A stretch of 61,878 bases of DNA, the filler included. It is 13 parts of 13 records of this genome, joined end to end, with 100 filler letters (N's around TTAATTAATTAA, not from the genome) between each part and the next. Parts side by side here need not be neighbours in the genome. Positions count along the whole stretch, not along the records: positions 32,576 to 36,747 come from SRR7504441_67761; 12 more parts are not named here. One strand, given 5' to 3'. The translations under genes and the position numbers were made by a program. Positions within the stretch are counted from its first letter, which is position 1. Each line of letters begins with the position of its first letter. This document shows positions 1 through 61,878 of the stretch, piece after piece. A model generated the notes under the pieces. The model did not search any database and was not told where the DNA came from. It saw only the letters and a program-made list of their open reading frames with translations.

Positions 1-1
1 G

Positions 2-142
2 GTGCTGGTCACCTACAAGGGCCGCGCGCCCAGCCCGCCGCAACCGTCGGCCCAGGGTACTCACATGAAGGCTGAGCTCGAGCTGCTGAAGAAACTCCGT
101 CAAGTACAGCTCTTAGATGTAGATCTAGATCTAAGGCACTAA
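2..142 (+). CDS. 3' end of an unknown protein (5' truncated)
   Basis: Open frame VLVTYKG...AELELLKKLRQ...RH ending in TAA at 140-142, followed by AT-rich intergenic DNA. Confidence 0.35.
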   Translation: MLVTYKGRAPSPPQPSAQGTHMKAELELLKKLRQVQLLDVDLDLRH

Positions 143-311
143 AGAAACTCCGTCACTCCTACACTTCCCATGAAACAATTTATTTACAGAATAGCACAGG
201 TACTAACTTGTAAAAGCTCAGTATGTACTCGTATGTACAAAAGCACTCCACTTTCACGTGTTTCAGTGGTTGTCAACAAGTAGTCGATTGAAACGCTCCA
301 AGCTCACGGCC

Positions 312-1449
312 TCATGCGGCTGCTTCCACCTCCACCGCTTGTGCCTGGACCGCCTCCACCTCTATCTGATGCTTCGCCTCGGTAGTTGGCGCCAAATCTG
401 TCTCTTCGTCGGGCCCCTGCACCTCCGGTGCCTCCTCCGGCTCCACAGTATCTTTGGCTTGCTCCTTGGCCTCCTCGGCCTCCGGGACACAAGTGCAACG
501 TGCCACCCATTTGTTGCAGCCCGTACAGCAGCCGTTTTTATCTACAGGATGAAAGTGCTGCGCTGCCTGTTGCTTCACAGGTTGAATGGCAGGATCTTCA
601 ATATCGACCTGGCATCCGAGCTGACACTAAATTTTGGTTTGCCTGCTCCGAGTCAAACCGTGCCTGAACGCTCGATGCCCTCCATTTCATCAGATTCTGT
701 TGCATCCCGCCTCTGAGCTGTCGTGTCAGTGCCTGTTTAAGCATTTGTACAGCCGAAACTTGAGAGTTGAACCTCATTCGCTCCTCTAGCTCTGCTTTCA
801 CAAGATTAGCAGCTGCGCGGTTTTGAGTCAATTGCTCCGTATTGCTGGACTGGACGTGTGCTCGTTGCCAGTCTAGCACGGCTGTTGCAACTTTACTCTT
901 GAAGACACGCAGCATCGCATTTTTTAGCATCTGCATAGCAGTAAATTGTGAGTTCAGCATCACCACATCGGCCAGTTCATAGTGAGCACGAGAAGCTTCA
1001 CCAGCTAATCTTGCCGCACGCCATGACTGCACCACAAATGCACACTCCCCTTTGGCCCGCCTCAGCATGGTCATCACTATCATGCGCACCCCGCGCTCCT
1101 TCTGCTCGACTGTGCTCCGCCTGATGTCCTGAGTCAGAGTCTTGAGCTTCTTCATGGCCTGATTGAAATGCTCTCCGGCATACTGCAAATCTAGTTTGGC
1201 GGCCTGCTCCATCTCAGCATGAAGGGCAGCTTTCCATGTCAGCGCTGCACGCTGCACAGCTTGACGCGCTTGTCCAATATGCGGTGGTGCCACGTCGCCA
1301 GCCGGCTTGAGGCGCCTGTTCCACCTTTGCTTTGCGGATTCGACAGTCCGACCGGGAAGCTTCTCTGCACACTGCTTCCAGCGTCTGGAGCCGTGCTCTT
1401 TAACATGATCTCGGACGATCTGCTCCTCCTCATCAGTCCAATCCGACAT
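312..1449 (-). CDS. Single-repeat Myb/SANT protein with helical repeats and a Cys-rich/acidic tail
   Basis: ATG at 1449: MSDWTDEEEQIVRDHVKEHGSRRWKQCAEKLPGRTVESAKQRW (three regularly spaced Trp of a Myb repeat). A putative 34-nt GC-AG intron (609-642) joins it to the 312-608 exon (CCTGC..CTC motif). Confidence 0.75.
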
Positions 1450-1589
1450 CACCCGGCTCCCCGGGGCTGGCTCCCTGCACCAACGGAACGTGTTGCTGCA
1501 GCTGCTCAGAACCCGCGGCGCGGCGAGGTACACGGGGCAGCGACCCGGCCAGCGCTCGAGCGGGTGTTCATTGGGGTGTATAGGGGAGC

Positions 1590-3224
1590 ATGACAGAGAC
1601 TCTGCTCGACACCAAGATGGCGTGGGGGGTGCCCACCTTGTCGGGCACGGCGCCTGCCGATCGATGGGGGCACACTGCAACAATGATTGACCAGAAGCAC
1701 ATGTACGTGTTCGGGGGTCACGACTTGAAGGATACCCCCCTGGGCGACGTCGTGGTGCTCAACACCAACACATTCGAGTGGACCGCGGTGAACGCGCACG
1801 GGGTGCTACCGTTGCCCCGAGACAGCCACGTGGCGATGGCCGTCGGCCGGTTCCTCTTCGTGCACGGCGGCGGCGACGGCAAGGTCAGCTTCGGCGACAC
1901 GCACATGTTTGATACCGAGAACGATGCCTGGCAGCCGGCCACGTGCTCGGGCAAGGCTCCGGCGCTCGAGGGACACTCAATCGTGCGCATCGGTGAGGTG
2001 GGCTATATGTATGGCGGCTGCTGCAACAACGAGCACGGCACCTGCTACAGCAATGAGATCTTCGCGGTGCGGCTGGAGCACTCTAACAAGGAGGCGGCAG
2101 ACGGGGCTAAGTGGCGAGTTCAGTTTGATAGTCTGCAGATTGGAATCGGCCCGACGACAATGATCCTGCCTCCGATGCGCGAGAGCCACCTGGCGAGCAG
2201 CTGCGGGACAGATATGTATGTGTTTGGAGGGGACGGGGACAAGGGATACCTGAACGACTTGTGGCGGTTTGATACCACAAAGAGCGTGTGGCACATGATC
2301 ACCGACTTCACGGGGAAGCCGCCCTGCCCGCGAGGGGGCCACTCTGGATGTTGCATTACTGACAAGCTCCTGATCTTCGGTGGCAGCGCCAGTGACCTGT
2401 CGAGACTCTGTTTCAACGATATGCACATTTTCGACATTGAAACCCAGACATGGCTGATGGCAAGGCTGGTGGGACACCCGCCCTGCTCTCGCTTCAACCA
2501 TACGCTGGTGGCTGCCAATAAGAACACTAAAGTCGTCTGCTACGGTGGCTGCGAAGACCAACCAGCTGGCGCGCCTGATTACGGCAACGGCCCTGTGCTG
2601 GTATTGAACAACGAGCTGGCCGCAGACAGCACAATTGCGGCTGACTGGGGTCCGGGTGTCCATTTTGACCCGTGCACGCCGCTCACATCCCTCGACTGTT
2701 TTAACAACTTCATGAAGACTGAGCTCATCCGAGTTAAGAACGAGCATCGGGACATTTCTCATAACGAGGCCCTCAAGCTAGTGGGCCAGCGCTGGGCTCA
2801 GCACCCCGACAACCCGAAGTGCATCTTGACGGCCAGAGATTCCGACGACCAGAACGGCGATGGCTCTCAGGACGGCCCGGGAAAGAAAGGGATGCCAGAG
2901 GGCTCCCACTTTGTCGGCACTGTGGTTGGCTCGTTTGAGTTAGGATACACTGTCTCAGTATCGTTCAATGGAGACCAGCAGAGCTACAAAGGGATTGTTT
3001 TCAGTGATGATGGCACCCAAAGCCGCAACAAGCGCAAGGCAGCGCCTGGGCTGCAACGAGTGGCCGGGAAAGAGTGCCGGCTGCAGCCACCTGGCCAGCG
3101 ATGGTCGTTCCCGAGTGGAGCCAGGCTGCCACCACCGGCCAGCGCAGCTAACCTGAACAACCCGTACTACAGAGAGCAGTTGGCTGCGGCTACTAACTGG
3201 ACTAACAGCCTCTCGCGCCAGTAA
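1590..3224 (+). CDS. Kelch-repeat protein with a YABBY/HMG-like helical motif and a C-terminal beta-rich motif
   Basis: Uninterrupted 544-aa ORF with about six kelch repeats (RWGHT, RDSH, LEGHS, RESH, RGGHS, RFNHT, each followed by a GG motif), then FNNFMKTELIRVKNEHRDISHNEALKLVGQRW and GTVVGSFELGYTVSV...YKGIVF. Confidence 0.88.
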   Translation: MTETLLDTKMAWGVPTLSGTAPADRWGHTATMIDQKHMYVFGGHDLKDTPLGDVVVLNTNTFEWTAVNAHGVLPLPRDSHVAMAVGRFLFVHGGGDGKVSFGDTHMFDTENDAWQPATCSGKAPALEGHSIVRIGEVGYMYGGCCNNEHGTCYSNEIFAVRLEHSNKEAADGAKWRVQFDSLQIGIGPTTMILPPMRESHLASSCGTDMYVFGGDGDKGYLNDLWRFDTTKSVWHMITDFTGKPPCPRGGHSGCCITDKLLIFGGSASDLSRLCFNDMHIFDIETQTWLMARLVGHPPCSRFNHTLVAANKNTKVVCYGGCEDQPAGAPDYGNGPVLVLNNELAADSTIAADWGPGVHFDPCTPLTSLDCFNNFMKTELIRVKNEHRDISHNEALKLVGQRWAQHPDNPKCILTARDSDDQNGDGSQDGPGKKGMPEGSHFVGTVVGSFELGYTVSVSFNGDQQSYKGIVFSDDGTQSRNKRKAAPGLQRVAGKECRLQPPGQRWSFPSGARLPPPASAANLNNPYYREQLAAATNWTNSLSRQ

Positions 3225-3635
3225 GCCAGTTCAGCGTCCCTGGCAGACCGTTTTAAAGTAATTCAAGTGTCCAATATTCTGCAATGCTGTGATGACGTGT
3301 TCCAGAAAGCAAGGAGTTTCAGGGTTTTCTCAATTAGCGATTGACACTTGGACAACGTATTAACTAAGATGATGCCGACAACCCTTCACTTCTAAAGACC
3401 TCTAAGCAATACGCATCCAGGTATTAACAATCAGTGCACCCTCAGCTGCAATCTAGTTGCCGGTGCACTTGGTCGACGTTTTTTAATTCATGAATTGAAG
3501 AAGGGTAACACGTGGGTGTTGTTTCAATAAACGTAGTAAAATCGGGTTCTCATATTTCGTCAGCTTCAAGCTATAAGGCAGTGGACAGCTCAATGATCCC
3601 TAATTTATTCTCTATTCCATACTATTCCCCTCGGG

Positions 3636-4372
3636 CTATTCACACGGGGCTTCGCTCTGACATGTACGAGTACTGCAAATCTCGCAATCGCACTTAAACC
3701 CGTACCTTTCGACGAGTTCGTCCAAGTGGGCCCCGTCGGCCAGATAACTTATTGTGAGCTCCTCCCCGTGCGCCACCGGTCTGATCACCCTCAGCCGGGC
3801 CGCGGGCAGCTCGCCCGGCTCAACAGTGCAGTTGGGCCGGCAGCTGTGATTGAGCTGGCACCAGGTCGGGTAAAGCGCCGCCCCGACCGACCGCTGGCCG
3901 TCGGCGCGCACCTCGTGCGCGTTGGCCATCGCCAGCCTGTGGAACCACCAGTACCCGTCGGCCGAGCCCAGCCAATCCAGTTCGCCCTCGCGTCCCAGCT
4001 GGCGCCCCAGCTCCCGCACCGCCCCCAGCCCGGCCCGAACGAACCCTCGCTTGACCGCCGGCGCAAAGTGCTCCGCGGGCAGCGCATGCAGCGGCTCGAG
4101 CGAGGCGAGCGCCAGCCGGCCGGCCTTGAGCTGGGCTGCGGCGTGCCACCAGAGCCGGAACAGCGGCTGGGCGGCCAGCGGCCCCGGACCGAACGGAGGC
4201 CCAGCGGCCGGGGCGAACACTAGCGGCAGCTCGCACCCGAGATCCTCCCCCGGCGCCAGCAGCCGAGCCGCTACCAGCGCCCGGCCCCGGCCCGGCAGCC
4301 GCGCCGGTTCGTACGCAGCCAGCCGACCTTGTCCTCCAACCGGCTCGTATGCTGCCGGCTGATCCGTTGAAC
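3636..4372 (-). CDS. SET-domain (SMYD-like) lysine methyltransferase; start codon unresolved
   Basis: N-SET motif PGRGRALVAARLLAPGE lies in frame upstream of the listed ORF; NHSCRPN, GEELTISY and post-SET FKCDCEIC are present. Confidence 0.8.
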
Positions 4373-4854
4373 TTCAAGCCGGTGCCACGCGGCCACTCAG
4401 AAGTGAGTGAGCAGCCGCGGTCGCCTTGCGCCGGGCAGTCTGAGGGTCGGCTGCGCTGCCAGGCGCTCACATGTGTCGTCTCCAACCCTGCCTGGCTGTC
4501 CCACACAAAAAACCGCCGTAAAAAAGTTATGAATACGATCTGGCAGAATATTCGGTGCAACGGGCGTTGGTGCCGCCGTTTTGGTGTCATGGTCAAGTCG
4601 CCCCGCCCGCGAGCTGTCCGTAAGCGGAGCCAATCGCCCGATGGGTACCACCCGTTTAAGACCGAGCACCCCGACGCCAACAACGGTGGGCGGCCGGGCC
4701 GACTCGGCTGTGACCGGTCGCAGGCTGCGGGCTGCACTTTCTAACCGGCCAGATCGAGTACGGCGAGAGCTACTTCGCCAACGGGCTGGTCTTCGACGGC
4801 GGGGCCCCGCAGCCGAGCCCCAAGCCCAAGCAACTCCCACTGGCCGCTCTGAAC

Positions 4855-5880
4855 ATGATCAGAGACCGGGCGGGCCACAAGCCCAAGAACCGGAAGAGGC
4901 TCTCTGGCGACCGGGCCGGGCTCGGGCTGGCCGGCGACGAGAACCAGCCGCCGGGCGAGGGCTCCAGCCCCCAGAAGAAGCAGAAATGTGCGCCGGGCCG
5001 CCCGGCCGGTCTGACCGGTGCCGCAGTCGAGCCTCCCGCCCCCCGGCAGCCGACCGCGGCGGTGGAACGGCCCGACGACTGCCCGCTGTGCCTGGAGAAG
5101 GGCGAGTTGGCCCGGTGGAGGGCCCCAGGCAGCGGCGCCGTCTGTCGACCTTCAGGCTCGCCGCCTCAGCCAGAGGACGACACCAAGTGCCCGAGCTGCC
5201 TGTATGTCGATGGCCCCAGCCAGCCGGCCGAGCAGCCCAGCCACATGCCGCTGGCGCTCAGCCTCGGGCTCGACGCCAACGCCAAGAGCTTCACGCCGTC
5301 GAAGAAGCGGCAGGAGCCGGCTAAGGTGGACGAGTTGGCCTCCGAGAGCATGCAACTGTTCTACCTGAGCAAGACCTCCGTCCCTCAGGAAATGATGGGT
5401 GCGCCTGCCCGGGCGAGCCGCAGACCGACCGGTGGAGCAGGTCGGATTCGGGTGATCCAGCGGAATCTGATGTACGTTACAAACATCCCGCCCGCGATGG
5501 CCGACCAGAGGAAGCTGGCAGCGGAGCGATTCGGCGAGTTCGGCGAGGTGGCGCGACTGGTGATCCGGACGATCCCGGCCTCCAAGCCCGGCCAGTCCCC
5601 GGTGATTTCAGCGTACGTTACCTACGAGCACGAGCAGTCGACGGCGCTGGCGATCTCGCAGCTGAATGGGAAGCACGTGGAGGGGAAGCGGCTGCGGGCG
5701 TCGTATGGGTCTAACAAGTACTGCAACGCGTTCATCCGAGGCGAACAGTGCACCAACCCGCGCTGTTCGTACCTGCACCAGCTGTCGGGGACACACGAGT
5801 GCTTCTGGGAGAAGAGCGGGCACTGCGGGGCCGTCCAAGGCAAGAAGCAGAAGGGCGGCCAGCGCAAGCTAACCAACTGA
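4855..5880 (+). CDS. CNOT4/Not4-like protein (RRM + C3H1 zinc finger, reduced RING)
   Basis: IRVIQRNLMYV...FGEFGEV...SAYVTY...LRASYGSNKYCNAFIRGEQCTNPRCSYLH matches the Not4 RRM-C3H1 signature. Only CPLC and CPSC remain of the N-terminal RING. Confidence 0.8.
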   Translation: MIRDRAGHKPKNRKRLSGDRAGLGLAGDENQPPGEGSSPQKKQKCAPGRPAGLTGAAVEPPAPRQPTAAVERPDDCPLCLEKGELARWRAPGSGAVCRPSGSPPQPEDDTKCPSCLYVDGPSQPAEQPSHMPLALSLGLDANAKSFTPSKKRQEPAKVDELASESMQLFYLSKTSVPQEMMGAPARASRRPTGGAGRIRVIQRNLMYVTNIPPAMADQRKLAAERFGEFGEVARLVIRTIPASKPGQSPVISAYVTYEHEQSTALAISQLNGKHVEGKRLRASYGSNKYCNAFIRGEQCTNPRCSYLHQLSGTHECFWEKSGHCGAVQGKKQKGGQRKLTN

Positions 5881-6488
5881 TTGGTGGATGGTCACTGCGC
5901 TGCGGCACTTGCTTGCAAGCCAACGACTTGCATGACCACAGCCGCACGCACGTGTATCACTCGTGAACACAAGGTTCGACGACCTCAAAAGTTGATCTCA
6001 CCTAATTGCCAATCACAACTACATGTACTGTAAATAAAAGATAGTTGTACAGTACACGGTGGTACCGTGCGTACCGTGCCGGTTCAACTGACTTCAACTG
6101 AACCATTGACTAGCTTCGTCGAGACTATATAGACATTATACGATAGGTCAATTTAATACGCTTCGTACTTGTCAAGATCACTACATGGTCACTGAGTGGA
6201 TTCTGATCAATCTGATGATACAGACTTCGATTAGACCTTGATCTTGAAATGATGGTATTAAACCGTACTCATGACCACACTCATCATGCCGAGTGATTCA
6301 TTCTAGATCGCAGCCACGACTTGTCCTCGATCGCCCAGTGGCTCATCGCTCGACGTGCGCGAACAGCATGGTCACGTTCTCCTGCTCGCTCGGCTCGAGT
6401 CCGAACACTGTCCCGATCAAGTAGTGGCTGCCCTCGACCCCGTCCGTCAGGCAGTCCTTGTGCAGGTAGTAGCAGTGCCCGCCGGGGC

Positions 6489-6588
6489 NNNNNNNNNNNN
6501 NNNNNNNNNNNNNNNNNNNNNNNNNNNNNNNNTTAATTAATTAANNNNNNNNNNNNNNNNNNNNNNNNNNNNNNNNNNNNNNNNNNNN
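6489..6588. other. Artificial contig-joining spacer N44-TTAATTAATTAA-N44 (first of 12)
   Basis: Identical 100-nt spacer with stops in all six frames at 6489-6588, 10452-10551, 17228-17327, 25372-25471, 28887-28986, 32476-32575, 36748-36847, 40381-40480, 45394-45493, 48574-48673, 52506-52605 and 58779-58878. Confidence 0.98.
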
Positions 6589-7362
6589 TCGTTGCCGGAG
6601 CCCTCGCGCGCCGTCGAGCCGGCTGGCCACGCGCTCCAGACGCTGCCGGCCGAGCTCCGGAAAGTGCTGTTCCAGCTGCAAAGAGCGCCGGAGGTGCTGT
6701 TGTATTGTCCGTTGGAGTCGGTTGATTGCCGTTGTGGCAGCTGGTGGTCTGGCGAGCCCCGGCTGACCGGCCGAGCTTTATCTTCGCTGTGTGCGATGGG
6801 TTTGAGAGTAAGCTCGCGGTGCCCGACCCCGTTGCGATCTCGCGACTGCTCGCGGACCCAGTCGGGTATATATATATATATATAGCTATAGTATGGTATA
6901 GCATAGTATAGTATCGCGGAGCTAGCGGGTATACAGCCCGACTATAACGGACATATAACATACAGGTGTATAGGCTCCGAGCAGTATAGTATAGTATATA
7001 GTACAGTATAGCATATACGTGACACGATAACGGACAGGTATATAGGCTCACAGCAGGCGCTGACCGGGACGATTGTTCACTCGATACTAAGCGGCTCGGG
7101 TGCAACGGAAGTGGCCGAGCTCGATGCCAAGCCCAGGATCGAGCGGATCCGAACCGCGGTGCTCTCTTCACTTCCAGACGAGATGTGGCGCCAGGCTTAT
7201 CAATGCTCTTACAAGCACGTTATGGCCGACCTGGAGAGCCCAGGCGATCCGCCAAAGCTAGCCCAAGCGCCGGATAGGGTGGTCCAGTTGGCCAGCCACC
7301 TGGCGGTGTTAATGCTGTCAGATGATAACATTAGCGCTGAGGTGCTGGTGCTAACCCAATAG
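6589..7362 (+). CDS. PP2C-family protein phosphatase, C-terminal part (5' truncated, 2 introns)
   Basis: FIFAVCDG and SDDNISAEVLVL metal-binding motifs. Introns at ~6704-6740 and 6866-7037 restore one reading frame. Confidence 0.7.
6866..7037 (+). other. 172-nt GT-AG intron containing (TA)n/(TATAG)n filler, flanked by a GGTATATA duplication
   Basis: Removing it joins GTC GG|G TAT ATA GGC in frame with the downstream PP2C exon. Confidence 0.75.
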
Positions 7363-7552
7363 ACCGATTTCTGTACTTTTTTCGGAGTTTACTCGTATAC
7401 AATCATGTACCGGTACTGATCAATGGTGACTGGCGTCGCTGGCTACTGCGCACGCGCGCACGCATGACATTGTCTATTCATAGTCTGTTCATCTCGGCTT
7501 TACAATTTTCACGATAGATTTTATTCGCCAAACGCCTATAAGCTTATGTAGG

Positions 7553-7949
7553 CTATATATAGCTCGGTCTATTAATACTCGTACTGCTCGCAATATTAAT
7601 TAAGGGGCAGTGCCCGAACAGCAGCTCATACGGCACACTCTCCACGTTGGAAGAGCCGCGCTGCCGGTCGGATGCGATGGGTTTGCGCACAAAGTCAGCT
7701 GTCGTCTGCGACAGGTAGTGGTCCGGCCCGTCTCCCCCCTGCACCGTTATGAGCTCACCCCTCCCCCCTGTGTGGGGCACAAACCATGGCATTGGCGGTG
7801 AGCGCGGTAGAGCTGGGGAGGATCTCACTGCCATATAACTCCTCCTGCCAGTTGCCCACGAGGATGTTCTCCCGGTACACGTTCTTGTGGTTGCTTAAAC
7901 CGATACCCGAGCCGCAATTGCGCGACCAGCGCTCCTCGCCCTCGAACAT
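7553..7949 (-). CDS. Small ciliary microtubule-inner-protein-like (CFAP107/CFAP68-like)
   Basis: YRENILVGNWQEE and PYELLFGH motifs. One ~45-nt GT-AG intron (~7739-7783) links the two listed ORFs. Confidence 0.5.
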
Positions 7950-8505
7950 GGCACACGCCCCAAATAGATCGGTCACGGACGTGCACAACAGTTCGGTCAC
8001 CAGGAACGCGTTCAAAGACCCAAAGGAGCAGCCGATGCTCCATTTCAAATCTGAGCCCAGGCGGCCCCGGGCCAATCTGCTCGGCCGGACCTTAGCGGCC
8101 CCACACGTGGAAATGAAGCTACGTAAGCGATAGCTGTACGATAGCTGGATCCGTTACGCGCACTAATACTCTTTTAAACATAATTATACAGGAACTCGTC
8201 GTGTGTCTTACTTAAACAGCTCGGCGTTTAATACGTACCAACCAACCCACCAACAACCACGTCTTGTTGGCACATACGAGTACCTCGAGTAAGATGATGA
8301 GCACTTTAAGTAAAAATCAACGATAAATCAACGAGTATCTACGTAGCGCTTGACTACATGGTACCTTCGTAGTCAACTATTGGTCTCGCCATAACAATGT
8401 GCAGCCTAGCTCAGCTGAGCGGCGAGCGCACCGAGCACAATAGTTAGCAGGCTGCTAGGGCGTGGGCTCGGAGTCTAGCTCTGAGGTCTCCCATAGGCTC
8501 CGCAA

Positions 8506-10451
8506 CTACTGTGCTCGCTGCGCTCGCCGCTTAAGCTTGAGGTCTGTCGTGGCAGCCCACCGCTTGGCTGCGTTAGTTGCCAGCTCGACCGCCCGCGCCC
8601 GCGGGTCGAGCTCGCCACCCGCTCCCCTGCTCGCGCCCCCCGGCGACGAGCTGGCTCTGGATGACCAAAGCGATCTTGATGGGCTGGCCTGTGTCTGATT
8701 GGCGGGCTTGCTCTTGGCTGGCTGCTTGGCCGGTCGGTCAGGTGGGTTGAGGCTGGCCTGCAGCTCTGCCATTAACCGCGAGTTGCGGAGCTTCTCATCC
8801 TGCGTCCAGCCTCGCTCCCTCCCCGGCCCAGGCCACACCTTACGCTTGAGCCGCATCGTCTCCAGCTGAGGCTTCGGGCTCACATCGCGAAGCTCGTCCT
8901 CATCGTCCAACGGACCGACCCATGCTGGCCGGGCCTGCTCGGGACTCTTAACCCTGGCTGACTGGTTCGGGCTCTCTGGACCCTTAGTCTTAGGAGAACC
9001 CGAGCGAGCCGCCCATGCAGGCGCTTCCTTTGGCGAGCCCGACCGATGCTCCGGCCGCTCAGCCTTTGGTGAGGGCGACAAGGAAGACAATGGCGACGGC
9101 GACCGGTGCAGCTGCACTCGAGCAGTGTCGGCCCATTTCTGGCTGGCCTCGGTGGCCGGTCCGTGTCCCTGCTCCCTCTCGGCGAGCAGCTTGGACAGCT
9201 TGAGCTCCTCCGGGCTTTGCCTCGGTTTGTCGAACATTTGTACAAACTGGGCCCTACTCAGCTCGCGGCTGGGCCCACTGCTGGCTGCCCGCGGTCGCTG
9301 CCTCGTGGTGCCAGCCCGGGCTGTGGGCGGCTTAGTGCTGATTGGGTTGGGCGAGGCCGAGCGCTGACGAGGCTGCTGCTTCGGTCGGCGAGCGCGCGGC
9401 TCGTAATTAAGTTGCAGCGGAGGGTCGGCAGGCTGCTGCTTCGGCCTGCGAGCACGGGGCTCGATCTCGGCCGCTCGCTCTCTCTTGAGCGCCTCAATCT
9501 CGCCCGTCATTGCCTGGACCAGCTGGCGGGTCTCCTCGACCTCACCCATCCGCTGCTGCCCCTGCACTTGCAGCTTACGCAGCAGCTCACTGTTACGGAT
9601 ATTTGCCCCATCCAGCAGAGACTGCGCCTTCTGCGCCTCGCCTAGCAACTGATTTCTATGCGCAGCGGTGGCGGCCAGCTGCTCGCTCAGCTGGCCGAGC
9701 TCCTGTTGGGCCTGGGCCAACCCGACGCGCAGCTGGCGCTCGGTCAAACGCTGGTGCTGCTCCCCGCCCTTCCTGAGTTCCAGCTGCTCCTCCTGCTCGC
9801 CCATCGCCATCGCGAGCTCGATCAATTGGCCCTCGAGCCGCTCCACCTTGCCCGACTGCGCAGCCTGCCCGTTGGTCGCCGCGCCTAGTTTCTTCTCGAG
9901 CCCCTCATTCTTCCTCCTGAGCACCTCCAGCCGGTGACGCAGCTCCGCAATCTCCTTGCCCTGCTGCTCCTTACTCTTGGCCAGCTCGTCCCTCTCCCGT
10001 ATCAGCCGCGAGTTCTTGCTCCACAGATTCTTGACTTCGCAGTCCTTTTCCCTCAGATTAGCCTCAACCAATGTCCTGTGATCCTCCGTATCGGCCACCC
10101 GCCCGTGCAGCTTCTTAGTCCTCTGCTCCAGCCCCGCCAGCTTGGCCTGCGCCTGGCTGGCCTCCTCCCTGGCCGCGTCCCGCTCCTCCTCCAGCTCGAC
10201 AGCCCGCTCGAGCAGCTCGGTGTGCTTGGCGTGCAGAACCTCCGTCTGGTGATCTCGCTCAGATAACCGTTGCTCCAGCTGCCCGTGCGCCCGGCGCTCG
10301 GACTCGACCATGTGCCGCAGCCCGGCGATCTCCTGGCCCATCTGCCCCCCCTCCTTCTCCCACTCGCGCAGCTGCCCCTCCAGCCGCTCGTTCTGCTGGC
10401 TGCACCGCCCGAGCTTATCGACAAGATTGACCAGCTCCTCCCCGCGCGCCC
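8506..10451 (-). CDS. Long coiled-coil protein with Ser/Pro-rich tail (5' truncated)
   Basis: >611-aa open frame rich in E/Q/L/K/R heptads, running to the contig edge. Confidence 0.75.
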
Positions 10452-10954
10452 NNNNNNNNNNNNNNNNNNNNNNNNNNNNNNNNNNNNNNNNNNNNTTAAT
10501 TAATTAANNNNNNNNNNNNNNNNNNNNNNNNNNNNNNNNNNNNNNNNNNNNCTGTCACCAACATCTGTGTCGAGGCATCCACGTCCCGCTCGGTCCCGAG
10601 AAGCGCCTGGCTGAACTGACACCGGGTATCAGATCAGCCAACAAGCCGCCTGAAAAAAGCAAAAAGCGCTCGAAACATGGCCGACCTTCAGAGCCATCAA
10701 TGGTCGTGATCTAGCCCACGCATTGCTTAGTCTAGAGCTCTTTATTGTCTTGATGCCAAACATTTGAACCGAGTGGGACACGAACAATGTTAGTGACCGT
10801 GACACGTGCTGGTACTAATGATACCTACATGTATTGATGATAAGTGATATATTTAACGTATACAATCGACGTCCTAGGTGCCATGCACAGCCCCATAATT
10901 ATGAGACATGCCGGTATGACACCAGACCGATATACCCCGATGAACGCATGCAGG

Positions 10955-11500
10955 TCATATGGCCCCACTTTCCTCGAGGATCTCCAAATAGCGTGCCACC
11001 GACATCCCGTGAGGCTTAGGCGGCAACTCCGGCACAGTAAAGCCCTCAGGCAGCTGTCGTTTCTTACACATCGCTGCGATCAGTGCATCCAGCAGCCCTG
11101 CCGCCGGGTCCCACCAGCAGCCAGACCTCGGGCACACCGATTTCCGCCCCGAATTGCGGCTGGAGCAGCTCATCATCCGACTCGTCCGCCCTCCGCACGC
11201 TGACCCGCCCAGCCTCAGTCCGCCCGGCCCCACCAGCCCGCACCTACTGCTACCCAGTCGGCTGGCGGCGAGCCACAGTTCCTCCAGCTGCCGGATGGGC
11301 ATCTGGGGCTGCTGCGGGGGTGCGCGCTGGGGCCTCTGCCGTTCGGCCGGCGGATCCGGGTGGCTCCGGGCGCTTGTGAGCCGCTCGGCCAGGAAACTGC
11401 GCACCAGATCGAACCCGGTGTCCTGGCCGGTCGGGAGCTCCGGCTGGCCCTGCCGGCTGGCGGCGAGCCGGGCCCGCCGCTTGGAGCTGCGGGCAGCCAT
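10955..11500 (-). CDS. Hypothetical protein
   Basis: 181-aa ATG-initiated ORF divergent from CLC and ending at AT-rich DNA; no recognised motif. Confidence 0.4.
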   Translation of the reverse strand: MAARSSKRRARLAASRQGQPELPTGQDTGFDLVRSFLAERLTSARSHPDPPAERQRPQRAPPQQPQMPIRQLEELWLAASRLGSSRCGLVGPGGLRLGGSACGGRTSRMMSCSSRNSGRKSVCPRSGCWWDPAAGLLDALIAAMCKKRQLPEGFTVPELPPKPHGMSVARYLEILEESGAI

Positions 11501-11817
11501 TCGGGTGGCCGTGTTTGTGAGCTCGCGCGGCGGGGCCCGGTCCGGGGCAGGTTGGCCTGGCGCACGGGCTCAGCGGGCAGACAGGCCGAGCGCGCACCGG
11601 ATCGCCGCCCGCCCGCCGACGCCGCGTCGATCAGGAAGTCGGTGAAATCATGATCGGCCATCCCTTAGCCGGCGCACGGGTTCACGGCCGCTCCACACTG
11701 CAGGCGCTGGAAGGCGGACTCCCCGGAGAGAGGTCGTTGTCGTTGGCCTGAACTTGAACAGCTGCAGCTGCCGTTTCGCCCCTGTTGCCAGGCGCACACA
11801 CCGCTCGCTCAGACACA

Positions 11818-14356
11818 ATGGGGCGAGGCGGCGGCAGAGGTGGCGGGCGCGGCGGCGGGTTGGTGGATCTGAGCCATCACATGCCATGCGACTCGAACAT
11901 CAAGAAGATCCGTTCCACGGAGTCGCACGACTACTTTGACCGCGGGCTCCCCCGGACCATCACTTGGTGCCCCCAGCCGGCCGCGGCTGGCCGATCGCTG
12001 GCTCAGGTCTACTCCGATGCTCGGGTGGACGCTCTCCATTGTGATCGGATGCATCGTGGCGACTGTCGCCTATTGGATGCACGTCTGCTACGCCGAGCTC
12101 CAGCTTGCTAGGATCCGGACTCTGAACGAAAGGCTGAGGCACGACGACGTGGCGGGGGCCTGGGGCCTGCAGCTGATGTGGATGGTCCTGCTCGTGGCGG
12201 TCGGGGTTGTGCTCACCCTGTACGCCCCTGTGATCGGCGGCTCCGGGCTGCCGGGGCTCATCTCTGAGCTCAACGGCTCCAAAGTGCCTCAGCTGCTGAC
12301 TCTCAAGACAACCAGCTTGAAGATCGCCGGAGCGGTCATGTCGGTCGGCAGCGGCCTGGCGTGTGGACCTGAGGGCCCGATCATCCACATCGGCGGCTGC
12401 ATCGGCCACCTGTGCCTCCGGGCCGCCCGCTCTATCACCGGACAGTTTGAGCTCGAAACAGATCTTTGCGACTTCACGTCAACAGGCGCCGGGGCCGGCG
12501 TGGCCGCAGCTTTCAAGGCGCCTTTGGCCGGGACACTGTTCGTGGTGGAGGAGGCCTCCTCTTTCTTCTCGATCCCGCACCTGTGGAAGACGTTCATTGC
12601 GTGCACTGTTGCCTACTTTATCTCTGTCGCCTGGAACATGATGAACTCGAAAGTTTGGCTGGAGAACGAGCACTATGAATTCGGAGTCACCACCGGGAAA
12701 GGCTGCAATTACGAGTACTACCAGCTCTGCTATTTCGTGATCTTGGGTGCAATTGGCGGAGTGATGGGGGCGCTTTTCAACCAAATGGTGCTCAAACTCA
12801 ACGAGTTCCGGCGAGACCACATCAACGCTGTCTGGTGGAAGCGGTCGGTAGAGGCCTTCTTGATTGTCATCTTCCACTGCACGCTAATTACAGTGCTCCC
12901 GATGGGGTTTGATTGCAGGGACATGACTGTTGGGAATCTGGTTGACGTGAATAAGCCTTGCAAGTGCATGGACCCCGAGATCAAGCGCCAATTTGTCGCT
13001 TTTGAGAAGATCGTCAAACAGGACCACACCGAAGATGGGTACAAGACCGAATACCAAAGCAAGCTTGTTTTTAGGACGGGACATGGTGAGACCATCGTCA
13101 CAGCCAGTTCAGATGCAACTGATTACGAGGCTGATGTTGGTGTGAATGATTATGAGTACAACAGCTGCGAGGAACACTGCCAGGACATTGAGCTCGAAGT
13201 GGATAATGCCCAGCGCTACACTTGTGAGGAGGGCCAGTACAACGAGGAGGCTACTCTCCTGATCAACTATGGTGGCAACGCAGTCAAGCTGCTGTTCAAG
13301 CGAGGCTTGCAAGACCTGTTCCATGCCGACGCGCTGATCACCGCCTTGATTGCCTACTTCCTGATGGCCGCCATGGTATGCGGCATGTGCATCCCAAGCG
13401 GCCTGGTGGTGCCCATGCTCTTCATTGGAGGTACAATGGGCCGGCTGTATGGGCTTGGGATCCGCACGTTTGACAATCACCTGGACCCAGGTTACACTGC
13501 ATTCGTGGGAGCCGCAGCCTTCATGGGCGGCTCTGGCCGTATTCTGATGTTCCTTGGCGTGGTGCTGCTCGAGGTCTCAAACGACCTGGAGATGCTGCCA
13601 CCGATTGTACTCACGCTGCTTGTGGCCAAGTGGGTTGGCGATTACTTCAACCATGGTCTGTACCACAGCTTGATTGACGTGCAGGGTCTTCCGTACATCT
13701 CAGCAGTGTTCGATACGAGCATGAGTCATCTGACGGTCGAAGATGTCATGTTCAAAGAAATCCAGAACTTCACCACCGAAACCACCTGCGAAGAAGCCTG
13801 GGGCACTCTGTGCAAGCAGTATGACGCGAACGACGACGGATTGCTCGACCCACACGAGCTCGCGGCAAATGGCGCTGGTCGTAACTATCCTATTTGCGAC
13901 CCAGTGAGTGGCCAGTTTGTTGGAATGCTGACGATTGATGATCTGCGCGAGACAGACAGCCGTGGAATGAACACGACAAAGAAGGACAAGCCCCTCGGCG
14001 AAATCATGAATACGTGCTCCATCATTGCCCGGCCACACTGGGGCCTTGCCTATGGCTATGGAGTGTTTGAACGGCTTGGTCTGCGGCACATGGTCGTGTT
14101 GGACACCTCAGGAAAGCCAGTGGGCATGATCACCCGTCTGACACTGTTGCCTTGGTGGCCATCGATGCTTGGCATTGGCCACGACGCGCACGAGCCTGCT
14201 GATGGGACTGCAGTCGAGCTCGAAGAAGGCAACCGACCCTTCAAGATGGCACAGCCAAAGATGGGAACCGACCCTTCCGATGTTGTGGTGGAGACCAACC
14301 CACTACCACCCAACGACAAAGACGAGGTGGCACCAGATGAAACCCAAAATATCTGA
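11818..14356 (+). CDS. CLC chloride channel/Cl-/H+ antiporter (CLC-6/7-like) with CBS pair
   Basis: ESHDY N-terminal motif, GSGLP, GPEGP (gating Glu), LFVVEE, GLVVP, GLY and two CBS domains. 40-nt intron at 11967-12006; start at 11818 or 11881. Confidence 0.93.
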
Positions 14357-14902
14357 GCGCACTTACAGGTCGATCCAAAAGATCCGCCACCGGACCCTGC
14401 GCTAACAAACATCACGATGTAATCAGATTGCCTCGTGGGGCAGGGCTCTCGTTTTGTTGTACTCGTACTCGTACGTACTCGTACATGGGATTAATTACGA
14501 ATTTGATTCACGTAATTAATTGAATTGGGTGCAGTTTTTAAATCAGTGTACTTGAATACTGAGTACTTGTTCTTTTTACGAGTAATCAATTGGAATGTTC
14601 CACGTGGGAAACTTGTATTTGTAATAGTGTGAATGTTCAATTCATGCCGAGTTTACAATCATGACTTTGTAAACGTTGATGCATTTACGATAATGAAACG
14701 AAGGTTTGATATTCTAGTCATCAATCCCCCCTAACCCAGATTCAAATAAGATTTTATTTAGTGAATCGACTTTGAACTCTATGAATTCTTTGAACTCCAC
14801 GTTTGCCGTGACCCGCTTCGCGCCGGCCTCCAAGTGTTATCAACATCTAGCCGAAGGTCAGCACTATCCACCACACAACCCTCCTCCTGCTCGCCCTCAA
14901 GC

Positions 14903-16498
14903 TCATCTGCAGCCACAGACAATCAGGCCGGCCGGAGCGGGGCTGGCACCCTCGTAATCCTCGGTCTTCATCTGGTTCAGCCCAAGATCCTCGTTCTCTT
15001 CATACGACCTCTCGTAGTCCTCCACAAATAGCTGACGGTCCTCCGCAGGCGCGAGCGGGTTCTCTATGAACGAGCCGGCCATCGCGTCCGCTACTATCAG
15101 CGTGAACGGGGTGTCCCCTTTCTCGAGGGTCTCCAGCTTAGCGAGGAACTCTCGGAACTTGAGCTCTGTATCTGAGAGCAGCGTATCCCTCCCATCGCCT
15201 GAGGACCCGAAAGGGTTAGCCTCTATCAAATGCTCCCGAATCTTGAGCAGCAGGCCCTCCACCGTGGTGAACATCCCGCCCAGCGTGCCCGGCTGCATCT
15301 CCAGCTCGATCTCGGGGATCTCGACCGCAGCTGAGTCCGACTTGATCACCTGCTCCCAGCTCAATCGAGGACCCACAGCCCGGCGCACCCCGCGGCGCAG
15401 ATCTGTAGGCTTCTCGAAGTTGAGCGTGCAGCGCCGGCCGAGCGGGGGGACCGCCCCGCCCGGCTTGATCTCCCTCGACTTGTTGCCGCAAAAGTCGCAG
15501 GTTGCTGACATCAGAATCACCTCGCGGAAGTGTGGCACTGCAAACTGATACATATTGCAGGTGATCGAGGCCCCACACGCCTCGCACCAGGCCGGGAACT
15601 GCATCACGGCCTCGTCCAGCTGCGCGCTCGGCTCGAACTTGAGCCAGGCCGACTCGTCGTACGTCACCTTGGGCCTGCTGCCGGCACCCTTCGGGACTGT
15701 GGCCGTGTTGAGCGGCTTGCTGCTGCTAATCACCCCGTCCTGCTCGGCCTGATCCCGCTCGAGCGAGAACCCGAGCAGGTTGTTCTGAGCCTCGGTCCGC
15801 TCGTACTTGCTGATCGCGAGCTGCGGGTCGTCCTGGCTGTCGATGGAGCTGCTGCTCACAAAGCTGTTCCCCGCTGGGTCGTCCAGGATGAAACGGAACG
15901 GGATCTCACCGGTGAGCAGCTTCTCGATCTGGAGCTTCTTGGGCGACAGGTCGTTGAGCAGCCCGAGGATGGTGTCGGTGTTCTCAGGCTGCTGCGGGAT
16001 CTGCTGCCGCCAGTTCCAGACCATCCAGTCTATCCCCTCCACCGCCTGCTGGAGCACCCCCTGGAGCGTGCTGAACACCCCGCGCTTGTGGTCAGGGTTG
16101 GGCTGTATCTCGAACTCGATCTCCGGGATGAACACGCAGCACGAGTCGGACTTGACCACCTGCCGCTGCAGGTCGGGTAGCCCCTGCACCCGCAGCTCGA
16201 TCCGGCTCCCCTGCTCCTGGTAGGCCCCGGCGAAGTCGACCGACTGGTTGGAGTGCCCGCACATCCCGCAGCTGAACGAGGCCACGATCACCTCGCGGAA
16301 CATCGGGATCGAGGTGAGCAGCATCCGGGTCTCGCCGTCGGCCGCCCCGCAGGCCGGGCACTGAGTGGGCATGCAGACCACCTCGTTGTCCCGGTCGAAG
16401 TCCAGGTTAGGGCACGACGGCCCGCTCTCCTCTCCGCCGTGACCCACATTCACCCGCAGCGCCGACGCGTCAGCTGCACCGATCGAGGCGCTGGCCAT
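14903..16498 (-). CDS. ZPR1: Zinc finger protein ZPR1
   Basis: Two ZPR1 modules (CPAC...IPMFREVI...CGMCG; CEAC...VPHFREVI...CDFCG), LQRQVVKSD, FTTVEGLL and ERSYEENEDLGLNQMKTE. In-frame 39-nt intron at 15350-15388. Confidence 0.95.
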   Translation of the reverse strand: MASASIGAADASALRVNVGHGGEESGPSCPNLDFDRDNEVVCMPTQCPACGAADGETRMLLTSIPMFREVIVASFSCGMCGHSNQSVDFAGAYQEQGSRIELRVQGLPDLQRQVVKSDSCCVFIPEIEFEIQPNPDHKRGVFSTLQGVLQQAVEGIDWMVWNWRQQIPQQPENTDTILGLLNDLSPKKLQIEKLLTGEIPFRFILDDPAGNSFVSSSSIDSQDDPQLAISKYERTEAQNNLLGFSLERDQAEQDGVISSSKPLNTATVPKGAGSRPKVTYDESAWLKFEPSAQLDEAVMQFPAWCEACGASITCNMYQFAVPHFREVILMSATCDFCGNKSREIKPGGAVPPLGRRCTLNFEKPTDLRRGVRRAVGPRLSWEQVIKSDSAAVEIPEIELEMQPGTLGGMFTTVEGLLLKIREHLIEANPFGSSGDGRDTLLSDTELKFREFLAKLETLEKGDTPFTLIVADAMAGSFIENPLAPAEDRQLFVEDYERSYEENEDLGLNQMKTEDYEGASPAPAGLIVCGCR

Positions 16499-16566
16499 GC
16501 TGTCGACTCGCGCGCTGCAGCCAGCTGGTTCGTCCGCCTGCAGCTGCAGAATTTTTTTTTGGCGAA

Positions 16567-16923
16567 ATGGTGGGGAGCCCGTCGTCGAGGATGGGGAGCC
16601 CGTCGAGGATGCGCGAGGTGCTGCGTGAGCTGGAGCGGCACGCTGCCAGGTGGGCGGAGCCCAGCCGCCCGCCGGCTCACCCGCCGGCCAGCCTCGAACG
16701 GGAGACCGACCGGCTCCGCCAGCGGAGCGAGCAGCTGGGTCGGCTGGAGGCCCGGCAGGCCGAGCGGCAGGTCGAGCTGAACGCCAGCAGCACGGCGGTG
16801 ACCGGTCGGGGGCGGGCGGCGGGGCCAGCCGGGAGGCAGGTCGGCCAGCTGAACGCGGTGGACGCCGAGTGCCGGCTGGCCCTGCTCCAGGAGGACCTGT
16901 ACGAGCTGCTGTACCGGACTTAG
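16567..16923 (+). CDS. Small coiled-coil hypothetical protein
   Basis: ATG 68 bp from the divergent ZPR1 start; heptad-rich (LERETDRLRQRSEQL...LLQEDLYELL); may contain in-frame tiny introns. Confidence 0.5.
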   Translation: MVGSPSSRMGSPSRMREVLRELERHAARWAEPSRPPAHPPASLERETDRLRQRSEQLGRLEARQAERQVELNASSTAVTGRGRAAGPAGRQVGQLNAVDAECRLALLQEDLYELLYRT

Positions 16924-17627
16924 AGACGGGCCGGCAAGCCCTGTCGCTCTGGTGCAAGCACAGAGCGCTGACTGGGCCACGCTCGAAGCAGCTGCTCCGC
17001 GGAAGACTGCGATCAGTGTGCAGGCTTCACGGAGCGATCGGAACCGATGCTCGCGGGTCCACCATCCAGCTGGATCGGCTTGTCCCGTATCTAGGACCCA
17101 TTAGCATGGAACCCCCCCTGCACCCAGTGAGGCACCGATGCGTGATTCTGGCATGGATCCTGGCGTGAGATTGTGACGTGATTGTGATCAATAATTACCA
17201 ACACATTTTGACGCGGTATATTGTAATNNNNNNNNNNNNNNNNNNNNNNNNNNNNNNNNNNNNNNNNNNNNTTAATTAATTAANNNNNNNNNNNNNNNNN
17301 NNNNNNNNNNNNNNNNNNNNNNNNNNNCCCCAACAACTCCAACTCCGCCCGCCAGCCATCGTCCACGTCCACCGCCATGTTCAAACAAAAGTGAAAAGCG
17401 CTTAGTAACTGATTCAGTTGGGAATTAATTCGTGTAGTGTGTTTAGAATAGAAGGGCTAACAAGCCAACTGAATCGCGAATAAAGGAATTTGACACTAAA
17501 ATATTCATTGTATAAACTGTCACCTTGGGCAGTCTCGTACTGCTAGTAACTATTAAACATCAACGTTGTAACTTTGAACACTCAACAAGAGTAGTCGACC
17601 CGGCTGACCAAATGTAGCTTGCTATGC

Positions 17628-20600
17628 TTATATCTGGTCAGACGGGCTGACTGCTCCTGTTGCAGCACTAGTCTGCCAGGGATATTCATCCACCGCATCC
17701 ATTGGATTGGCCTGGTCCGTGCTCGCAACCAGATCTTTCGGCGAGTTCAAGGTTGACAGTGGCGACAATGTCAATGTTGAGTTTGGAGTGATAGGATCTT
17801 CTTGAGTCGAACGGCTACTGTTGGGAGTCACGACTTGTTCCTCATCAAATAAGCACCTGCACCGCAACCATGCAGGGCAACGTGGCGCGTCATCGGCAAT
17901 GCTGCGCATCTTATCCTTGCCTCGCATAAAGTAGTCCTGCCACACACACAGCCCAGTCAGCCAAATTAGTATGTGTGAACGGCTGGGCACCGGATTGGTC
18001 CATTGGCGCCAGATGCCAAACCCTACCGTAAGCGATACCACCACAGCTAGAACAATGCCCCAGACTAGGCGGCTGTCGCTCTTCGAGCTAAAAGTGCACT
18101 CAACTAGAATCGCAGCAATGGTTGCAAATATGCAGACAGCATACCCATACCGGCGCCAATGGTTCACCCATCGAATCAAGCATGGCTGCGTGTAATACTC
18201 AATAAGAAAGATTGCCACGAGCACTGGAAGGGCCGAAAACAGCATCACTTTGTGATTGGCGTAAAGGAAGAGAGTGAGACCCACAATCAAAATTTTGCAG
18301 ACATTGAGCATCACTAAGTAAGCCGGTTGGTACTTGATATCCAACCCAGGGTCGCCGAACTGGATATGTGGGAACAGAAAGGATGCTGCTGGGAAGTAAA
18401 GCATAAATCCTACACTTGCCAGCGTTACGTACGTGATATGCACCCCCTGCCAACAATCCATGTCTGTGATGATTAGTTGGTAGTCGCTCTGATTTGTAGG
18501 ATAGACGCAAATCAGCATTTGAATCAAGCTCTTGACAATGGGGAAGTACAGACCCGCTGAGGTACATGCAAGCACAATCAAAAAAATCCCCATCAATGAA
18601 AGAACTGGCGCTTCGTTGTTGTTCTCATCCCGGCCCAGCCTTCCTTGTGGGTACTTCTCCGTGTCCTTATCGGTCAGCAGGTGCTGCCCATACCATGCCA
18701 GAACTGGATATAAGACCGCTACTGCAAAGCATGCGAAGAACATCCCAAGATATACTCCAGACCAGGTTAAAGTCAACCCCAAAGCATCAGTGATGTGGTC
18801 GTCATCCTCGTTGGACTCGTCCCACCAGATCCCCGGTTGAAATGACACTGTGAGAAATGCAGCAATATCGAGCACGACAGTGAATGAGTGAACCCAGTTG
18901 CCCGGATAGAACCAGTTCACAGCCAGTATGTCATCTGTGAGTTGACCCTTATCGTCCTGTTCCTTGAGATGGCTCAGCACTTCAACAATGTCATCATACA
19001 ACTGTTTGAGCATATCGTCTCCTTCTGCTTCAGGTGAGGCAATTTTAGCCATTGCACCCTGTCGCCTGATTTCGTCATCCTCAATGTCATCGTTGATTGC
19101 GACGTTCTCAAGAGCCTGTCGAGACCAACCAACTCAAATAAATACTTAGTACGCGAAGAGCCGCAAAACACTATACAAGATTAAGGAATAGCCTACCTCA
19201 TCGATATCTTTACCCGTCGCGCCAGCCAGATCTTTGGCGAAGATGAATGGAGCCAATTCCGACATAAACTGCTGCACTTTCTGTGGGGTCGACCGGCGAG
19301 CTTTGCTGGCTTTGCCCACATTTGCATTCTTGTGGATGTGATTATAGAAAAGCAAGAAAACTGGGTCATCCACCAGAAGCACGCCCTCCATATGCAGGAC
19401 CATTTGATCCTGTAGCTTGAAATTTGATATTACCTCCGATGCACGGACTTTGCGCCACATGCTTTCCCTTTTCCCCTTGAACACATTCGCGACCGCATCA
19501 CCAGCTTGCTCACCAATGTCACGAATCTCTTGGAACCCAGACATAAAGGACTGTCTCAGGCTCTCCTCAGCTGGTTCAGGTCCCTGCTCATCCTCTTGAA
19601 CACCTGCGCTGGTGCCCTGTGGTGCCTCCGGCTGGCTGATGCTAGAATCTCCAGCAGATTGAGGCGACATTTGGTCATCGGTCAGCTGCTCCTGAGACTG
19701 TAAATCACACATTGCTACTGTAGCTTCTATGCGCATGCACGCTTCCAGATGTTCCTTTGCAGCAACCCACTCTGGTGAGCCTTGACGGGTTCGGTTCAAT
19801 TTGTCCTGTGCAAGCTTTGTCTCCATACGTGCCTTTTTTTGCTTGAGTGAGCATTGATCACCAACTGTCAAGACCTGTATAGACCTTCTCAACTCATGGC
19901 GCAGCTGCCCCGATGTGAGCATCAACTCGTCATCAGGTACGGCCTCCTGCTGTGGAGAGGATTGCTGCTGCTCATGCTGCTGAAGCATGGCGAAATAACG
20001 CGTTTTTGCCTTTTCTAGGTCTTTCTTCTTCTGGACAATCAAGCTGTAGTCGCGTACAGCCACTGGCGCCTGCACACTGGGATCAGATGTGGCTACATTC
20101 TAAGAGCTTACCCTAATTGCGTCCAAAAGTTCCGCCTTCTCCTTTGCAACCATTTCTTTGGCTTGCTCAACACGCATTCCCAGCAAAGCTCCTGTGGAGA
20201 CTCTGACCAACCTATTATCTTGATCATCGGTCTGACTTGGAGGCGGCTGAGGAGCTGGGTGCTGTGATGAGGGACTGTCTAACACAATTCGCTCTGTTTC
20301 AGGTTGCACATCTGATACAAGCAGTGCTTCCTCAACTATGGGCTCAATGAACGCATCTCCAGCCTCGCCAGGAGGAGGTAGTGCTGAAGAACTGCGTACA
20401 AAAGAATCTCGGGTTTCAGTATCGTTCCGCATTTGATCCAGTTCAGTTCCAATCTTTGAAATGGCACCCTTGCCCAACCCATATTTGAGTTCTGCAACTA
20501 TGGTGAATAAATTCCAGAATTTGGGGAAATCAAGACCCACATGCATCTCTTTGTACATGGTCCTGAGAAATCCATGCACAAGGGTCGCATCAATTGCGTC

Positions 20601-23600
20601 ACAGCCTTCCACAATTTCGCAACAGTGCTCCTCCATCACATCCTCAAAATCCTCTTTCGTAAAAGGTGGAAGCGTTGGCATATCATCTAGAGATACCATT
20701 GATGCAGCACCGAGGGCAAATGACAATGTGTCAAAGTCCACATGTGTGGAAGCTGGGTTTTCAAAGTAAAGCATTATGACCTTGTCCAGCGCTATACACT
20801 TATTCGAGTATGCTAGATATTCAACCTCAGATGCTTCTGTGAACTCGTCGCCTACATCAGCATCTATCAGGAACTGCCGGGTATTCTGGTCGCTAACATT
20901 GAATCGGCTAGACCACCCTGGAACATCAGCGTAATAGTTAAACACTTTGCGCATGTAGGCCTGTATTGCATGATAACGCTGTGACTGTCTTCTGAGTACA
21001 GATTCTTGCAGTTTTACCAATATTTCCTGGATTCTCTGTGTAGCCTTGCCATCCTCATATGCCTTTCGGGCCCGCTTGCAACGACGCCAATGAAACCACA
21101 GCTGAATGCGTCGTGCAGCATTGAGTTGCTCGATGGTATAACCAAGCTTGCGTGCCTCTTCAATTTGCCTATCCGATGGGTCCATGGCTGCAAACTCGAG
21201 GGCTGCAGCTTCAGTGCGGGCCACATCCCCAAGTTCATCCACCTGCTTTGACCTTGAGGTGATTGTAGCGCGTAGAAGGTTGATAGCAGAATCGCTGTCA
21301 CCGGCTGCTGCAAGAGAGATTGCTAGCTGTCTGGTGGGGTCCCATTCAGCACCGTCCATCTCTGACAATACAGTGCCGTACTCATTTGTTGTGTGCGTGT
21401 ACAGTTGGCTGGCTTCTACAGCTTCGTGTTCACCACGGTCGTGTATCTCCCAATAATTGATTTTACCGAGACCATAGGCCTGAATTGCAATCGAGTCGCC
21501 CTCATCTGTACTGTACCACCATTTCTCGAAATATGCCTTCCTCTCAGTTTGTTCTTCGTCATCTTCGTCATCCTCTTCAGCTCCATCCAGCAAGTGCAAG
21601 AAATACTGTCAGCCAGCAGAGTCAGCCACAACCTCCTGCACGGTGGTACCTTGTCCACAATCCTGCGACCTATATCTGCGTTCCTGTCACTCAAGCAGTA
21701 AGTGCTACCCGTTAAAGCCGGTCTGACATGATAGCTGGTGGCTCCCTCGCGCGCAGTTTCTTGCGTATCCGATGCACTCCAACCTGCAGCCCGAGCTTGC
21801 ACCACTAGCAAACACATAGCCCACCTTAGCAATCCGTTCCTTATATATGCTGCTCATTGTGATGCAAAGTACGAGTGCCAGCCCATTCACAGTTGCAACT
21901 AAGGCCGCCAGCCCGATGGCTATTGATCCGTTGACCACAGACCCGCTATCTACGTCACCCTGAGTGGCGATAATAGGTACCAGAACTCCGAGAGGTATGA
22001 ACAGTGTCAGGCACAAGATACTGATCACACGGGGCAGGTCTGAACCCTCCTGGAGCCGTATTAGTCAGACGAGCGCAGCTCTGAGGCTGTGCCTACCTGA
22101 TGAGCGACTTTGGCCTTGTGAATCACCTTATTGACAAAGTAGGTGATATTGCTCTCAGCTTTCCACAGCAATGCGATGAAGATTCCCGCCAGAGGGACCC
22201 CTGGCAACTATGGCTCAGTCTGGGACCTGTACTGGGTTCTACCGATGCACAAGAGCAACGCAGTGGAGGAGAAATCTGAGTCATCAAATACCCCGACGCC
22301 AGCCGCAGAGAGGGCTATGATCACCACCAGTGGGAGCAGCGTGACTACGAGCAGTGGCACATACAGATAATGCCGTGCCCAGACGTTGTCTTCATCTGAG
22401 GTACCGAGCGGCTCATGGGTGGTACATGATGGCAATTGCTTGGGGATGAACGCCACCATCAGAAAAATGGGAGCAAGACAGGTGAGCCAAATCAACATTT
22501 GCACACCTCCAGGCGCATTGGTTCGGAAGCAAATTGCGGTTATCAGCGCCATGTGGCACAGCAGTAGAAACAGTACTGTGATTTGAAACGGATTCTCTGG
22601 TTCATACAGTTGGAACAGCTTTCTGTAGTCTCCTCGAACCGCCATCTTTCCAGCCTCGGCATTGTCCACTGCAACCATGTACAGGTAGAGCCCGACTAGC
22701 GGCAGGATGAACAGCAGGCCCGGCAGGAAAGCCACCAAAATGCGCACAAAGTCGCTGAGATCTGGCACCACAGTCACAGGCTTGCAAGCAGCGCAGTAAG
22801 TCACCGCTCCTGAAATGCATCACAATTGGAGCCAAAGTGGTCATTGGGATAGCAAGCACCACCGTGAACGCCAGCCAGGCTATTGGCAGCTGAGGCCCAG
22901 AGCTCACCCTAAGCCGAGGGGGGGGGACCTGGTTGGGCTTGCCCTCTGGCACGCAAGCCAATGGCCGTAAACAGACGGGCAGGTCCGTATGGTCTGTGTC
23001 ATCCCACGCGTAATCGAATGCCATAGGCGCAATAATCCACAGCACCATCGCCGCCGGGAAATAGAAAGTCACTGACAGCACTGCCAGCTTTGACTGCTCG
23101 CAATCGCCGAGCGCCTGGTACCACGGCTCGCCCACAGTGATCGGCACCGCACAGCCGAGCGCGAGCACGAACAAGCCCCGGGTGAGCTTGGGCATCATTT
23201 CGTACCACGGCACCGGCTCCGGCTCCGGCTCGGTGTCGCCGGTGTTGACCGACACCGAACTCGCGCGGTGGCTCGCCCGGGGGTGCACCGAACTCGCGCG
23301 GTGGCTTGCCTGGGGGCGCACCCCCCCCACCGAACTCGCGCGACCGTTGAGGGAAGCCTGGTATGTGGGATCGGAGGGTTTGGGCGGTTCTTCTGCCGAG
23401 AGCAGGAAGGCCCCGACGGCGACCTGGACGCAGGTCGAGCAGCAGGTGACCACCACCATCACCTGGCCGCGCCGGTCGGCCGGGGGGGCGGACAACCAAC
23501 CCACCCGCTCCTGGTCGGTGGCGCCGCCCATCCCGTATATGGCCGCCTCAATCAGGACGGCCGTCGTGAACACTGTGATCCCGAGCACCAGCCCTGAGCA

Positions 23601-23777
23601 CACCCGGGCACGGGACTCGCCGGTTCCGACCCGGGCCAGCCAGGGCGCCAGCCGCTTGGGATGCACCAGCAGGATCCAGCACGCGACCAGCGCCAGAGGG
23701 AAGACCAGGGCCAGCTGGTACCACGAGCTCACGTCGCGGCTCGGGTTGACGCAGTTCTCGGCCACCGAGAACGTCAT
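17628..23777 (-). CDS. Very large multi-exon polytopic membrane protein with IQ-like motifs
   Basis: Consecutive minus-strand ORFs (22602-23777, 22208-22804, 21705-22028, 20100-21599, 19146-20075, 17628-19052) can be linked by short GT-AG introns. N- and C-terminal TM clusters flank a soluble region with AARRIQLWFHWRR, ATQRIQ and AIQAYMRK. Could be two genes. Confidence 0.6.
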
Positions 23778-23902
23778 CTGCTTTCAGACGCTCGACGACG
23801 CGCCAGCCCAACTGGCTCCTCCGCCGACCAAGACCAACGGTATGACGAGCCAAATCTCCACAACGGTGTTTCAAACCCCGGCCACAGCGTACTTTGAAAA
23901 CA

Positions 23903-25158
23903 ATGGCTGTTTCGCGGCACTTTACCAGGCATGATAAGTTTGGTGAGGGCCGCCCTGCGCTCGGCCTGAGGTTGCCGGGCTGCAGAGGGCGGCGGGGTCC
24001 CAGTGGACGGCGAAGAGTACATGATGGGGATCGACGAAGCCGGCCGTGGCCCCGCGATCGGTCCAATGGTCTACGGATCCTGTTGCTGTCCGATCAAGCG
24101 CGAAGTCGCGCTGAAGACGCTCGGCTTTATGGGTGCTCCACTTGCTGTCGGTTGTCACTGAGCAGGCGACCAGACTCCAAGGCGCTGACAGACGCTAAAA
24201 GACAGGCGCTGCTGGCCACAATCAAACGGAACGACTGGATCCTGTGGCACACACACACAATATCTGCTACCACCATATCCAATGCAATGCTCCGAAGGTG
24301 CCGACCGGCTGCCGCCGAGCTGACAAGCCGCAGCAACAAATACTCGCTCAATCAGCTGTCACACGATTCCGCGATCGCTATGATCCGGCACTTTCTCGAC
24401 CGCGGGGTGAACGTCACTCAGGTACCCGGGGGTCGCCTGAGTCTCAGCTCTGCCGGGCGACAGGTCTACGTCGATGCTGTGGGAAACTCAGACCACTATG
24501 CGGATAAGCTGCGGCGCTTGTTCCCAGCCATGCAGGCAACGGTTTAGCGCCGCAAGTGTCCAACCATTTTTCAGGTGCTAGTGACTTCAAAGTGCGACGC
24601 ACTGTATCCTATCTGTTCTGCTGGCTCAATCTGTGCAAAGGCAGCTTGCTCGCAGGTTGGCTGTAATGTGAAAGTCTCTCACAGGTGACCCGAGACTTTG
24701 AGATTCAAAACACCACCATTGCAGAGCCAGGGCTCGAGCTCCAGGGCTCGTGGGGCTCGGGCTACCCTTCAGGTAGCGTGCCGTTCGGTTCAGCCGTGTG
24801 ACGCGATGGGTTCCAGACCAGACATGCAAGGACTGGTTGGAGGCGAACTTGGATCCAGTGTTTGGATACCCGAGCGCTGTGCGGTGCTGTGCAAGCTCGG
24901 CCAGGGGCCATGATTCGGAATCTGGTCAGGTTCAGTTGGGGCCCCGTTAAAGAGCTGATGGCGAGCCGTGGGGTTCCTGTGGACTGGTCGCCCCGAGCTG
25001 CTTGCATAGTGAGCCTAATATGTTGACCCAGGCGGGATGAGGACGAGGATGAGCTGCTGCAGCCAAAGCTCTCGTTTGAGCCGGCTGCAACTCGGCCAAC
25101 CAAGCGATTTCGGTACTTCTCAACCAGAGGGCTTTCACAGGTAGATGCGCGGAACTGA
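23903..25158 (+). CDS. RNASEH2A: Ribonuclease H2 catalytic subunit A
   Basis: Spliced product gives [60 protein letters not shown] and PVFGYP..VRFSW. Nine introns: 23943-23985, 24133-24173, 24298-24333, 24422-24463, 24536-24574 (GC), 24641-24684 (GC), 24773-24816, 24884-24929, 24987-25031. Confidence 0.93.
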
Positions 25159-25471
25159 TGCTTTTATTTGACTGTTGTGATACAAGGTCACCTGTTTCTG
25201 AGTGTAGTTTGACCCGAGAGGCATTTACACACGAGTTACATTCAAGCAGTTAGCTACACGAATCCACGACTTGAGGTTGAGTCTACTCATTATGCACATG
25301 CCGCGATCATGCCGTTGATCATTCTCATGATTATTTGAGATTCTTGTATTTTTGGCCTAGGTATTTTAGGCNNNNNNNNNNNNNNNNNNNNNNNNNNNNN
25401 NNNNNNNNNNNNNNNTTAATTAATTAANNNNNNNNNNNNNNNNNNNNNNNNNNNNNNNNNNNNNNNNNNNN

Positions 25472-25538
25472 CTTTGACTGCGCTGGTCTTGCCGCAGCCC
25501 GGCTGTCCGGTGACCAGCAGCCAGCGCCTCGACGACAT
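25472..25538 (-). CDS. N-terminus of a P-loop NTPase (THEP1/NTPCR-like), 3' truncated
   Basis: MSSRRWLLVTGQPGCGKTSAVK: Walker A immediately after the start. Confidence 0.6.
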
Positions 25539-25800
25539 GCGTGCCCTGCGTACCTTCGCTTGACCGCGAGTCGAGCTCCACGACTTGTCCGTTTGGTCCG
25601 GTCAGCTTGCGGTGCACAGTCGACGCCACGACATTCAAGAAGAAAGAATTGTCTTAGTATAATGTGCTACGTACAATACCGTAACAATACCGCACTTTAA
25701 AACCCTCTTTGGGTTATCATATAGGCTGCAGTTACTGTAAAGATGTTGATCAATTGATACGCCATATAGATATATCTGGAACTCACCATATTCATGGTTG

Positions 25801-27414
25801 TCATGCGAGCGAGTCCAGCTCGCTTTGCGTGAAACGAACTTGTGGCACATTTGTGAGTAGATCACGCAAGTGCTCCGGCTTGCGGGCTCCGCAAATATGA
25901 ACAATACAAGGCCAGCGTTGCCGCATCCACGCCTGGCCCATGCACCCGCTCACACGACGCAAGCAGGCTATCCAGCTCACCAGTACCAGTACGTGTGGCG
26001 AGACACCCTTTGATCGCGCCATGGCAGCCACCCTCGGGAAGTCGGACGCCAGATTGCGTCGCTGCTCGCGTGCCTGGTGGCCACCAAGCGCTCCGTACGG
26101 GCAGAAGGCGATCCCAAGCTCCGTGCAAAGCTCCTGCAACCGGAGCCAATCACTAAACCCAGAGCGCTGACGGACCAGAATCTCGTTCTTGTTCGACTTG
26201 GCGACGGGCCCCTGCCGCTTACGCTTGCTTTCTGCAGCCCTGTCCCACAGCGAGTATTGGTTCCTGCCCACAGTCTCGCGAGCCGCCCGCAGCCTGGCAG
26301 CGTACTGCACTGCAGCAATCGGCAAGATCTGCCGGGCTAACTGCACATGCGCTGTAGAGCAGTTGCACAGGCCGACCTGCTTGACAACCCCTTCGTCCAC
26401 CAGCCGCCGCACCGCCGCCAGCGCCGCCAGGAATTCCGTTGGGTCATCCACCGAATAGCCGTCGCAATGGTGGAAACTCCAAAGATCGATTGGTCGACCG
26501 AGAGCCGCACTCTGGGCTCGGATCCGAGCTGCGAGCTGCTCGGGCGAGTGCCTGGCCGGCAGCCAGCCCTTGGCGGTCTTGTTAACCCGCTTCATACCTC
26601 CCTTGGTCCCGACGAGCACTACGACAGGCTCTGGATACCGCCGGAGCGCCTCAGCCACCAGCAGCTCAGCATAGTGCTCTTCGCCCGGTCCCTCGCAGTA
26701 GCAGTCGCTGGTATCGATGAACCGGGCCCCCATCCCGAGCGCCTGGTGGATCAGCCCTATCGCCTGCTCGCGCTCCGGCCGGCCTCCTCCAGAGTAGGTC
26801 ACACCCAGAGCAAGTGTGCCGAGCCCGAGAGCCGGCAACAACACGCCGCCGATCGCCACCCGGCTGGGCGGGGGGAGCACCCGGCCCACATCGAAAAGCT
26901 TGAGTTCCCGGCCCCGTCGGGTCTCTGAGCCTAACCGGCCTGCGGCTGCCGCAGTCTTCTCGCGGCCTGCTGGCCCGGCCAGTCGCAGGATGCGCTGAAT
27001 GATCTCGGCGGACAGCTTGGCGAACCGATCGGTGCCGCCGAGCACCCGGAAGCGGTACCGGACCCCCCAGCTCGGCTTGCCCAGAGTGACCAGCGCCTGG
27101 TCGGCCAGCTCGGCCGGCTGCCCGGGGACGAGCCGCTGCTGGCCCAACACAACACCGTTGCCCGAGCCGAGGTCCTCCAGCCCAAGCCGGTCCGACCCGG
27201 CCAGTCGGGCGATCCTGGCGTGCCGCCGCGATATGAGCAGCTTGGGGTTGAGTGCAGGGTCGGCCGCGGCCACGGCAGACGGGTCCGGCTGGAGCTTGAG
27301 CACTCCGCTGTCGGCCTGGCGCCCGAGCACCAGCGGCAGCGTGTTGTCTGAGAGATCGATGCGCTGCGGGAGGCCCGCAGATGCGGGGCCCTCAAGCTCC
27401 AGCCAGGCGGGCAT
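25801..27414 (-). CDS. FHA domain + F-box-like linker + aldo-keto reductase fusion
   Basis: FHA (LGRQ, ISRRHARI, LEDLGSGNGV); DRFAKLSAEIIQRIL; AKR (LGLGT, FIDTSDCY, VGTKGG, IDLWSFH, VGLCN, AVQ/NQYSLW, IAFCPYGALGG). In-frame introns at 26264-26305, 26134-26175 and 25933-25980. Confidence 0.85.
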   Translation of the reverse strand: MPAWLELEGPASAGLPQRIDLSDNTLPLVLGRQADSGVLKLQPDPSAVAAADPALNPKLLISRRHARIARLAGSDRLGLEDLGSGNGVVLGQQRLVPGQPAELADQALVTLGKPSWGVRYRFRVLGGTDRFAKLSAEIIQRILRLAGPAGREKTAAAAGRLGSETRRGRELKLFDVGRVLPPPSRVAIGGVLLPALGLGTLALGVTYSGGGRPEREQAIGLIHQALGMGARFIDTSDCYCEGPGEEHYAELLVAEALRRYPEPVVVLVGTKGGMKRVNKTAKGWLPARHSPEQLAARIRAQSAALGRPIDLWSFHHCDGYSVDDPTEFLAALAAVRRLVDEGVVKQVGLCNCSTAHVQLARQILPIAAVQYAARLRAARETVGRNQYSLWDRAAESKRKRQGPVAKSNKNEILVRQRSGFSDWLRLQELCTELGIAFCPYGALGGHQAREQRRNLASDFPRVAAMARSKGVSPHVLVLVSWIACLRRVSGCMGQAWMRQRWPCIVHICGARKPEHLRDLLTNVPQVRFTQSELDSLA

Positions 27415-27710
27415 CTCCCCGCGCCCGGACGTGTTCACCGCCTGCTGGCCACACCTGGTTCGGCAGAATGGTGTGGATTCTTGTTGGCGACTTTCGGTTT
27501 CACAATGATCGTTCCGAGCCTTGTCTGATGAGTGAGGAAATGATGTATCGAATACAATCATGCATGCAGGTGCTGGTCAAGAACGCGGTGCGGCGGGGAC
27601 CGGAGGGAGCGACCGGACGTCAGCTAACCGTCAGCAGCAAGATCAGTGACGCGGGGTGGAGGAAGAGCGCGGTGGGGCTAGGCAAGGCTGACGATCATTT
27701 TATGAAATCA

Positions 27711-28452
27711 TCATACTCCACTATCTTCATCCGCCTTCAGCCGGTTCCCCGCATCCTCGACCAGCTGCGCCGCCTCCTTGATCGCCCTGCGCCCAACCGC
27801 CTCAACCGGCACTCGAGCCGAGCAGCATACTCCCTCAGGCTAGTTGCCGCTGCCCGCTGTTCCTGCTGCTGTGCCTCCGCCCGCTCCAGCAGCTCCTGCA
27901 GCGCCTGCGTCCGGCTCGCTGGCCGGCCCACGGGCTGCTGGCCTGAACTGGCCGGTACTGATTGACCATTGCGAGCATGTTTGCCGATATCGTCTTCAGG
28001 TCCTCGATCTCCCGCCCGGCTCAGCCTCGCCCCCCGGCAGGGCGCACCTTGGCCGCCGCATTCCCGCTGTCCGCCCCGGCCCGGTGCGCCATAACCCGAG
28101 TCAGCTCGATCGTGTTGAGCAGCAGCGCGTGGTTGAGTCGAACGATCTCGGTCCGGGGGTCGGCATCGGGCGAGTACAGCCGCTTCTGCTCCATCCCTCG
28201 CATCGTCAGCTCCGGGTCGCCCAGCTGCACCAGCTGCTCGCTCGCCTGCACCGGGCTCGCCCGATCCGGCCCGAGGGGCTCGCCGGCTTGGTCTGGCCGA
28301 AGCAGGTGTAGTCGCCAGTCGGGATCGCAGGCGGGGGCGGCCCAGCCCCCGGCGAGTGGTACAGCGTGTAGTACCTGCCCGGCGGCTCCCGGCCGGGAGA
28401 TGGGGAGGCCACACCTCCGGGGCGGCTCGGGCAGCGTCGCCTGCTGCTCCAT
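27711..28452 (-). CDS. MED7: Mediator complex subunit 7
   Basis: LPEPP..YY, PPPAIPTGDYTCFGQ, KRLYS, EIVRLNHALLLN and IEDLKTISANMLAMVN match the Med7 pattern; several tiny introns. Confidence 0.75.
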
Positions 28453-28564
28453 CCGGTGTGTCTCCGGCGAGGTCGATACAGCTCGGGCCTGCCGGCAGGG
28501 CAGGGACAACACCAACTGCAGCTGAACTTTGCCGGCTTTGGCGCGCCCGCTCGCGTCCGACGGA

Positions 28565-28886
28565 ATGGGTTGTGGTGGATCGAAAGAAGAGAAAGGCTCG
28601 AAGGAGACCAGGAACACCGCTCGCGAGCAGGAGGCATCTGCCACACAGACCGCCACCAAGCAGCCCGCGCCCAAGGATGGCGCCGTCACAGCCGCCGAGA
28701 AGCCGGCCGACCCCCCGATCCAAACCATGGTCCAAGCCGAGGCCAGCGCCGCCGCCGAGGACAGCGCCGCGGTCGAATCCTTCAAGAAATCTGTGGAAGA
28801 AGCCGAGAGCGCCGCGCAACCCGAGCAGCCAGCCCCACTCGAAACTGATCTCGCCCGAGTCGAGGGCGAGGCTGGCCGATCTGCTG
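28565..28886 (+). CDS. N-terminally acylated protein (MGCGGSK), 3' truncated
   Basis: MGCxxSK myristoylation/palmitoylation consensus followed by a low-complexity A/E/P-rich region. Confidence 0.6.
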
Positions 28887-28986
28887 NNNNNNNNNNNNNN
28901 NNNNNNNNNNNNNNNNNNNNNNNNNNNNNNTTAATTAATTAANNNNNNNNNNNNNNNNNNNNNNNNNNNNNNNNNNNNNNNNNNNN

Positions 28987-31900
28987 TCGGCGCCGAGCCG
29001 ATGGCCTGGGCGGTGAGCCAGTTTATTAATCCCGAGCGGCTGACAGCTGGGCAGGTGGGCGAGAACGGCAAAATTCTTCACAACAGCCAGCTGGATACTG
29101 CAGTCCCCGACTGCAACACAAATACAGCGGCCGAGGTGGCGGTGGTCCCTACCGCCGAAGAGGAGACCGCAATATATGACGCCGACATGATGGTGCCGGC
29201 CACCCTGCGCGGCGGTTCACCCGGCCACAGGCTACTGCTGCGTCGGTGGCGGCTGGCGTAGCCGTCGCAAGCGCAGTCGCGGTTACTGCTGTCACCGCCG
29301 GTCTGGGGGCCGGGCTCGGCGCAGGGGCCGTGGCTGGGGCCGGGGCGGGCGTAGGGGCCGCGGCCGGGGCTGGGGCTGGGGCCGGGGCGGGGGCGGGCGG
29401 CGGGGCTAGTTCTGGTGGCGCCACGGTTGCAGACGCGACGAACCTGGTGTCGTCACTGCAGGGCGTGTCTTTATTTGGTCAGATGAATTGCGTCTCAGAC
29501 ATGCCCTCAGTGGGCCAGATGTCCGGTGAAATCCCAACGCCCGCCCTGCTTTTAATTAATCCCATGGACAGATGATCTCAAATGGACCACGCTTCAGTTC
29601 AAACAGCCGTGGGGTGGCGGCGGCCGGCGGAGCGGCGACGACGGTACGCCATGGCGCGAGCCGTGGACCAATAAGCCGGGCTTCAGCGTGTGGGACCGAC
29701 TGCGAATCCTTTAGGATAGCGCTCGTCATTTATTTTCTGGTGGCGGCGCTGGTGGTGGGGCATGCAGTACACACCTACACGCGCGGCGATCGGGTCCCTC
29801 TGGTGAGCCCGGCTATGTGCACAGATAGCGGCTGATTGACGGCTATTTCTAGGTCCTTTGCTTCCCCGCGATCGAGAATTTGGCGGTTAAGCTACTGTTT
29901 GGGAGTGGGGCTGTCACAGCAGGGATGGTGCTACTCCCGACGGTCCAGATCTCGTGGTATTATACCTTTCTGGCGGCGCTTCTGATCAGCCTGGTGCTCG
30001 TTCCTTACATTGTTTGGCTGCTCCACCTGCTGCACACCCGGTGCGAGATAGACGGGTCGCACTGCTCCTACGTCAGCAACAACCCCAAGAACATCATGTA
30101 CAGCAGCCGGGCTCTCATGTATGCCCTCGGCACGGCACAATACAGCCGGTACAATGCCACCAAAAACAAAAATCAGCGCGCACGCAGCCCTAGGCTGCGC
30201 GAGGGCTACTCTGCTGCCAAGAGGAAAGGCACTCGCATACTCTCCCGGGGAGAATCCGGGTACTATGTACGCAGGCGCGACGTGCCTGCTGAGGCCAGCT
30301 CGGCTTCCCAACCTGCGATTGGCTCCGGTGACGGACGAGCCGAGGAGGAGGGTGGGGCGTCGGTGGAACTGGGCAGGATGAGCTCAACGGCTGACTGGGT
30401 GGACCCTCTAAGCCAGCCGATCGAAGAACCGTTGGAGGAGGAGCCAGAAAGCGAGCCGGAAGAGGAGGAGTCGTGCTGGGCGCGGGTGGTCAAGGGTCGG
30501 AGGGGCACGTGGGGCGGCGGGCAGGCCGAGGCGGCAGCGAGTAAAGTGTTCGACGAGCTGGTTGTGCTGGTGGACAGCTTGCTAGCCGTTGATCTAGACA
30601 AGCGACGGCGCGAGCGTTGGACTGATGAGATCTCGGATAAGGAACGGGCGTATGAGAGACTTTCGGGGATGCTTGATTGCTCGCAACAGAGCGACGAGGC
30701 GACTTTGGACTCGGCAAAGCCGTTAGAGCAAGTGCCTGACGGTAGGCAGATCGCGCTGCTCGCTCTGGTAGATCCGCAGATCGGGCAGCTGGCCAAGGCC
30801 CGGCTGCGGGCGCTGCTGGCGACCCAGCCGCTGCTCGCAAAGCACGATGCGGGCTCGGAGGGCGGCGAGGACGGGCTTGGGAGCCCGGAGCTTGAAGAGA
30901 TCAGGGAGCTGCGGGCGGTGATGGCGAGTGAGCGGTTCAAGCTGGGCTGGGTGCAGCGGTGGTGGTTCCCGTGCTGCTCTGTTGAGCCTGAGGTGGCGCT
31001 CAGAAAGCTGGCGAGTGAGGCCGGGCCGCCGCTGCAGGAGCGGCTGGGGGAGATGGCCGGGCCGATGTTGGCGCATCTGGAGATAATTAGCGATAAATGC
31101 AAGCTGATGGAGCTGAAACGACGGCAAGCTCAGAGCTTTCTGGTGTTGCACGGCGGTCTGTTCGGTGCGGGCCTGCAGCGCTCGGTGAGCTGACTGGATG
31201 GTGCAGTGAAATATACGCCACGGTACAAGTATACAGAGGTAGGCGCGCGGCCGGGTGGCACTTAGTCAGCTGGCAGATATTTAAATATTGCAGCGTTCTG
31301 GCGATGTCGATGTCTGTTGGGCTACTCCAGCGATGGCGGCACGCCCAGGCATTCAGCTGATGATAACTGGATTTTTTTGAGTTCGAACCGCAGGCTATCG
31401 CGACCTGCGTCATCCTGTTCATTACCCTGTTCTACTACATTCTTGCCCCTGGCAGCATCTACAACAGCCACCTCCGTCGCGGGTTCGGTCGGCCGGTTTG
31501 GCGACGGGTGGCCTGACGGTGTCTGGCGCAGAGGTTGTTGAGAGGATGTGCTACTGCACAGCCGGGGTGATGGTAGCACTCCACGTCTACGGCACGGCTT
31601 CGTTCCCGCCGGGCGCCATTAACTACGTCAATATGGCCGGACTGTGCACAAATGTGGTTTACCTCTTGATACGAGTTTCACCGCGGGTAGGAGGGCTGTG
31701 CTCTTCCTGCAAAGAGCAGCCCAGGTGGCCTCTAGTACCGGCAGTCGTGGCCTAACGCCCCGGGGGCAGCGACGAGCCCGAGCCGACGGACGAGCCGGAG
31801 GTGTTGGTGCGTCATTTGGATGAGGATTCTCCGAAGGAAGTCGCAACCGACAGCAAGGACGGCATCACTGTCGAGCCTGAAGCGCACCACGAGTCCCCTG

Positions 31901-32130
31901 GCAAGGGCCCAACGGAACCACCGCCGCCGGCTAGCTCGGAGGAGCCGAGTTTGGTGGCGGAGGAGGTTCCAGTTGACGAGATTGAGCTGAACGAGGTGGC
32001 GGATGAGGGCGAGGCGAGCAGACGGGATGATAGTGTGCTGCACGGGCTGTTTGCGGACCAGCACGCGCACCGTTTCAGCTCTGTTGAAGACGAGCGGCGG
32101 TGGTCGAGTCGAGTGCAACCGCCTTACTAA
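28987..32130 (+). CDS. Multi-exon polytopic membrane protein (Gly/Ala-rich first TM, TRP-like TM region), 5' truncated
   Basis: GVAVASAVAV...(AG)n...NLVSSLQ, several hydrophobic helices, HGGLF|VKYTPRY after splicing, and an acidic tail ending at TAA 32130. Confidence 0.55.
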
Positions 32131-32575
32131 GTGGTGGCGATTATAAAACCCGCCCGCCTGACGCCTAGTATTGCAGAGGCAGAACGCTTCAATGAAGAGT
32201 TGGTTAGGCTGCAGATTGAGCCGTGGCCACACTCTACGACTAGTGAGCGCAGCTGCTGCGAGCAGGCCCCCGGCTAGTTTGCTTGTGATGATGCTTACAT
32301 ACTATGCAGTGTATGATATAAACTGAAATACTATTCGAGAGAGTACTTAAACATAAAGTCTGTACGTACATTATCGGTATAGATCTAGACTAAACCCGTA
32401 ATACGACCTACGAGTACGTATGACAACTAGTAATGCCAATACCGCCTATACTCGAAGTCCTCCAACCTCCTTCGGNNNNNNNNNNNNNNNNNNNNNNNNN
32501 NNNNNNNNNNNNNNNNNNNTTAATTAATTAANNNNNNNNNNNNNNNNNNNNNNNNNNNNNNNNNNNNNNNNNNNN

Positions 32576-35500
32576 CTGACCTGAGCTCGGTGAGCTCGCT
32601 TTCTGCCTTCTCCTTGGCGGCGTTCGCATCCTCAATCCTGCCTTGCACGCCCTGCTGGGCCGAGGAAACTATCAGCGCCACCGCCTGCAGCTCCTCTTTT
32701 AACCTGCAGAAACACCACATAAGCACTCGCAACCAAAGATGTATCGATAATCAACCTGTCTCTTTCCTGATTCGTTTGCTCCAGCTGAAGCTCAAGCACA
32801 CTCTTGGCCTCCGCCGCCTCCTCAAGCTGATCTTCCAGCCTCTGCCTGGCCACACTACTTCCTTCCAAGTGCTCCGCCAGCGCTCGATTCCGCTCAATCA
32901 GCTCGTCGTGTTTGACAGAGCTTTTCTGGAAGAATTCGCGCTCCTGAATGCTGTTGCGCAGCCTCTGCTGAAGATCGTCCTTGATGGCGCGCGACTGCTC
33001 GTATTCGTCAGCCAGAGTTTCTCTGGCGCTGATGCTGCTTCCAAGCGCCTCCTGCAGGCCCTGGTTGGCAATACTGCTCCCCTCCAGCTTCCGCCGCGCC
33101 TGCACACCAGTCAGAGTCTGTTTCAGTTGGTTTCAGTTACCTCATCCCGGTCTGCAGCCATCTCTGAGAGCGCCCAGGCCTTGGCTTCGAGCGCCTCCTC
33201 CATCCCTGTAGCAACACAGATCACTTCTTTTACGAAGCTAACCGCACCGGTCAGCGCTGTCCTGAGAGACTCATTCTCAGCCACAACCCGCGACAGCTCC
33301 CCCGCAGCCAGCTCGCGCTCAGCCTTGGCCTCCGCCGCCTTCGCCTCGGCTATTTTTACATCGCGTCTGCCTTCGTCGAGCTGATTGCTCACCTGAAACT
33401 CTGTCAGATACAGTTAAGGTCTGGTCAAGGCACCTTCTCCAGGTCCGCGCGGGCGGTGCTTGCTTCCTGGATCCTATGGGTTCGTTCAGCCTCGCTTCTG
33501 GCCAGCTCGATGCGACATTCGGTCATCTGCTGGTTGACCGCCTCTTTCTCTGACGCACACGCCTTCAGCTCGTTGCTACATTCCTGCAGCTCGAGCGCCA
33601 GCCGCTTGCTGTCAGCCGACGACGCGGCTAGTTCTGCAGCGCACTCCTCGAGTTCGCACATCAACTGAGCCCGTTGGCCGTTGGCTGCCTCGTGCTGGGC
33701 CGAGATATCGACCAGCTGAGATTCCAAAGTCTCCTGCGAGAGCTTCAGTTTGGCCAGTTCCAGCTCCAGAGAGTTGCTGGCCTCTGCGTGCTCTTCCGCT
33801 TTCTTCAGAGCTCGCTCAGTCTCAGCGTTCGATTGGTTCAAACTCTCAGCGCTGGTCTTCAGTTGCTGTTCCAGAGAAACTCGCTCAGCGTCGCTTCTGG
33901 TCAGCTCGATGCGAGACTCGTTCAGCTGCTGGCCAACAGCCTCTTTCTCTGACGCGCACGCCTTCAGCTCATTGCTGCATTCCTGCAGCTCGAGGGCTAG
34001 CCGCTTGCTGTCTGCAGATGACGCCGCCAGCTCCTCGGTGGACTCCTCTAGTTCTGCCATCAAGTTATCTCTGTCGTCTCTGCACCGCTTCAGCTCTGCC
34101 AGGCTCTTGCTCAGCTCTGCCTCGCACTGAGCGCCCGTGCCCCTGCATGCCTCCAGCTCCTGACCTTGCTTCGCCAGCTCAGTCTGTGCTGACTCCAGCC
34201 GAGTTTCCAGCCCAGCGAGGTCCGTTGTGCTCTGATTCAGCGCCTGTTGCAGCTGATCCTTGTCTGAACAGACCATCAACAACCGCTCTTCGCACTCAGC
34301 ATTCTCTGAAGCCAGTCGCTCATTGTCGGCGGCACAGCCGTGCAACTCCTCAATGCATTCCCTCAGCTGCTGTGAAGCATGCTCCTTCTCGTCAGTACAT
34401 AATTCCAGCTCGGTCCTGATTCGGTCCAGCTCCGCTTTCGCTGTGGCCAGCTCCGCAGCACAGGCGGCCAGCTCCGCTTGTGTGGCTTCGACTTGGCCTC
34501 TCGAGCGCTCGCCCTCTAACATTGCTGTGTTTAGCATCTGCAGTGTCTGCTCCTGCAACTCGAGTGAGGGTCGCACCTTCCTAATTAGGGAATAGTGGGG
34601 CGTCACACCTGCTTCTCTGCTATTTGCTGTCTTGACGCCCGCAGCTCGTGGCAAGACGCCTGCTCGGCCGCCAGCGACTCGCCCAGTACCTGCGCATTCC
34701 TGGTTTAGGATTCCCTGCTCTGGGAATGTGTTAAGTTAGGCGATTTCCTAATTAGGAAGGCGGTTAACACCTTGCTTAGACCGATCAGCCGGTCGGCGTC
34801 GAGCCCTTCCTGCTGACTTTCCAGCAACCCAATCTGCTGCCTCATCGCTCCAGCCTGAGCCGATGTCGCCTGACAGTCCATTAATTTCCGTTCAAGTCAG
34901 TTGGGCCACCTTGACATTCGCATCCAGCTGGTTCGTTAACGTCGCCATCACGCGAGATTCGGCACAGAGCGCCCCAATCCGGTCGGCCCGGCCTTGCGAG
35001 ACCCGCTCCAGCCGGCCGATCCCCTCGAGTAGCGCCTGGTGCTCCCCCACCGCTTGCTGGATCGCCATTGCGTACGCCCCAGCCTTTTGCCGCCATCCGG
35101 TCGCGTCAGCTCGCAGCTCGTTCAGCTCCTGCGAAATGCTCTTGTTCTGACTTCTGGTCTGCTCGTCCTCCTGGCGCAGACTCCTGTTCTGGCCCCTCAG
35201 CCGGTCAAGCTCGTCCTCCTTCAGAGCGAGCGCCTTCTCCACTTTGAGCACCTGCATGGCCGTTAGATTTCAGTTGGTGTCCGTTGAGGCACCGAGGTTT
35301 GGATCTGGTTTCGCGAGGCTTTGGAGCTCTTTCTCTCAGCCGCAAGACACTCCTCCAACTGTTGTATCTGACCAGCCAACTTGGCCTCGGTGCCCTCAAA
35401 CACCTTAGACTGCTCCTGGATTTTCTGTCCCCCAGACCGGGTTAATACACCTTCCTAATTGGGAAATGCTCTAGTGTAACACTTTCCTAATCAGGCAAGT

Positions 35501-36747
35501 CACCTCGGCGACAAGAGCCAGGTGGTTGTCGTGCTCCGCAGCGGCCGCCACAGCCATCGCCTGCTGCTGCTCCACCTCCGCCACCAACACCTCGCAGTTC
35601 TCCTGCAACTTCACATTCTGCGCATGCAGCGTCTGCCTATCGCGCTCCGCAGTTTGCCTCGCCTCAAGCGAAGCCTTGTCCTCCTCTGAGCGCAGTTGCT
35701 CCGCCTTTGCTAGCTCCTCTCTAACGGCTTTAATGCTGGCTTCGGCCTCGGCGTGCTTCTCTTGTGAGGCGGCACATTCTTGCTGCAGCTGGTCGATCCT
35801 CTGCAGGCGCTGAGCCAGCTTGAGCTCCTGCTCTTTCTGCACCTACCCAGCGGATTATTCCCTAATTAGGAAGAATAGTGTTAACCTCGTTGATGTGCTC
35901 TCGCTCCGCCTTGAGCTGTTTCACCGAGCCCTCTGCACAGCCACAATATCAATCTACCAACACTCCACAGACTCACCTGATTGAAGCAGCTGGTCTTGCA
36001 ATTGGCGACACAGCTCCGTGCTCGCCTCCAACTGTTCCACCATCACCAGCCGCTCCGCCTCCAGACAGTCAGCCCTAGACTTCTCGCTCTCGCCTGCCGC
36101 CCGAAGCCGGCCCGTCTCCTCCTCCAGCTCGACCTGGCGCGTCGCAGCCCGTAGCTTGACCTGCTTGAGCGGTTAAAACCTTCCTAATTAGGCAAGTATC
36201 AGTTAACCTGCTTGAGCCACTCCTGCGACTCCAACAACCCGGCGCATTTCTGGTTGAGTTCGAGCTGCAGCCCGTCGACTGCCATGCGAGACTCCAGCAG
36301 CTGCTCCTTCTGAGCCACAACCATCTCCTTGAGCTTAACTGCCCAGCCGGTCAATTCCAAATTAGGAAGGTGTTACACTAAACTAACTCCTAATTAACAA
36401 GCTCACTCGCTGTGATCTCGCTCTCACGCCGACTTTCCGTCTCGGCTGCAAGCTCGTCAGCGCATTTAGCTTGCTGCAGACTTGAGAAATTAGCCTCGCT
36501 GTCTAGGTGCTGCTGTGTCTGCTGAAGCTGCGCCTGACAGCTCAGGAGCTCAGCTCTGACTGTGTCCAGCTCGGCTGCAGTTGCCTCGTGTCTTGAGAGA
36601 ACAAGCATCTGAGTCTCAACCCTCTCATGCGCCTCTGCGATTGATTGGTTCATCGATACCATGTCTTGCTCTAAACCAAGCACAGCAACGTGGTATTCAT
36701 TCCGTGTCTCGACGGCATCCTCCAGCACGGCCTCGAGCCCCGACCGC
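32576..36747 (-). CDS. Very long coiled-coil protein, intron-rich, both ends truncated
   Basis: Heptad-rich exons spliced through more than 10 short introns; internal ~57-aa repeat (ELAASSADSKRLALELQECSNELKACASEKEAV) at ~33480-33660 and ~33885-34060. Confidence 0.75.
34577..36406 (-). mobile_element. Cluster of six related introns sharing a palindromic TTCCTAATTAGGAA core (introner-like family)
   Basis: Introns 34577-34608, ~34690-34770, 35425-35503, 35843-35885, 36161-36207 and 36339-36406. Cores at 34580, 34747, 35454/35486, 35861, 36183 and 36357/36389. Confidence 0.65.
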
Positions 36748-36847
36748 NNNNNNNNNNNNNNNNNNNNNNNNNNNNNNNNNNNNNNNNNNNNTTAATTAAT
36801 TAANNNNNNNNNNNNNNNNNNNNNNNNNNNNNNNNNNNNNNNNNNNN

Positions 36848-37323
36848 TCTCCGATCTTATTGAACCTGCCGCCCCGGTCAATCCGGACAGTGGACCCAGC
36901 CGCCCACCGCAGGTCGAGCTGCGTGAGGTGCAGCGCGTTGGCCAGCCCGTCCCGGAGCCAATGCGCGTGCTTGTACGCAAAGTCCTCGTTCCAGATAGTG
37001 AGCGAGGTGAGCGTCGGGTCGTTGTTGGTCAGTCGGTGAAGCCCCGAGAAGGAGTCGTTCCGAGGGTCTGACTCCGCGTACGTGTCGTGCCGTGGGTTGG
37101 TTTCTCCTAGATTCTGTATGCAGGGTGGTTGATAGGAATATGACCACTGGGATAGCTCGCCAGCGCCCATGTGCCGCTCCCGGATGTTTCCGACCTGGTG
37201 GTGGGCCATGTTGGAGACCTGGTCGTACGTGTGGTGCTGCACTGTCGGCACTCGGTTGTGTGGCGCCGGCCGCCCAGCATCTTGCTCACGCACGCGGAAT
37301 TGGTACTTGGCGGTGTACGACAT
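36848..37323 (-). CDS. Leucine-rich-repeat protein (tropomodulin/RI-like LRR start), 3' truncated
   Basis: RLTNNDPTLTSLTIW...LRDGLANALHLTQLDL, a typical LRR cap and first repeat. Confidence 0.6.
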
Positions 37324-37589
37324 GTCTGCTGTTCGACTCGGTGCTGCCAACACTCACTCGATGCGCACGCAGCAGGCAGGCACACTGGCGCAGTGCGAAT
37401 GTATAACGACAATCGAAAGAAGCCTGCAGAAAGAAGCTGAAGGCGAGGCAATCGGCCCAATTCCGTAGACCTCTACAGCTGTACTGCTACCGTACTTACA
37501 CTAGTTACTAACTTATTAGTATGATATAGTGCGCAAGCGCATACGTGGGGGGCATACACTATTCCTTTTTCAATATATTGCGATTAGCT

Positions 37590-38692
37590 GATTATGTAAT
37601 TGGCACCTGACGCATCGAGTAGCTCATCCCGGTCAGTGACAGTCTGTCCGAAGAGCTCAAAGCTCCCTGGATTCGCTTCGTGCTCTGTGATGTACTCGTC
37701 AATGTGCTTGCTAAAGAAGCATAGGCGCAGATTGCGCAAAGAAGCATCTGACCGTAATCTGACCTTGGCCTCAGTAAGATGGAGGCGTCCGAAGATGAGC
37801 GCGAGGCAATCCAGACGCAGCTGCAGGAGTCACGTACCGGCAGCGGCCCGGGCAGGCATGACCAGGACGGTGCAGGTCACGACAGTCTGCATAAGATACA
37901 TGAGGCTGTTCGAGCCAACTGGGATGAGTTCTGGCAGTGGAAGGAAGCATTGCAAAGTCGGGACATTGAACAGGTGTGTCAGGGGGAATGTGTTGGGTGT
38001 GCCTGACGGGTGTGCAGCTGTCAGAAATCCTCAAGGAACAATACCGCGGCCATGTGGAATCTGGAAAGGCGGACTCAGAGGAACTTATCCAAACGCTGAT
38101 ACTCGGCGTCTGCTGCATCAAGGACATTATTAAAGCTGGCAACGAGTGGTAATGCTCAGAATAGGGTGAGCCTTTCCTCTGAAGCATCCACAATTCATTT
38201 GGGGACGTGACCACGACCGGATCATTACCTGGACACCACAGTTCAGATTTGGGCAATGAGAGTTGGGTCTCAATCAGCACCTGGGAAGTTGATACCACTG
38301 CAGAGGGCACTTATGAACATGAGAAAGATTTCTTGAATTGAAAAGAACACTGATGCTCCTCCTGAACATAAAAGTGAGTATCGAATGCTGCTGGATCACC
38401 TACCTGTCGTGAGCAAATAATAAAGCATGTGAGCAACATCCACAGAGTGGACCCAATTTGTAAAAAGCAGCCTGGAATGCTGCGCCCGAACGTCGATCAG
38501 GAAGGAAGTAAATGCATCCTCTGAGATTTTTAGCAGCTCAAATATTCTGAGGTCCTGTAGGATGGCCATGACCATGTCGATCGCTCGTTCTCTCCCAAGC
38601 TTGTTGGCGTCAAATCCAAGACCTCTAAGCCAACCTCTTGCCTCGTGCACCAGCCGTAACACAGGTGTACTTGGCAACTCAGGCAAGTTCAT
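37590..38692 (-). pseudogene. Rearranged, degenerate class I cyclic-nucleotide phosphodiesterase-like gene
   Basis: Exons FTSFLIDV..FTNWVHSVDVAHMLYYLL / EIFLMFISALCSGINFPG / EHYH follow the PDE helical pattern with metal ligands lost. Block ~37779-38140 reads as spliced coding sequence on the opposite strand. Confidence 0.5.
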
Positions 38693-38822
38693 CTGCGCAG
38701 TACATTTTGACGCTTGATGCGTCAGAATTGCTGTGGCCCGTTTCTGTGAGCACTTTGGGCAACAGCCGACAATGCAGAGTTGTGTTGTTAGCCGCGAAAC
38801 TGACTCCTGCTCACGGGCCAGC

Positions 38823-40380
38823 CATTATGCAAGAAAGAAGTCCATCCTTCCACTCACGGGTTGCCATGGAGATCACTCCATACAGCTCATCAACAGAAAT
38901 TGACTTTGGATTTATGTCCTTGATTGTTGTCTTCATCTAAATAAGGCCTTGAGACCTTCTGGGAGCTCTGTCCGGCCGAGATAACCAGGGTTCATGGTAA
39001 TGAAAGCTCCCACTTCTTTATTGAGCACAAGCGACTCGTCGCCTGGGAAATTGAATGTGTCCCTACCAGCTCGGATTGCATCAAGAATTGATTTGTAATA
39101 CACTGAGCATACAGAGAGCACTTCAGCTGCAATGCGATTGAACTCATCGAAGCAGCCCCATGAGCCAGAGCTTGCAAGCCCTTTGAAGATGTCACCAACT
39201 GACCGGTAATCCATCTGGTCAGAGCAGTTGAAGACATAGACCGCAAGTCCCATCTGAGATGCAAGATCTTTTGTAGTTTCAGTCTTACCAGTACCAGCAG
39301 GCCCAGCAGGCGCACAGCCCAGCACTAGATGCAGTGCTTGAGTGGCAGTGATATACAGACGATCTGTGAGTGCCTTGCAAATGGTACCACAAGAACCTGG
39401 TTGTCTTCAAGTGTTTCAAATGTCTCTTCCGAAACTTTAACCAGCTGAATTGCAGTATCATTGTAGGGTGTAAACTCAAATTTCAGTGATGACCAGGTGT
39501 CATCTAGCATCTCAACATTGTTCTCAATCTTCTCCTCTTTGACTGCACGATCAACAATGTCCCCAACATCGTCAACAAATTTGTGAAGCTCTAAGCCCAC
39601 AAGATCCTTGTACTTGAGCAGTGGAATGTTCTCAATATCTAGCTCAACCTTGGTCATCTCCACAATGGCTTCCCAGTGACGCGTGCGCATGCACGGCTGC
39701 CGCAGCTCTCCAACAACAGGGATGGCGGCCAGCTGATCATTGACCATCTGAAGCAGTCCCTGGTATGCAGGGAACTCCTGCCTGATCTTCTTGTTCATGA
39801 TGCGGAGTTCTTGTTTGAATTTCTTTGTTGACTCTTCCATCTCGTCTGTGTTGATATCATCCCATGCCACACCAGCCCACTCACTAAAGTAAGAGTGTAC
39901 CATTGCTGCACAGTCCCAGAAGTGCTTAACAAGACCAAGATCTGTGCGACATTCTTCAATCATTTCAGCTGGGTTAGCAATGAGCTCGTGGCACTCAAAC
40001 AGCTTCGCAAGGTGTTCAAGCTCTGAACGACGAACCTCAAGCTCTTTGATTGCGATATCTTGCTCCACAACAAGGGCATAGGATGCATCAACTTCTGCAA
40101 TCTGATAGCCGAATTGAAAGAACGACATCTCTTTAAACAACTCGCGGAATCCTTCAATCTTCTCAGCAAATCTTGCAATCTCATGCTTAATTTTGCGGCC
40201 TTCCCTCTCCTGGAATGTACGGATCCCTGCCTTGATCTTTGGTGCTCGCTTCTTTATGGAATTCCAATTTGTCTTCATATCTGCGAGTCGCTCTTGCTGC
40301 GCCGCTATTTCAACCTCTTGCTCGACTAGAAATTCAATTGACTCAGAGAGTGCATCCATGCGAAGGTCCACAGAGTCTTG
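38823..40380 (-). pseudogene. Axonemal (outer-arm-type) dynein heavy chain fragments with internal deletions
   Basis: Linker/DHC_N2 ([21 protein letters not shown]) jumps at ~39375 to AAA1 ([40 protein letters not shown]), then at 38936 to an AAA2 piece (INPKSISVDELYG...EWKDGLLS). Confidence 0.85.
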
Positions 40381-40573
40381 NNNNNNNNNNNNNNNNNNNN
40401 NNNNNNNNNNNNNNNNNNNNNNNNTTAATTAATTAANNNNNNNNNNNNNNNNNNNNNNNNNNNNNNNNNNNNNNNNNNNNCGCTTCTAGTCTCACTATTC
40501 GACGTAACAACCAAGAGAGGACTGTGATACTATGCCAACCAGATATTCTGTAGTCGCTGAGGTTAAGCTGAGG

Positions 40574-40663
40574 TTTGAGCGCCACGGCGTAGTCCGCCCC
40601 GCCGCTCACCACCAGCCCGGAGTCCAGCACGGCCACCGCCTTGATCCAGCCCGAGTGCGCCTC
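40574..40663 (-). pseudogene. Isolated WD40-repeat relic
   Basis: EAHSGWIKAVAVLDSGLVVSGGADYAVALK preceded by an in-frame TGA, with no ATG and no terminal Trp. Confidence 0.45.
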
Positions 40664-40721
40664 TCAAAGCTCGTTGCAATTGGCTGGGCTGCCCGAAGCC
40701 TCGCTGCTGGCCGGAGTCCCC

Positions 40722-41928
40722 ATGGCGCCGACCGGCGAGGATGTGGAGCCTCCTCGTTCGGCAGCGGAGCCTCCCGTGCCCTCCGAGCCGGGCGGATCCG
40801 ACCCTCCGGTCGAAGGCGAGTTGGCACCTGTGTGACCAGCCACTCATGACAGGCTCTGCAGGCAAGCCAGACGAGGATTCCTTTCACAGACGCCCGACAA
40901 TCCTATCTAGAGGCGACATCCTATCCAGAGGCGAATTTGCTATTCGCAATGTGTCCTGGACGAGCATGTTCATGAAGGACTGGTTTCACCTGCTGTGTGA
41001 GAAAAGCGTGTTTGAGCTCCTTCTTATGTACTGCCTTGGTTACGCAATCATCATTCCGCTATTGGCCTTTCTCATCTGGCTGTTCACTCAGGTGAATGCT
41101 ACTGACATTGTCCCTGGTGAGAATGACCAGCTTGTCGAATCTGTGGCCTGAGAGCTGGGCGCAGATGGTTCCTTCCAAGAGTGCATGAAGCTGTCGTGGC
41201 AGTCACTTACAACCATAGGGTACGGTGGCACACGGCCAGAGGGGGCTGGGGACAACATCGTCATCTGCTTTTTCACTATACTCAACCTTGCCTACGACGC
41301 TGTCTGCATTGGTCTCTTCTGCACTCGGCTGTCCCACCCACATGCTCGAGCACAAGACGTGAGCTTCTCGAGCCGTGCATGCGTCTGCCACGCTCAGCCT
41401 GGCAGGCCAATTCGGCTTGAGCTCCGCGTGCAGAACAGATTCATCCGGGCGTTTGTTGATCCATTCATTAGGCTACACATGATCCGCTGGCACTCGGGCG
41501 CCGATGGAAGGAGTCGCGCATGCTTCGAGTTCCACGAACTCCCCGTCGCCAACCAAAGTGGAACCTCCGGCGTGTTTGAACCTGTGGCGTTCCTGCAGTA
41601 CCCGTGGTCCGTGCTTCACCACATTGACGAGACCAGTCCACTTGCCCCGTACGTGTCAACCGACGCCAACAACAAGCCTGTCGTGACTGAGGCTTGGTCC
41701 CGTGACTCTGTGGAGATCCTCGTCACGATGACCGGCACCAGCTATTCTACAGGCAACATTTGTGAGGCCCGGTGTTCGTACCTCCTGGACGACGTAGACT
41801 TCGGCCACCGCTTTATGGACATGCTCGTCTTTGACCAGGAAGGCGTCCTCGAAATGGATGATCCGAAGAAGCTGAGCTTAACAGAACCCGAGGACCCGAG
41901 TAATTTGCAGCTCCCAGAGTGCTTCTGA
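40722..41928 (+). CDS. Inward-rectifier potassium channel (Kir family)
   Basis: KDWFHLL slide helix, SWQSLTTIGYG filter, VSFSSRA, HHIDETSPL, EILVTMTG, ARCSY and GHRF. Introns at 40816-40852 (GC-AG) and 41117-41164. Confidence 0.92.
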
Positions 41929-42211
41929 TCAACTTCTGACGCACCGCTGGACCTGAAGGATAAGAATAAGCATAACACGACGGCAAGGCCGCGACTAACT
42001 AGGAATCACTGTACCCGGTCGGTGGCATCGATGCTAGTATTTCATCAATGCATTTATAAACTGAAATAGATAGTATAACATGAGTGCCATAGTGGTGCCT
42101 CTCGATGGCACCGTGACGGCTTGTCGGGTTTGTTTCAGCCACCGTTGAGGTTCTTTGTTACTTTTGTACATGTACGGCTTTGGGTTGCTGGTTCAGGCGA
42201 TTATCAGGCGA

Positions 42212-43060
42212 TCAGAAGGTGACCTCACTCCTGCTCTTGTCTACTAGGTCCGCATCACGCAACAACGCCAAGCAGTGATATTGGTTGCACCGGTCAACGA
42301 TCCCAGCAAAGATCCAGGCCCGAATCGCTTGCTTATCCGGAAGCTTCTGTGAGGTGAACTTGGGCTCATACTTGCCCCTTCCAAACCAGCCTTCGTGAAT
42401 ATGCTCCTCCTCCGCACACCGAATCCCAAAAGACTGCAAGCAAAAAGCGTCAAGAGTTCAAGAGTACCGTGCGCAGGCAGGCTATGTTCAGTGCACACGT
42501 ACCACTGTGTGCTGGATCGGCAGGCAGCTCTTGCAGCACGGGTAGCAGCATTTTGGGGGGCAGTCAGGCCCGCAAAAGCAACATTGGCAGCACATCTTCA
42601 TGCCCTCGTCGAAGGTGACGCCCACCACTTTGTACTTGGGGTAGGTCTCAATATGTCGAGTCCATGGGAGCGTGATGCAGCAACATACCGTCTCTTGCGA
42701 GCTATTTTCGATCTGCAGCAAACTTCAGGCGGTAACCTCTGGTTTGGGTACCGTGAGCACTGCGGGGTAGAACGCAGCAACATTCTCGTAGTTCTTGACG
42801 CAGCCTGTGGCCACACGAGCTCAGCCGGCGGCGGCATTCAGACGCACATCCACAGCAGCACGAGGAATCGGACACGTCTTCCACCGTGAAGGCCGGCTGC
42901 GAGCGGCGGGATCAGTGCCAGACCCAAGAAGGCTGCAAGCGCGCACCTGTTGGAAGCCTGCAGGGAGTACCATGGCGCCCGATGGTGGGGCCAATGATGT
43001 GTGGTTCGGACTGCCCGGCAGCACTTGGTGGCTGTTGCCGTAGGATGGCTGCATCTGCAT
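42212..43060 (-). CDS. Cysteine-rich hypothetical protein (2 introns)
   Basis: Spliced frame contains SSCCCGC, VCCCITLP and MCCQCCFCGPDCPPKCCYPCCKSC; stop at 42212. Confidence 0.55.
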
Positions 43061-43312
43061 TGGCCCGGCTGGTCACAAGGTGTTGCACGAATGGCGGTCA
43101 CTGGATAAATCGGGATTCGAGGACGGCTCAGATCGACTGACTGATCATAAATTTATTAATATAAATGCCTAAATATCACCTAGTGAGCCGGATCTCTAAT
43201 ACTTGTACGCGTACGCGTAGTCGAGCAACCTCTTTAGATGACAACTTTAGATAATAATAAATATACAGATGCTGAGCAATCATCATGATTACACGCAATT
43301 AGTGTACATGTG

Positions 43313-45145
43313 TTAGGCAGCTTGAACTTCATGAGAGCTTGGGCTTGATGCCTGCTCTCCGGCCCCTCGCTCCGGCTTGGACTCGAGCAGCGCCAAGTAC
43401 AACTGGGCATACGCCTGCTCCAAGTGGCTGCACAGCCGATCCACCCGGGCGGCCAGCTGCCTCACTGGCTCTGCCAAGCTGCTCAGCGAGGTGTGCACCG
43501 ACCGCTCCCCCACGCTCACAACCTCACTCGCAATCCGCTCGGTGAGCAGCACGCGCAGGCAGCCCTTCTGCCGGCGCACGCTTGTCCTGAGCGCCCGTCT
43601 TAAACTCTCAATATCCGGAAGCTGCCTGCCTGGAGCCAGCTGCGTCACTAGTTTAGCAACTTGCTCACACAGCGAGCTGCAGCTCTTGCCTGGCTGAATC
43701 AGCTCGAGCACCGACCGCTGCAGCTCGCCCGCTGGCTCGTCGGCCAGCGTCACTCCTGCTGCCTTCAGAACCGAACACCCGAGCGTCCAGAGCGCTCCCG
43801 CCACAGCGAGTCGCCGGATCTCACCACGAATAGAGCTCAGCCTGGACATGTCCAGCACCAGAATCTCGGGCAATTGCCCAGCGCCCACATTCCGATTGTT
43901 GCGCAGCGCCAGTTGGGCCAGTAGCCCCCGCATTGCCGCCCGATGCGCCGCGACCATCGTCGCTCGTGACAGCGTAGTCTGGTCTGATAGTGACCTCCAG
44001 CCCTGATCGAGCCACGGGGCCGTCCGGCGGAGCTGCAGCTTGCCTGATTCGAGCGCCGCCTGCACCTGCTCCCGCTCGTACTCGGCCCCTGCCGCCTGGA
44101 AGCTCGATCTGTACGCCTGTAGGTGCATGTTCATTTGTGTCGTCCTGAGCGCCTTCAGCTCTGATACTAGCCCATGAATCACTCCCGGTGCCAGCTGCAA
44201 CAACGCCGCGTCGTCCTCAGCCTCCCCGATCCGAGCCTCCGTCGCGGCGAGCCACCCGGCCAGCTCCGGGTCCGGCACAATAGTCGCGTTGAGAGCCTTG
44301 TCAGTCACGTATCTCACTAGCTGAATCAGCTGTGTGCGGCCGTACGCACGGTGCCTGACCATCTGGCAGAGCAACGGACCATCCAGGCAGGGCTCGGCCG
44401 GACTGAGGTCGTGAGCAATCGACAGGAGCACCTGCCGCAGTTGGGCGAGGCTTCTGTCGACGACCATCTCCTCCCGCTCTGCACGCTCGCTCTGAAGGCC
44501 TGTGAGCATAGTGAGCGCCTTGAGTAGGTCAGCCTGGGCCGACTGGTCCGCCGCCGCCAGAAGCAGCTCGACGAGCCGCCGGTGCCCCGGGTCTGGCAGC
44601 ACCATCCCGTGGCTCTCGAACCTGAATTCATCGTCCAACATCAGCTCGTGGGTCAGCTGCCACGAGTAAGGCAACTGGTGCCCGATCAGGCTTCGGAGCA
44701 CCTCCGCCTTGCTCGGGGCCGGCGGCTGGCGCCTGGCCTGCGGCAAGTGCACCGCGATGTCCGTCGACGAGCAGACCGCCCCGCTAGCATTCTGGAGCCG
44801 CCTGCGCAGCCGGAAGCTTCGCAGCTTTTTGAGCCGCTGCTGGACCAGCTCACGCCGGTTAATCCGGTCGCAGATCGAGCGGAGCCGGCCTGCCACCGGC
44901 CCGGCTGGCAGGAGCTGGTCGATGCTCCGCTGGCGCTCCACGGCCCCCATGCCGGTGATTGCCTCCAGGGCCTCCCGGGACTTCTCCCGGGTGAGCGACG
45001 AGCCGCTCGTCCGGGTGCGGCCGGCGGGGGGGAGCGCAGGGAGCGGGCCGGTGAGCTGATCCGGGGTGTGGCTCGACATGAAGCTGATCAGCCGCTGCGG
45101 GATCGAGTCGGTGGACCCCCGCCGCAGCTTTGGAGGAACCACCAT
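43313..45145 (-). CDS. T-complex protein 11 (TCP11/SOK1) family protein
   Basis: WQLTHELMLDDEFRF, MNMHLQAYR..GAEYER and LPEILVLDMSRL motifs in an intronless 610-aa ORF. Confidence 0.75.
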   Translation of the reverse strand: MVVPPKLRRGSTDSIPQRLISFMSSHTPDQLTGPLPALPPAGRTRTSGSSLTREKSREALEAITGMGAVERQRSIDQLLPAGPVAGRLRSICDRINRRELVQQRLKKLRSFRLRRRLQNASGAVCSSTDIAVHLPQARRQPPAPSKAEVLRSLIGHQLPYSWQLTHELMLDDEFRFESHGMVLPDPGHRRLVELLLAAADQSAQADLLKALTMLTGLQSERAEREEMVVDRSLAQLRQVLLSIAHDLSPAEPCLDGPLLCQMVRHRAYGRTQLIQLVRYVTDKALNATIVPDPELAGWLAATEARIGEAEDDAALLQLAPGVIHGLVSELKALRTTQMNMHLQAYRSSFQAAGAEYEREQVQAALESGKLQLRRTAPWLDQGWRSLSDQTTLSRATMVAAHRAAMRGLLAQLALRNNRNVGAGQLPEILVLDMSRLSSIRGEIRRLAVAGALWTLGCSVLKAAGVTLADEPAGELQRSVLELIQPGKSCSSLCEQVAKLVTQLAPGRQLPDIESLRRALRTSVRRQKGCLRVLLTERIASEVVSVGERSVHTSLSSLAEPVRQLAARVDRLCSHLEQAYAQLYLALLESKPERGAGEQASSPSSHEVQAA

Positions 45146-45493
45146 GTTTGGCCGAAATCATACTTTTTCGCGCAAAGTATTCTCGGCAAAGAATTGTGAC
45201 CGTACGTTCTCGTCGTTCGGTGCTTTGGCAGCACTGGAAGTCCGGAGGTCCAGGTTACAATGTGTGCTTGCAACAAACATGCCTTAAGCGGCGGCGCAAT
45301 GCCCGATTGTTGCAATCCTCCATCCCGATAGGCTAGCCAAACAAGCATTCCACCATTGGCAAAAGCAAAATGAGTGGATATGCAGGGGTTCGANNNNNNN
45401 NNNNNNNNNNNNNNNNNNNNNNNNNNNNNNNNNNNNNTTAATTAATTAANNNNNNNNNNNNNNNNNNNNNNNNNNNNNNNNNNNNNNNNNNNN

Positions 45494-45866
45494 CAATGCA
45501 GCTCCACGTCCCGAACGGCGAACGGCAGCGCGGGGACAACGAGCTGCAGCACCTGAGCAGCAGCAGGAGCCCCCACAGGTTCTTGCTCTAGAAGATCATC
45601 TCGGCGTTGGGTCTGGAGGCTGGCAGAACGTTGACACAGCCTTTGGCGCCGCCGAAGGCCGGGCGGTGGGCGTGAGCAGGATTGCAACCAGCTCAACTGA
45701 TCACGATCCGCCAATGGCTGTGCCGTCAATCACGCAAGCACACGCACTGCGTAGCACAGGTCTGCTAAATGTGAGCATCCGGTTGATTGGATGCGCGGTG
45801 TTGGTACTTGTCCCGCTCTGGGCACTACACCGGTGGTTTCGGGCCTCACGGTGGAAACAGTCGTAA
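45494..45866 (+). CDS. 3' end of a probable tail-anchored membrane protein
   Basis: C-terminal hydrophobic helix LIGCAVLVLVPLWAL followed by a short basic tail and TAA. Confidence 0.4.
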
Positions 45867-46122
45867 CATTAAGTGTGTAATTACATGTACTGTACATGTA
45901 CTGTAGAGCGAGGTGAGATAATCGAAACGATGAAATAATCGAAAAATTAGACTGTCTCAGAATCTAGTGTAGCGGGCTTATTATTTTGAACCCCGGCCCA
46001 CGGGGCTAGCCGCCAGCGCTCCAGCCCTAGCGCCAGCTCTCAGCACCGCTGAGCGCGACAGGACGCGAGAGGTGCGCCGCGCTCCCACAGCAGTGGATTC
46101 GGCGCGGTAAATTGACGCGAGG

Positions 46123-46816
46123 ATGCCGGCCAAGCGTAAGGGGCTCAGCTTGGAGGAGAAGCGCGATAGAGTGCTCGCGTTGTTTCACGAGGGCAAGGAC
46201 GTGCTGCTGCACAAAGAAATCGGTGTGGGCTGGCCCACGTATGCGGCTTATTGGGCCTGCAGATAAGCAAGCCTCGGCCAGGGGAGTTGTTGCGCAGTCG
46301 ATCAAAGACGTGGTGAAGAGCCTCGTGGACGACGATCTAGTAGAGCAGGAGAAGATTGGGATACACAGCTGTTTCTGGAGCTTTCCCTCCAAGCTTCAGC
46401 ACGAGCAGCAGCAGAAGCGCGCCAAGCTAGAAACCCAGCTCGAGGCCAGTACAGCTGAGCGCGACAGACTGACCAACCAGCTCGATGCTGCAAAGGCTGG
46501 GAAGCATGACACCGAGGAGCGGCGCGCCAAGCTCGAGAGGCTGGCCGCCGGGCAGGCGACTCTGGCCAGTATCGCCAGTGAGCTCGGTGAATGCGAGGGA
46601 TCAAGCATCGAGTTTTATAAGCAGCTAAAGACCGAAATAGAGGAGGCGCGATCAGCAGTCAATCGCTGGACCGACAATCTGGACGCTGGGCGCTCCTACC
46701 TCAGGTGCTTTGCATCTCCCAGCCTCTGGCTGCTGAGCCTGGATTGATACAGGAAAAAGTGGCAATGCGAGCGGGCAGCGCTGGACAGCCTGTTCCCTGA
46801 AATGGAATACGTGTAG
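46123..46816 (+). CDS. MND1: Meiotic nuclear division protein 1
   Basis: KRKGLSLEEKR, KEI/DK, GVVAQSIKDVVKSLVDDDLV..EKIG...FWSFPS and NRWTDN. Introns at 46223-46262 and 46705-46752. Confidence 0.93.
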
Positions 46817-47239
46817 GCGATTGGCCGATTACAAGTAACGTTGCAGAGAAGCCCACTGTCTCAATCAACGCCATAGCAAGTGCAGCAACTCTTGGGCCCG
46901 GTCACATTTCTAACAACGTGCGTTCTAGTGACCGCCAGCCATCGCTGCATGGGTGTCACAACCTGAGCTATTGACCGGTTGTACTCGCGTACTCGTATGT
47001 ACCGGTACCTACTTCTGATATAAGCTCAAGATTAGCTCAAGATCTTCATGATTCAGACATCGACTGAGGTGATATCAAATCGCAACTAAACACACGACAC
47101 CGTACCTAGGCCTTGTCATTATAATCATCATGCATTCATGATCATAATACGTGTGTAATTCGTAGTAATTATTATTGCTTCTGCATCAGTGTTCCTCAGA
47201 TTCATAGCTTGAGGGCTTGAGCGCAACTTGAGCGCTTGA

Positions 47240-48569
47240 TCAAGGCCGCGGAGTCCGCACCGGGCTGCGGGTGCCAACGGCCTCCCGCACATTTTGCATT
47301 GTTTCCTCGGCCAGAGCTGTGGCTTTATCAGCACCCTCGTTTAACACTTGCTCCATGTAGCTCCTGTCGCCGCGCAGGCGGGCCAATTCAGACGCAATCG
47401 GTCCCAACCTCTCCACCTACCATTCTGCTCAGGCTGGCAGTGAGCCCATGCACACCGTCAACTCGGCTAGTGCGGCCTTAAACTGGCCCATTTTGCTGTC
47501 GGCAAATTGGCTGGCCACCGCCTCGACCGGCTGCTCGCTCAGGCAGCTGAAGATCCGAACCAAGTTGCTCACCTCCGGCCTGGTCTCCGGCTCAAAGCTC
47601 ACACCTGCCAGCTTGCTCTGGCTGCCCAGCTAGCTGCCCAGCGCCGTGGATGGCGTCGGTCTTGGCTTTGCGGATCTTCGCCGCAATTCGGTCGGGCGGA
47701 TCACCCAGATTAATTCGGCTGGGCCAGCGCTGAGCTGGCATCAGAGACATGCTGGTCACCTATTGTCATTTTCCGCTGATTTGGACATCTTGCTACCTCC
47801 ATCAATCAGGCTCATCACACGGGCGCCCTCGGCTGCCACACAGATTGGTCCGACAGGCCAGCTAGCCACACCTGGTAGCATGGTCTCGGGTGGCTCGAAC
47901 AGCCCTTGCCCGTATCTGGCGTTGGCAGCCCGGGCCAACTGCCTGGCCAGCTCCAGGTGCTGTTTCTGGTCCTCACCAACAGGTACGTGCGTGGCGCGGT
48001 AGACCAGGATGTCCGCCGCCTGGAGCACTGGGTAGGTGAGCAGCCCTACAGCCGCCTGCTCCTGCTGCTGCGACCCGCGTTTCACCTGACGGCCCACTAG
48101 CCCAACCCGGGGCTCGGGCTCGGGCCTTGAATTGGGTCATCCTTTGGAGCCAACCGAGCTGGGCCCGGGTGCTTAGAATCCACATCAGCTCGGTGTGCTG
48201 CGGTACCTGCCCCTGCCCTCCGGCCGACCCAGAGCCTGGCCTGCCTGCGACTGGACGAACAGCGTGCTCTGGGCAGGGCAGATCCCGCAGGCCAATAGCG
48301 TGGCCGCACAATCGATCACGACCTCCCGCAGCTCGCTCCCCGTTCCCTGCCGCTCGGCTGAGCCGCTGGCAGTCTAGCTGGGCGACCTGCCATCCAGTGA
48401 GCGCGTGCAGGTCCACAAGTGAGTAGAGGGTTTGCCGCCCGGGCTGCTGCAGCTGCACCCAGTGCTGAACCGCCCCCAGGTAGTTGCCCAGGTGCAGCGC
48501 CCCGGTCGGCTGCACCCCGGACAGGATCCTTGTGCACAGCCCCCGCCGGACAGCGGACATTCGGTGCAT
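47240..48569 (-). CDS. WARS2: Tryptophanyl-tRNA synthetase, bacterial/mitochondrial type
   Basis: Short Arg-rich leader, [57 protein letters not shown] and KMSKS; multiple tiny introns. Confidence 0.9.
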
Positions 48570-48673
48570 AGCCNNNNNNNNNNNNNNNNNNNNNNNNNNN
48601 NNNNNNNNNNNNNNNNNTTAATTAATTAANNNNNNNNNNNNNNNNNNNNNNNNNNNNNNNNNNNNNNNNNNNN

Positions 48674-48853
48674 CGACACGGGCGCCGGCAGCTCGAGCTC
48701 GGCTGCCCCGGGGCCGGCGCTCACGCCGATCAGCTGCGGCCCGAGCAGCTCGAGCGACAGGTCCGCCGCCCCAGCCGCCCCAGGCGCCCGACCGCGCACT
48801 TCCAGCCGCCCCGGGTCGGCGCTATCGGCCAGCCACAGCTCCAGCTCGCCCAT
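48674..48853 (-). CDS. 5' end of an unknown protein (3' truncated)
   Basis: [11 protein letters not shown]... open to the contig edge, divergent from ALDH. Confidence 0.35.
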
Positions 48854-48941
48854 GCTGGGCCCACGAGCGACAGGCACGTCCGTCCGGCGCGGCTGCAGCT
48901 GTCCGGCGCGGGCAAAAAATCGAGCGGAGCCGAGCCCTGCC

Positions 48942-50624
48942 ATGAGCCCGACTCTGGCTCGATTGGAGTGGGTTCCGCTGCCGGCCGACCTGGTCAGCGG
49001 GCTCTTTACCGCCCTGTTTATGATATTCGGGTACCTGGTCTACAACGCCGTCACGAGCTGCAAGCCGCCGGTCGCGCCCAACTCGGCCCCGCCCGCCCGC
49101 CGGACCGCGGCTCCAGAGAGCCAGCCCGTGCCTCGAGTGCCGGCTTCGACCAAGCCGGGCGATGTGGTCGTCCGGTACACGCAGCTCTTCATCGGGAACC
49201 GCTGGCTCGATGCCGAAGAGGGCGGCACTTTTGAGACGATCAACCCAGCCACCGAAGCTCCGATCGCCTCAGTGTCCCGCGCCACCCAACCCGACGTCGA
49301 CAAGGCGGTCGCTGCGGCCCAGGCAGCGTTCCAGCTCGGGTCGGAGTGGCGCTCGATCGACGCCTCCGAGCGCGGGGTGATGCTGTACCGGCTGGCAGAC
49401 CTGATGGAGCTCAATCGGGCCGAGCTGGCCGCACTCGAGGCCGCCGACAGTGGCAAAACGTACAGCGACGCGTTCAGTAAGGACCTTTGGCTGGCGATAA
49501 AGTGCTTTAGGTACTACTCGGGCTGGGCCGACAAGGTGCAGGGCAAGACAGTCCCGGTGGATGGTCCGTACTTCAGCTTCACCAGGCATGAGCCAGTTGG
49601 TGTGGTCGGAGCTATCATTCCGTGGAACTTCCCAATCCTGATGCTCGCCTGGAAGCTAGCCCCGGCGCTCTGCTGCGGCAACGTGGTGGTGCTCAAGCCC
49701 GCCGAGCAGACCCCGCTGACCGCTCTCCGGATTGCGTCACTCGTGGCTGAGGCCGGCTTCCCGCCTGGTGTGGTGAATGTCGTCCCTGGGTTCGGACACG
49801 AAGCCGGCTCCGCGATCTCGTCGCACATGCACGTGGACAAGGTCGCCTTCACCGGCTCCACCAAGGTCGGCCGGCTGGTCCAATCTGCCGCGGCCAACTC
49901 CAACCTGAAGAACGTTACTCTCGAGCTTGGAGGCAAGAGCCCAGTGATTGTTTACAACGACGCCGACATAGACCTGGCCGTCGAGGCAGCCCACCAGGCG
50001 CTCTTCTTCAACGCGGGCCAGTGCTGCGCCGCGGGTTCCAGGACCTTCGTGCAGGCGGAGGTGTATGATGAGTTTGTTCGCAAGTGTGTGACCCGAGCCA
50101 AGACGCGAGTGGTAGGCGACCCGATGGAGCGCGGGGTTGAGCAGGGGCCCCAAGTTAGCCAGGCCCAACTAGACTCTGTGCTTGGGTATATAGAGAAGGG
50201 CAAGCGCGACGGCGCCAAGCTGATGTGCGGCGGGCGGCGCCGGGGCTCAACTGGGTACTTTGTAGAACCCACAGTGTTCAGCGGAGTGACGGATCAGATG
50301 ACAATCGCCCGGGAGGAGATATTTGGGCCGGTGCAAACCATCCTCAAGTTCCGTACAGTGGAAGAATCGATCGAGAGGGCCAACTCGTCCCAGTATGGGC
50401 TTGCCTCGGCTGTATTCACCCAGAGTCTGGATTTGGCTCTCAAGGCAGCGTCGGAGATCCGTGCAGGTACGCTGTGGGTCAACTGCTACGATGTGCTCGA
50501 ATCTTCTGTCCCGTTTGGAGGCTTCAAACAGTCTGGCCTGGGGCGGGAGCTCGGAGAGTACGGGCTGCAGCAGTACTCTGAGGTCAAAACTGTCACCATC
50601 AAGCTCGCCTCCAAGAACTCATAA
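48942..50624 (+). CDS. Aldehyde dehydrogenase (ALDH1/2-like) with an N-terminal hydrophobic anchor
   Basis: [38 protein letters not shown] (catalytic Cys), EEIFGP and PFGGFKQSG; intronless. Confidence 0.95.
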
Positions 50625-50725
50625 ACAACTCTAGCAACTCTAGCTACTCACACTAGTCAGACGACAGCTTTTCAAATAGTTACAGATGAAACTGATGTAT
50701 CATCGCGCCTACATAATTAATGATA

Positions 50726-52274
50726 TCATGCCCACGCAGAATTAGCTTGCGATTGGCTATCCAAGTTATCGTTGCCAGGCAACTTCTCGGCCTGTTGCAC
50801 TGCATATATCACCACCGGCAACCACTCCTGCGCCCACTCATTGTCAGACCTCGCCGCCAGCGTGCCGCTACCATGTTCTCGGTCAGCATCGTGGCGCTCT
50901 CGCGCAAAGCGTTTATTACCCCATTCTCGATGCTCTTTTGGATCTCACTTTTCATCAGCGACAGCCCAGCGTTGTAGAACCACGACCCGGTGGATTCAAA
51001 CACATTCATCTCCAGCTCCTACCACTGGCTGGCGCGCGCCGGGCCGTGAGCGAACCTCGATAGAGACCTCTAGCGGCTCCACATGCAGCCTAAAGCTCTT
51101 ACTACTCCACAGCGAGCCCGCCCGCTGGCCCGCAGTCCCGCCCAGCCTCCGCCGCGGGCACCTTGTCGCTCCGCCCTTCAACGTCCTTGACCTCTGTCCA
51201 CAGCCTACACCTGACTCGTGCCCCCGACGCGTGAGCAGTGAACCGGCCTTGACTCGACATCCGCGGGAATGCGATCTATCCCCAAACTCAGCCACGCAGC
51301 CGCCGAGTCGGCCAGCCTGGGCCCATTGCCAGAACACGTTCTGCACCCCGGCGGCCAGCTGGCTGAACTCGATCGTCATCCCGTCCGGGCCAACCGAAAC
51401 TTCGACTGACGAGCAGTCGGAGTATGTGATCTCTATCGAGAGCTCCGACGCATGCATGTCTAACTGACCCAAGAACGAGTCCGCTTGCAGCTGGACCGGA
51501 GTCAGCGCTGGGCGGGGCGGGGCGGGGCACATTCAGCGGCGGCATTTGGATCGCCTTTATCCGTTGCATCACGAAAGGGAGCACTTGATCTTTGATTTGA
51601 TCCAATGCCGCATCGTCAACCTGCACCGGCTCAGCCAGCCCGGGCCGGATGAGCTGCCTTCATCGGGGTCGGCTCTATTGAAAGGTCGATCTCCCGGGCT
51701 CTGTCTACCACGGTCGCGTGACTGCTCCACAAGACCTGCCACCGCTCGCACCTCGGCTGCGCTCTGACAGCACCTGATGCATGCCATCCACCCGCGCTGT
51801 CAGCGCCTGGGCCGCCTGGTCCAGCCCCTCCAGCGCTCCCCGGAGCGCCCGCTGCTCCGCCCCCCGGCTCTCCCGCGCCTGCCCCCGCTCGCCAGCCGCC
51901 CACCACCGGCCGCACCCCTGACCGCGGTTGCTCCGGCCGGTCGACATAGGAGCAGCGGTACAAGAGCCGGTCGGCCCGGTCCTCCTTAGCGTGCGTCATC
52001 TCCGATTGCGCCGCCCGCAGCGCGGCCGAGCTGGAGGCCGCCAGCCCCGGCACCGAGTCCGGCTTGACGTAGCGGGCCCGACTGCACCCAGCTCGCCGGC
52101 CCTGGCCCGGCCCGCACCCGCTCGGTTCGCCGCGCGGGTCGGCAGGCCCGGGCTGATCGTCCTCCGCGGCCAGCACGCAGGCGACGGCCAGCTCGGTGTT
52201 GCCGCGGAAGGCGTCCAGGGCCTGGGGGGCTGGCCGGGCCGGGGTGGCGCGGAGACCTGCTCGAGCTCAGCCAT
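50726..52274 (-). CDS. Multi-exon protein with a probable BPI/LBP (TULIP) lipid-binding domain
   Basis: DDAALDQIKDQVLPFVMQRIKAIQMP opening helix, beta-rich middle and SWFYNAGLSLMKSEIQKSIE closing helix; pattern-level match only. Confidence 0.45.
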
Positions 52275-52605
52275 GTGGAACGGGTGGAGTGCGGCGTAGC
52301 ACAGCTGCGGGCGGGTCAGGCAGGGCCGGAGCGGGCGGCACGTGGGTCTGCGGGCCCATCCCCCGCCGGAGCAACTGCCCGTCGCCGCTCTCCTCCCGGG
52401 GCAGGGCGCTCATCGTCTCGATATTCTCTCTTTTTTTGGGGGGATTTTCTCAAATGTGGAGGGTACCTGGTACCAGGTAGCGGGAGAGATGTTCTCAGAT
52501 GTGGANNNNNNNNNNNNNNNNNNNNNNNNNNNNNNNNNNNNNNNNNNNNTTAATTAATTAANNNNNNNNNNNNNNNNNNNNNNNNNNNNNNNNNNNNNNN
52601 NNNNN

Positions 52606-55600
52606 CCGCTCCGAGCACAGAAGCCCCCAGCGCAGCCCCCACTACAGGAACTCCCAGTCAGGCCCCGACCACAGGCGCCCCGACCACGGCAGCGCCCACC
52701 ACGGCAGCGCCGACCCAGGCCCCGACAGGAGCTCCGACCACAGCAGCTCCCACGCTGTCACCGACAACCGGGGCGCCAACAACAAGCGCCCCCACCACAG
52801 GAGCCCCGACCCAGGCACCGACGGCTGCGGGCCCGTTTTCACTCAATTTGGTGGTTTATCCACCCGAAGGCGGTGAGAGCGAGGAACACCGCGCGCTGGC
52901 CAACCTGACATATCTCGTTCTCGAGTGTGCGGCTCAGCAAGTCAAGGGTCATCCGATCAGTGTAGGATATTACTATGGCTCGGATGCTGTGCTATTTGAG
53001 GAGCAGATGTACAATTTGTCCGTGCGTACGGATGGCTACAGCCGGAATACCGGTTTTGTAACAAGCGATACTCGTGACGGCTACCAGGTGATGATGAGAA
53101 CTCAGTCCCTCGACGGGTCAGCTGGTCCGCCTGTGCTGGTGATCTGGCCGGTGGCTCGCAAGCTCTGGAAGCTGAACAAAATGCTCCAAGTGGATTTGCT
53201 TCCACACATGTTCGCAATGCACCCGCCGGTCAACTTGGATGCCCTCTACTGGGTGATGCGACAGCTCGCATGGCGGTCTGTGTACATAGTGCAGGATACG
53301 GCTGCACACGCCTACACCGCTGCAGCTTTGGGCCATTGGAATGAGCTGAATGGAGAGCCGATTGTCATCGCAGGGTCAATTGATGTGAATCGGACAATGT
53401 CCAATAGCACATTGGACAGCCTTCTAGAGCACGCGGGGGGTGTTGGAGCGAGGCTCTTCTTGCTCATGACGGATGAGCAAGCTGTGTTTGAAGCGGTGGT
53501 GAGCTCAGCGCGTCGGATTGGGCTGTGGAATAACACTGCTTGGATAACCAATGATCAGTTGGCCTGGTGGCCAATGACATCCTCTGACCCGAGCTTGTAC
53601 GATGGGGTGCTGATTCTGGGACCGGATACCACCATTCACGCCCATGGCACCGCGTGGCTGACGAGCATGTGCCCGTCGCTGGCAAGCGTTAATAGCCAGT
53701 ATCTGACAGAGAGCGCTATGCAACTTGAGCTAGCGTTCGATGCGGTCACTGTAGTTGCTGCAGCATTAGAGTTGGTACCTGCTGCAGCGTTGGAGGCCGG
53801 GGTGACCCAAGCCGAGCTTCTCGATGCGCTCCACAGCGTGAACACCGAAGGCTTCACTGGCCAGCTAAACTTTCCGAGATCGAATGATTCCAGTTCTGCA
53901 ACCGAGCGCTGGACAAGTTGGCACCTTTACAATAGCTATGTGCCGACATTGGCAACCGATCCGCGGTGGAGACAGACCCCGTGGGCCATACGCAGTGTCT
54001 CAGAGCCCCTGGTGGTTTCGGTAGATGGAAATGTCACTGGGGAAATCGACTCAAGCAGTATCTTCTGGCCGTGTGAAACTGACCAAAGCACCGCGGCCTG
54101 CCGGTCACGCAAGCCCCCGTGCTTTGGTAAGTTTGATATGGGTGGGATACTCTCATACATAGGGATCCGTTGCGCCGCCGAGTGGGCAATTTCCAAATTT
54201 AACGAGAACAAATGCTCTGACTCCGACAAAGCAGGTAGAAAGCCGTTTTGTGAGCATAATCTGTCGTTGAAGATGGATTGGAACAGCCAGCGCCTGGATA
54301 CGTATGGCTCGTTTGTGGAGAGGTCTACAGCGGTAGCCGCCCAGTACGTCGATCTTAGTGACTCGAAGCCGCTTGGAAAGGTGCGATTAATTGCAAGTGT
54401 TTGCTCACGGAGGCTCCACGGACAGGTTGGCTTCCTCGGACCAGGATGGTCCCGGCTTGGCGAGGACTTATCGAACTTGCAAAGCTTTACAGACCTCGGA
54501 TTTCCAGTGCCAATGATCGACCCAGCAGCATTTAGCTCTAGCCTGAATAACAAATATTGGAACCCGTACTGGATGAGCACCAACATTGATGCAGATTATG
54601 TCACAGCGGCAATGGCATCGGCTTTTAAGGTGTGCTGCCAACACATGGCCTGGGCTAGATATCGGATAACCCTCTCCTGGCACTGATGACCTGGCAGGCT
54701 CTACAAATCCCACGAACTGGGGTTTTTATAGGCAAGATGAGTGCAAGCGTGGCTGATATCAGCGATGCCTGGATGGCTGCCTATTTGGTAGCCCATGCGT
54801 GCGACTTGCCTGGTATGACCTTGATGGTAGGAGCAAATGACTCTAGCTGGCTTCAACTATTCACAATTGGTTACATTGCAACTTCACCAGGACGAGTATA
54901 TGCGTTTTGATTGGAAGCGCTTTGAGTATGATGCTAGAATGTTCGCTAGATATGCACCGCCTGTGTTCGTTTCTCTGACTCCAGGATATGACATGATTCT
55001 AGACCAAGATATGCAGGATAGAAACGGCTTTGCATCAGCTTACCAGTTCATAGACGAACTCATTGAAGTGTTCTACAAAAACCACCTCGCCGGAAGCCCA
55101 GGGACTATATACGTCGGAAACATTGGACAGAAGCTTGTCCTTTCCGAACTTCTTTCGAATCCCTCATTAGGCGGGTTCGCGTCAGAACATTGGAGTGTAT
55201 TTAGCGGTGCACTATTGTTTGATCGGTTGGAACCATACCGCGATTTCCAAGCAGGTTCCGCATTCGGTAGATAGATTGTGACTGGTTGACCAGGTGTTTC
55301 TCAATTTTGTCGCCAAGATTATCCAGAATATACTTGGGATGACGGCGCAATGGCGTATGCTGATTACGCATTCGCCGCAGTGCAGTCATTCTATGATTCA
55401 CTGCACCAGCTAATGCTCGATGGTCACATGCCCATCCAAGCCTACAATGGGGTCTGCCTGTCCCGTGGATTTCACTGAGGGCCATTTGTCTGCAGACTCT
55501 CATGAATTTCTATTTGAGAGAAACAAGTGTTGACAACCCAGGGCTCATGCCTGACCTCATCGATTATTTTACCTTTCAGATGACCAACTTCTCGACACCG

Positions 55601-58506
55601 ACAGCTGGGATGACCACCCGCACTGATTTCTCTGACGAAACTGGTGGGCGACTCTTGTCTACTTGATCTGCAGCTTACGCGCTTGTTGCAGGAGAACTGA
55701 AACAACCTATCAGCGTGCTCTCTGTTCATCGGCAAGTCGAGGTGTACAATCTCAATTGTTTGATGCAGCAGGTTCCTGGGCCGTCCGGAGCCGAATTGCC
55801 AGGGGCACCGGTGCCTCCACCACCGCTTATATGGACGTGCCGAGCTCCAGGATCCAGGCGCACCACTGGAATTGTGAATCGTCTATTCTCTATTGATAGT
55901 GCTAACTCGACCCTTCAAGAGCTCAGCACCTCGACTCCAGCCATGTGGGGACAAGATGTCTTTTCAAGCCTCTCGGAAATGCTCAGTTCGAGCTGTACGA
56001 GGAAGGACGATGCCAAGTGTCCTGCTGGTACGTATTGGCACGAGGACAACTGTAAGATTTGCGCAGAGGGTACCTATAGGGAGTATGAATCCTCCAATGA
56101 CGCTTGTGATCTGTGCCCAAGAGGATCGTCTTCAGATCCCGCGTCCCAGTCGTCACGCGACTGCAAGTGCTCTGCTGAGCGGATGTACGACTCCAATCAG
56201 TCAAAATTCCAGTGCATTGATTGTGGTGACCATTGGCACTGCCCAATGCTCGTCGAAATGGGATACTCAAATTTTCTGTACATGCCTGCGAATGGCTACT
56301 GGTCGTCATGTGGTGACCCAAACACCTGTGAGGTGTACCAATGCACGGTGAAGGACGCGTGCACTGGGCCGTCACGGCTGAACCCCAAAGGGATGGCCCC
56401 TGGATGCTATACACCCAGGCACATTGGGCAAGATGGAATCCTTTACGATTTTAACTCAACTTGTATCTGCGCTGATAATACGCATGGCATCACCTGCGCA
56501 TTGCCGAATGATGGTTATTTCAACCATGGGAATACGAAACTGCCCGAATCGTGCTCTGGCGCGTGGGTGTTCTTTGTGCTGAGCACGGGACTCACGCTGG
56601 TACTTATTGGGCTGCTCACCTGGCTGTTCTTGACCGACGGATTCCAAAAAACGAAATCTCCTCGAGGTGCTATAGCATTTGTCGTGATCAGCAACGCGCA
56701 GCTCATGGGCACCATTTATGATTTGTACACAGCTGAAGCTGATTTTGACTTTGATATAAAGACGCTTGACAGCATTTTCATGTTCATGCGGATTCTGTCT
56801 GGAAGCGGGCCATTCACCTCGATCGTTATGCTCACTGAATGTAACGAAATGAACTTGTTTTTCGGTGAAGACGACTTTGGTCATGAAGCGCTCGTCTGGC
56901 AGGCCGTGTGTGTTCTCTGTACAGTGTTGATACCTGCAATCATATACAAAGGGTGCCTAAAGGCAGTTTGGTTCAAAGGCAAACTTGATGGCTGCCGGGG
57001 GAAGTCACAGGATGACTTGAACTATATGCAGCGCAAGAAGCTCGAGGAAAAAAGAGCCTTGCAGCGCGTTACTTTCCAGGTCTGGGCTGTTGCAATGACT
57101 ATCATTTCTCTGTTTCTCATTACACCCGCTGCAGCAGCAGCAATTCTGAAGTACTTTAATTGCTGGGAGGTTGAAAATGTATCCTACCTCCGCCTAGACA
57201 TGCACATTGAATGTTGGACCTCTACGCACAGTATACTTGCTGGAGCTGTGGCGGTGCCAATTCTGTTCTTCATTGGAGTTGTTGTGCCTTTAGCTCAAAA
57301 GACTTACCTCTATTGGCACGTGGCTGAGGTCCAGCAGCGACAGAAGGGCAAATTTGTGACACGCGCTTGTGGAATGCTCTTCCTTCCATTCGGCACTGGC
57401 TTTTGGCACTGGTCTGGGATCGTGTACGTGCGCAAGGTCCTGCGCAGTCCAATGCTGGCGACTAACTCGCTTTCTTGCAGATCCTGTTTGTTGCAGCCAT
57501 GGTCTGCCTCAGACCGATTGGTGCGACTTCCCAATCAGTCGTTGGATTTCTGATTTTGAATATTGCTTCTTTGCTTCAATTGAAAAATAAGCCATATTAT
57601 TTCGATGTCCCGGACTTGCTAGAGACAGTGTCGCTCTGCTCGCTTCAAGGTGACATTCGCCTAAGGATTGGGCTGATTGGGTGGTGGTTCAGTTGCGCTG
57701 TTGATGTTTATAATTGGAGAAGACGTTGCTGGTGGCAAAACGGGAGCTATCGTGGCCTTTGTAGGCTTCTTGCTCACAATGCTTGCACAGATCGCCACAG
57801 CGGTTTGGATGGCCTACCAAAACAGCGACACTGCGACGCTGCACGAGATTCGCAAGCACAAAATCAAACGGTACCGGTATGATCACAAGGAGGGGATGGT
57901 GTACCGCACAGATCAGGTATGCGCTGAGTTGCCTGGGCATTAATACAAGGACAGATACTGGAGGAGAGCCAACCGAGTCAGTTCAAGTGTGAGTGGTGTG
58001 GCGGAGAATTCTTCTCTCAGGACGAGTGGCAAGATCACCAGCTTTTCTGCAGTGCAAAGCCTTCTTTGCTCAGAGCGGAGCCATCCAAGAAGGAAGACGA
58101 GTACGGTAAGCCTGAAGTGGAGGCGCCAAAGACACGGGATGGTTTCAAAACAGAGGGGGTTGAAGGTGCTGCAACGAGCGAGGTTGAGCTCACACAGCAG
58201 GGCATTGTGGTGGTTGACGTCCTGCAGCCATGGGATGATAGCAATGGGACCTCTAGATCTCCACCAAAGCGCGACACGGGCACGGAAACTGGTACAGAAA
58301 ATCGTGTCCTAGGTGCAGGGCTCGGCTTTGAAGAAGATGAGGAATCAGACACCGCCGAGCATAGCAAACAGGAGAGGAAGGCAGAGAGACGCAAGAAAGG
58401 TGCCAAGGAGCGGAAGCAAAAACGGAGGCAAAGAAGCGAACGAACGGACCGCGGCCCGGACGGCAAGACGGAGGCATCGCTCTCAGCTGGAATTCGGTTC
58501 ATTTGA
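52606..58506 (+). CDS. Large receptor-like protein: APT mucin stalk, tandem Venus-flytrap-like domains, Cys-rich repeats, multi-TM domain, charged tail (5' truncated)
   Basis: LAFDAVTVVAAAL..EGFTGQLNF and GFLGPGWS..FPVPMIDPAAFSSSLNNK (ANF-receptor-like); CPAGTY..CKICAEGTY..CDLCPRGS; TM region with YLRLDMHIECW; many short introns. Confidence 0.72.
52612..52830 (+). repeat. Coding Ala-Pro-Thr repeats (APTTAAPT)
   Basis: About 14 imperfect APT units in frame with the ORF at 52848. Confidence 0.8.
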
Positions 58507-58878
58507 AATTCGGTTCATTAAAGAGTTTTTGAACCTATACATGTACTTGTATCTAGTCTAGTATCATTGTTCCGAGATGAGGTGTACCTAGATCTACGTT
58601 TACTCAGTACGTTGCAGTACGTTGTACGAGTATTGTACAGTACTTGCCGGCCCCCACGAAGTCCGTTGCTGCTGAGTGCTGACCTACAGGGCCACCCGCA
58701 ATGTCCTGGTTCTCCTCCGGAAAGGAGGAGGATGCGGAGGAGCCCACCGCGGAGGAGCCGCCAGCGGAGGAGCCGCCANNNNNNNNNNNNNNNNNNNNNN
58801 NNNNNNNNNNNNNNNNNNNNNNTTAATTAATTAANNNNNNNNNNNNNNNNNNNNNNNNNNNNNNNNNNNNNNNNNNNN

Positions 58879-59206
58879 ACGTAGAGTGTAACATGGTCGA
58901 ACGTACCATAAGTGCGAGTACGCGCAGCGTCGGGTGTGTCACCTCAACGAACGGTCGCGCGGACACCATCTGAACTCGCTGCGGCGTCGGGCGGACCAGC
59001 AGCTGCGGCGTCGGGCGCGTGAACGCGGATTTGGGTCGCGAGTCGTCAGACGAGTTGTGTGCGACGACCCGCTCGCTCGGCCGGTCCATCTCAACGCGCG
59101 GGTCCGATTCCAGGCTCCTCCCAGCCTCCGAGCTTAAGGCTTGCTCGGCCAACGGCCCAGGCTCCGACATGCTCGCCCGGGGCGCTGGGCCAACTTGGAG
59201 GCTCAT
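58879..59206 (-). CDS. 5' part of an unknown protein (3' truncated)
   Basis: ATG-initiated frame open to the contig edge, with an RPTPQ repeat. Confidence 0.4.
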
Positions 59207-59296
59207 GGTAGGGGCACACGCGGTTACAGTCCCGCCACGAGCTCGCGTAATCACCCAAGCCACGAGATTTTCATTGTGCCAAAAGTTTAATAATCA

Positions 59297-61476
59297 TTAA
59301 TTACTCAGATACTTGTCACATCCTCGTGCAGAGGAGCCGTCAGCAAGCACCTGATTCGGTCCTGGCGATTGCGAATCGGGAGCATGATCTGGAGTCAAAC
59401 ACACCGCCGCTGACAGCCCGTAGAGTACAACGTTCTTGGTTGAGAACGCTTGGGGGAAACTGAGCAGTCCGATCTGGCTGTACCGTTGGTCTCGCTCCAG
59501 CCTGCTGATCCTCCCCGCATTGAGCAAGTGCATCGCGCCCGCCATCGTCTCGAGCTCATCTTGGTCTGCCACCGACCGGAGCAGCTGCAGCTGCTTTGGG
59601 CTGAGCGGGTCCCATCCGGCTGACCTGCGCGCCCGCTCAGTGCGCCGGCCAGGCCGGTGGGTGCCTGGGGACCAGCTGCTGGTGTTTGCTGAAGCAGCAG
59701 GTGCACACCTGCCGGAAGCGGCTCGACTGAATTTAGTGCAGCCAGCCACCAGGAAGCTGCATCCGTGCCGCCGGGCCAGTGCCAGGCTCAGATCAGCCAG
59801 CCCACCGCATGCATGCAGCCCGACCACCAGATGCACTTGCTCTAGGTCGAAGCTGCTCGCACATCGGTGCTCGAGTGTCAGGTTGGTCAGCCCAAGAGCC
59901 TCCGCAGACCGGCGGACCAACTCCAGCGCGCCATGATTCACATCCACTGCGGTCACCTACGGACAATCAGTGGAGTCAAGCAGGGCTGTGCCTGCAGCTT
60001 TGGAAATCTGTGCGCTAGGCGGAGCGCGAGGTCGCCCTTGCCTGCCGCGAGCTCAATTATGTACTATACTATACTAGCTATACCATACTATACTGTGCTA
60101 TGCTATGTATACGATGGGCTAGGGAGGGTCGCCCTTGCCTGCCGCGAGCTCAACTACGGAGACAACCCCGGGCCGATCGGTTAGGATCCGCTCGATCTGG
60201 CGCATCATCCAGTGCACCTGCTGCTTCTTCCGGTTGTTGTACAGCTCGCCACTCCGGTGGGCCCGTCGCCTCTTGCTTAGTCTAATGAAGTCCGACTGTT
60301 CCTCTGCGACCACTGGCCGACGAGCCGACGGCTCCATCTCGCCCCAACTCTCAGCCGCCTCCTCGCACTGCACCCAGCCTCGGCCTGGCTAGACAGCGGC
60401 TCACCGTCCGCTCGATCACCGGCCAGCGAGCAGCGACGTGGCTAAGGTCTGCGAGTGCGCGCCGCCATTCGCGCGCCTGCTTGGCTTCCTTGTTGGACCG
60501 TGGTACCGCTGCCGCCACCGCCTGGGGCCATCCCATCCCGGACCGCCGGAGCAGCAGGATCTCGAGCACAGTATGCACGTTCAGACTATCGTGCGCCACC
60601 TGGCCAGCCAGCGGGAGAGAGGCAGCCACCAGCCCAAGCTCGCTCGCCCGCCTCAGCGAGCAGCCCTTGGCGCCGCCCTCTGTATTGGCGTCCTCCAGCC
60701 CCCCAATCACCACTGCCGCTGCATTCTCCTCCAACTCGCCCTCGTACACCGCCTCGGCGTCCGGAGATAGGTAGACGCCCCCCGTGAGGTCGGGCGGCGC
60801 CTCGGACCACGCAGCCCCGGGGGTGCCGCGCTTGCAGCCGGGCCCCTTGAGCGCCAGGGCGGCCTGCTTGAACTGTTCCGAGTGGTTGACGAAGATCAGC
60901 TGGACTGGGCGAGGCCCAAACTCGTTGGCCGAGGCGCACTGCTCCAGCTGACGCGAGAGATGCTTGAGCTGCGCCCCAGACATCAGCTGCTCGTACCCGA
61001 GGTCCACGTACACGCGCAGCCCGCCCGCAGTCGCCGCGGCCAGCGCTGCCTGCTGCCGCTTTTTGAAACCGCCTGCCCGGCCCGGGTGAGCCCGCGTGGG
61101 GGCTCGGAGGGCGGCCTGCGCGGTCGAAACTGACCCGCGAGTTGGGCTCCAGCGCGAGGAGCTCGTTCAGCCGGCCGGTGTAGATCGCCCCCCAGTAGCC
61201 CGGCCGGCTGGCGGCCTGACGCAGCTTGGTCAGCTGCCGCTCAAAGCTCCGCTGCTGGGCGTTTGGAGCACTACTTGGAGCTTGAGGAGCGCTGCTGGCC
61301 TCCATCAATGTCCGTTGCCTGGACTGCACGGCCCTGACCATCATTCTGGAGGCCCGCCGTGCCCGGCTCTTCGACAGCCCCTCAAAGTCCGAGTACAAAT
61401 TGTGGGTGCTGTGTCGGCCGGGGTCGTGTCTACAGTCGTTCTTTTTGAGTATCTCCCACCCGGGTACCCGGGCCAT
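59297..61476 (-). CDS. Fusion of a Trm10-type SPOUT tRNA methyltransferase and a class I (GSTCD/Methyltransf_32-like) methyltransferase
   Basis: Trm10: VYVDLGYEQLM, LSRQL, VYLSPDAE, VIGGLED, SLPL, LNVHTVLEIL. Class I: RKKQQV, VVELAAGKGDLA, VTAVD, VVGLHACGGLAD, FSTKN. A 37-nt GT-AG intron (~60369-60405) joins them in frame. Confidence 0.8.
60042..60138 (-). other. 97-nt GC-AG intron formed by a 27-bp exon duplication plus (TATAG)n filler
   Basis: GGTCGCCCTTGCCTGCCGCGAGCTCAA occurs at 60030-60056 and 60127-60153. Splicing CAG|GC...CAG|GC restores ELAAGKGDLA. Confidence 0.8.
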
Positions 61477-61844
61477 CGCTCACTGCCCAGCGCCATTCCT
61501 CTTTTTTTTGACTCCGGATCAGCTTTAATTAAGCCCAGCGCCATTCCCAACGCTCAGCCCGCGCGCGCGGATTTTCATTAACCCTCTCCCTATAGAGATG
61601 GACGCCCGGGTAGAGTTAGGTCCGGGTAGAGTCAGCCCACTAGACAATTTATCATTGTAATAAAACGCCTTGATTTTAAAAAAACTGACAATGGGGTTCA
61701 ACACCGTGAACCATCAAACATATGACTTAATTAAAAGATGATCATAAAAGATGTGAACCATAAAAGATGTGAACCAGAAAGGCAAACGAAGTGTCTGAGT
61801 GCTCCAGCGTCCGCTCTCCCTTACCTCTCCCTCGCCCTTGCGTC

Positions 61845-61878
61845 TCACTTGCCTTTGCCTTTGCCTTTGCCCTTGCCC
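61845..61878 (-). CDS. C-terminal (GK)n tail of a gene extending beyond the window
   Basis: (TTGCCY)n on + translates on - as GKGKGKGKGK followed by TGA. Confidence 0.4.
   Translation of the reverse strand, partial: GKGKGKGKGK

Follow-up and report, generated by a model that had tools for sequence, protein, structure and literature searches.

A small palindrome shared by six short introns of a coiled-coil gene from a marine protist, and its likeness to introners

Why does one small palindrome form the basis of six of the twelve introns in a coiled-coil gene, and could a mobile element have put them there? The question matters because introners, mobile elements that make introns, are the best-supported source of new introns. 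We looked at the structure of the gene, at the copies of the palindrome and their orientation, and at relatives of the sequence in other collections.

The gene and the palindrome in its introns

The window, i.e. the whole stretch of DNA analysed here (61,878 bases), consists of 13 contigs with N spacers between them. One of these contigs carries a coiled-coil gene, the source of which is a marine protist. Introns were read by hand, in this gene as well as in the other contigs. Removal of 12 introns of 32-81 nt, all of them (12 of 12) with GT..AG ends, leaves one open frame of 1187 codons with no stop on the minus strand of the contig; the other two frames then contain 46 and 48 stops. This frame logic supports the reading of the six motif-bearing segments as introns. 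Contigs from three sequencing runs are unspliced and contain no joints. The gene and its introns are as follows (scores are local scores against the 36-nt consensus discussed below).

32576-36747, minus strand: coiled-coil gene, partial; 13 exons and 12 short introns, running off both contig ends
36339-36406, minus strand: intron A, 68 nt, phase 1; cores at 36387-36400 (degenerate) and 36355-36368, joined by a GTGTAACAC arm; score 20
36161-36207, minus strand: intron B, 47 nt, phase 0; near-complete palindrome with core at 36181-36194, followed by the target copy; score 21
35933-35976, minus strand: intron C, 44 nt, without the motif (comparison intron); score 5
35843-35885, minus strand: intron D, 43 nt, phase 0; core at 35859-35872, GTTAAC arm at its start; score 16
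35425-35503, minus strand: intron E, 79 nt, phase 0; cores at 35484-35497 and 35452-35465 with GTGTTACAC between them; score 18
35252-35292, minus strand: intron F, 41 nt, without the motif
34870-34909, minus strand: intron G, 40 nt, without the motif
34690-34770, minus strand: intron H, 81 nt, phase 0; core at 34745-34758, flanked by GTGTTAAC and TTAACAC arms; score 21
near 34706-34726, minus strand: second, more degenerate palindrome of intron H
34577-34608, minus strand: intron I, 32 nt, phase 0; core at 34578-34591, acceptor formed by the AG of the core's GGAAG; score 16
33393-33433, minus strand: intron J, 41 nt, without the motif
33100-33140, minus strand: intron K, 41 nt, without the motif
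32704-32755, minus strand: intron L, 52 nt, phase 2, without the motif

AG|GT is found at 7 of the 12 junctions, mostly after GAG, AAG or CAG, codons that coiled coils use often. For the largest exon (381 aa), no orthologue was found among longer proteins at E≤1e-10. The best ALDH matches are 67% identical, and the best ZPR1 matches 65% and 59% (EukProt transcripts), followed by matches of about 40%. The other contigs carry long uninterrupted open reading frames, which suggest that the genome is intron-poor.

The six introns built around the palindrome (A, B, D, E, H and I) lie between 34577 and 36406, and both this span and their sizes agree with the original prediction, made from the letters of the window, of six introns of 32 to about 81 nt that share a core. 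Exact CCTAATTAGG is present four times in the window, always within 34580-36192, with none expected from 100 shuffles. When up to three mismatches to TTCCTAATTAGGAA were allowed, all eight matches of the window fell within 34578-36400 (mean 0.74 expected; none of 100 shuffles reaches eight), and all eight lie inside the six introns, whose 350 bases are about 0.6% of the 61,878. The remaining 12 contigs (about 56 kb) contain no core, in line with the original observation that no other contig has a full one. The search that had been proposed as a check, with up to two mismatches on a 10-mer, finds 17 matches where 13.2 are expected and therefore has no power.

The motif was also not found in nine of the fifteen introns read (six in the coiled-coil gene and at least three in other contigs), and the motif-free introns of the gene are all 40-52 nt long. 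All six motif introns align with a self-complementary consensus of 36 nt at scores of 16-21, as compared with 5-7 for the other six introns and at most 11 for 1934 control windows; no copy equals the consensus. The most complete palindrome of the six, that of intron B, differs from consensus positions 2-34 by three mismatches and a 4-nt insertion, and inverted ends are present in introns B, H and D. Two introns had been said to contain two cores, whereas we count three (A, E and H, the last with its second, degenerate palindrome). In relatives from runs X1 and X2, intron D is without four bases at 35874 and its arm is then identical to the consensus, which is thereby supported as ancestral. 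Since the copies differ considerably among themselves, they are not recent.

The palindrome contributes to the splice signals in several ways. Introns B, D and H begin exactly at the GTTAAC/GTGTTAAC arm, and in introns B and E the same arm, read on the 3' side, places a branch-like site of the TTAAC type 12-17 nt upstream of the acceptor. The core's own CTAAT is at a plausible branch distance in intron I only. The claim that the acceptor at 34577 is the element's own GGAAG holds for the 32-nt reading of intron I, but a 50-nt alternative ending at GAG fits the frame equally well. Aligned with the 13 bases that open the next exon, the first 14 bases of intron I agree in 11 of 14 columns, a likeness that is not significant by itself.

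A probable insertion signature, and the orientation of the copies

Intron B is bounded by a 12-nt direct repeat that spans both of its splice junctions.

36206-36217, minus strand: upstream copy, GCTCAAGCAG plus GT, i.e. the last 10 exon bases and the GT of the intron
36159-36170, minus strand: downstream copy, i.e. the last 10 intron bases with the acceptor AG, and the first 2 exon bases

Among the 25,544 GT..AG pairs of the window, this repeat (10+2 bases, across AG|GT) is the only one with a value of 10 or more, the next-longest anchored repeat being 9, which occurs twice. Intron B therefore bears what reads as the signature of an insertion, with a target duplication that would supply the acceptor. 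No target duplication was found at introns A, D, E, H and I, where just 0-5 bases are repeated, as AG|GT junctions give anyway. The repeat length of 10-12 nt comes from one case, intron B.

When the contig was compared with itself, all matches were between introns, apart from a single exon repeat of 128 nt and a single exon match of 17 nt elsewhere, so the exons had no part in the copying. The likeness of the motif introns ends at the intron borders; since the adjoining exons are dissimilar, the copies are not the product of a segmental duplication.

The copies are present in both orientations. An asymmetric variant, TATTCCCTAATTAGGAAG, is found in intron D and, inverted, in intron I (18 of 18 positions), and introns A and E give a 36-nt alignment only when one of them is inverted (score 37, versus 18 in direct orientation). 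Two orientation classes, {A,D,H} and {B,E,I}, accommodate every one of the 15 pairwise comparisons, although these classes could partly reflect which half of the palindrome decayed, and inversion between two palindromic cores could account for the difference between A and E without a second insertion. Introns A, D and E have a similar 3' tail in the sense direction (CCGGCTGGG..AG) regardless of their orientation class, a feature that a simple flipped insertion does not predict.

Origin of the motif introns

The reading that we prefer, with a probability of about one half, is that a very small palindromic element resembling an introner or a MITE gave rise to the six introns. Such an element would be non-coding and about 32-36 nt long, with the TTCCTAATTAGGAA core between GT(GT)TAAC arms and at times in a two-core form, and it does fill most of each motif intron. 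It would insert into coding DNA and be removed from the transcript by the ordinary spliceosome. The outer arm begins with GT and forms the donor in introns B, D and H. In intron B the insertion would have duplicated 10-12 target bases across AG|GT, so that the acceptor comes from the second copy and the spliceosome excises the element, along with one target copy, exactly. Because core and arm are each their own reverse complement, either orientation would offer a GT start and TTAAC/CTAAT branch-like sites; in the orientation of intron I, the core's GGAAG may serve as the acceptor. The other five copies would be older insertions, in which the intronic target copy decayed or other acceptors were recruited.

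Mobility looks clear for one copy only, intron B, and that the element generates introns we infer from this one clean case and from the family resemblance. The introner-like origin that had been predicted is supported in part: it gains from the insertion anatomy of intron B and from the further copy in relatives described below, and loses from the missing target duplication in five of the six introns. A transposase with matching termini, which had been suggested as a check, was not seen: none of the 20 long open reading frames of the window has a transposase, integrase or reverse transcriptase domain, and the consensus arm plus half-core pattern has no match in viral contigs.

Contigs of relatives at 95-97% identity span introns D and C completely and partly cover introns B, H, G and F, and the intron is retained in each case. 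The presence/absence comparison that had been proposed as a check revealed no difference: of the motif introns, D is covered as a whole and B and H are covered partly, each time with the intron present, and no intron-less allele was found in these contigs, which reach neither A, E nor I in the gene. Runs X1 and X2 also contain a contig of 287-289 nt with two cores 11 nt apart and with flanks unlike the coiled-coil gene, a further two-core copy at a separate locus in related organisms. A metagenome locus (L070, GC 0.57) has, by eye, 27 nt in common with this copy.

In viral contigs the core pattern has 15 matching loci, about 10 of them independent, as compared with 7 for a reversed control pattern; a second pattern has four, three of which are one homologous region. 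In metagenome contigs the core pattern is found at no fewer than 117 loci; among the matches listed, 116 full-flank instances form 30 clusters, and most of these matches belong to three unrelated repeats that other organisms carry in high copy, among them a foldback element with long arms that lies outside genes. In 9 of the 30 clusters (among the matches listed), the pattern is followed by TG. Local alignment to the introns did not separate candidate metagenome relatives from bacterial matches, and one candidate (L117) was rejected as plain bacterial coding sequence. Prokaryote genomes gave eight loci. The fetched loci have no other sequence in common with the window, and we treat the viral and metagenome matches as near chance level.

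A bolder form of the preferred reading is unlikely. It takes a perfect palindrome of 32-36 nt to be a complete, orientation-independent, intron-making mobile element, the smallest known, with donor and branch signals on both strands and an acceptor from a target duplication of roughly 10 nt, lying below the reach of published introner screens; its core may be common to giant-virus tandem arrays, which would hint at viral carriage.

The main rival, which we regard as doubtful, dispenses with a free-moving element. A palindrome-bearing intron would have been copied to new places inside one gene, its cores promoting internal inversions, and the copying could have proceeded by local repair, by gene conversion between introns, or by reverse splicing into the gene's own transcript with subsequent reverse transcription and recombination. 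This would suit the confinement of all six copies of the 62-kb window to 1.8 kb of one gene among the 13 contigs, and the presence of the motif in half of this gene's introns as compared with none of the three introns read in other contigs. The sense-oriented tail common to A, D and E points the same way, as does the fact that other introns share blocks too (F and K, score 26 direct and 12 inverted). Reverse splicing, however, keeps orientation and makes no target duplication, yet a 12-nt duplication is present at intron B, and introns D and I are mutually inverted; in addition, the copy in relatives has unrelated flanks, and a related one is present in L070.

It is quite unlikely that the palindrome is instead a selected cis-element, serving either as a site where a dimeric protein binds DNA or RNA or as a hairpin by which over-long introns become effectively shorter, with its TAA/TAG triplets, which cannot be coding, accounting for the intronic location. 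Eight like sites are indeed clustered within 1.8 kb, core and arm are each perfect palindromes, and in the three long introns (68-81 nt) core pairs with core in hairpins that bring the intron ends together (A, -17.8 kcal/mol, z -1.48; E, -22.6 kcal/mol, z -1.25; H, z -2.44), the motif-free introns all being shorter. The folds of the single-core introns, on the other hand, are no better than those of shuffles (z +0.52, +0.10 and -0.56), the search for known RNAs gave no Rfam match and no tRNA, and neither the target duplication of intron B nor the extension of the element exactly to the donor would be explained.

The last alternative, that these are ordinary old introns, alike by chance or because an intron-poor genome keeps its splice signals strict, is close to refuted: arm and core do hold donor-like GT and branch-like TTAAC/CTAAT words, and the long uninterrupted reading frames elsewhere do suggest few introns, but nine other introns of the organism (six in the gene, three elsewhere) are without the motif, which at 14-36 nt is far longer than any signal and whose count is reached by none of the 100 shuffles.

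If, as we prefer, a small mobile element made these introns, intron B would be a clean example of an AG|GT target duplication that makes an insertion silent. Coiled-coil genes may be prone to such gains, given AG|GT at 7 of 12 junctions here, mostly after the three codons named above. Should elements so small make introns in either orientation, they could account for part of the otherwise unexplained short introns of compact protist genomes.

Comparison with known intron-making elements

As in introners, the six introns are alike, and their likeness ends at the intron borders. Fungal introner-like elements are about 100 nt long and have stable structures; unlike them, the copies here are mutually inverted and one has a target duplication. 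Ordinary introns with strict signals would have the shared words in nearly all introns of the organism, whereas nine of the fifteen introns read are without the motif.

The MITE-derived introns of Fritillaria and the nonconventional introns of euglenids, as PMC11282704 presents them, have non-canonical ends and need an altered or separate route of excision. The introns described here would be like them in terminal inverted repeats that unite the intron ends and, in the case of intron B, in junction repeats resembling target-site duplications, and differ from that account in their canonical ends (PMC11282704).

In Amoebophrya, introner elements are described as giving introns whose splice sites are mostly non-canonical; their direct repeats measure 3-5 nt, and their inverted repeats, 8-20 nt long, vary between families (Farhat et al. 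2021, PMC7789003). Common to that description and our case are a marine protist, hairpin-capable inverted repeats at intron ends, direct repeats across exon/intron borders (here at intron B) and no transposase at hand; here, however, all 12 of 12 introns are GT..AG, one core is shared, and the repeat is 10-12 nt (PMC7789003). An element of the Amoebophrya type was rejected on the grounds of these canonical ends and of the sole clear direct repeat, which is 12 nt long.

One introner screen defines introners by blastn at E<1e-5, as stated in PMC12768974. Matches of 18-36 nt such as these do not reach that cut-off: intron-to-intron E-values are about 2e-4 even inside one contig, and 3e-3, and therefore fail the rule as given there (PMC12768974).

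Another close comparison is with the introners of Micromonas pusilla and other algae, described as MITE-like DNA transposons that create introns (PMC11282704, PMC9860276) and that draw on the target duplication for one splice site or for both (PMC9860276, PMC11282704). In contrast to these accounts, the element here is 32-36 nt long, in introns of 32-81 nt, and a near-perfect palindrome without an interior, and its copies are found in one gene and one or two other loci rather than in hundreds of genes. The single measurable duplication, of 10-12 nt, contrasts with the 3 nt reported for M. pusilla (PMC11282704). As in the algal introners so described, the introns consist largely of a short repeat that is non-coding and has inverted ends, a splice site of intron B appears to come from the target duplication, and the ends are canonical GT..AG.

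Gene and intron model

The 13 contigs of the window are joined by spacers of the form N44-TTAATTAATTAA-N44, and the gene considered here, which encodes a coiled-coil protein, lies on a contig of 4172 bases (32576-36747). The other contigs carry ordinary eukaryotic genes, most of them as long uninterrupted frames, among them those for a CLC channel (827 codons), ZPR1 (707 codons), an aldehyde dehydrogenase (ALDH; 649 codons, Pfam model 1-461 matched in one piece), Kelch, Tcp11 and receptor ligand-binding domains, Myb and RRM proteins and a Kir channel. The source is a poorly sampled protist, because the closest relatives of ALDH are only 67% identical and those of ZPR1 are two EukProt transcripts (65% and 59%), followed at about 40% by plants, animals and oomycetes. 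One of the runs containing related sequence is labelled as seawater metagenome.

By reading the three frames together with the sequence, we placed 12 GT..AG introns in the gene.

Introns of the coiled-coil gene, and motif-free introns read by hand on other contigs
Intron A, 36339-36406, minus strand, 68 nt
Intron B, 36161-36207, minus strand, 47 nt
Intron C, 35933-35976, minus strand, 44 nt
Intron D, 35843-35885, minus strand, 43 nt
Intron E, 35425-35503, minus strand, 79 nt
Intron F, 35252-35292, minus strand, 41 nt
Intron G, 34870-34909, minus strand, 40 nt
Intron H, 34690-34770, minus strand, 81 nt
Intron I, 34577-34608, minus strand, 32 nt
Intron J, 33393-33433, minus strand, 41 nt
Intron K, 33100-33140, minus strand, 41 nt
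Intron L, 32704-32755, minus strand, 52 nt
Motif-free intron, 20070-20111, minus strand, 42 nt, in a long minus-strand frame
Motif-free intron, 19116-19196, minus strand, 81 nt, in the same frame
Motif-free intron, 41092-41154, 63 nt, in the Kir channel gene

Removal of the 12 introns leaves a single 1187-codon frame with no stops (the remaining two frames contain 46 and 48). Since 11 of the 12 lengths are not divisible by three, every shift of frame is made good exactly by a GT..AG segment, which is strong, if indirect, evidence for introns, taken from the frame and not from RNA. The large exon contains a 128-nt internal repeat (33486-33613 and 33885-34012, 88% identity), corresponding to a repeated peptide block in the protein. 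The long minus-strand frame elsewhere (17628-21608, about 1300 codons, no Pfam match) is interrupted only by its introns of 42 and 81 nt, both multiples of three with in-frame stops inside.

A palindrome in six introns

The original prediction was that six introns share a small palindromic core. The exact sequence CCTAATTAGG occurs four times in the whole window, with none expected, and, when 3 or fewer mismatches are allowed, the 14-mer TTCCTAATTAGGAA is found eight times against 0.74 expected, always within 34578-36400 and inside introns A, B, D, E, H and I. Against the 36-nt palindromic consensus these motif introns score between 16 and 21; scores are 5-7 for the remaining six introns and no higher than 11 for 1934 control windows taken elsewhere in the window, which upholds the family. 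The proposed search with a 10-mer and 2 mismatches was uninformative in the window (17 found, 13.2 expected). The motif is absent from introns C, F, G, J, K and L and from the three introns read by hand elsewhere, and thus is not a general property of the organism's introns. Four of the motif-free introns, F, G, J and K, measure 40-41 nt; the block CCAACTGA is common to F, K and G, with a longer form, ACCAACTGAAA, in F and K, which align with a score of 26 directly and 12 inverted. Either these introns are a second family, or the block is a branch signal that is both strict and extended.

The core and the adjoining arm GTGTTAACAC are each their own reverse complement. Introns B, D and H start exactly at a GTTAAC or GTGTTAAC arm, E starts with GTGAC and I with GTGTGAC. 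Introns A, E and H have the layout core-arm-spacer-core, so that two-core introns do exist but number three, rather than the two first reported. In motif-free introns a YTRAY word resembling a branch site precedes the acceptor by 10-17 nt; the corresponding position is the TTAAC of the 3' arm in B and E, and TTGAC and ATAAT in A and D. The suggestion that the core supplies the branch site holds at most for intron I, because only there is CTAAT at a workable distance (8 nt) from the acceptor. Intron I is also the sole intron whose acceptor would be the core's own GGAAG, but an alternative of 50 nt, with GAG at its end, keeps the frame equally well.

In the two-part introns the cores are predicted to pair with each other (A, -17.8 kcal/mol, z -1.48; E, -22.6 kcal/mol, z -1.25; H, -19.4 kcal/mol, z -2.44), and such a hairpin may keep the effective length of the long introns near the 40-nt norm. 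The palindrome more likely matters at the level of DNA than of RNA, since single-core introns fold no better than shuffled sequences (z +0.52, +0.10 and -0.56). Motif-free introns also fold no better than shuffles.

Copies in the gene and in relatives, and matches in public collections

Local alignment of every pair in both directions gave two classes, {A, D, H} and {B, E, I}, which fit 15 of 15 pairs; the classes alone could reflect merely which half of the palindrome decayed. The decayed halves, however, share variants: D and I have in common the exact 18-mer TATTCCCTAATTAGGAAG in opposite directions, an extra locus of sequencing runs X1 and X2 matches the corresponding part of I, and a 36-nt alignment of A with E, through both cores, arm and spacer, is obtained only with one inverted (score 37 versus 18). 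Copies of an asymmetric variant therefore sit in both orientations in one gene. Two caveats apply: the inner part of A or E could have been turned around where it stands by an inversion between two palindromic cores, and a sense-oriented 3' tail is common to A, D and E whatever their class.

Sensitive self-comparison of the contig gave only four matches, namely the 128-nt repeat, a 17-nt exon match and two inverted intron-intron matches (D with I, 18/18; A with E, 19/20). It showed no likeness between the exons flanking motif introns, which rules out segmental duplication.

Intron B spans consensus positions 2-34, with a 4-nt insertion and 3 mismatches, and carries a direct repeat: the 10 exon bases before the donor plus GT (36217-36206) equal the last 10 intron bases plus 2 exon bases (36170-36159). 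When the junction-anchored identity run was measured for all 25,544 GT..AG pairs in the window, both strands and lengths of 30-90 nt being covered, the 12 bases of B were the only value of 10 or more; the next best, 9, was seen twice. The other eleven introns have anchored repeats of 0-6 bases. The first 14 bases of intron I resemble the start of the next exon (11/14 columns alike, one gap), a likeness that by rough estimate is not significant allowing for 12 introns. The repeat at B is what insertion with a 10-12-nt target duplication across AG|GT would produce. The element would complete AG|GT at the first target copy with a GT of its own, the other copy would supply the acceptor, and splicing would remove the element together with one target copy.

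Related sequence was found in only three runs (X1-X3; contig shares 0.10, 0.08 and 0.05), none recorded as RNA. Their contigs are mostly 95-99% identical to the window contig and unspliced, covering D whole (X1, X2), C whole or nearly so (X3, X1) and B, H, G and F in part (X1). Within this partial coverage no contig joins exons across a missing intron, so the proposed presence/absence comparison yielded no empty site. X1 and X2 lack four bases at 35874, which makes the arm of intron D identical to the consensus and suggests that the consensus is ancestral. In an X1/X2 contig of 287-289 nt the match is limited to two cores (34576-34594 and 36178-36195), separated by 11 nt and with other flanks; it is a two-core copy at another locus. 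Some relatives' contigs start or end within the cores of H (34754) and B (36191), which would fit repeated or hairpin-forming sequence breaking assemblies and is not evidence alone.

The core pattern matched 15 loci in viral contigs versus 7 for a reversed control pattern; with related loci counted once the figures are about 10 versus 7, thus no clear excess. The consensus half-element had no match in viral contigs. Metagenome contigs gave at least 117 loci and prokaryote genomes 8. The metagenome matches listed fall into 30 clusters, of which three are high-copy repeats from other organisms, and putative relatives cannot be told from bacterial matches by alignment score. Only L070 (GC 0.57) among them looks related, sharing by eye 27 nt with the X1/X2 two-core copy; its surroundings are a tandem repeat at the end of the contig, where no clear gene is seen. 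No further sequence is common to the window and any fetched locus.

Several matches have features of their own. TTGCCTAATTAGGAAGG, the same 17-mer as in intron B, forms tandem arrays with periods of 19-28 nt in AT-rich giant-virus-like contigs, one of 290 kb (L002:4193-4328 and L002:5596-5752; also L003, L011, L014 and L001). The arrays directly follow a DVNP-family gene and a kinase gene with similar basic C-terminal tails, and a 98-kb relative has the motif only at those two arrays; with 15 loci versus 7, the resemblance to the intron core may be accidental. Another viral contig, GC-rich (0.59) and carrying a primase-helicase-like gene, has between its genes a pair of motif copies, inverted to each other and about 105 nt apart (L006:7261-7399); the same 16 bases precede both, and one lies about 40 nt before an ATG. 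Copies of the 17-mer of intron B in non-coding regions of two small Rep-encoding (CRESS-like) contigs (L004:607-623, L007:32-48) are probably chance matches. L023 and about 28 further loci among the matches listed, from soil metagenomes, are a foldback element lying outside genes, about 270 nt in length, whose inverted arms are long; its centre has the 18-mer, found also in two other high-copy repeats (at least 40 and at least 16 loci), followed by TGTTTAAC. In a eukaryote-like contig (L128, GC 0.52) three cores recur every 47 nt within an element whose inverted ends measure about 46 nt (2800-3150), and two more lie 40 nt apart (10760-10840); alignment scores showed no relation to the window family.

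Origin of the family and known introners

The best reading available, to which we give a probability of about 0.5, is the one first proposed, that the motif introns are an introner-like element, that is, introns made by a mobile element. It rests on one clean insertion signature, the inverted copies and one or two outside loci; against it, the other five motif introns have no target duplication. Copying within the gene is a less probable alternative, with the location of all six window copies in 1.8 kb of one gene and the common 3' tail of A, D and E on its side, and the duplication at B, the inverted D and I and the copy at another locus in relatives against it. A selected cis-element is less probable again: it would not explain the duplication at B. 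That these are ordinary introns or chance likenesses is very improbable given the counts in the window.

Introners are reported in 201 species, from many transposon types (PMC12130899), and PMC9860276 and PMC11282704 describe splice sites recruited from target duplications. The 14-nt core plus flank appeared in no paper in a full-text search. One screen (PMC12768974) defined introners by blastn E<1e-5 between introns; matches between our motif introns reach 2e-4 at best, even within a single contig, and a family like this one would therefore be missed by it. M. pusilla introners have inverted ends and 3-nt duplications (PMC11282704), whereas the duplication at intron B is 10-12 nt. Amoebophrya elements (PMC7789003) have inverted repeats of 8-20 nt, direct repeats of 3-5 nt and ends that are for the most part non-canonical, unlike the GT..AG ends and 10-12-nt repeat here. 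The element of the window, if introner-like, would be an unusually small, palindromic variant of introners.

Follow-up and report, generated by a model that had tools for sequence, protein, structure and literature searches.

A 47-nt intron with a palindromic repeat-family insert and a long exon-derived direct repeat in DNA of a presumed marine protist

How does a coding exon come to hold a short intron in which a low-GC insert is framed by two copies of the exon's own end? Accepted origins of introns include the insertion of a transposon, with a splice site supplied by the duplicated target, as well as the error-prone repair of staggered breaks. The locus described here joins both signatures, since a 35-38-nt insert belonging to a repeat family is combined with a long exon-derived repeat which carries the acceptor.

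The window, meaning the whole stretch of 61,878 nt that was analysed, consists of 13 contigs of ~3-8 kb each from a fragmented assembly, with 100-nt linkers (N44-TTAATTAATTAA-N44) between them. The locus lies on the contig at 32576-36747. The source organism is taken as an uncultured marine protist. Long ORFs on other contigs, judged by eye from their translations, are eukaryotic in kind (chloride channel, aldehyde dehydrogenase, dynein), and the three public runs that have words in common with the contig (shares of 0.10, 0.08, and 0.05) include a seawater metagenome. These runs were compared with the window at 90% likeness, with 36216-36355 remaining without coverage. A search of the whole window against Rfam at gathering thresholds returned no matches.

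The intron, its repeat and its host gene

The host gene (32635..36746, minus strand) encodes a coiled-coil protein and is cut by the 5' edge of the contig. It contains 11 modelled introns of 35-81 nt, all of them GT-AG, and removal of the full set opens a single frame of 1179 codons between 36746 and 32635. Each of the 11 is needed, as any single one retained breaks the frame. The intron of interest is the second (36161..36207, minus strand), 47 nt in length and reading GTTAAC...CAAGCAG. When it is retained, the frame of 1179 codons falls to 1026, and translation through it meets GTT AAC TGA, a stop.

The word ACCTGCTTGAGC occurs exactly at 36159-36170 and 36206-36217. The bases beside the two copies differ, so the direct repeat is exactly 12 nt long. 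In the sense of the gene, the upstream copy (36206..36217, minus strand; GCTCAAGCAG/GT, where the slash marks the splice border) comprises the last 10 nt of the exon and the donor GT, while the downstream copy (36159..36170, minus strand) takes in the final 10 intron nucleotides, acceptor AG included, and the 2 nt that open the next exon. Between them lies a 35-nt insert (36171..36205) which starts with GGTTAA, is centred on the palindromic core CCTAATTAGG (36183..36192), and has a GC content of 0.34 vs 0.68 in its flanks. The two repeat copies, the 35-nt insert, and its central motif are as the original prediction had described them. Its further description of the insert as ending in GGTTAA and TTAACC holds for the first of these motifs, which lies inside; the second (36203-36208) lies across the border, its TTA belonging to the insert and its ACC to the repeat. 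In an alternative parse, the element extends over 36171-36208 (38 nt), is bounded by the 6-bp inverted ends GGTTAA/TTAACC, and leaves a duplication of 9 bp. Since the TTAACC end of the element overlaps the repeat, the length of the duplication is ambiguous: insert plus repeat gives 12 bp, the inverted ends 9 bp, and another parse 10 bp. Of the proposed 12-bp target duplication, what is borne out is that the repeat copies the end of the upstream exon; the length of the duplication lies within 9-12 bp.

The 12-nt repeat makes 13 excisions of 47 nt equivalent. Just one of them, 36207..36161 on the minus strand, is bounded by GT and AG; it leaves a single repeat copy and joins ...EWLKQ/VKLRAAT..., the seamless junction that had been foreseen. 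Moving the excision beyond these registers disrupts the frame of the host gene. The open frame and the GT-AG borders support the view that 36161..36207 behaves as an intron, and likewise that its predicted excision is seamless at the protein level. A candidate branch point is offered by the TTAAC at the element end (36172..36176, minus strand), 13 nt from the acceptor. The branch consensus is YTRAY, and a motif of this form is found at 11-18 nt in 8 of the 12 other modelled introns, the exceptions being introns 4, 8, and 9 of the host gene and the intron of case (c), described below. A hairpin apposing the splice sites was considered and, for this copy, rejected, as the segment folds no better than its shuffles either as RNA (47-nt intron, z = +0.52, 133 of 200 shuffles at least as stable) or as DNA (element, z = -0.08). 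A piggyBac-like duplication of TTAA was rejected by eye, as it would leave the 12-nt repeat unexplained.

The repeat goes beyond what chance would be expected to give. Exact repeats of at least 12 nt at an offset of at most 120 nt number 20, against a shuffled mean of 0.37 (maximum 1 in 30 shuffles). Most have an offset divisible by 3 and are coding repeats; the ACCTGCTTGAGC pair has an offset of 47, which breaks the frame.

A contig from a public run that covers 35972-36191 shows 7 differences from the window over 220 positions (~3% divergence) and extends from exon sequence across the left repeat copy to 21 nt inside the insert. The left junction is consequently no artefact of the present assembly, as it also occurs in an independent contig. 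Misassembly, a danger acknowledged in the original prediction, is in this way countered on the left side, while the right junction falls outside coverage. Neither the empty nor the spliced site was found as a joint in the three public runs (36216-36355 being outside their coverage), and a probe designed on the empty or spliced junction matched none of the metagenome contigs. A protein search with the downstream exon produced 152 candidates, none significant, and a further search with the downstream exon of the host gene produced no candidate, so that these searches found no relatives of the gene.

A palindromic repeat family

With one mismatch allowed, the core CCTAATTAGG occurs 8 times in the window vs 0.77 expected, a count reached by none of 100 shuffles. 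Seven of the 8 occurrences lie in the host gene, where the core is present in 6 of 11 introns whose flanking exons are unrelated. The insert has its core and arms in common with five other introns of the gene, namely 1, 4, 5, 8, and 9, which upholds the earlier view of it as a member of a repeat family; its relatives within the window are confined to this gene. Sequence-similar copies at several unrelated intron positions are a characteristic of introners, and the host gene contains them.

The copies differ in their make-up. Intron 1 (36339..36406, minus strand; 68 nt) has the donor arm GTGAGCTTG, two degenerate cores, and the acceptor tail CCGGCTGGGCAG. Intron 4 (35843..35885, minus strand; 43 nt) has its donor G/GTTAAC in common with intron 2 and contains one perfect core, the tail CCGCTGGGTAG, and a 4-nt junction repeat. 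Intron 5 (35425..35503, minus strand; 79 nt) carries the donor arm GTGACTTG, two cores with one mismatch each, TTAACC, and the tail CGGTCTGGGGGACAG. The best-kept palindrome of the family is formed by the first 43 nt (34728-34770) of intron 8 (34690..34770, minus strand; 81 nt), and intron 9 (34553..34608, minus strand; 56 nt) has a perfect core. When the copies are aligned on the core, the arm AAGGTGTTAAC(A)C recurs. A donor arm GTGA(C/G)(C)TTG precedes the core in introns 1 and 5, and ACTTG precedes it in intron 2, while an acceptor tail CCGG(C)TGGG.AG is found in introns 1, 4, and 5. Units occur singly or paired and in both orientations, and 3 of the 6 family introns are located at AG/GT junctions.

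In intron 2, the donor side and the TTAACC end are present, the family acceptor tail is absent, and a copy of the upstream exon end stands in the place of the tail. As the exon copy replaces the family tail, the 12-nt repeat would be a target duplication rather than family sequence. We regard this as the strongest internal argument.

Intron 2 had also been proposed as the youngest member of the family, a claim which we do not retain. Its insert is common to the ~3%-divergent strain, and coding or splice constraint leaves only 8 of the 12 repeat positions free. Moreover, the palindrome is degenerate in this copy (z = -0.08 vs -4.56 for the copy in intron 8, which as DNA is a strong hairpin, with 0 of 200 shuffles as stable).

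Beyond the host gene, the other 12 contigs (~56 kb) contain one core with a single mismatch, at 55162, and no clear family copy. An additional copy with two cores and a similar tail, whose flanks are absent from the window, occurs in two runs of one study. The family is known from one gene and one other locus, which we count against our preferred explanation. The family pattern CCTTCCTAATTAGGNAA matched 15 loci in viral contigs, mostly AT-rich (GC 0.24-0.44) and partly in arrays. Five that were inspected (L004, L005, L006, L012, and L015; GC 0.44-0.59) have single or paired cores without the family ends. We judged the viral matches to be due to chance or unrelated, the chance expectation of a few tens of matches being a rough estimate rather than a computed value. 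The arm pattern CCTAATTAGGAAGN{3,7}TTAACC matched three loci in metagenome contigs, none in viral contigs, and four in prokaryote genomes (three of them Gilliamella); these were set aside as unrelated, and all are low in GC except L017 (GC 0.49). In a literature search for the core string, the 10 of 12 matching papers that were listed concern, by title, unrelated subjects; the introner papers covered by it, apart from supplementary family lists and duplication tables, do not contain the string.

Long junction repeats elsewhere in the window

Among the 13 modelled introns, junction repeats measure 0-5 nt in 11, and 12 and 27 nt in the remaining two. A scan for low-GC inserts of at least 20 nt bounded by exact repeats, with 10 local shuffles as controls, gave four outliers with flanking repeats of 12, 14, 15, and 27 nt, whereas the longest in the shuffled controls reached only 9-10 nt. 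The first of these is the insert of intron 2. Insert (b), at 89-155, has a 14-nt repeat, is partly palindromic, and lies in poorly coding sequence. Insert (d), at 61485-61547, has a 15-nt repeat, also in poorly coding sequence, and on the minus strand ends in A8GA beside the repeat. Neither (b) nor (d) has relatives in the window. Case (c), at 60030-60153, has a 27-nt repeat containing CAG/GC around a 70-nt insert, for which a 28-nt match of 96% was found in contig 2. The inserts with repeats of 14, 15, and 27 nt lack inverted ends, and all four inserts are unrelated to each other. As the contigs of the window were artificially joined, the four repeat-flanked inserts might stem from more than one organism.

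The original prediction had held that a fixed duplication length across the family genome-wide would suggest a transposase and a variable one break repair. The table which we could compile covers the four window inserts only; its lengths of 12, 14, 15, and 27 nt vary and would, by that reasoning, favour break repair.

Case (c) is a second instance in the window, with the 27-nt repeat inside a conserved enzyme motif. Of 28 registers, one (60042-60138) is GC-AG, on the minus strand, and it splits the repeat into 15+12 nt. Excision yields ...VVELAAGKGDLALRLAHRFPKL..., where the intact DNA reads ...GKGDPP-stop. The next exon matches the Pfam family Methyltransf_32 at profile positions 56-135 of 143 (27.6 bits against a cutoff of 27), and the insert splits the glycine-rich motif of this domain; the 89-residue upstream exon matched no Pfam families. 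The sole relative among 83 candidates, P0002 (56% identity), reads VDVACGKCDLSLIIAQRFPQL uninterrupted across the site. Exactly at a neighbouring modelled GC-AG intron of 35 nt it has 13 extra residues and, given their place, P0002 probably shares that intron while being without the intron of case (c).

Origin of the intron

We consider it somewhat better than an even chance, with a probability of roughly 0.55, that intron 2 arose when a repeat-family member of 35-38 nt was inserted into an exon, that 9-12 bp of target were duplicated by fill-in at a staggered break, and that the result was instantly spliceable. A short member of the CCTAATTAGG family would have entered the coding exon at ...GCTCAAGCA^GGTC..., and filling in of the overhangs of the break would have duplicated 9-12 bp of the target. 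The donor G/GTTAAC would then arise where the upstream target copy meets the element end, the other end of the element would place its TTAAC at branch-point distance, and the acceptor AG would be the one in the second, downstream copy of the duplicated exon piece. Removal of the 47 nt would restore the original message exactly. Exact splicing, made possible by the AG/GY within the duplicated piece, may be the reason why the insert was tolerated in an exon. What the sequences show is the repeat, the family membership, the single GT-AG register, the frame's dependence on the excision, and the left junction in a second data set; the insertion event, the predicted splicing, and the enzymology we infer.

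The duplication had been credited with supplying both donor and acceptor. The acceptor alone appears clearly to have been taken from the duplicated target. The donor GT may be element-borne, given that intron 4 has an identical G/GTTAAC without a long repeat.

The identity of the agent is the point on which the main rival differs. It proposes a classical MITE or introner, a 38-nt element bringing its own donor, moved by a dedicated transposase, and always duplicating 9 bp, so that the extra GGT would reflect coincidence or target preference. We find this possible but doubtful. The 6-bp inverted ends accord with it, as do the GGTTAAC/TTAACC motifs at similar distances from the core in introns 4, 5, and 8, together with the donor shared with intron 4; published introners duplicate 3-9 bp, bring one splice site themselves, and take the second from the duplicated target. 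Conversely, inverted ends of only 6 bp and the lack of a duplication at the other copies, in a sample of just six, fall short of what characterises TIR transposons and MITEs. The acceptor-bearing target duplication (9-12 bp with AG inside) is seen in intron 2 and in none of the five other family introns, whose junction repeats measure 0-5 nt, so that the 9-bp duplication expected of a transposase is missing from each. A long repeat in one of six family introns is also counted against the preferred explanation itself. No transposase-like ORF was noticed by eye among the long ORFs of the window, and a fixed stagger fails to explain unrelated repeats of 14, 15, and 27 nt whose inserts lack inverted ends. 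Because of these unrelated inserts, and because the other five family introns lack the duplication, we favour a general process of variable stagger over a family-specific cut-and-paste transposase or a fixed 9-bp one. Candidates for such a process are the repair of staggered breaks by the host, with capture of small repeat DNA, and retroelement-type nicking.

A different order of events is conceivable, in which an older family intron occupied the site and slippage or templated repair later overwrote its 3' end with a small, locally duplicated piece of the preceding exon's end. The repeat would then be secondary and uninformative on the origin of the intron. The acceptor tails which introns 1, 4, and 5 have of their own imply that an ancestral tail could have been replaced, and small indels between strains do occur in intron sequence; two runs, for instance, lack 4 nt at 35874. 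We nonetheless hold this to be improbable: two events are needed vs one, the repeat abuts the element end exactly with the frame seamlessly restored, and case (c) has the same architecture where a relative is without the intron.

Transposition at the RNA level, whereby a family intron is reverse-spliced at AG/GT, reverse-transcribed, and recombined into the gene, would suit the clustering of the family in 6 of the 11 introns of one gene and the AG/GT location of half its members. It is more improbable still, as reverse splicing leaves no target duplication and here 8 bases beyond AGGT are duplicated, and intron 2 is without the family acceptor tail. The tandem-duplication model of intron gain, in which an exon segment containing AGGT is duplicated and the whole intron is exon-derived, does not fit, since exon sequence accounts for only 10 of the 47 intron bases, and a stretch of 35 nt is foreign, being low in GC and derived from the family. 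Finally, an assembly artefact or chance repeat without any biological insertion might be suspected from the fragmentation into 13 contigs of ~3-8 kb and from a right junction outside every public contig, but hardly deserves credence when the left junction recurs in an independent ~3%-divergent contig, the repeat is far above shuffle expectation, and the frame demands a 47-nt excision exactly at intron 2.

More tentatively, and with a good deal of doubt, we suggest that in this protist an insertion process of a general kind, with unusually long duplications of variable length (12-27 bp), may make readily spliced introns wherever AG/GY is included, and that the family may spread mainly within its own gene, perhaps through DNA or cDNA copies of excised introns captured at nearby breaks. 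If long variable duplications held genome-wide, the organism would be a natural system for the nuclease and repair routes that make introns, and one could test there if instant spliceability becomes more likely as duplications lengthen. A longer duplication would include AG/GY more often, and insertion with a long stagger would then be an efficient route of intron gain in itself.

Introners of Aureococcus anophagefferens and Micromonas pusilla were reportedly described by Huff et al. in 2016. The present family resembles these in being a short non-autonomous repeat with copies at unrelated intron positions, perhaps bringing one splice site itself and taking the second from the duplicated target, and differs in that the element is 35-38 nt long with a 10-nt palindromic core. 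A survey of introners gives duplications of 3-9 bp which are constant within a family, elements usually of ~100 nt or more, and, for Aureococcus, a pattern in which the element brings one splice site and the duplicated target the second (PMC9860276). Polarella glacialis has introner-like classes 13 and 14, with hundreds of copies per class, in which both splice sites can derive from an AG/G(T/C/A) duplication of a fixed 4 nt (AGGH) (10.1101/2020.10.14.339549). As in these two classes, the insertion at intron 2 is invisible in the predicted mRNA and lies in phase 0 at a proto-splice site; unlike in them, the repeat is 9-12 nt, is present in one of six family copies, and the donor is perhaps element-borne.

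New introns of Daphnia pulex have exon-end repeats of 4-12 bp (33 cases), ascribed to the repair of staggered double-strand breaks, and their inserts are AT-richer than exons and mostly unique, with origins not traced (PMC4202315). Our cases are similar in that the far end of the intron carries a second copy of the exon end (10+2 nt in intron 2 and 15+12 in case (c)), that the length varies, and that the inserts are low in GC. They depart from Daphnia in that the insert of intron 2 is a member of the CCTAATTAGG family and in that window repeats of 14, 15, and 27 nt exceed the range reported there. The introners of Amoebophrya combine inverted repeats of 8-20 nt with direct repeats of 3-5 nt at exon/intron borders and mostly non-canonical splice sites, in introns averaging 120-240 nt (PMC7789003). 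A marine protist source, inverted repeats near the intron ends, and direct repeats over the exon/intron borders are shared with them; GT-AG borders, a length of 47 nt, 6-bp inverted ends, a 12-nt repeat, and an RNA fold of z = +0.52 set intron 2 apart. Splice sites from target duplications being already known, the locus is a clean example of a published intron-creating route, and stands out by its small size, the length of its repeat, and the further repeat-flanked inserts in the window.

In fungi, introns have been duplicated within one gene, with near-identical whole introns at different positions. The host gene is comparable in having several sequence-related introns at different positions, and unlike the fungal cases in that only the core and arms are common to them, in both orientations and in one or two units.

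Repeat-flanked insert in the methyltransferase gene

The methyltransferase gene carries a TATAC-rich insert of 70 nt, bounded by an exact 27-nt direct repeat (window 60030-60153), which interrupts the glycine-rich motif of the Methyltransf_32 domain. The reading frame is restored by a GC-AG register located within the repeat (60042-60138, minus strand), and P0002, a relative of 56% identity, is uninterrupted at this site. A 28-nt match of 96% links the insert to the stretch at 6860-7040, which is non-coding, rich in TATAC/TATAG, and contains an imperfect tandem duplication of approximately 83 nt.

The same gene, on the minus strand, includes a 35-nt GC-AG segment (59957-59991), probably a mini-intron joining ...RFPKLQ to VTAVDVNH.... 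Precisely at this point P0002 features 13 additional residues, as though translation had continued across an intron that keeps the frame.

Inserts in poorly coding or upstream sequence

Two further inserts are flanked by exact direct repeats. The first, of 39 nt, lies between copies of the 14-nt repeat AAGAAACTCCGTCA (repeats and insert together 89-155), within which there is no canonical splice register. It contains a near-perfect 24-nt palindrome, and coding potential in its surroundings is low. The second, a low-GC insert of 33 nt, is flanked by a 15-nt repeat (61485-61547 with both copies). Read on the minus strand, it begins with TTAATTAA and finishes in A8GA adjoining the repeat, an arrangement reminiscent of a retroposed fragment; a minus-strand ORF lies downstream.

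Introns of the coiled-coil gene

Two further very small introns of the coiled-coil gene lack the palindromic core, at 33399-33433 (35 nt) and 33100-33140 (41 nt), both on the minus strand, and a size of 35-47 nt seems to be the norm for this organism. In intron 4 of the coiled-coil gene, 4 nt are missing at window position 35874 in contigs from two public runs; small indels thus separate family introns of different strains. As the window comprises 13 contigs joined by linkers of the form N44-TTAATTAATTAA-N44 (for example, 36748-36847), genes on either side of a linker need not be genomic neighbours.

A shared 17-mer in viral contigs

The 17-mer CCTTCCTAATTAGGCAACT, identical to that in the 35- to 38-nt element of the coiled-coil gene's 47-nt intron, forms tandem arrays in viral contigs (L002, 5596-5752; L003, 601-677; L011, 1480-1523; L014, 2-18), with periods of 20 and 28 nt and an adjoining conserved flank. 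The viral repeat is probably unrelated to the intronic element, though the identity of the strings is curious. The array-bearing contigs are AT-rich, and some reach giant-virus size. In a further viral contig of 2911 nt, L007, the motif occurs at both ends (32-48 and 2822-2838) with identical flanks, the pattern expected if the element is small and either circular or redundant at its termini.

Follow-up and report, generated by a model that had tools for sequence, protein, structure and literature searches.

A very young AT-rich insertion with a long target duplication in a methyltransferase motif of an uncultured marine protist: a plausible proto-intron

Introduction

It is rare to find a recently gained intron that keeps its mutational scars intact, and such introns supply the main evidence on how introns originate. 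Among the closest described systems are the new introns of Daphnia pulex populations, where PMC4202315 reports 33 cases with exon/intron direct repeats of 4–12 bp. Introners, as PMC9860276 describes them, form multi-copy families that make duplications of 3–9 bp and often bear terminal inverted repeats; the Florenciella sp. families covered there bring no splice site of their own and recruit both from the sequence into which they insert. An intron can also arise from gene sequence alone, by duplication across AGGT, in the model set out in PMC3265369, PMC4974935 and PMC2891723.

Here we describe an insert of 97 nt in an exon of the window, by which we mean the whole stretch of DNA analysed (61,878 nt). 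It is a case of this known kind of event, from which it differs by a target duplication of 27–30 nt and a GC donor, and its sequence makes it a plausible proto-intron. As in the staggered-break neo-introns of Daphnia, unrelated DNA lies inside an exon and the adjacent exon end is repeated at the far end (PMC4202315); the repeats there are of 4–12 bp, whereas ours is of 27–30 nt, and the Daphnia introns were recognized by presence and absence within populations, ours from the homologues of other organisms. The structure of the insert and its absence from homologues thus both agree with a staggered-break neo-intron, with a repeat longer than the Daphnia range. Introners likewise turn an insertion with target duplication into an intron that leaves the length of the mRNA unchanged, with both sites drawn from the target, as in the candidate here (PMC9860276). 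However, they are recognized in that account by duplications of 3–9 bp and/or terminal inverted repeats, and our insert has no inverted repeats and a duplication (27–30 nt) that is three to 10 times longer. The AGGT model shares with our locus the copying of both splice sites from one exonic proto-splice site and the restoration of the message, but in the form given in the three papers the intron consists of duplicated gene sequence, whereas here 67–70 of the 97 nt are non-genic filler that separates the two copies, and the junction is AG/GC rather than AG/GT (the slash marks a splice boundary throughout).

Results and discussion

Source of the sequence

The window is made of 13 short contigs separated by 100-nt spacers (N44-TTAATTAATTAA-N44) and is thus a binned assembly; the gene that bears the insert lies on its final piece (58879–61878). 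A search of public sequencing runs listed 23, five of them recorded as RNA, with part of the stretch found in 20 and at least half of its words in none. All 20 are labelled as aquatic, marine, seawater or sediment metagenomes, and the host is an uncultured marine protist. We compared the contigs of four of the 23 runs with positions 59300–61500 of the window, namely X1 (labelled 'DNA?') and the RNA runs X6, X10 and X18. In the best public DNA run, depth is about 3 throughout the gene. The Logan contigs of X1 were built separately from the bin, although X1 may be the source sample. Rfam gave no matches and ARAGORN no tRNAs in the window.

The host gene

Encoded on the minus strand, the gene joins a Trm10 part to a Methyltransf_32 part, with the insert in the glycine-rich SAM-binding motif I of the latter (Table 1). 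Solved Trm10 structures match the entire first domain (4jwf_A, E = 1.2e-10, query 7–193 to chain 19–208), while Pfam PF01746 on the same exon stays below its cut-off of 27.3 (17.7 bits, E = 0.003). For Methyltransf_32 (PF13679), the last exon by itself, matched over profile positions 57–135, reaches 26.9 bits where the cut-off is 27, and two relatives, P0003 and P0005, reach 49.3 and 56.7 bits over positions 21–135; the product with one repeat copy restored aligns with both of them along its full length. P0005 (627 aa) is laid out likewise, its Methyltransf_32 domain being preceded by a long N-terminal part. A PDB search with the last exon returned no match, and an NCBIfam search with the window's exons returned nothing.

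An RNA contig of run X18 joins 60367 to 60405 and so skips a 37-nt segment (GT..AG on the minus strand), which means that the gene is transcribed and spliced. The RNA contigs of X10 (59348–59595) and X6 fall on other exons, and among the contigs of X6, X10 and X18 none covers 60114–60187, the upstream junction of the insert. One further RNA contig of X6, 35 nt long, lies at 60062–60093 at a depth of 50 with one other letter and one gap; it is microsatellite sequence, not assignable to this locus.

Table 1. Coordinates of the insert, the exons and introns of its host gene and similar structures in the window.
Feature	Coordinates	Strand	Remarks
Exon, Trm10-type SPOUT domain (tRNA guanine-9 N1-methyltransferase)	60405..61073	-	4jwf match
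37-nt GT-AG intron	60368..60404	-	absent from RNA contig of run X18
Upstream (5', coding) repeat copy	60127..60156	-	encodes VVELAAGKGD (motif I); CAG/GC at 60141–60137
Filler	60057..60126	-	60100–60126 (~27 nt) without match elsewhere in the window; remainder degenerate (YATAG)n
Candidate GC-AG intron, 97 nt, phase 1 (CAG/GCAAGG ... GCGGCAG/G)	60042..60138	-	product stop-free
Downstream repeat copy	60030..60059	-	CAG at 60044–60042 = candidate acceptor; 60041–60030 start the next exon
50-nt exon, encodes (G)KGDLALRLAHRFPKLQ	59992..60041	-	excision enumeration and homologue alignment
35-nt intron, GC donor (CAG/GCACAG...CCGTAG/G)	59957..59991	-	excision enumeration and homologue alignment
Last long exon, remaining Methyltransf_32 (GLHACGGLAD motif) and C-terminal region	59297..59956	-	59297 not necessarily the true 3' end
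Repeat and filler	61485..61547	.	perfect 15-nt repeat; 33-nt filler, 30% G+C; ~140–200 nt upstream of the ATG at 61344
Repeat and filler	86–155		non-coding; 16/17 identical, 36-nt filler with internal palindrome
Repeat and filler	36156–36217		14/15 identical, 32-nt filler

A perfect repeat around AT-rich filler

The sequence-only reading of this DNA had claimed a perfect 27-bp direct repeat around 70 nt of (TATAG)-rich filler within motif I, and we found the structure as described. The word GGTCGCCCTTGCCTGCCGCGAGCTCAA stands at 60030–60056 and again at 60127–60153, with a start-to-start spacing of 97, and the identity can be carried to 30 nt with a single mismatch (29/30, AATTA versus AACTA; 60030–60059 and 60127–60156). 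Between the copies lie 70 nt of filler, or 67 nt if the repeat is taken as 30 nt, with a G+C content of 37–39% against 59% in the flanks; Tandem Repeats Finder resolves this filler into 9.2 copies of a 5-nt unit with 78% matches. There are no inverted repeats in the filler or in the region 59800–60400. The combination of repeat and filler is far beyond chance: 100 block shuffles of the window contained no direct repeat of at least 16 nt at a distance of 20–250 nt, and the real window has one of 27 nt. The same reading had the unspliced frame end at 60119, and there is indeed a TAG at 60121–60119, where the frame closes with ...GDPP.

The duplication was also looked for in independent reads, with a divided outcome. 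A contig of X1 aligns to 59925–60090 without a gap and with a single differing letter. It includes the 35-nt intron in unspliced form, the downstream exon, all of the downstream repeat copy and 34 nt of filler, and so bears out the downstream junction between repeat and filler; the upstream junction (60114–60187) is known from the bin assembly only. X1 and X6 both show a 1-nt insertion variant behind 60076, and the real length of the microsatellite may differ from that in the assembly.

The insertion is very probably real, derived and very young. With no difference between the copies in 27 nt, it is in fact so young that the intact downstream frame is uninformative about selection.

Comparison with homologues

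A representative protein search with the last exon found 70 relatives, the best at 55–59% identity and none identical. Motif I is unbroken in all of the eight to nine homologues that we aligned with the restored product, including the 55%-identical P0003, an open frame of 139 aa on a contig of 2080 nt that reads straight through the motif. At the exact site of the window's 35-nt intron, P0003 has 13 additional residues, which look like a retained in-frame intron. Upstream of the insert, the exon (RKKQQVHWMMRQIERIL...) aligns to the segment that precedes motif I in the relatives, and the two flanks of the insert are therefore parts of one ancestral exon. The comparison with orthologues lacking the insert, proposed in the sequence-only reading, thus came out as expected there, with motif I uninterrupted in every aligned homologue and the insert, by this alignment, the derived state.

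No contig of the analysed runs bridges the site without the insert. Protein searches for an identical or spliced product found none with the last exon (at 'longer' lengths), with the upstream exon ('near') or with the first 74 residues of the last exon ('near'), and a pattern search of metagenome contigs for the genomic loci of the relatives gave 598 pattern matches, none of them a relative.

Excision options and splice sites

An enumeration of all GY...AG segments whose removal joins the frame ahead of the insert to the one behind it with no stop gave 20 in-frame excisions, 12 with GT and eight with GC donors. Only one of them, 60138–60042, returns exactly one copy of the repeat (CAG/GC at 60139/60138, CAG at 60042/60041). 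Its product is gapless against the homologues across both junctions (ELAA/GKGD) and keeps the spacing GD-13 residues-V.x[VI]D (VTAVD in the window) of P0005, P0008 and P0011. The earlier claim that this was the only clean rescue therefore survives in part: it is the sole GY-AG excision to restore a single copy, yet among the 20 in-frame options two GT-AG products are its equals on the family profile. On this profile, which was built from 28 homologues, the restoring GC-AG product of 97 nt scored 124.5 bits, beside 124.6 for a GT-AG excision of 91 nt (60154–60064) and 124.1 for one of 94 nt (60157–60064); GT-AG excisions of 100, 106 and 103 nt gave 122.8, 118.8 and 117.2 bits, a GC-AG excision of 91 nt gave 119.4, and the truncated unspliced product gave 17.0. 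A restored protein is thus not specific to the GC register.

The textbook donor consensus is CAG/GTAAGT, and GC donors are usually close to it outside position +2. Counted by eye, the GC donor at 60138 matches this consensus at seven of nine positions, the rival GT donors at 60157, 60154, 60163 and 60166 at two to four, and the RNA-verified donor at 60404 at five. Site quality thus favours the GC register. Several TAG acceptors lie in the (TATAG)n filler ahead of the candidate CAG, and the GC donor joined to the TAG at 60064 leads to a stop (read by eye). Possible branch-point-like motifs in the zone 10–40 nt ahead of the candidate acceptor, also picked out by eye, are ACATAAT at about -19 and ATTGAGC at about -12; the corresponding motifs in other introns of the window are TTAAC, TTGAC, CTGAT or TAATC.

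Elsewhere in the gene, the 35-nt intron at 59991–59957 has three frame-keeping solutions, all with GC donors, and the one chosen preserves the family's 13-residue spacing between GD and VTAVD. Provided that the gene works, GC-AG splicing must therefore occur in this organism for at least this one intron, which lies 50 nt away from the candidate. The supposition that this genome often uses GC donors could not be substantiated: this intron is the sole other junction to require GC, and GT fits the RNA-verified intron, six family introns on another contig and two introns with in-frame stops read by eye. In two automatic scans of open-frame pairs, nearly every pair, antisense ones included, allowed both GT and GC solutions.

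A proposed route and its competitors

Taken together, the features of the locus would fit the following course. A short stretch of AT-rich foreign DNA resembling (TATAG)n would have been inserted very recently in the exon for SAM-binding motif I, with duplication of 27–30 nt of the target, which happened to hold the proto-splice site CAG/GCAAGG. Because the duplicated target holds this site, the upstream copy would supply a GC donor strongly complementary to the canonical U1 consensus; a CAG acceptor in register with it would come from the downstream copy, and excision of 60138–60042 (97 nt) would then return the mRNA exactly to its pre-insertion sequence. We hold this to be the likeliest reading and put at about an even chance that the insert is such a newly minted GC-AG intron, with both splice sites from the target duplication and spliced so as to restore the message. 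We infer the splicing of the 97 nt, the use of the GC-AG register and the mode of insertion.

It is possible, though rather unlikely, that the insert is simply disruptive. Unspliced or misspliced, it would make a null or truncated allele encoding a Trm10-only protein that ends ...ELAAGKGDPP, too recent to have decayed. The unspliced frame does stop four codons past the repeat, and the complete Trm10 domain is encoded upstream of the insert, so that such a disruption could be tolerated; an undiverged repeat leaves no time for decay; and the joined form appears in none of the RNA contigs, none of which spans the insert. Moreover, an event of the same shape lies in non-coding DNA 1.4 kb away without a splice register, which indicates a process not tied to intron formation. 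Against a mere disruption, CAG/GCAAGG is a near-consensus GC donor in a gene that, 50 nt further on, depends on a GC donor of lower quality, and the X1 contig runs unbranched from the repeat into the filler at a depth of 3.2 (versus 2.9–3.8 in the remainder of the gene), with no sign of an intact allele, an argument that is weak at this depth. A variant genetic code was considered as a rescue and gives no help, since an insert of 97 nt puts the frame out of step however the stop codons are read.

Splicing through GT-AG sites instead, for example by removal of 60157–60064 (94 nt) or 60154–60064 (91 nt), would let the second copy (ATA ATT GAG CTC...) do the coding and give ...VVS(V)YIIELAAGKGD. 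These excisions are in frame and stop-free, they equal the GC-AG product on the profile, and GT donors suit the other introns inferred in the window; however, the donors TCC/GTAGTT and GTA/GTTGAG match the consensus at only four and two of nine positions, and the acceptor TAG sits within a run of identical TAGs, where a single precise choice is unlikely. We consider this reading improbable. Equally improbable, in our estimate, is an artefact of a low-coverage binned metagenome assembly, in which duplication and filler do not belong to one molecule or a longer insertion has collapsed. Such an artefact would suit a window of 13 concatenated short contigs, a depth of about 3 in the best public DNA run, contigs that break inside the microsatellite and an upstream junction without independent support, but in the separate k-mer assembly of X1 a single contig joins the downstream exon to all 27 nt of the copy and to 34 nt of filler. 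A graph error, furthermore, would leave a single, shared 27-mer, not two copies around a filler that must have the repeat at either end, and the three further repeat-plus-filler structures of the window argue for a biological process.

Origin of the filler

The only likeness to the filler within the window is a (TATAG)n tract at 6887–6914 (27/28), with which it shares a 16-mer (6887–6902). We asked whether the likeness points to a mobile family: an extended-pattern scan of metagenome contigs gave only two loci, each a long generic (TATAG)n satellite in an AT-rich contig, and because the shared variant order also occurs in such unrelated satellites, it is no evidence of a common element. Reverse splicing or intron transposition was set aside, as it would produce no target duplication. 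The locus fits either the repair of a staggered break with captured filler or the target-primed reverse transcription of an element truncated at its 5' end and tailed by a simple repeat. A transposon could be a further source; the variable lengths of the duplications in the window (15, 15, 17 and 27–30 nt) argue against a transposase with a fixed stagger.

Similar structures elsewhere in the window

Direct repeats of at least 11 nt within 250 nt of each other form 30 pairs in the window, four of which enclose filler of at most 40% G+C in G+C-rich flanks, the 97-nt insert among them. The structure nearest to the gene, at 61485–61547, has no AG/GY in register and is not an intron. That at 36156–36217 is of another sort. 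Here the segment 36207–36161 (47 nt, minus strand) reads GCTCAAGCAG/GTTAAC...GCTCAAGCAG/GTCAAG, and its excision joins two coiled-coil frames; judged by these features it is a clean GT-AG intron, and a long target duplication appears to have made at least one working-looking intron in the bin. It shares with the 97-nt insert a repeat with CAG/GY in register, an AT-rich filler and a frame-restoring excision. Its filler is, however, one of seven short intron-like segments with a common palindromic core CCTAATTAGG, all within 34580–36366, and in contrast to the insert, which lacks this core, these segments form a seven-copy family with the palindromic core and a GT donor of their own. The contig that bears this family, 32576–36747, and that of the insert may not come from one organism.

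From these structures one may tentatively picture a lineage with an active insertion process that leaves long (15–30 nt) and variable target duplications around short AT-rich fillers, with an intron wherever the target holds AG/GY, a picture that we regard as doubtful. Under it, 60030–60156, 36156–36217, 61485–61547 and 86–155 would be four events of one kind. The youngest would be the 97-nt insert, observed at a stage when its repeats have yet to diverge and its splicing to become fixed; this ordering we hold to be as doubtful as the process itself.

Implications

Were the insert to prove unspliced, it would amount to a disrupting insertion of the ordinary sort, in an assembly binned from a metagenome. 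If it is spliced, both splice sites of the new intron would derive from a single exonic proto-splice site by way of a 27–30-nt target duplication, with a GC donor, and the intron would lie within a catalytic motif, where imprecision would be lethal to the domain. Exon/intron direct repeats would then extend beyond the 4–12 bp of the Daphnia cases in PMC4202315 and the 3–9 bp of the introners in PMC9860276, and would point to a route of repair or retrotransposition with long staggered cuts. Should the reading of an active insertion process also be true, the window would show, for an uncultured marine protist, successive natural stages that lead from a raw insertion to an established intron.

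Short introns and composition of the window

Twelve spacers of 100 nt each (N44, TTAATTAATTAA, N44; the first at 6489-6588, the last at 58779-58878) show the window to be 13 strung contigs of 3-8 kb each. Linkage of adjacent genes cannot be assumed, nor can a common source organism.

Introns in the bin are tiny, about 35-85 nt. At three places (~20060-20102, 19150-19200 and 41090-41151) in-frame stops alone break long reading frames, and these stops fall within short GT-AG intron-like segments, two of them clearer (AGG|GTAAGC...GTGCAG|G and GAG|GTAGGC...CGACAG|G) and the third, 41090-41151, less so.

The 35-nt GC-AG intron of the Trm10 + Methyltransf_32 gene (59957-59991, minus strand) probably has a counterpart in P0003, a 139-aa open frame from a 55%-identical relative. 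Exactly at the position of this intron, P0003 carries 13 additional residues (47-59, VTSTPELALQCMQ), of which the first has a GT-compatible codon and the last is Q, whose codon can be CAG. These residues are probably a retained 39-nt GT-AG intron, in which case the intron position is common to P0003 and the window while the donor type differs.

Intron-like segments in a coiled-coil gene

One coiled-coil gene (34580-36366, minus strand, in the piece 32576-36747) holds seven short intron-like segments, with (T)TCCTAATTAGGAA(G)GT as their common palindromic core. In each, a GT donor of the type GTGTTAAC or GTTAAC lies 14-19 nt upstream of the core, and frame-compatible solutions of 47-79 nt were found for all six of the donors guessed. 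The segments look like an introner-like family that supplies its own donor. One of them also has the repeat-plus-filler form (see table); excising 36207-36161 (47 nt) yields a single frame, with ...ESQEWLKQ joined to VKLRAATRQVELEEE....

Repeat-plus-filler features and (TATAG)n tracts

Direct repeats flanking filler in the window
Position	Direct repeat	Filler	Setting
36156-36217	15 nt (14/15)	32 nt, palindromic-core family	CAG|GT in register
61485-61547	15 nt, perfect (GCCCAGCGCCATTCC)	33 nt, 30% G+C, includes TTAATTAA	~140-200 nt upstream of ATG of Trm10 + Methyltransf_32 gene
86-155	17 nt (16/17)	36 nt, 38-39% G+C, near-palindrome (22/24)	No AG|GY in register
9370-9463	34 nt (88%)	26 nt, includes TAATTAAG	Within minus-strand ORF 8506-10503

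The scar at 61485-61547 has the shape of the 97-nt insertion in the Trm10 + Methyltransf_32 gene, but shows no splice register.

The filler of that insertion, degenerate (TATAG)n DNA, shares a 16-mer with two more (TATAG)n tracts at 6869-7017. After each of these tracts comes a unique segment, similar in both, that ends GGCTC..AGCAG. Reading frames on the plus strand lie on either side of the two tracts, which may fall within an intron of ~350 nt. Within the filler itself, a 1-base insertion (T) at 60076 appears in one contig each of two public runs, X1 (labelled 'DNA?') and X6 (RNA); either the tract varies in length or similar tracts are present elsewhere.

The repeat and filler at 9370-9463, 60 nt in all, are stop-free and in frame, and read as a 20-residue duplication (EPRARRPKQQP...). 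Possibly this is the trace of an earlier event like the 97-nt insertion, retained as coding sequence.
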